This document shows, in pieces, positions 1-28,378 of a stretch of 28,378 bases of DNA (the first letter of the stretch is position 1; the number at the start of each line of letters is the position of its first letter). The stretch is from Promethearchaeota archaeon. Its GTDB lineage: Archaea; Asgardarchaeota; Lokiarchaeia; Sigyniarchaeales; SOKP01. The notes below the pieces were generated by a model that saw only the letters and a list, made by a program, of their open reading frames with translations, did not search any database and was not told the origin of the DNA. The stretch spans positions 1-28,378 of the forward strand of contig JBHLPW010000059.1 in NCBI GenBank assembly GCA_048939015.1. Direction: 5' to 3'. The translations under genes were made by a program, and so were the position numbers.

Positions 1-750
1 GAATATTATGTAGGCACTTGTACACATGTGAATGAAAATAACATAGAGTATGAAAAATCTTGTCCACGGCGTATTTCTTGGCTAAGGAGTATGGAGAAAC
101 ATGGGTTGCGAGTAAAAGTCGCACTTTTAGATGATATGCACGCAGGCTTTCTATATATCATGCCAATTGAAATTACACCTTGGAATATACAGGGTAGAGA
201 TTTGATGGTGTTTCCTTGTTTGGTTTCACAATCTAAATATTCTAGAAAGGGTATTGGGAAAGAGTTAATAAAAGCAGCAGAAGAAGAGACTATAAGACAA
301 GATCGTAAAGGAATAGTAACTATTGGGTTTTTTTGGGATTTTTGGTTTATGCCAGCAGGCTTTTTTTTGAAATTAGGATTTAAAGTAGTAGAGAAAAGGG
401 GGGAAGAAGCAATTCTTTGGAAACAACTTAATCAAAATGCTGAAGCTCCTAAATTCCGAGAAGAAAATTATAATTTTAAACCTATTAAGGGAAAAATTGT
501 CATAGATTTGTTTTGGAATAGGTTTTGTCAAACAAGTGATGTTGAAGCAGAAAGAGTGCGAGAAGTGATCTCAGAATATGGAAATGATGTAATTTTGAAT
601 GAATTTTCGGCAGTTGATCAAAAAATTTTACAACAATATGGCATCGAGCGAAGAATCTATGTGAACGGTAAAATGATGGAACTAACCTCAGAAATTGAGA
701 AAACTAAACTTAGAGTAGCAATTAATAGTGTTTTAATTTCGTCTAAATAA
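1..750 (+). CDS. GNAT family N-acetyltransferase with C-terminal thioredoxin-like domain (YoaP-like architecture); probably 5'-truncated by window edge
   Basis: Acetyl-CoA binding motif A 'VSQSKYSRKGIGKELIKAAEE'. C-terminal 'IVIDLFWNRFCQTS...IYVNGK' resembles a thioredoxin fold. Frame +1 is open from base 1 (EYYVGTCTH...) into the GTG at 28, so the true start probably lies upstream. Confidence 0.75.
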   Translation, partial: EYYVGTCTHVNENNIEYEKSCPRRISWLRSMEKHGLRVKVALLDDMHAGFLYIMPIEITPWNIQGRDLMVFPCLVSQSKYSRKGIGKELIKAAEEETIRQDRKGIVTIGFFWDFWFMPAGFFLKLGFKVVEKRGEEAILWKQLNQNAEAPKFREENYNFKPIKGKIVIDLFWNRFCQTSDVEAERVREVISEYGNDVILNEFSAVDQKILQQYGIERRIYVNGKMMELTSEIEKTKLRVAINSVLISSK

Positions 751-886
751 ATAGTTAGTTAGATTAATTTCTCTCTTTCTTAGTAGTTTGAATTGTTTTA
801 GAAATTGTTAAATATTTGATATGAATATTGGACATTAATGTATAATTAGTAGATTATACATAAACAAATCCGATATTAAAAATATA

Positions 887-894
887 AAGGAGGT
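887..894 (+). promoter_or_regulatory. Shine-Dalgarno sequence AAGGAGGT
   Basis: Strong SD motif 6 nt upstream of the ATG at 901. Confidence 0.7.
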
Positions 895-900
895 TATTAA

Positions 901-1215
901 ATGATCTTTATCAATTATTGGGAACTTAATCCGGATTTCGATCCATCAGAATTAGCAGGAGTTGCTCAAACGTTAATAAGTAAAAAATTGTGGCCTGCGG
1001 AAGGTACTAAAGAAATTGGGTGGTATGTTAGCACTTCTGATTATTGGGGCATAACCATAATAGAAGCTGAAAATGAGGAGCAAATGATAGAAGTAACAGC
1101 TATGTGGAGAATTGCCAAACCTGGTATCTTTAAGTTCATAAAAACCACACCTGCGATGGAAATAGTTAAAGTAGTCCCGGTACTAATGAAATTGGCTAAA
1201 AAAATAAAGGAATAA
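901..1215 (+). CDS. Small archaeal-type protein, DUF3303-like
   Basis: 104 aa ORF with strong SD. Pattern 'F...WEL...G.KEIGWY...GITIIEAENEE...W......F...PAM' recalls DUF3303 proteins. Confidence 0.6.
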   Translation: MIFINYWELNPDFDPSELAGVAQTLISKKLWPAEGTKEIGWYVSTSDYWGITIIEAENEEQMIEVTAMWRIAKPGIFKFIKTTPAMEIVKVVPVLMKLAKKIKE

Positions 1216-1308
1216 AAATGATAAAAAACCTAATTAAAATCTTTTTTTTATTTAATAATTCTTATATATAGATTCATTCTATACTAAATCTGTGAAATTT
1301 TCATTAGA

Positions 1309-1315
1309 GAGGTGA
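1309..1315 (+). promoter_or_regulatory. Shine-Dalgarno sequence GAGGTGA
   Basis: Archaeal-type SD 7 nt upstream of the ATG at 1323. Confidence 0.7.
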
Positions 1316-1322
1316 ACTACTA

Positions 1323-1583
1323 ATGACAGAGGAAAAAATTGATCATGGATTAAAGAAGGCTCTTATTGTTTTTATTATTGTTTTTATTATAGGAATACTA
1401 ATGTTAATTGTTGTTATTTTTACATTAACCCCATATTTAGAAAATGCTGATGCGCAGATACGTACATCATATCAAATTTCAATAGTAACTAGTATCATCA
1501 CAATTATTTTTGGCGCTGTGGGTATAATCCTTTATTTTATTGCACCCAATGTATTAAAAAAATATATTAATAAGAAATGGTGA
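1323..1583 (+). CDS. Small hypothetical membrane protein (2 TM helices)
   Basis: 86 aa with two long hydrophobic segments, a basic C-terminus and a good SD. Confidence 0.75.
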   Translation: MTEEKIDHGLKKALIVFIIVFIIGILMLIVVIFTLTPYLENADAQIRTSYQISIVTSIITIIFGAVGIILYFIAPNVLKKYINKKW

Positions 1584-1649
1584 TTTGTTTAAGCGTTAAA
1601 TAAGTTAAATTAAATTTTAGCATATTCAAAAAATTAATTGTTCAATGGT

Positions 1650-2033
1650 TTATTGTATTTTCTTTAACATTTTTAAAAAATCATCTCGAATAGGATAAAA
1701 AATATCGAGCATAACAAATGGTTCATCGCTTATACACGTATCTCCGTGAGGAGTGTTAGAAGGGATTCGATAAAAATCCCCTTTTCTTACGATCCGTTCT
1801 TCGTCTCCAATACGTAGCTTTGCTTCACCAGCATAAACCATTCCAATTTGCTCATGCTTATGAGAATGAATAGGAACTGTATGACCTGGTAAGGTTGCAT
1901 TAAGAGCCATTGTCATATTCTCTCCATGCAGTCCTGAAAGAATTATTGTCTCTAATCCCTCCATCTGCCCGAATTTTGGAGCATCCTCAATATTAATAAA
2001 ATATGGACTCTTCTTTTTTTGAATAATAATCAT
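1650..2033 (-). CDS. Cupin domain protein (Cupin_2)
   Basis: Cupin motif 1 'PGHTVPIHSHKHEQIGMVYAG' (HxH...E) and motif 2 'GDFYRIPSNTPHG'. Typical tail 'LDIFYPIRDDFL'. Confidence 0.9.
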   Translation of the reverse strand: MIIIQKKKSPYFINIEDAPKFGQMEGLETIILSGLHGENMTMALNATLPGHTVPIHSHKHEQIGMVYAGEAKLRIGDEERIVRKGDFYRIPSNTPHGDTCISDEPFVMLDIFYPIRDDFLKMLKKIQ

Positions 2034-2059
2034 CTCCCAAAATAATTCAAACTTTTATT

Positions 2060-3316
2060 TTATAGCGAATCTATATATTTTAAAAACTCCAAACAGATCT
2101 CAACGAATTGCCCTAATGCTTCTTTTTCAACATTTTCAGGAGTATCTAGTCTTGTATGATAATAAGGAAGGAGTTCATCTTTGAGATTAAGACCGCCAAT
2201 CGATGCAGTGGGGATCCCTTTTTTACTAAATGCCGCACCATCTGTCGCTCCAAAAGGTAAAGTACCAATTTTCGCGTCTGGATTTAATTTTTTAGCTATT
2301 TCGAATATTGGCTGATAGATTTTTGGATCATGTTTAGCACCAATCCCTGGTTCTTTATCAATAATAATAACAGTCTCTTTTTTTGCAATAGCGTCCATAT
2401 TGACTACTACTGTTCCTTCTTCTATCAATTGATTATAGTGAGCCTTTATATACCGTTTTGAACCTCTCAATCCAGCTTCTTCCCCTGCAAAAGAAACTAA
2501 AGAAACTTTAGTATTTTTAGGGAAAATTTCTGTTTTTTTTTTATTTTCTGATAAAATCTTACCTATTCCAAGAACTATTGATACTCCAGATAAATTATCG
2601 AATGCCCCTAAAACTGGATGATATGAGTGAAAGAATATGTAGACAAAGATTATGGGAACAAATACGAAGAAAAAGAATCCAAAAATTACAAATAAAATTG
2701 TAAGTTGGATTGATACCAGTTGTAAAATAATTTTTATGATAATTACGATGAATATTATTCCTACTCCCAGATATCCTACATTAATTATAATTTGTCCAAA
2801 CCTCTTCAAATAATAGAATGTGTTGAATTCAAAAGCAGAATCGTGATGCGCTGAAAAAATTATAGAATTTTTTACTTTATCTGATGGATTTATAGTTCCA
2901 ATAATATTTTTTGACATTCTCTTAGGGAATAGAGAGTCAAAAGTCTCATGATATTTCATTACTTCCAAAATTAAATAACTCACACATAATAGTATTAAAA
3001 TAACAGCAATAACCATAAAAATTAGACTATAAATGATGTCAATTAACCATATCCTTAAATCTACAAACAAAGAACACCAATATAAAATGAGGGATATTAG
3101 TACAAGAAAAACTGCATACCGTATCCCTCCCAGAAATGCGTGAGGACTACTTATATATTCCTCCTGATGTGCTTCATCACAGAATTTTTTCAACTCTTCC
3201 TCTATTATATCCCCTGCGCGTAGTTCTTGCTCTGTCCCAGATTCCCTTGGACCAACTTCATTACAAACTTTTTCTATGAAACCATACATATAGTTATTTA
3301 AATTGGTATTCGACAT
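2060..3316 (-). CDS. M28 family metallopeptidase, membrane-embedded
   Basis: Motifs 'GPRESGT', 'SAHHDS', 'GAFDNLSG', 'AGEEAGLRGS', 'NMD', 'TDG..F', 'YYHTRLDT'. About 4 inserted TM helices. Confidence 0.9.
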   Translation of the reverse strand: MSNTNLNNYMYGFIEKVCNEVGPRESGTEQELRAGDIIEEELKKFCDEAHQEEYISSPHAFLGGIRYAVFLVLISLILYWCSLFVDLRIWLIDIIYSLIFMVIAVILILLCVSYLILEVMKYHETFDSLFPKRMSKNIIGTINPSDKVKNSIIFSAHHDSAFEFNTFYYLKRFGQIIINVGYLGVGIIFIVIIIKIILQLVSIQLTILFVIFGFFFFVFVPIIFVYIFFHSYHPVLGAFDNLSGVSIVLGIGKILSENKKKTEIFPKNTKVSLVSFAGEEAGLRGSKRYIKAHYNQLIEEGTVVVNMDAIAKKETVIIIDKEPGIGAKHDPKIYQPIFEIAKKLNPDAKIGTLPFGATDGAAFSKKGIPTASIGGLNLKDELLPYYHTRLDTPENVEKEALGQFVEICLEFLKYIDSL

Positions 3317-3520
3317 TTGTATCCTATTTTAATTTTTCATATTATTTGATATTCATTAAAAGAACTAGTTATTATTAATTTTGTTAATTCTTGTTATAAA
3401 TCTTTAATAAATATAAAGAATTAAGGTTCTACATGATTTTCAATATGTAAATTATAAATAAAGAACTCTTAAAAGCCTTATAAAAGTTAAATTTAATAGA
3501 TTATTAAAAGAGAAAAGACT

Positions 3521-4240
3521 ATGAAAAACAATCGACCTGAAACAACACTATTTATGCTTCAATCTGTAGATGGGAAAATTTCTACAGGGGATGTCGATAA
3601 TCGGGATCAAGAGATTGATTTTCCTAAAATTAAGGGAATTAAGGAAGGCTATTATCAATACTATGAATTTTTATTTAAGACTGATAGACATGCGTTAATA
3701 AGTGGTAAAGTCTTGGCAAAAATTGGTGTAAACTCCCGTGAAAAAATTGATGACCATAAGGATGTCACTATGATTATAATTGATCGTAAACCACATCTTA
3801 CTGAAAAGGGAGTTAATTATCTAATAAATTCATTTAAATCAATCTTTATTGTTACGAACAACCAAAACCATCCTGCCTATAAATTTGCAGAAGAAAATAA
3901 TCTAATTATTATTTTTTTCAAGGATAATATAAATTTAGAAGATCTATTTAAAAAATTAAAGCAAGACCATAATATTGAAAAGATTTCGATTCAATCAGGT
4001 GGTACCTTAAACGCTTTGTTTTTGAAACATAGACTTTTAGATCATTTTTCTCTTATTATTGCACCCTGCTTAGTTGGTGGAAAGAGCACTCCTACATCTA
4101 TAGACGGCATTGCTCCTCAAATTAATGATGACTTAGTTAATATCAAAGCTTTAACGCTTAAGAAATGTGAAGTGTTAAAATATTCATATATACATCTTTA
4201 TTATGATGTGATAAATGATACAACAATAGACAAGGACTAG
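3521..4240 (+). CDS. RibD C-terminal / dihydrofolate reductase-like NAD(P)H-dependent reductase
   Basis: 'MLQSVDGKIS', 'IQSGGTLNALFLKHRLLD', 'IAPCLVGG' match the RibD_C reductase fold. No deaminase domain. Confidence 0.85.
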   Translation: MKNNRPETTLFMLQSVDGKISTGDVDNRDQEIDFPKIKGIKEGYYQYYEFLFKTDRHALISGKVLAKIGVNSREKIDDHKDVTMIIIDRKPHLTEKGVNYLINSFKSIFIVTNNQNHPAYKFAEENNLIIIFFKDNINLEDLFKKLKQDHNIEKISIQSGGTLNALFLKHRLLDHFSLIIAPCLVGGKSTPTSIDGIAPQINDDLVNIKALTLKKCEVLKYSYIHLYYDVINDTTIDKD

Positions 4241-4614
4241 ATTAATTTTGCGATTTTCTCGCAAGTTCGTTTACAATCCAAAAAGATTAATCCTAATCTT
4301 ACATCCTTCGTTGTAGAGACAGTTAATACCGCATTAGGACCAGCTTGTAAGACTAGAAGATATCCATCGCTTCCTTTAACATAGAGTTGGTCAAACTCAC
4401 CTTTTTCCATTTCAATAACTGATCTCTCTGCTAATGAAAGCAAGGCAGCTGTCATAGCGGCGATCCGTGTCTCATCGACTCCTTGAGGTAAAGCAGAGGC
4501 AATTGGTAAACCTTCAGCAGATACGATTGCGGCAGCTTTTACTTCTGGGATAGCACTTAATAGCTTTTTTAGGATTTCATCTAAAGATTCTGTTGTCGGT
4601 TCCATAGAAGTCAT
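4237..4614 (-). CDS. Roadblock/LC7 (MglB/LAMTOR2-like) domain protein
   Basis: 'AAAIVSAEGLPIAS', 'IAAMTAALLSLAER', 'QLYVKGSDGY', 'LGLIFLD' are canonical Roadblock motifs. Confidence 0.93.
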   Translation of the reverse strand: MTSMEPTTESLDEILKKLLSAIPEVKAAAIVSAEGLPIASALPQGVDETRIAAMTAALLSLAERSVIEMEKGEFDQLYVKGSDGYLLVLQAGPNAVLTVSTTKDVRLGLIFLDCKRTCEKIAKLI

Positions 4615-4850
4615 TTTTTAGGTAATTTATAATTCGGATTAAATTTAAGGATATAATTTGTGATATAATCTTTACTATTATAGATATTATTAACTTATTT
4701 TAATTTTATTTATTTTTTTTTATTTCGTTTACTCTAATAAATTATATTATTACTTCTTTATTAAACCAATTTAGAAATTTGGTGAAATAAAATTCCTTAA
4801 TCGCTGTTATTTTTTTACTACCTTTATATTTGTAGTATATATCAAAATTA

Positions 4851-5900
4851 TTATTTAAATATTTTAGCTGTTTGTATCATTGTATTAATATTTTCAGGAT
4901 TGCATTTGGAATTAATTCGGTGAGAAGGGGAGACAACTAATGAACAATTATGTTTTTTTGCAATAGTAATTAATTTAGTAGTATAAGTCTTTACTTGTTC
5001 AGGCGTACCAAATGTTAGCAAGCTCGCATCTAAATTGCCTATAAAGCAAATATTATTCTTAAATCTTTCAAAAAGGGAAAATATATCGACTCCTGCATTA
5101 GGTTCTAAACTTTGAATAGCATCAAATTCCAGATTAATAAAAATCTCAATCATATCAGAAACGTCCCCATCAGAATGAAGAATTATTTTTTGATTTTTAG
5201 AATGGATAAGATTGATAATTTTGCTATATTCTTCAAAAAATAAATCTTTCCACATAGCAATTGGAATAAAAGTTCTATTTCGGTATCCATAGTCATCGGC
5301 AATAAGAAAATAAGGAATATTGATAGTTTGAAGGGTTTTTATCAATCTTTTTATATAATTTGAGAAATATGAGACTACTTTTTTAACGAATCCAATATTT
5401 TTTTTTATATTTTTTGCGAAATAATGAAAGCCCATTGATTGCCAAGTTTTTTCAAACAAACCAGGCAGCGAAAATACAAATTCTAATTTAGTTGTAGTTT
5501 TTTTTAAGAAAAACTTTAAATTTTTTAATGATTGCTTAGAGGGAAGTGTTAAATATTCCCATTCATGCACAATTTTCTCATTTTTGAAAACTCCATCCCA
5601 TAAATACCAATCTCCTTCGTACATTCTTCCCCACCCATCAACTCTTTTTTTATTATCTATAGTATAACCTCCCTCTCCTCGTCTAAAATCCCATAATGAG
5701 ATAGCATTAAATCCCATTTGCTCTATAATATTATAGTCTTTCTTATTGAGTTTTATGTCATTATTGTTAAATTTCAATTTGAAATGATGAGAATAATTAT
5801 CAATAAATTCTAATTCAGGGTATCCAGTACAATATAATGGAACTTGGGTTGTTGTTTCTTTTGATAATGCTTTTAAAAAATCACTTTTTTGTTTCTGCAT
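4851..5900 (-). CDS. Uroporphyrinogen decarboxylase (URO-D)/cobamide methyltransferase superfamily protein
   Basis: 'DGWGR', 'GLFEKTWQSMGF', 'IADDYG', 'ILHSDG', 'IQSLEP', 'FIGNLD', 'GTPEQV', 'PSHRI...PENI'. Confidence 0.85.
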   Translation of the reverse strand: MQKQKSDFLKALSKETTTQVPLYCTGYPELEFIDNYSHHFKLKFNNNDIKLNKKDYNIIEQMGFNAISLWDFRRGEGGYTIDNKKRVDGWGRMYEGDWYLWDGVFKNEKIVHEWEYLTLPSKQSLKNLKFFLKKTTTKLEFVFSLPGLFEKTWQSMGFHYFAKNIKKNIGFVKKVVSYFSNYIKRLIKTLQTINIPYFLIADDYGYRNRTFIPIAMWKDLFFEEYSKIINLIHSKNQKIILHSDGDVSDMIEIFINLEFDAIQSLEPNAGVDIFSLFERFKNNICFIGNLDASLLTFGTPEQVKTYTTKLITIAKKHNCSLVVSPSHRINSKCNPENINTMIQTAKIFK

Positions 5901-5970
5901 TATTAAGCTAAATTAAATATTAGATTATGAATTATTTCAATAATTAATAAAATTCTTTATACGATTTATT

Positions 5971-7116
5971 ATGGACTATTGGATTGTTGTTGATAATATC
6001 TATAATGTAACATTATCTCTTTCCTTTTTTGTCCTTGCAATACTGATGTTTTTTATTGGTCGAAAGGGAATAAAGGCAAATAACAAACATGGTGGAGTTA
6101 CGACAATTATTTGCGGTTTTTGTTTTGTCATTTTTGGATATTATAATTCTATTATGAGATTTTTCCCTTATCCTTATAATGGATTTATGGTGTGGTGGAT
6201 AGGAATTATACTATTAGTAAGTTTTTCTTTTTTTGCTATAATTAAAAAAGAAACAAGAAAAATTGAAACCGAACATGAAGAAAGAGTATTAAAAAGTGGA
6301 AAAAAACCAATCTTAAGAAGATATATTGAAAGAATTAGAAGAATGAATCCTTATCAGGCAGATACAAACTTTAATATGGAATTAATTAGAAAAGGTTTTC
6401 ATTTAATGGGTTTTCTTCTTGTTATCGCATATTTTGGATTTTTTGCGCTTTACCCAGTTACTAGGATAATAAGCGATAGTGTTATTGTGTTAATCAATGA
6501 CATTCAACCCGCCTATGAATTAATCTGGGGGCCAGTTTCCTTATTTCCTTATAGTCATGGAGAATTTCAAGCTGTAATTGATCTTACAATGATGGCGTTG
6601 ATTGGAGCTCTTATTTTTGCCATAATCTCTGATTTAATTCGGATTAATTGGAGTCCTGAATATTCAATGTTTAATTTTCTTACACATACAATGTTAAGAA
6701 AAAAAGAGATAAATGCTATGGGCCCCCAAATTTATATTATTACTGGATTTATCTTTTCGTATATGCTCTATATGGTGGGATTTTTACATATTTTATCCTT
6801 TTTTACAGGAGTCCTTGTTGCTTGTCTATCTGATGCCGCAGCAGCACTAATTGGAAAGAGATATGGAAAGCATAAAGTTATAGTAAGGAGTAGAGATACT
6901 AAATCAATAGAGGGATTTCTTGCAGGAACGATTTTAGCATATATAATCGGTCTGATATTAGTAGGACCTGTATATGCGATAATTGGTGCGTTGATTTTCT
7001 TTCTTACTGATTATATTCCAATATATACAGCTGATAATATACTAAACCCTATCTTCATCCCGATAGGTATTCAAATACTAATTATTCTATTGGGATTACC
7101 GGTTGGTTGGTTTTAA
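5971..7116 (+). CDS. CTP-dependent polyprenol/phytol/diacylglycerol kinase family membrane protein (Sec59/Dgk1/VTE5-like)
   Basis: 'ELIRKGFHLMG', 'LRKKE', 'SDAAAALIGKRYGKHK', 'KSIEGFLAG', 'DNILNP'. Multi-TM. Confidence 0.8.
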   Translation: MDYWIVVDNIYNVTLSLSFFVLAILMFFIGRKGIKANNKHGGVTTIICGFCFVIFGYYNSIMRFFPYPYNGFMVWWIGIILLVSFSFFAIIKKETRKIETEHEERVLKSGKKPILRRYIERIRRMNPYQADTNFNMELIRKGFHLMGFLLVIAYFGFFALYPVTRIISDSVIVLINDIQPAYELIWGPVSLFPYSHGEFQAVIDLTMMALIGALIFAIISDLIRINWSPEYSMFNFLTHTMLRKKEINAMGPQIYIITGFIFSYMLYMVGFLHILSFFTGVLVACLSDAAAALIGKRYGKHKVIVRSRDTKSIEGFLAGTILAYIIGLILVGPVYAIIGALIFFLTDYIPIYTADNILNPIFIPIGIQILIILLGLPVGWF

Positions 7117-7120
7117 TATT

Positions 7121-7966
7121 ATGCTTGAATTAATTGATGAATTAAAGGATATTAAATTAGCAATCTTTGATCTTGATGGCGTTATTTATAGAGGAGATGC
7201 TTTAATTCCTAATGCGGAAAAAGTTATCAAAGAGTTTAAAAACCTTTCGATTAAAGTAGTATATAATTCTAATAATTCAACAGCAACGAGACAAACCTAT
7301 GTTGAGAGATTGGAGACTTTTAATATAAAAAGTAAAATAAATGATTTTTACACAAGCGCTTCAATAACTTCTGCTGAAATAACAAAACTTAAGCAGAATG
7401 CAAACATTTATGTAATTGGAGAAAAAGGATTAAGATCAGAATTACAAGCTTCGGGACATACTATTATAACTAAACCAAGAGACTTTAAAGAGATTGATTT
7501 TGTTATCGTAGGTCTTGATAGAGACTTTAAATATAGTAATTTAGCAATTGCACAAAAGTGTATTTTAGAAGGTAATGCCCAATTTTATGCAACAAATGCT
7601 GATTCTACGTTACCTGTGGCTCGTGGATTAAAACCGGGGGCGGGCGTTATGGTTAATGCTTTAAAAACGTGTACAGGCAAAGAACCAGTTAAAATATTTG
7701 GCAAACCTGAACCTTTTGGTATTGAAATGATATTGAATGATACAAAAATTTCAGCTGAAAATACGGTTATTTTCGGTGATCGATTAAATACTGATGTTTT
7801 AGCAGGTAATAGAGCAGGTATTAAAACAATTGTTGTTTTAACAGGGGTTACAACCATGGAAATGATTGAAGAATTAAAAATAAAATCAAAAAATTCAACT
7901 ATATCTGATAAAAATCTAATACCTGATATTGTTATTCACAAATTAGATGAGGTTTTTAAGGAATAG
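7121..7966 (+). CDS. HAD superfamily subfamily IIA hydrolase (NagD-like sugar/nucleotide phosphatase)
   Basis: Motif I 'FDLDGVIY', 'SNNS', 'ATNAD', 'GKPEP', 'GDRLNTDVLAG', 'VLTGVT'. ATG at 7121 is preferred over TTG at 7103. Confidence 0.92.
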   Translation: MLELIDELKDIKLAIFDLDGVIYRGDALIPNAEKVIKEFKNLSIKVVYNSNNSTATRQTYVERLETFNIKSKINDFYTSASITSAEITKLKQNANIYVIGEKGLRSELQASGHTIITKPRDFKEIDFVIVGLDRDFKYSNLAIAQKCILEGNAQFYATNADSTLPVARGLKPGAGVMVNALKTCTGKEPVKIFGKPEPFGIEMILNDTKISAENTVIFGDRLNTDVLAGNRAGIKTIVVLTGVTTMEMIEELKIKSKNSTISDKNLIPDIVIHKLDEVFKE

Positions 7967-7989
7967 TTAAAAGCTCTTTTTTAATTGAT

Positions 7990-8523
7990 TCACAATAACC
8001 CTGCTTTTAATAACATCAAACGGCTTATTTCTTCAAAAACTTCTCCTACATTTTGACCATCTTTAGAAGAACATTCTATATAACCAAAAAGATTGTTTTC
8101 CTTAGCTATTTCGAATGCTTCATCTCTTGATACTACTCTTTTATATTCAAGATCTAATTTACTTCCCACCATAAGTACAGGTAGTTGAGAATTATCCCCT
8201 TTATAACCTTGTTTAAAAATTCCAATCCAATCGGTAAAATTTCGAAGGCTAGTGTACCTTGTTATGTCAAACATAAAAATTCCCCCAGAAGCACCCACGA
8301 CATAACTTGGCATTAGAAATCTAAATCTGTCTTCTCCCGCAAAATCCCAGATTTGTAGACTAACTTGCTTTCCAGCAATTTCAACTTTCTTAACGTGGAA
8401 GTCAACGCCAATAGTTATTACTGAATCACCTTTAAAAACTCCAGTGAGATACCGGTTTATTAAGGTTGTTTTTCCAACTCCACCATCTCCGAAAAAAACC
8501 ACTTTAAACATTGCGTCTGCCAT
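7990..8523 (-). CDS. Rab-like small GTPase (Ras superfamily)
   Basis: G1 GDGGVGKT, G2 TIGVDF, G3 WDFAGEDRF, G4 SKLD, G5 CSSK. ATG at 8523 is the likely start (ORF track starts at TTG 8532). Confidence 0.95.
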   Translation of the reverse strand: MADAMFKVVFFGDGGVGKTTLINRYLTGVFKGDSVITIGVDFHVKKVEIAGKQVSLQIWDFAGEDRFRFLMPSYVVGASGGIFMFDITRYTSLRNFTDWIGIFKQGYKGDNSQLPVLMVGSKLDLEYKRVVSRDEAFEIAKENNLFGYIECSSKDGQNVGEVFEEISRLMLLKAGLL

Positions 8524-8777
8524 TTTAATCAACTGTTTTCTCTACTTGATAATTTTTTTTTTAAATCTTTTACTTATTGAAGAAGCACCTTTTAGTTTGA
8601 ATTGCTATCTTGCGAATTTTTTTATGAATTTGTCTGATGTTTCTTTTTTATTTTTTTATATTTATAATATATTAAATTTATAAAAATGTTAGTTTTAGAT
8701 ACCTAATAAACTCAAATTTAAAATATTTTTTTAAATTAATAAAATGAAATATTGTGTAAATAGAATTAATTTTGAAT

Positions 8778-9932
8778 ATGTCAACAAAGATTAGTATAGT
8801 AAATGTTAAAGAATATGAATCAGTTTCCCAAGCTGTCGTTGAAGCAATCAAATTAATTGAAAACAGTTTCCATTTTCAATTTTCTGATTCTAATCGAATT
8901 CTATTGAAACCAAATTTACTTACCAAGAAGAAGGATGCTTGTACTCAACCTAGTTTTGTTGAAGGTGTAATTTCTTATCTAAAAGAGAAAGGTATACCCA
9001 TAAAAAACGTGTCTGTAGGAGATTCTCCTGGACAGACTGGATATACAGCTTCTGATGTTGCAAAAGAAATTGGATTATTTGAAATTTGTGAAAAATATGG
9101 AATAGATATTATTGATTTTGAAAGTGATGTTCCTCTGATTCAAAAAATCGAAGGAGCCATAAGATTAAAAGAAATCCGTGTAGCTCAAGCAGTTAAAGAT
9201 TGTGATATACTAATTAGTTTGCCTCGTCTAAAGTCTCATATAGAAGCGACGATGACAGGAGCAATGAAAAATTATTGGGGAATTATACAAGGAGGATTAA
9301 AAGCTCAATATCATTTGCTTGGAAAAACTGCTCAACAATTTGGAGAAGTACTTGCTGATAATTTTTCATGGGTGGTGAAAAACAAACCAAAAAGATTAAT
9401 TGTCTACGATTTACAGGAAATAATGGAAGGAAGGTTTGGTCCAGGAGGAGGATCTATGAAACAATGGGATTTAATACTAGCTGGAACAGATGAAGTAGCA
9501 CTTGATGTGATCGCCTTGGAGATTGGTAAAGTAAAGATAAAAAATGTTCCACATGTTAAAAATGCAATAAAGCGAAACTTAGGGATTGGAGATTTGGATG
9601 ATATAGAAATTGTAGGAATGTCACTTGAAGAAGCTAAAAAGAGAACTCCTAAATTTAAAGTTCCTGGAAATAGGATCACGAAATTTATCGCTTACATGTC
9701 AGGACATATAGGATATAAAATAATAAAACAAGTGCCAAATTTAATTAAAAAAAAATGTGCTAAATGTGGTCAGTGTGCTGAAATTTGTCCTGCAAAAGCA
9801 ATAGAATTTATAGAAGGTAATTACCCAATATTTTCAAGAAAAACTTGTATTTCTTGTCTTTGTTGTGCAGAATTATGTCCTGAAAATGCAATTAAAGCAA
9901 AAAGTAGGGGTATTGGAGGTATATTTAGTTAA
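8778..9932 (+). CDS. DUF362 family protein with C-terminal 2x[4Fe-4S] ferredoxin domain
   Basis: 'ILLKPNL', 'VGDSPG', 'PRLKSH', 'TGAMKN..G', 'D.VALD'. Two CxxCxxCxxxCP motifs (CAKCGQCAEICP, CISCLCCAELCP). ATG at 8778. Confidence 0.9.
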   Translation: MSTKISIVNVKEYESVSQAVVEAIKLIENSFHFQFSDSNRILLKPNLLTKKKDACTQPSFVEGVISYLKEKGIPIKNVSVGDSPGQTGYTASDVAKEIGLFEICEKYGIDIIDFESDVPLIQKIEGAIRLKEIRVAQAVKDCDILISLPRLKSHIEATMTGAMKNYWGIIQGGLKAQYHLLGKTAQQFGEVLADNFSWVVKNKPKRLIVYDLQEIMEGRFGPGGGSMKQWDLILAGTDEVALDVIALEIGKVKIKNVPHVKNAIKRNLGIGDLDDIEIVGMSLEEAKKRTPKFKVPGNRITKFIAYMSGHIGYKIIKQVPNLIKKKCAKCGQCAEICPAKAIEFIEGNYPIFSRKTCISCLCCAELCPENAIKAKSRGIGGIFS

Positions 9933-11347
9933 ATGCATCTGTTTTTAACAAATTCTGAATAATTTTTTAGGAAATAATAATATGACATTCTGGTATTAAG
10001 AATCGAATCATATTGAATAAATTCATTTTCAGAATGGGCAAATCCGCCAATACCTAAGCCACCAGTTATAAAATTCAACCCCAATTCTCTTTGAATTTTA
10101 CTTAATGGTGCTGCTGCTGCGCTTATTGGCCATAATTCAGTTTTAAGATTTAAATTTTCTGCACTCTTTATAAGGCTTTTAACCAGAATAGAGTCTTTGC
10201 TTACTCGAGAACTCTCATAGCCAATATTTTTTGTAATTTCAATTTGAGAGTTTGTACTTTTGGAGAATATATCAATCTTTTCTTTAATTTCATTAAATAT
10301 TTCTTTAATTGTGATATTATGAGCAAATCTAATATCAATATTGCAAATAGCTTGATTAGGTACATAATTTTTTGTCCCTTTTTGCAAATATCCTGACTTT
10401 AAAGTAGAAATATTAAATGTGGGTTTATATAAATAGTCAATAAATGCTTGTTGAGAGTCTACTTCGATTGTTTGTTCAATCCCTGCTTTACGTTTTATTT
10501 TTTCTAGATCCAATTCACTCAAGAGATTATTTAGGAGATAGTTTTCTTCAGTAGTAATTTTATAAGGCCTTTTTAAACTATTAATTTGAAATTGATTATT
10601 TGAATAAATTGTATTAAGTAAAGATACTAAATCTGTAGCGGGATTTGGGATCATTCCACTGAAAGCTGAATGTGGCTCTTTATTCTTAGATGATATTTTA
10701 ATTGTTATTGACAATATTCCTTTATAACCTAATTTTAAAACTGATTTTCCATTTAAATCCTGTTTTGTTGCAGGATAATAAGCATCTTTACAATTTTTAA
10801 ATGTTTCCTTACAATTTCTCTTTTCAAGGAATTTTAATAATGAGGGAGATCCTTTTTCCTCTTCACCATCGAATAAAAGAGTTAAAGATATTGGTAATTT
10901 TTCTTTATCCTTTAATACTTTCACAATATTTAAGAAACATAATAAAGGTGTTTTTGAATTATATGCACCTCTTGCTATAATACAAGTTCCTAAATTATTG
11001 AGTGGTGGAGGAAGTATTTTTAACTCCGCTTCAAACGGGTTACTGATCCATCCATCATGTCTACTAATAGGTTGAGTATCGTACATCATATAGATTAAAA
11101 GCGAGTGATCAATATCTCCTTGTATTTTAGCAATTATAAGAGGATTAATTTCACCTTCATATTCCTTTATTTCTTCATAAATATCAGATATATAAGTAAT
11201 TAGATAATCTTTAGCCCTTACTATCCCTTCATGATTTAGTGTATTACTTGGAATTTGTAAGAAGGGACGTAATTTCTTTTCAATAAATTCTTTATTAGAT
11301 TTTTGTATAATATCAATTATTTGTGTTTCAGAATTCGCTTTTTTCAT
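9929..11347 (-). CDS. M20/M25/M40 family metallohydrolase (dipeptidase/deacylase-like) with atypical metal-ligand motifs
   Basis: 'YMMYDTQP', 'W.SNPFE', 'ARGAYNSK', 'GEEEKGSP', 'HSA..G...NP', 'IDIRF', 'AHSENE'. Confidence 0.85.
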   Translation of the reverse strand: MKKANSETQIIDIIQKSNKEFIEKKLRPFLQIPSNTLNHEGIVRAKDYLITYISDIYEEIKEYEGEINPLIIAKIQGDIDHSLLIYMMYDTQPISRHDGWISNPFEAELKILPPPLNNLGTCIIARGAYNSKTPLLCFLNIVKVLKDKEKLPISLTLLFDGEEEKGSPSLLKFLEKRNCKETFKNCKDAYYPATKQDLNGKSVLKLGYKGILSITIKISSKNKEPHSAFSGMIPNPATDLVSLLNTIYSNNQFQINSLKRPYKITTEENYLLNNLLSELDLEKIKRKAGIEQTIEVDSQQAFIDYLYKPTFNISTLKSGYLQKGTKNYVPNQAICNIDIRFAHNITIKEIFNEIKEKIDIFSKSTNSQIEITKNIGYESSRVSKDSILVKSLIKSAENLNLKTELWPISAAAAPLSKIQRELGLNFITGGLGIGGFAHSENEFIQYDSILNTRMSYYYFLKNYSEFVKNRCI

Positions 11348-11424
11348 ATGTATTATTATAATTGAATAGTTTTATTTAATTTTCTAAATTTACAGAAACT
11401 GAATTATATTATTATGTGAAGTAT

Positions 11425-11799
11425 ATGAATGATTCTCGTTCAGATAAATTTAGAGAGGTTTCTCAAATTATAAATGAGATTAAAGATAAAGCAAACCTAG
11501 ATGGAATAATTTTTGCCAATAAAGATGGAGCACTTATAAGTGAAAGTATAGGAAATGAATTAAATAGTAAAAAAATTGCTTCAATGTGTGCTACTGTCTT
11601 AGAAAGTGCTGTTGGTATTGGAGATTCTATAGGTAATCAAAAAATAAAAAAAATTATTGCTGAATTAGAAGAAAAAACAATATTTATTTTGGAGTGTGAT
11701 AGCTCAACATTCTTTATAATAATCATAAATCGAGAATCCCATATTTCATATACCATGAATAAATTAGAGGAAGTAATCCAAAAAGTTAATAAAAGATAA
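11425..11799 (+). CDS. Roadblock/LC7 domain protein (divergent)
   Basis: 'GIIFANKDGALISE', 'IASMCATVLESAVGIG', 'KKIIAELEE'. Roadblock size and beta/alpha pattern. ATG at 11425 or GTG at 11416. Confidence 0.85.
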   Translation: MNDSRSDKFREVSQIINEIKDKANLDGIIFANKDGALISESIGNELNSKKIASMCATVLESAVGIGDSIGNQKIKKIIAELEEKTIFILECDSSTFFIIIINRESHISYTMNKLEEVIQKVNKR

Positions 11800-11850
11800 T
11801 CTGAAATCAGATCGCTTTTAGAGATTCTATTTTATGATAAGGTTTAATTA

Positions 11851-13569
11851 TTATAAATGGTTCATCCAATCTTTATCCAATTTTTTCAAAGAAGATTCAA
11901 TTTCCTTTCTCACATCCCAATTATCATCATGGATTGCTGCAATTAGTGGTTTAATTGCGTCTTTATTTCCGATTTCACCTAAAGCTTTAGCCGCAGATAA
12001 TCGTATTTTAACATCATTTTCTTTTAATAATTGCAGAAATGGGTCAATAGAATCCACATCTTTAAGTTTTCCTAAAGCCATAGCAGCCCAACTTTTAATA
12101 TAGACATCTTCATCGTTTAGGCAGGAAATGAGAGAGTTCAATGATTCTTTGCTACCCGTTCTTAATAAAATTTTTACTGCAGCTCTTCGAGTCCTCCAAT
12201 TTTCACTTTTCAAAGATTCAATCGCAAATTCAATTACTTGTTTACTATCAAATTTAATTAATGCGTCTATAGCTGCTCTCCTTACGCTACCGTTTTCATC
12301 TTCGATTAAATTAAAGACATAATCTAGAGTATTAGAGTCAGCAATTTCACCAACAATTTTAACACAAAACATTCTAACTTGCCAAGATTTATCTGAAAGG
12401 GAGTTGATAATCTTGTTATCAAGTTTATTATCTAAAATTCGTAAGAGAGAACGGTAAGCAGAACCACGTAAACTTGCTACTTTACTATTAAAAACTGATA
12501 TTAATAGATCAATTGCATTTGTATCCTTTAGCATTCCTAATATTTTAATTGCTTCTCTTCTAGCAAATATATTTCTTCCTTTCACAAGTTCATAAAGAGG
12601 TGTATATGATTTACTTTTCTTGAGAATTTTATATATAGCATTTTTTGCAATATTTCTGATTTTAGCATCATTTTCTTTTAATAATTCTATTAAAGGATTA
12701 TGCGCTCTTTTACTACCCGTATTGCCTAAAACTCGAATAACTTCTTTCCTTAAATCAGTATCTTGAGTTTTTAGCAGATCTATAATATGTTTAACATTCC
12801 TTAATTCAATGATTCCATCTAAGGCTTTTACTGAATTCTTCCGTACTATTGAATCCTTATCTTTTAGAAGGTCCAACAATATATTCTCACTCTCCTTATT
12901 TTTTATTTTTCCGAGGATTACTGGTATTTCTCTCTTGATATATAAATCATCAGTATTAACATATTCATTGATGGCTTGTAGATTTCCCTTTTTCCCTATT
13001 TTTACAATAGTATCTATTAGAGATTTGTATATTTCTATGTTTCTAAAATGAAGCACATCCAATAATGGTGATATTGCGTCGCTAGCATCTGTTTTTCCTA
13101 GTAAAATAACAGCTTCCTTTTTTACAGCAATATCAGAATCATTTAACGCATCAATAAAGAAGGATATAGAACCATTTAAATTTCCTTCTCCTAGCTTTTC
13201 AAGTATTTTTTTTCTTACTGAACCATCTTTACAGTTTTTATATTGTTCTTTTAAGAAATTAATCCCATCCATTTCGTAGCAATCTGCTAATAAATTAACT
13301 AATTGTAGTCTTAATTGGGGATGTTGATCATTTAAAAAAACACGTTTTAAGTCTTGAAAACGATCCTTTTTAATATCCCTATAAGTATTTAAAATTTCAA
13401 CCGCTTTAGTTTTCTCTTCTATAATCTTTGATGTAGACAATATTGAAAGAAGTAATTCAACTGCTTCATTTTCATCCATAGATTTTATTTTTTCAGATAT
13501 TAGGTCACTCTCAAAACTCAAGTTCAAAACCTTAAAATTTATGAAATATATGTAGAGTAAAGAACACAA
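11851..13569 (-). CDS. HEAT-repeat (PBS-lyase type) alpha-solenoid protein
   Basis: Roughly 15 tandem ~31-aa repeats of type 'L.D.D..VR..A...LG.IG...A...L'. Start is uncertain: TTG 13521 or ATG 13479 is more plausible than 13569. Confidence 0.92.
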   Translation of the reverse strand: MCSLLYIYFINFKVLNLSFESDLISEKIKSMDENEAVELLLSILSTSKIIEEKTKAVEILNTYRDIKKDRFQDLKRVFLNDQHPQLRLQLVNLLADCYEMDGINFLKEQYKNCKDGSVRKKILEKLGEGNLNGSISFFIDALNDSDIAVKKEAVILLGKTDASDAISPLLDVLHFRNIEIYKSLIDTIVKIGKKGNLQAINEYVNTDDLYIKREIPVILGKIKNKESENILLDLLKDKDSIVRKNSVKALDGIIELRNVKHIIDLLKTQDTDLRKEVIRVLGNTGSKRAHNPLIELLKENDAKIRNIAKNAIYKILKKSKSYTPLYELVKGRNIFARREAIKILGMLKDTNAIDLLISVFNSKVASLRGSAYRSLLRILDNKLDNKIINSLSDKSWQVRMFCVKIVGEIADSNTLDYVFNLIEDENGSVRRAAIDALIKFDSKQVIEFAIESLKSENWRTRRAAVKILLRTGSKESLNSLISCLNDEDVYIKSWAAMALGKLKDVDSIDPFLQLLKENDVKIRLSAAKALGEIGNKDAIKPLIAAIHDDNWDVRKEIESSLKKLDKDWMNHL

Positions 13570-13648
13570 AAAGAATCTTTGAAATAGTAATAAAAAGTTG
13601 ATTTATTTATTTTTATTCTTTTAGAAAACATGCTTTAAAGTGTAGAAA

Positions 13649-14491
13649 ATGCCTAATCTTGTTATTAGAGAACCGACTAGCAAAGAAATTTCAAATTGTA
13701 TAGAAGTTTTATATGCTGCTTTTGGTAGAACTCCTCCAGAAGACATTCTTGCAGAAGAAAAAATATGGAAGGCTTTAATAGATAGTGAAATTGGAAAATT
13801 CCTCGTTTCTGAAGATAAAGGAAGAATTATAGGCTTAGGGGGTATCTTTTTATTCGGAAAAGTCAGTACATTTGGATATCTGGCTGTACTGCCAGAATAC
13901 AGAGGAAAAGGAATAGGAACAGAAATATTTACAAATTTACTGGATATTTCAAATAAAATGAATTGTGAAACTAAGATTTTATATGCTTCGAAATTAGGAG
14001 AACCGATTTATAAGAAATTTGGTTTTGAGAGAAGATTTTATGGTGAAATGTATAAATTACCTGTATGTTTTCCAAATTTAGGAATTGATCATAAAGAAAT
14101 CAATATTTTGAGTAATGTTCCAGATTGGGTATTAGCTTTAGATAAAGAAACAATGGGATTTGATAGAACTAAATATTTGAAATTGAAAATTAAATTAGGG
14201 AATAGAATCTTGGCATTTGAAAATGAGGGATATGGATTATTAGCAAATAAACGATTAGGTCCCTTAATTGCAAGAAATATGGAGGTTACTCAACATATTA
14301 TACACAAAAGTATACAACTAGGAGCTGAACATCTAATTATTGCAGAACATCAACATCTATCAAAAGAGTTTATTAGAACAATGACATTTACTAAAATGGA
14401 AGATAGAGGGAGTGTTAAGATGGTATGTGGTAAAGAGGTTCCCGAAAAACTAGAGTTATTGTTTGCAATAGGTACATTCGCAAAAGGATAA
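13649..14491 (+). CDS. GNAT family N-acetyltransferase (YitH-like tandem GNAT)
   Basis: 'LAVLPEYRGKGIGTEIF', 'LYASKLGEPIYKKFGF'. C-terminal 'LDKETMGFDR', 'GYGL', 'RLGPLIA' resemble YitH-type second domain. Confidence 0.88.
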   Translation: MPNLVIREPTSKEISNCIEVLYAAFGRTPPEDILAEEKIWKALIDSEIGKFLVSEDKGRIIGLGGIFLFGKVSTFGYLAVLPEYRGKGIGTEIFTNLLDISNKMNCETKILYASKLGEPIYKKFGFERRFYGEMYKLPVCFPNLGIDHKEINILSNVPDWVLALDKETMGFDRTKYLKLKIKLGNRILAFENEGYGLLANKRLGPLIARNMEVTQHIIHKSIQLGAEHLIIAEHQHLSKEFIRTMTFTKMEDRGSVKMVCGKEVPEKLELLFAIGTFAKG

Positions 14492-14589
14492 TTTAGTTGA
14501 AGGGACTGATTAAAATAAATCATAAACTAAAAAAGTCAGAATAGATGAAATAAAAAAAATAGCAATTATAAATTTTTAATAAAAAATAT

Positions 14590-15603
14590 GTGATGGTTAT
14601 GGCAGAAATTGAATTATGGCAACTTTATAGAAAAATGCTATTTAGTCGCCTTTTTGAGAATGCAGTTCAGGATTTATGGGAAAAAGGAAAGATTTCAGGA
14701 GAAATGCATCTTGGAACTGGAGAAGAGGCCATAATAGTGGGTGTAGTTTCACAATTAGAACAAGGTGATGCTATCGCAGTTGATCATCGTGGAACACCTC
14801 CCTTTTTGCTCAGAGGAATTGATCCTGTTTTATTATTATTAGAGTTCTTAGGTCATTCCAAAGGTTTATGTGCAGGTCAAGGAGGTCATATGCATCTTTT
14901 CTCGAAAGAACATCTAATCGCCTCTTCAGGTATTGTAGGATCATCCGGTCCGGCAGCTACGGGTTTTGCTTTAGCTTTGAAATATAAAGAGCAAAAAAAT
15001 ATTGCGGTTGCATTCTTTGGAGAAGGAGCAATAAATCAAGGTATGATGCTTGAATCAATGAACTTGGCTTCTGTTTGGGATTTACCTGTCCTGTTTGTGT
15101 GTAAAGATAATGATTGGGCAATTAGTACAGATACAAATGATACTAGAGGAGGGAGTTTGATAGATAGAGCAAAGGGTTTTGGTATTGAGGGATATGAAGT
15201 TGATGGAAAGGATGTAGAAGCAGTTTGGAAAACAGCAAACGAAGCAATTTCAAAAATCCGTAGTGATAATAGACCTCAATTTATTCATGCACATTGTGTG
15301 CACACAGAAGGCCATTTTCTTGGAGATCCACTGCTCAGATATCAGCGAAATCCTAAATTATTAGCTGAAGTAGCCGAATCTCTCAAGGAATACCCAGGCG
15401 AAAGTTTAGATGAGATTCTTCTACTTTTTCGGAAAATTGGTGGTCAAACTAAGAAAAAAGTAGATCCAATAGTTATTACTCAAAAAAAATTAAAAAACGA
15501 ACCAGATCGTCTTAAAGAGATAGAAGAAGAGGTCTCAAAGGAAATAGAGGAAATTATTAATAAATCTTTAGAAATTTTTGAAGGAGGGATGAAAAATGCC
15601 TAG
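14590..15603 (+). CDS. TPP-dependent 2-oxoacid/acetoin dehydrogenase E1 component, alpha subunit
   Basis: 'ISGEMHLGTGEEA', 'DHRG', 'GQGGHMH', 'SGIVG', TPP motif 'FFGEGAINQG...CKDNDWAIS', 'GHFLGDP'. Start may be ATG 14593 or 14599. Confidence 0.92.
   Translation: MMVMAEIELWQLYRKMLFSRLFENAVQDLWEKGKISGEMHLGTGEEAIIVGVVSQLEQGDAIAVDHRGTPPFLLRGIDPVLLLLEFLGHSKGLCAGQGGHMHLFSKEHLIASSGIVGSSGPAATGFALALKYKEQKNIAVAFFGEGAINQGMMLESMNLASVWDLPVLFVCKDNDWAISTDTNDTRGGSLIDRAKGFGIEGYEVDGKDVEAVWKTANEAISKIRSDNRPQFIHAHCVHTEGHFLGDPLLRYQRNPKLLAEVAESLKEYPGESLDEILLLFRKIGGQTKKKVDPIVITQKKLKNEPDRLKEIEEEVSKEIEEIINKSLEIFEGGMKNA
15581..15587 (+). promoter_or_regulatory. Shine-Dalgarno AAGGAGG for E1 beta (translational coupling)
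   Basis: SD lies within the E1 alpha 3' end, 8 nt before ATG 15596. The genes overlap by 8 bp. Confidence 0.65.
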
Positions 15604-16606
15604 ACTAGGATTCGCTCAAGCAATTGAAAGTGTGATAGCCAAAGCAATGGAAGAAGATGAAAATATTATTATTTTAGGAGAAGATGTACATGGATTGCGA
15701 CCAAATCTATTCGCCCATTTTGGCAAAAAGAGAATAGTGCCCACCCCCATAAGTGAAAGTGCGTTTGTTGGAGCTGCAGTTACAGCAGCAATGGCAGGAT
15801 TACGTCCTATTGTAGAAATTATGATTGTAGATTTTGTTGGTGTTACCATGGATGCCATCTTGAATCATGCAGCGAAAATACATTACTTTTCTGGAAATAA
15901 TTGGGAGGTTCCTCTAGTTATAAGAACTGCATGTGGTGGCGGTTACGGTGATGCTGGGCAACACGAACAGAGTCTATGGGGATGGTTAGCTCATATACCA
16001 GGACTAAATATTGTTGTTCCTTCCAATCCAGCTGATGCTGGTGGATTGATGCTCTCATCTATATATGAAAATAATCCAGTAATATATTTTGAACATAAAT
16101 TATTATCAGATTACTGGTTAGATTTTATGGGGAGTGGAGGGAGAACAACGGTTTCTTTTGATGTTCCAGAAAAAGGAATAGATGGAGAGGTACCAGATAT
16201 ATGGAAACCAATTCCTTTAGGAAAATTAAATAAAATGAGAGATGGAAATGATATTACATTAGTTAGTGTTGGCGTCGGTGTTCATCGTTCTATTGAAGTT
16301 GCTAACATTTTAGAAGGAAAAGGAATTTCTGCTGAAGTGTTAGATCTGAGGTGTCTAGCCCCTCTAGATATTGAAGGATTGAAAAGTTCAGTAGGTAAAA
16401 CAGGAGCCCTCCTAGTCATTGATGAAGATTATAAGAATTTTGGGCTTTCAGGTGAAATTTGTGCCATTCTTTTAGAAAATGAAATATCGTTTAAGTTCGG
16501 TCGTGTTTGTACAGAAACAACTATTCCATATTCGAGAGAATTAGAGGACCAAGTACTGCCGAATACCAAAAGGATTGTTGAAGAATCTCTTAAAATTTTA
16601 AAATAA
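15596..16606 (+). CDS. 2-oxoacid/acetoin dehydrogenase E1 component, beta subunit
   Basis: 'LGEDV', 'TPISESAFVGAAV', 'GLRPIVEIM..DF', 'GQHEQS', 'IPGL.IVVPSNPADA.GL', 'PVIYFEHKLL', 'DLRCLAPLD'. Confidence 0.93.
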   Translation: MPRLGFAQAIESVIAKAMEEDENIIILGEDVHGLRPNLFAHFGKKRIVPTPISESAFVGAAVTAAMAGLRPIVEIMIVDFVGVTMDAILNHAAKIHYFSGNNWEVPLVIRTACGGGYGDAGQHEQSLWGWLAHIPGLNIVVPSNPADAGGLMLSSIYENNPVIYFEHKLLSDYWLDFMGSGGRTTVSFDVPEKGIDGEVPDIWKPIPLGKLNKMRDGNDITLVSVGVGVHRSIEVANILEGKGISAEVLDLRCLAPLDIEGLKSSVGKTGALLVIDEDYKNFGLSGEICAILLENEISFKFGRVCTETTIPYSRELEDQVLPNTKRIVEESLKILK

Positions 16607-16719
16607 TAATTTTTATTTTCTTAATTTTGTTAAATATTTTTAATTAAACAAACTGTATATTAATCACATATAGCCTATTATTGAATATTGAAATTCAATT
16701 AGATGATATTTAATAGAAT

Positions 16720-19191
16720 TTGAGGAAATTGAAAAATCAAACTCAAAAATCAGATAATATAAATAAGCAATTACTAAAATGTTTAGCATTATTGAAAGGA
16801 AGGGAATATAACAAGACTCTATCATTAGTAGATGATATTTTAAATGATAAGTTCGGTCAACAAGACGTAACTCAGAAATTTGGTGCTAGAATAGCAAGAT
16901 TGGTAGCATTAATGGGATTAAAACAATATGATCAGGTTAATACGGATATTAAACTTACTGAGCTGATAATAGGTCAAATGAATAATGATGATAAGGATAG
17001 TTCCATCATTAAGGAAGGTATTGCTAGGTTCTTTTCGATAAAAGGTGCTATTCAATCTACTCAAGGAGAACTTGAAGATTCAATTGAGAATTATGAACAT
17101 AGCGCAGAGATTTATGAAAATTTGAACGATAAAAAATCAAAATATGTCCAATTTGAAGCTATTGGTTGGATTAAACGAGCTCAAGGTAAATTGGATGAAG
17201 CATTGAATTATTTCCATAAAATGTTAAATCTTGCTAAAGAATTTCAAGATGAAAAGTATATCGCAAGATCTAAATTCTCAATTGCATTTGCAAATTTCTA
17301 TAAAGGGGATTTAGATCAAGCAGAAGTATATGCCAAAGAGTGTTTAGCAATTTATGAAAATTTAGACTATTTTAGAGGACTTGCAGCTATATATACAGTT
17401 TTTGGATCAATATACCGTGGAATAGGTGAATTTGATAAAAGTTTAGAATATTATCATAAAGTATTGAGTATGTTCAATGAAAAATCAGATATTCAAAAGG
17501 GAGTGACACATAGTTATTGCTATTCTCTTAGAAATATTGGATGGATTTACTATTATAAAAATGAAATAAAAAAATCAATTGAATACCTTCAAAAAGCAGT
17601 AAAAGCACATAAATCTTTATGTGAATCATATAATACTATATTAGATTACGATCTTATTGTATTTTATTTATTATTGGTTCAATCGGCTGTTGAAATTAAT
17701 GATTTGAACCAAATTGAAGACTCAATGAAAGAGCTTTCTAAATTTTCTCACAAATGGACTTGGTCTAGTATATTTAGGAAATTAGGCGAGGCTATAATAT
17801 TGAAAAATAAACGACGTGCGAAATATCGATTTCAAGGACAACAAATTTTAGAAGATATTCTTGGTGCAAAATTTGATTATCAGTTTGAATTTATGGTCCA
17901 AGTAAATCTGTGTGATTCTTTGTTAGAAGAATTGAAATATTCTGGATCAGAAGATATCCTTGTTGAAATTCAAGATTTACTTAATAGGATCTCTAGTATT
18001 GCGTATAGACAGCGATCTATTATAACATTGGTCGAATTATATTCCCTTCAAGCAAAACTTGCTTTAATTGAAGGAAATGCTGAAGTTTCAAAAAGACTAT
18101 TAACTAAAGCTCTCACAATTGCAGAAAATAAAGGATTGGAGTTGCTTTCTAAAAAATTAATACTTCAACAGAATCAAGTTTTCAATCAAATAGAGGAATG
18201 GAAAGCTTTGTTTATTCGTCATTCACAATTACAAGAGAGAATTGAGCTTTTAAATCTTAAAGAGTATGTAACAGAAGCTATAAGTGATGTCTTAGAGAAG
18301 AAATTTAAGATTGAAAAGAAATACAATATATCCTACAAAGATTTACTCAAAGAATATCCTAAAATCCAAAGAAGAGAATGTAGAGTTGGAATAGCTCAAA
18401 TAGGGCTTTCCAAAACCGGAGATATTTTAAATGAATTTTTTGAATTAAAAACTTCAGGACTATTAGGGCTTAAAGAAAATAAAAAAGAGAGTGTCAAATC
18501 AACTTTTAAAAATATGGTAGAGAAGGCTAATACTAATGGTATTAATATTCTCATCTTTCCAGAAATGACAATTGACTTGAATTATGAAATTTTTTTAAAA
18601 GAACTATTAAATTTAGCTAAAATTTATGACATGTACATAATTCCAGGCTCTTATCATGATCAAGCTACTAAACGTAATTTAAGCATAGTAATTGGCCCTG
18701 AGGGAATTCTCTGGGAACAAGAAAAGCATATACCCGCCTTAATACATTTTGGAGGAAAAAAATTTAAGGAAATGATAGATACAAGCTCCTTTCCTCGTAA
18801 TATAATCGTTTGTAATACCGAATTTGGAAGAATAACCATTCTTATATGTCGAGACTTCTTAGACATGGATCTTAGAGTAGAATTAAAAAATTTTGAACCC
18901 CCCGTAGATATCATTATTAATCCCGCATTTACACCTGTTACAGCTGATTTTAAAGCCGCACACTTTGATGCTCGGAGATCTATATATGGTTATTGTTTCT
19001 TCGCGAATGTTGCCGAATATGGTGAGTCTCATATTTATACACCAGAAAAGGATCGTACTGAAAGATTAATACCTTCGAAAGAAGAAGGTTTGATATATAA
19101 AGATATAGACTTATTTAAATTACGCTCAGAACGTAAAAAATGGGAAAAAGAACAAGCTAAGGAGAGATTATTTATACAAAGTACAAGATAA
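16720..19191 (+). CDS. TPR-repeat protein fused to C-terminal carbon-nitrogen hydrolase (nitrilase superfamily) domain
   Basis: N-terminal ~500 aa of TPRs ('GWIKRAQGKLDEALNYF', 'GSIYRGIGEFDKSLEYY'). From ~18380: 'RVGIAQ', 'IFPEMT', 'IIPGS', 'QEKHIP', 'FGRITILICRDF', 'NPAFT', 'FANVAEYGES'. Confidence 0.88.
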   Translation: MRKLKNQTQKSDNINKQLLKCLALLKGREYNKTLSLVDDILNDKFGQQDVTQKFGARIARLVALMGLKQYDQVNTDIKLTELIIGQMNNDDKDSSIIKEGIARFFSIKGAIQSTQGELEDSIENYEHSAEIYENLNDKKSKYVQFEAIGWIKRAQGKLDEALNYFHKMLNLAKEFQDEKYIARSKFSIAFANFYKGDLDQAEVYAKECLAIYENLDYFRGLAAIYTVFGSIYRGIGEFDKSLEYYHKVLSMFNEKSDIQKGVTHSYCYSLRNIGWIYYYKNEIKKSIEYLQKAVKAHKSLCESYNTILDYDLIVFYLLLVQSAVEINDLNQIEDSMKELSKFSHKWTWSSIFRKLGEAIILKNKRRAKYRFQGQQILEDILGAKFDYQFEFMVQVNLCDSLLEELKYSGSEDILVEIQDLLNRISSIAYRQRSIITLVELYSLQAKLALIEGNAEVSKRLLTKALTIAENKGLELLSKKLILQQNQVFNQIEEWKALFIRHSQLQERIELLNLKEYVTEAISDVLEKKFKIEKKYNISYKDLLKEYPKIQRRECRVGIAQIGLSKTGDILNEFFELKTSGLLGLKENKKESVKSTFKNMVEKANTNGINILIFPEMTIDLNYEIFLKELLNLAKIYDMYIIPGSYHDQATKRNLSIVIGPEGILWEQEKHIPALIHFGGKKFKEMIDTSSFPRNIIVCNTEFGRITILICRDFLDMDLRVELKNFEPPVDIIINPAFTPVTADFKAAHFDARRSIYGYCFFANVAEYGESHIYTPEKDRTERLIPSKEEGLIYKDIDLFKLRSERKKWEKEQAKERLFIQSTR

Positions 19192-19238
19192 TATAAAAGT
19201 CGCCAATTTCTTTATCAATTTATTTTATTTGTTAAATT

Positions 19239-20318
19239 TTAATTTATTTGAATAGGATAATGTCCATATTTCTCAATTGTTTTAGGAATTGCTAAGATAT
19301 TTGGAATGGGTACTCCCCATGGTAAGCTACAAACAGGACAACAAATATATCTACCCCCAGGAGCTAAGTTTAAGATGTTTTCTTTTACCTTTCTTTCAAC
19401 ATCAGAAGGTGTTCCTGTGAACAATTCTCGACTAACATCAATATTAGCTCCAATAATTACTATTTTTGGGTATCTCTTTTTAAAATCAATCCAATATTCT
19501 ATATCTAACGGATGACTACCATTAACAGCAATAAAGTCAATTTCATTAACAACTTCTGTGAAATAGGGAGAAGTTCCACAATTATGAAGCATAAAAGGAA
19601 CTTCTATTTTATTCATCATTCTCTTAATAAATTGCCCTTCATAGCGCATAGAATCTTGAAAACTCATCATATGACGATTAAATGCATAACCTGCTATAAA
19701 AACGTTAGGAGGCATACCTACAATTTCAAGCCAATTCTCATAAATATCCATTTGGGATTCATAAATTTTTTCACACAGTTTTAACAATAAATCCGGATTT
19801 CGACGAATATCTTTATAAGCTTCTAAACCACGCAATTCTTGGACAACAGACCAAATACTTAAACTGATTACTTGGGGAAATTTAATTTTTTCATTAATCA
19901 TCTTTGCAGCTTGTAAGGAATTTTTCCATAGACTATTCTTGCCATGATCTGGAATTTCCAATTTATCAATATCTTCTTCAGTTTTACAAATTTCTCCTTG
20001 TTTACACATTAGAGGTTGATAATCAAACCATTTAATAGCATCTAATTTATTATTTGCTTCCGCAAATGCTAAACCTTCACTTGGTCCCGCGTAAGCACTT
20101 GGAACATTTATAGAGTCGGTATTTAAAAACTCAAAAGTCGTTATTATAGCATTAGCATAAATTTTCGGAGAACTATATAATTCTTTTACAGTTTTACCAG
20201 TTACTCGACAAATCATTTGTTCACCAGCGAATGCTAGGTATGGAACTTTATCAACTCTTTTTGATCCTGATATTGTCCTAAATATTCTATTTACAGAAGC
20301 AACCCAATCTTTTACCAA
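19239..20318 (-). CDS. Methylcobamide-dependent methyltransferase, MtaA/CmuA (URO-D fold) family
   Basis: 'VDKVP', 'EGLAF', 'ELRG', zinc-type motif 'LHNCG', 'GANID', 'GTPSDV', C-terminal 'CCPVCSLP'. TTG start supported by an SD. Directly downstream of a corrinoid protein gene. Confidence 0.85.
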   Translation of the reverse strand: MVKDWVASVNRIFRTISGSKRVDKVPYLAFAGEQMICRVTGKTVKELYSSPKIYANAIITTFEFLNTDSINVPSAYAGPSEGLAFAEANNKLDAIKWFDYQPLMCKQGEICKTEEDIDKLEIPDHGKNSLWKNSLQAAKMINEKIKFPQVISLSIWSVVQELRGLEAYKDIRRNPDLLLKLCEKIYESQMDIYENWLEIVGMPPNVFIAGYAFNRHMMSFQDSMRYEGQFIKRMMNKIEVPFMLHNCGTSPYFTEVVNEIDFIAVNGSHPLDIEYWIDFKKRYPKIVIIGANIDVSRELFTGTPSDVERKVKENILNLAPGGRYICCPVCSLPWGVPIPNILAIPKTIEKYGHYPIQIN

Positions 20319-20328
20319 TTTATTCTTA

Positions 20329-20334
20329 CACCTC
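20329..20334 (-). promoter_or_regulatory. Shine-Dalgarno GAGGTG upstream of TTG start of methyltransferase
   Basis: CACCTC on the + strand, about 10 nt upstream of 20318 on the - strand. Confidence 0.6.
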
Positions 20335-20341
20335 TATTGAT

Positions 20342-20977
20342 TTAAATTAAATTATTTATCTTTTTAATTCCTTCCCAGCCATCTTTGGCAAAATCATCTG
20401 CTCCAATCATTTCACATGATTCTTTTGACAATATTCCACCACCAACTATTATTCTCGCCTGTAAGTTTTCATTCTTAAGCAGATTAACTGTTTCCACCAT
20501 TTTAGAGATACTCATTGTCATTAATCCACTTAATCCTATCAGAATAGGTTTTATTTCTTTTGCTTGTCGAAGAAACTCTTCTGGTGGAACATCAGATCCT
20601 AAATCAACTACATCAAAACCTTGCCCTTTTAATAGTGAGACTACTAAACTCTTACCAATATCATGGATATCACCCTCTACAGTTCCAATTAAAATAGTCC
20701 CTTTAGACTCTATTTCAGATTTTTCATGTAATAAATTCTTTAATTTTTCAGTAACGGCTGAAATAGCATCACCAGTCATTAATAAGTCAGGAAGAAAATA
20801 TTCTCCCTCTTCATATAAATTCCCTGCCTCATCAGCGCCTTTTAGAATTGCTTCATTCAAAATCTCTTTGACTTTTATTCCCTTTTTAATTAATTTATTA
20901 ACTAAATCAATTGCTTTGTTTGGATCCCCTTTCAAAATAGCGCTTTTTAATTTTTCTAACGATTCTTCTTCATTCAT
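20342..20977 (-). CDS. Cobalamin-binding corrinoid protein (MtaC/MtbC/MttC-like)
   Basis: N-terminal cap domain ('G.LYEEGEYFLPDLL'). B12 motif DxHxxG 'GTVEGDIHDIGK', 'DLGSDVP', 'GLSGLMT', 'IVGGG'. Confidence 0.95.
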   Translation of the reverse strand: MNEEESLEKLKSAILKGDPNKAIDLVNKLIKKGIKVKEILNEAILKGADEAGNLYEEGEYFLPDLLMTGDAISAVTEKLKNLLHEKSEIESKGTILIGTVEGDIHDIGKSLVVSLLKGQGFDVVDLGSDVPPEEFLRQAKEIKPILIGLSGLMTMSISKMVETVNLLKNENLQARIIVGGGILSKESCEMIGADDFAKDGWEGIKKINNLI

Positions 20978-21229
20978 AATTAATATATTATTAGTTCAAT
21001 CCATTAATTTAAAAATGTTATGTTATCTCATCTTAGGTAGCACTTCAGCAAATTAAGTTATATAGAGCTATAAATACTAGAAGTGAGTTATTATACTTGA
21101 CCTATGTGAAAGAAAGTCGAAAATACTTGAATTAAGAAAGACGCAATTTATATTATAGATTAGGACAAAATTAAAATTGAAAAAATTGTAAAATTTTAAA
21201 AATAAAAAAATAGAGAATAAAAATAAAAT

Positions 21230-23212
21230 TTAACCTACTTCTACATCCATTTTCTTGCGGTCTTCTAATAGAGCATCTACGACAGAAGGATCAGCTAAGG
21301 TGGTTACATTTCCAATGTCAGTTCCTGCTGCAATAGCCTTTAGAATTCTACGCATTATCTTACCACTTCTTGTTTTAGGTAATGCATCAGCAAATTGAAT
21401 CACATCAGGTTGAAAAACTGGTCCAATTTCATTTCTTACATGCATCCTTATCTCTTTAGACAATTTTGCTGATTTCTCTACACCTTGCATTAGAGTTACA
21501 TAAGCCCAGATTGCTTGACCTTTAATTTTATGTGGAAAAGGAGCAACAGCAGCTTCTGCTACTTGTGGATGGCTTACTAAGGCTGATTCAACTTCCATAG
21601 TGCCAATTCTATGACCCGATACTTTAATTACATCGTCTAATCTACCTAAAATCCAATAATAACCATCTTCATCACGTCTTGCACCATCTCCAGTGTAATA
21701 ATGACCGGGATATCGTTCTAGGTAAGTTGAAATAAATCTTTCAGTATTGCCCCAAACATCTCTTAACATTCCAGGCCAAGGTTGAGCCATTGCAAAATAA
21801 CCCCCTTCATTAGGTTCTGTGATTACATCCCCTTCTAAGTCAAATATTACTGGTTTAATCCCTAAGAAAGGCATACAACAAGATCCTGGTTTTGTGGGGG
21901 TTGCTGTAGCAATTGGAGTCATAATAAAGCCTCCAGTTTCTGTTTGCCAGTAAGTATCAACAATGGGGCAACGTTCTTTACCTACTATACGATGATACCA
22001 AGTCCATGCTTCAGGGTTAATAGGTTCTCCAACAGTCCCTAATACTTTTAAAGAACTAAGATCATGTTTATTTACCAATTCATTACCAAACCTCATTAGT
22101 GCACGTATTGCAGTGGGTGCTGTGTAGAAATGCGTAACTTTATGATCTTCACAGATTTGCCAAAACCTATCATTATCAGGATAAGTAGGTACACCCTCAT
22201 ACATAAGAGTAGTCGCTCCATTCGCTAATGGACCATAAACAATATAACTATGTCCGGTTATCCATCCTATATCAGCAGTACAATACCAAATATCGCTTTC
22301 ATGATAATTAAATACAACTTTATGAGTAAACGAAGTATAAAGGATATAACCTGCAGTTGTGTGTTTGACACCTTTAGGTTTCCCAGTTGTGCCACTGGTA
22401 TAAAGAATAAATAATGTGTCTTCAGAATCCATAATTTCGGGTTCACACACTTCACTCATGCCTTCAATAAATTCATGATACCAGATATCCTTATCAGTAT
22501 GAGGAACTTCATTTCCTGACCGTTTAACTACAATCACATGCTCAATAGTGGGAACATCATCAATAATTTGAACTACATCAGCCATTTTTGGATAGAACTT
22601 TCCTGCTCGTACAGTCTCATCACTAGTAAATAGTAGCCTTGAGTCTGAGTCATCAATTCTATCTTTTACTGCTTCTTTAGAAAATCCTCCAAATACAATT
22701 GAATGAATGACTCCAATTCTAGCACATGCTAACATAATTATTGCTAATTCTGGTACCATTGGGAGCCATATGGTAACTCGATCTCCTTTTTTTAAACCAA
22801 GATTTTTCATTCCATTTGCTACTTTATTAACTTCCTTTAAAAGTTCACTATATGTATAAGTCTTAGCTTGACCAGGTTCATCAGCTTCCCATATAATAGC
22901 TAATTTATCTCCTTTGCCAGCCTTCACATGTCGATCCAAGCAATTGAACGCTACATTTAGTTTTCCTCCAACAAACCATTTTCCTGGAAATAAGTCTGTT
23001 TTTTCCCATACTTTTTCATAAGGTTCTATCCATTCAAGTGTTTTTGCTTGATTTCCCCAAAATCCTTCCATATCTTCGATGGATTGTTGATATAGCTTTT
23101 TATATTCTTCTAAGGACATCCCTGTTGCCACAAAATCGGGATTTAAGTTTTTTGGATCAAAAATTCTGTTTTCTGTTAGAATACTTTCCATTTTCTTGTC
23201 TTTTTCAGACAT
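21230..23212 (-). CDS. acs: Acetyl-CoA synthetase (AMP-forming), acetate--CoA ligase
   Basis: 'NCLDRH', 'YTSGTTGKPKG', 'TADIGWITGHSYIVYGPL', 'VGEPINPEAW', 'DTYWQTETG', 'TGDG', 'GRLDDVIKVSGHR', 'LPKTRSGKIMRR'. Confidence 0.97.
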   Translation of the reverse strand: MSEKDKKMESILTENRIFDPKNLNPDFVATGMSLEEYKKLYQQSIEDMEGFWGNQAKTLEWIEPYEKVWEKTDLFPGKWFVGGKLNVAFNCLDRHVKAGKGDKLAIIWEADEPGQAKTYTYSELLKEVNKVANGMKNLGLKKGDRVTIWLPMVPELAIIMLACARIGVIHSIVFGGFSKEAVKDRIDDSDSRLLFTSDETVRAGKFYPKMADVVQIIDDVPTIEHVIVVKRSGNEVPHTDKDIWYHEFIEGMSEVCEPEIMDSEDTLFILYTSGTTGKPKGVKHTTAGYILYTSFTHKVVFNYHESDIWYCTADIGWITGHSYIVYGPLANGATTLMYEGVPTYPDNDRFWQICEDHKVTHFYTAPTAIRALMRFGNELVNKHDLSSLKVLGTVGEPINPEAWTWYHRIVGKERCPIVDTYWQTETGGFIMTPIATATPTKPGSCCMPFLGIKPVIFDLEGDVITEPNEGGYFAMAQPWPGMLRDVWGNTERFISTYLERYPGHYYTGDGARRDEDGYYWILGRLDDVIKVSGHRIGTMEVESALVSHPQVAEAAVAPFPHKIKGQAIWAYVTLMQGVEKSAKLSKEIRMHVRNEIGPVFQPDVIQFADALPKTRSGKIMRRILKAIAAGTDIGNVTTLADPSVVDALLEDRKKMDVEVG

Positions 23213-23623
23213 CTTACTTCACATTTATTAGCTTTTTTTCGCTTAAAGTTATGTTTATTTGTTAATTAACTAAATTCTATAAAAATTTTAAAGATTTCTT
23301 TCTACCCTCATCATTTTTAAAGTTTTTGGTTTAATATGAACAAGAGGGAATCAAGTGAAAATTATTTTGTATAGTTTTTAAACATTTTATTTATAGATCA
23401 ATTAAAATCAGCCACATTTCATAGGATTTGATAATCTAGAAATCTGAAACATTAATTTTTTATTAAAGAAGTAAATCCTTCAGTTGAGAATAAGTATAAT
23501 TCTTAAACCAATTTTATTTATACTTTCAAATACAATATAATATTGTTATTTTTAATTGAATATTACATGTTAAATAATATTTAACTAAAAGATGTAGAAA
23601 ATTTGAGGGAGTGGATCAATTTC

Positions 23624-25516
23624 ATGACATTTGATTGGAGGGAAAAGTGGAAAGATAAAGAAATTACAGCTCAAGAAGCAATTGATAAAATTATCCCAGG
23701 TAATAGAGTTTTTATTGATTCTGGATGTTCTGAGCCCCAATTATTAACATCAGAGTTAATTAAACACTCAGAGAAATTAATTGATACTGAAATACTTCAC
23801 TTTCTAACTATAGGCCCAGAAAAATACTTTAAGGATAAGGAAGAAGACCTATTTAGACATAATGCATTTTTCATTGGTAAGACTCTTAGAGAAGAAATTA
23901 ATAGAGGTCAAGCAGATTATACACCGATTTTTACTAGTGAAATTCCCTCTTTATTTCTAACAGGTAGAAAACATATTGATGTTGCTCTTATCCAAGCTAC
24001 TCCACCTGATCCTTATGGTTTTTGCTCTCTAGGTATTAATGTAGACATTGCCAAACCAATTGCTCAATCATCATATATGACTATTGTTGAAATTAACCCA
24101 CAAATGCCAAGAACTTTAGGAAATAGTTTTATACATATGAAAGAAATTGATTATTTTGTTTATAATGATACTTCTTTACTAGAATTTATTTTTGAAAAGC
24201 CTGATGAAATTGCTAAAAGGATTGGTAAAAATCTAGTAAATTTAATAGAAGACAAATCTACTATCCATGTAGGTTTTGGTGATTTGCCAAATGCAGTATT
24301 ACCATTTCTGACAGAAAAGAAGGATCTTGGAATGCATTCTCATTATATTACTGACAATATAATACCTCTTATTGAAGAAGGAATTTTAACATGTAGAAAA
24401 AAAAATTTTCATCCTGAAAAAATTATAACTAGTTTTGCTCTAGGAACTAAAAAATTGTATGATTTTGTACATAATAATCCTTATATTGAATTTTACCCCT
24501 CAGATTATGTCTGTAATCCTAGATATATTGGTATGAATAAAAAGATGGTTTCTATAAACTCAGCAAGACAGATTGACTTAACTGGACAGATAAATGCTGC
24601 AACAGAGGGATATAGATTTTATTCTGGATTAGGTGAAACAATAGATTTTATGAGAGGTGCTGCTTTTTCTAAAGGAGGTAAACCAATTATAATTATTCCA
24701 TCAACATCAAGAGATGGAAAAAAATCACGAATAGTTGCTCATTTGGATGAAGGTGCGGGGATAATGTTGTCGCGTGGAGATGTTCATTATGTAGTAACTG
24801 AATGGGGAGTTGCTTATCTCCATGGTAAATCAATTAGAGAAAGAGTACTTGAATTAATTTGCATAGCTCATCCAAATTTTCGTCAATCATTATTAGATGA
24901 AGCAAAAAAACTTAATTACATTTATTCTGATCAACTACTTGCGTGTGATGCAAAAGGGAATATTTGCATATATCCGACTCAATATGAAACTATTTATTCC
25001 ATATCAAATAAAGAAAAAGTAAGAATTCGCCCTGTAAAAACTACTGATGAACCATTACTAAGAGATTTATATTATTCATTAAGTGAAAGAGATAGATATT
25101 TAAGATTTTTTGAATTAAAAAAAGAATTTACTCATTCTAAAACTCAATTTGAAGTGAATATAGATTACAACGATATCTTTTCTATTGGCGCATTTATAGG
25201 CGAAATTGGAAAAGAAGAGATGATAGGAAATGCGACTTATTATTTAAATCCCAAAATAAATATGGGAGAGTATAGTTTCCTCGTTAGAGATGATTATAGA
25301 GGAAAGGGCATTGGTGGATTTCTTTATCAACATATTGTTATTATTGCAAAAGAGAGGGGTTTAAAAGGGCTCTATGGAAATATTCACATTCAAAATAAAA
25401 GTGCTGTTCGTATTATTAAAACCGGGGGATATACAAAAATTACCCCGCCTTCATCACTTGAAGAAAAAGAATTATTTTATGAAGTTTTTTTTGATAAAGA
25501 AGACTCCATGGAATAA
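23624..25516 (+). CDS. Acetyl-CoA hydrolase/4-hydroxybutyrate CoA-transferase-like domain fused to C-terminal Pat-like GNAT acetyltransferase
   Basis: 'GRKHIDVALIQATPPD..G.CSLG', 'EINPQMPRT.G', 'SINSA..IDLTGQ', 'DFMRGA..SKGGK', 'DVHYVVTEWG.A.L.GKS..ER...LI.IAHP.FR'. GNAT: 'IRPV...DE', 'SLS...RYLRFF', 'VRDDYRGKGIG'. ATG 23624 preceded by GAGGGAGTGG (ORF track TTG 23603). Confidence 0.9.
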   Translation: MTFDWREKWKDKEITAQEAIDKIIPGNRVFIDSGCSEPQLLTSELIKHSEKLIDTEILHFLTIGPEKYFKDKEEDLFRHNAFFIGKTLREEINRGQADYTPIFTSEIPSLFLTGRKHIDVALIQATPPDPYGFCSLGINVDIAKPIAQSSYMTIVEINPQMPRTLGNSFIHMKEIDYFVYNDTSLLEFIFEKPDEIAKRIGKNLVNLIEDKSTIHVGFGDLPNAVLPFLTEKKDLGMHSHYITDNIIPLIEEGILTCRKKNFHPEKIITSFALGTKKLYDFVHNNPYIEFYPSDYVCNPRYIGMNKKMVSINSARQIDLTGQINAATEGYRFYSGLGETIDFMRGAAFSKGGKPIIIIPSTSRDGKKSRIVAHLDEGAGIMLSRGDVHYVVTEWGVAYLHGKSIRERVLELICIAHPNFRQSLLDEAKKLNYIYSDQLLACDAKGNICIYPTQYETIYSISNKEKVRIRPVKTTDEPLLRDLYYSLSERDRYLRFFELKKEFTHSKTQFEVNIDYNDIFSIGAFIGEIGKEEMIGNATYYLNPKINMGEYSFLVRDDYRGKGIGGFLYQHIVIIAKERGLKGLYGNIHIQNKSAVRIIKTGGYTKITPPSSLEEKELFYEVFFDKEDSME

Positions 25517-25565
25517 ATATTCAAAATTTTTATTTCTCTTCCTTAATTTATAATTGTGTTTACTA

Positions 25566-26360
25566 ATGCGATTCAAATATACAGATTTTCATGTACATAC
25601 TAAACCTTGGAGTGTAGATGTACCAGAAGATGGTCCTACATTTGAAGATTATATAAAAGTAGCAGAAGAGTATCAGATTAATATTTGTTTTCTTGATCAT
25701 TATGAACTCCATTATGTGGAGAATGACAAGACAAATCCATTTTATAATGGAAGAGTCAATGATTATCTTGAAGAGATCGATAAATATAAAGAAACATATG
25801 ATTTCATATTAAGCGGCCTAGAAATTGAGTACTATAAAGATCGTGAGATTCAACTCATTGAATTCATGGATGATTATGCAAAAGAATTTGATTTTCTAGG
25901 AGGATCCGTTCACGAATGGATAATTGGTTATCCAATTACGACGAAAAAGGGACTAGCTAAACTGCTTAGAAAAATACCAATGAAAAAAATAATAGATAAT
26001 TATTTTGAATTAATTACTAGAATGATTAATTCACAAATTTTCAAAAATATATGTCATATTGATACAATTTTTCGTTACATTAATAATAATGAATTCGTAC
26101 CTACAGAAGATTGTGATGTATCTGATAACCGAGTATTAGATATAGGTCGTCTTTGTATAAAAAACAAGATAAAAGTAGAATTAAATTTGTCTGGTTTGCG
26201 ATTTCCTATAAAGAGAACATTTCCATCGATAGAAATAATGAAACAGTTAAGGAAAGAAGGAAGTGAGTTTTTTGTTGGATCTGATTCACATTCATTAGAT
26301 TATTTTAAAGATAAGATTCCTAAGCTAATAGAATCTTATAGATTATTGAATCCACTTTAA
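25566..26360 (+). CDS. PHP domain phosphoesterase (histidinol-phosphatase HisJ/HisK-like)
   Basis: 'DFHVHT', 'FLDH', 'GLEIEY', 'GSVH', 'CHID', 'ELNLSG', 'GSDSH'. ATG at 25566. Confidence 0.9.
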   Translation: MRFKYTDFHVHTKPWSVDVPEDGPTFEDYIKVAEEYQINICFLDHYELHYVENDKTNPFYNGRVNDYLEEIDKYKETYDFILSGLEIEYYKDREIQLIEFMDDYAKEFDFLGGSVHEWIIGYPITTKKGLAKLLRKIPMKKIIDNYFELITRMINSQIFKNICHIDTIFRYINNNEFVPTEDCDVSDNRVLDIGRLCIKNKIKVELNLSGLRFPIKRTFPSIEIMKQLRKEGSEFFVGSDSHSLDYFKDKIPKLIESYRLLNPL

Positions 26361-26382
26361 AAAAGATAAACATCCAAATATT

Positions 26383-27102
26383 ATGGAGTTCAAAGAATTT
26401 TCAAATAGAATTGATAAATGGGACCAAAAGATTATTTTGAAATACAATGGATTTGGAGGTAAAACAATCACAATAATTTTAAGAATAATTTCTTTCTTAG
26501 GAAGAGAAACTTTATGGCTTTTCTTAATTGCGTTCTATTTATTTATTTGGTATGATCCTTTTTTATTAGCTTATATTTCTGCTACATTTCTCACGGGTTT
26601 AATTTTGATTTTAATAATTAAACAAACTGTTAAAAGAAAAAGACCTTTTGAGAGATTTAAGGAAAACCAAATTGTAGCTCTTGAGCGAGAGCCTTCTTCA
26701 AGAAGTTTTCCATCTTGGCATTCTTATAACGTTATGGCACAAGGCTTATTATTCGGATTATTCTTTATGAATTCTCTTTTTATAATCATTTTAATTATAA
26801 TTATCACTATAGTTGTATCCTTCTCAAGAATTCAGCTGGGTGTACATTATCCTTCAGATGTTATATTCGGTTGCATTTTTGGGATTATTGGGTTTTTAAT
26901 AACAGTTTATCTAACTGGTCCCCTTATTTTTCAAATATTAAGATATCTTGAGCAATTTATAGAACTTGAAATACAATATCAACAAATAAATTCAATGCTT
27001 TTTAATAATATAGGTTATATCTTGCTAACTTCTAGTATTTTACTAATAATTTTTTTTTTAGCAATTAATAAAACAATAAAAGAGCGATTAAAAAGGGATT
27101 AG
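26383..27102 (+). CDS. PAP2 family membrane phosphatase (lipid/polyprenyl phosphate phosphatase)
   Basis: C1 'KQTVKRKRP', C2 'SFPSWH' (PSGH variant), C3 'SRIQLGVHYPSDV'. Multi-TM. Confidence 0.92.
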   Translation: MEFKEFSNRIDKWDQKIILKYNGFGGKTITIILRIISFLGRETLWLFLIAFYLFIWYDPFLLAYISATFLTGLILILIIKQTVKRKRPFERFKENQIVALEREPSSRSFPSWHSYNVMAQGLLFGLFFMNSLFIIILIIIITIVVSFSRIQLGVHYPSDVIFGCIFGIIGFLITVYLTGPLIFQILRYLEQFIELEIQYQQINSMLFNNIGYILLTSSILLIIFFLAINKTIKERLKRD

Positions 27103-27110
27103 ATGAGTTT

Positions 27111-28355
27111 CTAAAGGTCTAATCTTCGTCTTTTCCCAAATAAATCTTTTAACTCATTTAATACCTGCAACCTGGCACTTTCTTGAGGTCTTGCAGATGG
27201 TTGATTTGGGTTAGCAATTTCAATTGGGATTCCACTTTGCGCAACTTGAAACGCTCCGGATTCTATTGCTCTAAGTCGACTGTCCAAGTCATTGAGTTGA
27301 GTAGAAATACTTTCCGAGAGTCTAATAACCGCATTTAATGTTTCTTCCAATGTTTTTCCTAGACCCTCAACTTTCTTAACAGTTGGATCTGTAAGAGAAT
27401 AAGTAGAACTCATAAGTTTCTTTATATATTTTGCAAATTGAGGTTCTGTTGAAATTAAAGAATATATTGAAGTTAAATATATTTCGACATGTAAGTCATA
27501 TTGCTTTTTCTTAAGGAATTCATTTATATTATCTTTTAAAAGTTCGATATTTAGAAGAATCTTGGGATCATTTTTTAAATCAGGATCATATTTATGGATG
27601 AAAATTAAAATGTATGGATTTTCTTCTAGAATTACTAGAGAATTAATAATTTTCTCTAAATATTCAAGAGATTCATCAAATCTTTCTGGATCTTGTACAT
27701 CAATTACATAAATCAGTAAATCTAATTCTAGAAAATATTGTTCTGGATTACTTAAATACCTTTCTCGATATTCCACTTGCCCGCCAAGGTCCCAAATGAA
27801 TAAATTTAGTTTACTATTACCAAATTTCATTCGGACAACGCCTTTCGTTGGATGTGTTGAAATCATGTCACCTATTCCTAAACGTCCACCAAATTTTGAT
27901 AATGTTGCTGTTTTTCCTGCATTGTCTAACCCCGCTACAAGTACCTTTTGCACAGATTCTTCGATCCCCTGTTTATCTTCTTTAACACTTACAATAAGTG
28001 AGCTAATTGTTATTGTTTTTTTTAATTTTTTTTCAAGAGTAGGGTACTTTTCTTTTAATTCCTCAAGTTTTTGTTGTAAACTCATGGCTATTTCAATTGA
28101 ATCGTCAGTCTCTTCAATTTCGGTTAATGTTTCAAATGGATTATCTTTATTTAACTTAGAAGCATCTCCAATAGTAGAAATTTCTAAAAGCTGTTTCATT
28201 ATTGTTGATTCTTCCTTATCTATAAATTTATATGATTGAAGAGGTAATTTAATAATGTCTTCGATCTTATGGAGTTTACTAATTTTAACAGAATCAGGAT
28301 CCAAAAATTTCGAAAACACTTTTATAAAACTAGAATTTGAAGCTTCTGAAGACAT
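27111..28355 (-). CDS. Multidomain Arf/Rag-like small GTPase with N-terminal extension and C-terminal coiled coil
   Basis: G1 GLDNAGKT, G2 'PTKG', G3 WDLGGQ, G4 HKYD, G5 TSIY. About 135-aa N-terminal extension. C-terminal heptads 'LGKTLEETLNAVIRLSESISTQLNDLDSRLRAIE'. Confidence 0.9.
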   Translation of the reverse strand: MSSEASNSSFIKVFSKFLDPDSVKISKLHKIEDIIKLPLQSYKFIDKEESTIMKQLLEISTIGDASKLNKDNPFETLTEIEETDDSIEIAMSLQQKLEELKEKYPTLEKKLKKTITISSLIVSVKEDKQGIEESVQKVLVAGLDNAGKTATLSKFGGRLGIGDMISTHPTKGVVRMKFGNSKLNLFIWDLGGQVEYRERYLSNPEQYFLELDLLIYVIDVQDPERFDESLEYLEKIINSLVILEENPYILIFIHKYDPDLKNDPKILLNIELLKDNINEFLKKKQYDLHVEIYLTSIYSLISTEPQFAKYIKKLMSSTYSLTDPTVKKVEGLGKTLEETLNAVIRLSESISTQLNDLDSRLRAIESGAFQVAQSGIPIEIANPNQPSARPQESARLQVLNELKDLFGKRRRLDL

Positions 28356-28378
28356 ACTATTATTAATAGGTTGATTTA

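Follow-up and report, generated by a model that had tools for sequence, protein, structure and literature searches.

The window, a stretch of 28,378 nucleotides from a Promethearchaeota archaeon, contains an acs gene (product P0001) and, divergent from it, a gene whose product (P0002) joins a CoA-transferase-like domain to a Pat-type GNAT domain. We read this fusion as a Pat-like acetyltransferase of Acs Lys618, reversed by a sirtuin or HDAC and carrying a non-catalytic N-terminal module that serves as regulator or scaffold. We give this reading a probability of roughly 0.6. Most likely, acetylation by the fusion turns Acs off. The GNAT would use acetyl-CoA to acetylate Lys618 of the neighbouring Acs, blocking adenylation, and would probably also acetylate other AMP-forming acyl-CoA ligases. 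One of the sirtuins or HDAC-type deacetylases of the genome would reverse the modification. As for the N-terminal domain, it would descend from a 4-hydroxybutyrate-type CoA-transferase, having lost transfer activity while being kept under strong constraint, and most likely binds acyl-CoA or CoA, or else dimerises the enzyme. Acetyltransferase activity would thus track the acetyl-CoA/CoA state, in a direction that we infer, as we infer the sensor role itself and the acetylation of Acs.

For bacteria and eukaryotes, textbooks describe reversible lysine acetylation of Acs as a metabolic switch. To our knowledge, it has been little studied in archaea, and no study of Acs acetylation control in Asgard archaea was found in the literature. 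If our reading holds, the closest prokaryotic relatives of eukaryotes use the same Acs switch with a sensor taken from a different enzyme fold. A dead acyl-CoA enzyme would then have been recruited a second time, independently, as the regulator of a Pat-type GNAT. The fusion is also a concrete candidate writer for work on the Asgard acetylome.

Table 1. Features of the acs-fusion locus, in window coordinates.
Feature	Position	Strand	Basis
acs, AMP-forming acetate--CoA ligase, 660 aa (P0001)	21230..23212	-	ORF and NCBIfam
Leu648 codon, in VVDALL	21269..21271	-	Alignment to Salmonella Acs L641
Lys618 codon AAG, in PKTRSGK, predicted acetylation site	21359..21361	-	Alignment to Salmonella Acs K609
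Divergent intergenic region, 411 bp, 21% GC	23213..23623	.	Sequence
Fusion gene, CoA-transferase-like domain and Pat-type GNAT (P0002)	23624..25516	+	ORF and Pfam
4-hydroxybutyrate-CoA-transferase-like domain, P0002 residues about 11-440	23633..24922	+	Pfam, PDB, Foldseek
His247 codon CAT at the catalytic-Glu position (AbfT E238, RipA E249)	24341..24343	+	Alignment
GETIDF loop in place of GGQ(V/L)DF of active enzymes	24632..24649	+	Alignment
Pat-type GNAT, P0002 residues 471-615	25013..25447	+	PF00583
Glu556 codon	25268-25270	+	Alignment
Motif A RGKGIG, residues 566-571	25298-25315	+	Sequence
PHP (HisJ-like) and PAP2 phosphatase genes, co-directional with the fusion gene	25554..27102	+	ORFs and profile matches

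The presumed target is well defined. P0001 scores 981 bits against NCBIfam NF001208 (acetate--CoA ligase, cut-off 657) and 951 bits against TIGR02188 (cut-off 725), and has both an equivalog-level score and the PX4GK lysine. The genome encodes about 20 AMP-forming ligases. P0001 is its sole close Acs, the next such ligase being 30% identical. A first-pass annotation had noted the acetylation motif and had matched the C-terminal VVDALL segment by eye to Leu641 of Salmonella Acs. Both assignments stand: in a HMMER alignment of P0001 to Salmonella Acs (1pg3/2p2f), Lys618 pairs with K609 and Leu648 with L641. Across 23 Acs sequences, drawn from three Asgard families, Lys618 never varies, and Leu648 is invariant in our Acs alignment A3.

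The two genes lie head-to-head, with the gap of about 410 bp that had been described for them. It measures 411 bp to the ATG at 23624, where the database gene call for the fusion starts (630 aa), and 390 bp to an in-frame upstream TTG at 23603 (637 aa). Presumably both promoters lie in this region, which has weak, AT-rich repeats only and no Rfam match. On the other side, the fusion gene is followed after 37 bp by the PHP gene and this, after 22 bp, by the PAP2 gene. The three may form an operon, in family f1 only.

The GNAT domain had been recognised as Pat-type with an intact motif A, and our comparisons bear this out. Its N-terminal signature reads 'IRPVKTTDEPLLRDLYYSLSERDRYLRFF', and motif A, defined as R/Q-x-x-G-x-G/A (PMC8556138), is present as RGKGIG and conserved in orthologs. 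The best PDB relatives are Pats: PatZ (9isq/9it0, E=9e-14), SlPatA (4nxy, 6e-13), SsPat (3f8k) and MtPat (4oll), with small-molecule GNATs about nine orders of magnitude worse in the same search. The segment 'RP..D...L..F...S..S.Y.RFF', the Glu and motif A all align with Pats, with 'GEYSFLV' falling on 'AEFAVLV', and the NCBIfam model 'acetyltransferase Pat' matches at E=1e-10. Among 121 orthologs Glu556 never varies; by analogy with MtPat and SlPatA, it would be the general base.

We modelled the GNAT part of the fusion (residues 445-637) together with residues 525-660 of Acs. The complex reached an ipSAE of 0.81, where the best control scored 0.01. Solved complexes attain this mark in 58 of 80 cases and mismatched pairs in 2 of 110. 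The runs share at least 93% of their contacts, and the partner has a pLDDT of 89 or more. In the model, Lys618 lies in the GNAT site, in contact with GNAT residues 501-504, 558 and 593; the contacts of Glu556 are residues 614-616. A like complex, the SlPatA GNAT with the Acs C-terminal domain, has already been solved (4U5Y), so the model indicates likeness and not binding. Its high score may stem from the model's memory of 4U5Y.

In terms of genomic context, the synteny of acs with the fusion, which the first-pass annotation had proposed to check across Asgard genomes, was found in three Asgard families. The labels of the 80 related loci, Promethearchaeota and similar names, agree with an Asgard origin. 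In family f1, acs is divergently upstream of the fusion at 48 of 50 eligible loci. It is still adjacent at two loci (L070, L080) where the downstream synteny is gone, and at another (L063), where the two genes have been rearranged tail-to-tail. Within f1, synteny extends about as well to the downstream PHP, PAP2 and GTPase genes as to acs. Since the whole acs-fusion-PHP-PAP2-GTPase block is syntenic, most of these 48 loci cannot count as independent, and acs synteny within f1 alone is weak evidence. The linkage recurs outside f1. Nine of the ten fusions in Thorarchaeota (f7) are divergent from an operon made up of a transporter gene, of the GPR1/FUN34/YaaH family (SatP) or MFS, and acs; in family f16 fusion and acs are tail-to-tail. 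There are thus three linked Asgard families with three different arrangements, and their fusions belong to different subclades of the fusion tree.

The conserved downstream genes also lend themselves to another explanation, in which the substrate of the GNAT is a small molecule or a lipid- or phosphate-related metabolite, the fusion works together with PHP and PAP2, and acs would only provide acetyl-CoA. The co-direction and short gaps of the three genes speak for it, as does their synteny (PHP at 68 of 74 f1 loci, PAP2 at 66 of 72). The HDAC family, to which a domain fused to some members of the fusion family belongs, moreover includes acetylpolyamine amidohydrolases (PMC8556138). We consider it improbable. 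The closest solved relatives of the GNAT are all protein acetyltransferases, Lys618 of the Acs C-terminal domain docks in its site (with the caveat of model memory), and the fusions of Thorarchaeota and f16, though still linked to acs, have no PHP or PAP2 gene next to them.

Alternatively, the fusion may act on many proteins as a general acetyltransferase, and the proximity of acs would reflect co-regulation or ancestry instead of a dedicated Acs switch. The other AMP-forming ligases, along with enzymes of central metabolism, offer possible targets, and Pat/PatZ enzymes have many substrates (PMC12184503). Other fusions adjoin citrate synthase, malic enzyme or unrelated genes. The paralog in the same genome adjoins MCP genes and not acs, and further fusions away from acs are those of f2, f18, f22 and Desulfobacterales, as well as P0123, P0154 and P0278. 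Against it stand the linkage in three families and arrangements, one with an acetate-type transporter, and the joint absence of both partners: five f1 genomes without any fusion (G109 and four from genus g2; 89-100% complete) have no Acs at E<=1e-60. We hold this alternative to be unlikely, though likelier than the small-molecule reading. It overlaps with our preferred explanation, as Acs would still be among the targets. The fusions away from acs count against that explanation too, as do two further observations: in genus g3, Acs occurs with the Glu-intact paralog only, and the genes are unlinked; and the orthogroup of P0002 is limited to one GTDB family.

The N-terminal domain has the two-domain family I CoA-transferase fold, matching PF02550 (104 bits) and PF13336 (202 bits). 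In the PDB it matches 9vag (E=2e-117), and Foldseek gives TM values of 0.92-0.95 to 3gk7 and 2oas. The AF2 model of the fusion has a pLDDT of 91.9 and a pTM of 0.89. In alignment with AbfT of C. aminobutyricum (3gk7), His247 falls on the catalytic Glu238 and GETIDF on GGQVDF; the family loop G-x-G-G-Q-x-D-F reads GLGETIDF here. Among 121 orthologs, the catalytic-Glu position holds His in 116, Tyr in 4, Leu in 1 and Glu in none, and the loop is G-(D/E)-(T/S) in all 121. The earlier suspicion of an inactivated domain therefore extends to every ortholog, and from its sequence we predict that the domain is non-catalytic. Conservation among orthologs is nonetheless 82% in the CoA-transferase domain and 78% in the GNAT, against 58% in the linker. 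Loss of the GGQ loop may weaken acyl-CoA binding rather than preserve it. Besides P0002, the same genome has an intact stand-alone CoA-transferase and a fusion paralog with intact Glu.

In this class of CoA-transferases the catalytic Glu carries the covalent CoA thioester; the title of PDB entry 4eu9 reads 'covalent glutamyl-CoA thioester adduct'. The fusion family is large: at 50% identity, its 150 best representatives fall into about 80 clusters. On many occasions the family has exchanged this Glu for another residue: D, Q, V, F, H, C, G, P, T, I, A or S. Such repeated replacement suggests that catalysis is dispensable for the role of the fusion. The N-terminal domain could alternatively still be an enzyme, using His247 or another residue in f1 (for example as an acetyl-CoA hydrolase or altered transferase) and acting as an ordinary CoA-transferase in f7 and f16, so that it makes or consumes acetyl-CoA rather than sensing it. 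The acs-linked f7 and f16 fusions do retain HTEM/HTEL and GGQ(V/A)DF, and their CoA-transferase domain may still be catalytic. The f1 replacements, being themselves so conserved at both motifs, hint at a remodelled site and not a decayed one. Nevertheless, the enzyme class needs the Glu for its thioester, and across the family it has given way to the chemically unrelated G, A, V, P, F and I. We find little likelihood in this alternative.

These distributions also bear on novelty. The domain architecture had been said to occur in bacteria and does so, for example in Desulfobacterales; the first-pass annotation had taken the combination of inactivation and acs linkage as the new element. As a unit, this combination does not hold up. 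The acs-linked f7 and f16 fusions are Glu-intact, so inactivation and linkage are separable, and P0123 and P0144/P0284 are Glu-less fusions without acs linkage. The family provides natural pairs of Glu-intact and Glu-lost forms, sometimes in one genome, which suit studies of how pseudoenzyme sensors evolve.

Among known systems, Pat/PatZ (YfiQ) with CobB of Salmonella enterica and E. coli is similar in several respects. Both have a Pat-type C-terminal GNAT and a large N-terminal domain derived from an acyl-CoA-handling enzyme whose catalytic residue is gone. They also share the presumed target, the PX4GK Lys of Acs with the L641 equivalent, and sirtuins are present here. The regulatory domain of Pat/PatZ is, however, an NDP-forming acyl-CoA synthetase/ATP-grasp domain, while that proposed for the fusion is PF02550 plus PF13336. 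Pat/PatZ has about 886 aa, whereas the fusion has about 630 aa, is acs-adjacent and comes from an Asgard host. In type I and II Pats, acetyl-CoA is bound by the dead regulatory domain, which also shapes the pocket for Acs (PMC8556138, PMC12184503).

In B. subtilis acsA/acuABC, the acetyltransferase gene is likewise divergent from acs (PMC13121692). An HDAC-type eraser, there AcuC, goes with the writer in both systems, being fused to it in some members of the present family. AcuA itself is a free-standing GNAT of type IV, and its regulator AcuB is provided in trans. Type III Pats (cAMP-binding MtPat, ACT-GNAT and NADP-binding MxKat) place a ligand-sensing N-terminal domain before a Pat-type GNAT, as we propose here, but the N-terminal domain of the fusion is larger (about 440 aa), of a different fold and enzyme-derived. 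AbfT (3gk7), RipA (3qli) and AcetylCoA_hydro enzymes share the fold over about 430 residues, with the TM range given above and 37-41% identity. Compared with AbfT and RipA, the fusion has His for the catalytic Glu, GET for GGQ and an added C-terminal GNAT.

None of the five published Pat types (PMC8556138) fits the fusion. Types I and II were set aside because the regulatory domain here has the 4HB-CoA-transferase fold and not that of an NDP-forming acyl-CoA synthetase. The AcuA type (IV) shares the divergent gene arrangement only, and no chain named AcuA is found among the PDB sequence matches of the GNAT at E<=0.01. Tentatively, and at slightly less than even odds, CoA-transferase-GNAT fusions would form a sixth, so far unrecognised type of prokaryotic protein acetyltransferase, found in Asgard archaea and bacteria. 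The fold would have repeatedly been turned into an acyl-CoA/CoA sensor, with the Glu lost many times independently, and would gate Acs acetylation in several Asgard lineages, some members carrying an HDAC in the chain.

Lastly, we looked at possible partners in the genome. With this GNAT as query, the Pat-type GNATs detectable are the two fusions only, P0002 and its paralog. The search for a deacetylase that had been suggested earlier returned four sirtuin (SIR2) genes and 3-4 HDAC genes. Within the fusion family, P0161 and P0174 have an extra HDAC deacetylase domain, placing writer and eraser in one chain.

The fusion gene and acs form a real head-to-head arrangement in the window. This stretch is AT-rich (about 30% GC), and its relatives carry labels such as Promethearchaeota, that is, Asgard archaea. 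The spacer between the two genes, put at about 410 bp in the first-pass annotation, measures 411 bp from the ATG start of the fusion and has 21% GC. No Rfam family and no convincing repeat or operator was found in it. The 4.86-Mb genome encodes about 20 AMP-forming ligases and a single close Acs, the next ligase being 30% identical to it. Two Acs residues singled out earlier were aligned by HMMER with Salmonella Acs (1pg3/2p2f). Lys618, the acetylation-site lysine, corresponds to K609, and Leu648, within 'VVDALL', to L641. Neither residue varies among 23 Acs sequences drawn from three Asgard families.

Coordinates of the features discussed, in the window unless another locus or contig is named
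Feature	Position	Strand	Size	Remarks
TPR-hydrolase protein	16720-19191	+	823 aa	TPR repeats (about 500 aa) joined to a carbon-nitrogen hydrolase domain of the nitrilase superfamily
Methyl-transfer module downstream of acs	19239-20977	-		corrinoid protein (MtaC/MtbC/MtgC-like, B12-binding) and URO-D/MtaA-like methyltransferase
acs, AMP-forming acetate--CoA ligase	21230-23212	-	660 aa	NCBIfam 981 bits (cut-off 657); TIGR02188 951 (cut-off 725)
Codon of Acs Lys618	21359-21361	-		
Fusion gene, ATG start (database call)	23624-25516	+	630 aa	PF02550 and PF13336 (acetyl-CoA hydrolase/transferase), then GNAT
Fusion gene, in-frame TTG start	23603-25516	+	637 aa	
Codon of fusion His247 (CAT)	24341-24343	+		
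PHP-family and PAP2 phosphatase genes	25554-27102	+		PHP HisJ-like, slightly under the TIGR01856 cut-off; gaps of 37 and 22 bp after the fusion
Small GTPase	27111-28355	-	414 aa	Gtr1/RagA and Arf matches; N-terminal extension of about 130 aa
Fusion paralog of the same genome	G000 contig 22: 17260-19080 (L097:8231-10138)			
SIR2 gene near ligase genes	L126:7892-8665 (locus: G000 contig 12: 33000-44000)	-		
Triple fusion P0161	L130:5001-8042			
Tandem fusion genes, Thorarchaeota	L107:6791-10857			also in G152 C7 and G179 C52

The N-terminal 440 residues of the fusion match solved 4-hydroxybutyrate CoA-transferases (E=2e-117). Its AlphaFold model (pLDDT 91.9, pTM 0.89) superposes on 3gk7 and 2oas with TM 0.92-0.95. 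The catalytic residues are gone, as had been proposed: in the alignment His247 occupies the position of AbfT Glu238 (C. aminobutyricum) and, by offset, that of RipA Glu249 (E249A/D mutants are present in the PDB), and 'GETIDF' stands where active enzymes have 'GGQ(V/L)DF'. Of the three features that define family I CoA-transferases, two are lacking. Without the GGQ loop, thioesters might bind less well.

The top solved relatives of the GNAT are E. coli PatZ (9isq/9it0, 9e-14), S. lividans PatA (4nxy), Sulfolobus Pat (3f8k) and mycobacterial Pat (4oll). Their alignment matches the Pat-specific N-terminal segment, the conserved Glu (Glu556) and motif A (RGKGIG), which agrees with the earlier description of a Pat-type GNAT with intact motif A. 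The GNAT has the sequence features of the Pat clade, and the fusion lacks the regulatory-domain feature that defines Pat types I and II.

In the 121 orthologs (73-100% identical), Glu never occupies the catalytic position; His does so in 116, Tyr in 4 and Leu in 1. All have a G-(D/E)-(T/S) loop, and GNAT Glu556 is invariant. Mean identity to the window protein is highest in the CoA-transferase-like part (82%), followed by the GNAT (78%) and the linker (58%). Since Glu is missing throughout, the loop is fixed and identity exceeds that of the GNAT, the domain is remodelled and constrained rather than eroding. A stand-alone 4HB-CoA-transferase of the same genome retains HTEM/GGQVDF. The genome also encodes a fusion paralog, 52% identical, with HSEV/GGQVDF intact; this gene lies between methyl-accepting chemotaxis protein genes, one of which is divergent from it, and two-component genes, with no acyl-CoA ligase nearby.

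The reading that we favour, at a probability of about 60%, is that the fusion acts as a Pat-like switch. The GNAT would acetylate Acs Lys618 with acetyl-CoA as donor, a sirtuin or HDAC would remove the acetyl group, and the CoA-transferase-derived domain would be a non-catalytic regulatory or scaffold module. This function, like any other given here for the fusion, is one that we infer. The template for a dead N-terminal domain would be Pat/PatZ, whose regulatory domain resembles an NDP-forming acyl-CoA synthetase without the catalytic His; it binds acetyl-CoA, drives cooperative activation and contributes to the Acs pocket (PMC8556138; PMC12184503). The fusion fits none of the five published types (PMC8556138). 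Its divergent placement resembles the writer/acs arrangement of B. subtilis acsA/acuABC (PMC13121692). In the literature searched, we found no paper describing a regulatory domain of the CoA-transferase type in lysine acetyltransferases; PMC8556138 and PMC12184503 give the known types only. The architecture is already named in databases, as 'acyl-CoA hydrolase/GNAT superfamily N-acetyltransferase' and, for one RefSeq member, 'bifunctional acetyl-CoA hydrolase/transferase family protein/GNAT family...', and the same search returned no study of it.

We modelled the GNAT (445-637) with the Acs C-terminal domain (525-660). Because the SlPatA-GNAT/Acs-CTD complex is already solved (4U5Y), the ipSAE of 0.81, against 0.01 for the best control, shows the likeness of the modelled pair to 4U5Y and is not proof of binding. 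In the benchmark, 58 of 80 solved complexes reach this mark, as do 2 of 110 mismatched pairs. Contact agreement between runs was at least 93%, and partner pLDDT at least 89. In the model, Lys618 contacts residues 501-504, 558 and 593, and Glu556 contacts 614-616.

As for possible partners, a search for deacetylases, suggested by the first-pass annotation, gave four SIR2 genes and 3-4 HDAC genes. One SIR2 gene has two AMP-forming acyl-CoA ligase genes about 1.8 kb away and an enoyl-CoA hydratase gene diverging from it, which may make up a regulatory neighbourhood of sirtuin and ligases. A genome search with the GNAT brought up no Pat-type GNATs besides the two fusions. A broad-specificity acetyltransferase, which overlaps the switch reading, is rather unlikely.

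The fusion orthogroup was found in a single GTDB family, f1. Of the 80 related loci fetched, the 50 in which 2.7 kb or more precede the fusion were counted; acs is upstream and divergent in 48 of them, within 700 bp in 33. Downstream genes are about equally syntenic (PHP 68/74, PAP2 66/72, GTPase 62/65). Because of this, and of the restriction to f1, the 48/50 linkage alone is weaker evidence than it appears. The co-directional PHP and PAP2 genes might suggest a small-molecule acetyltransferase acting with them, which we regard as very unlikely. In L070 and L080 the downstream synteny is gone and acs is still adjacent; in L063 acs has shifted to tail-to-tail. Two f1 loci, L022 and L051 (2.4-3.0 kb of upstream sequence), have other genes in place of acs upstream, and the L022 sequence ends at a contig end, so acs could lie farther out. 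In f1, five genomes that carry no fusion (four of genus g2, and G109; 89-100% complete) likewise lack Acs at E<=1e-60. In genus g3, Acs is present and the sole fusion is an unlinked paralog.

The PHP and PAP2 genes are syntenic throughout f1. One locus labelled 'Candidatus Nanopelagicaceae bacterium' (L038, DATKTW010000124.1) carries the PHP, PAP2 and GTPase block together with a fusion of Asgard type (83% identical), and is probably a mis-binned Asgard contig. On the other side, only 5 of the 47 related loci keep the corrinoid/URO-D module next to acs.

Linkage in other families of the phylum is more telling than within f1. In f7, labelled Thorarchaeota, 9 of 10 fusions (44% identical) are divergent from a transporter-acs operon, in which a GPR1/FUN34/YaaH-family channel or MFS transporter precedes an Acs 56% identical to that of the window, a context of acetate-type transport. 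The f16 fusion, 40% identical, has an Acs 80% identical to the window's as its tail-to-tail neighbour. The acs-linked groups of f1, f7 and f16 fall in different subclades of the CoA-transferase domain tree. Some Thorarchaeota genomes have two tandem fusion genes, the second with HTER instead of HTEM.

Linkage is not general to the fusion family, being absent for the own-genome paralog, f2, f18 (Heimdall-labelled), f22, Desulfobacterales, P0154 and P0278. The combination of inactivation and acs linkage, offered before as the new element, is true of f1, but the two are separable. Since the acs-linked Thorarchaeota and f16 fusions keep HTEM/HTEL and GGQ(V/A)DF, the inactivation is independent of linkage and particular to f1 with its sister P0123 (Phe at the Glu position, GDS loop, malic enzyme adjoining). 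P0123 and P0284 lack Glu and are unlinked.

Finally, the fusion family makes up about 80 of the best 150 representatives at 50% identity. Bacteria are among them, including Desulfobacterales, in line with the first-pass annotation. Many replacements of the catalytic Glu (by D, Q, V, F, H, C, G, P, T, I, A and S) are seen across the family, which is the strongest argument that CoA-transferase catalysis is dispensable for the function of the fusion. An N-terminal domain with retained or altered enzymatic activity would fit the members with intact motifs, and is highly improbable here. P0161 and P0174 (about 955-1013 aa) are CoA-transferase-like, GNAT and HDAC (PF00850) triple fusions, and in both the catalytic Glu is missing (HTDI, HSGL). 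A putative writer joined to a putative eraser in a single polypeptide is consistent with a reversible acetylation system. P0126 and P0127 (about 960 aa), with Val or Gln for Glu, have an N-terminal extension of about 340 aa with 4Fe-4S dicluster motifs, and may be a redox-sensing variant.
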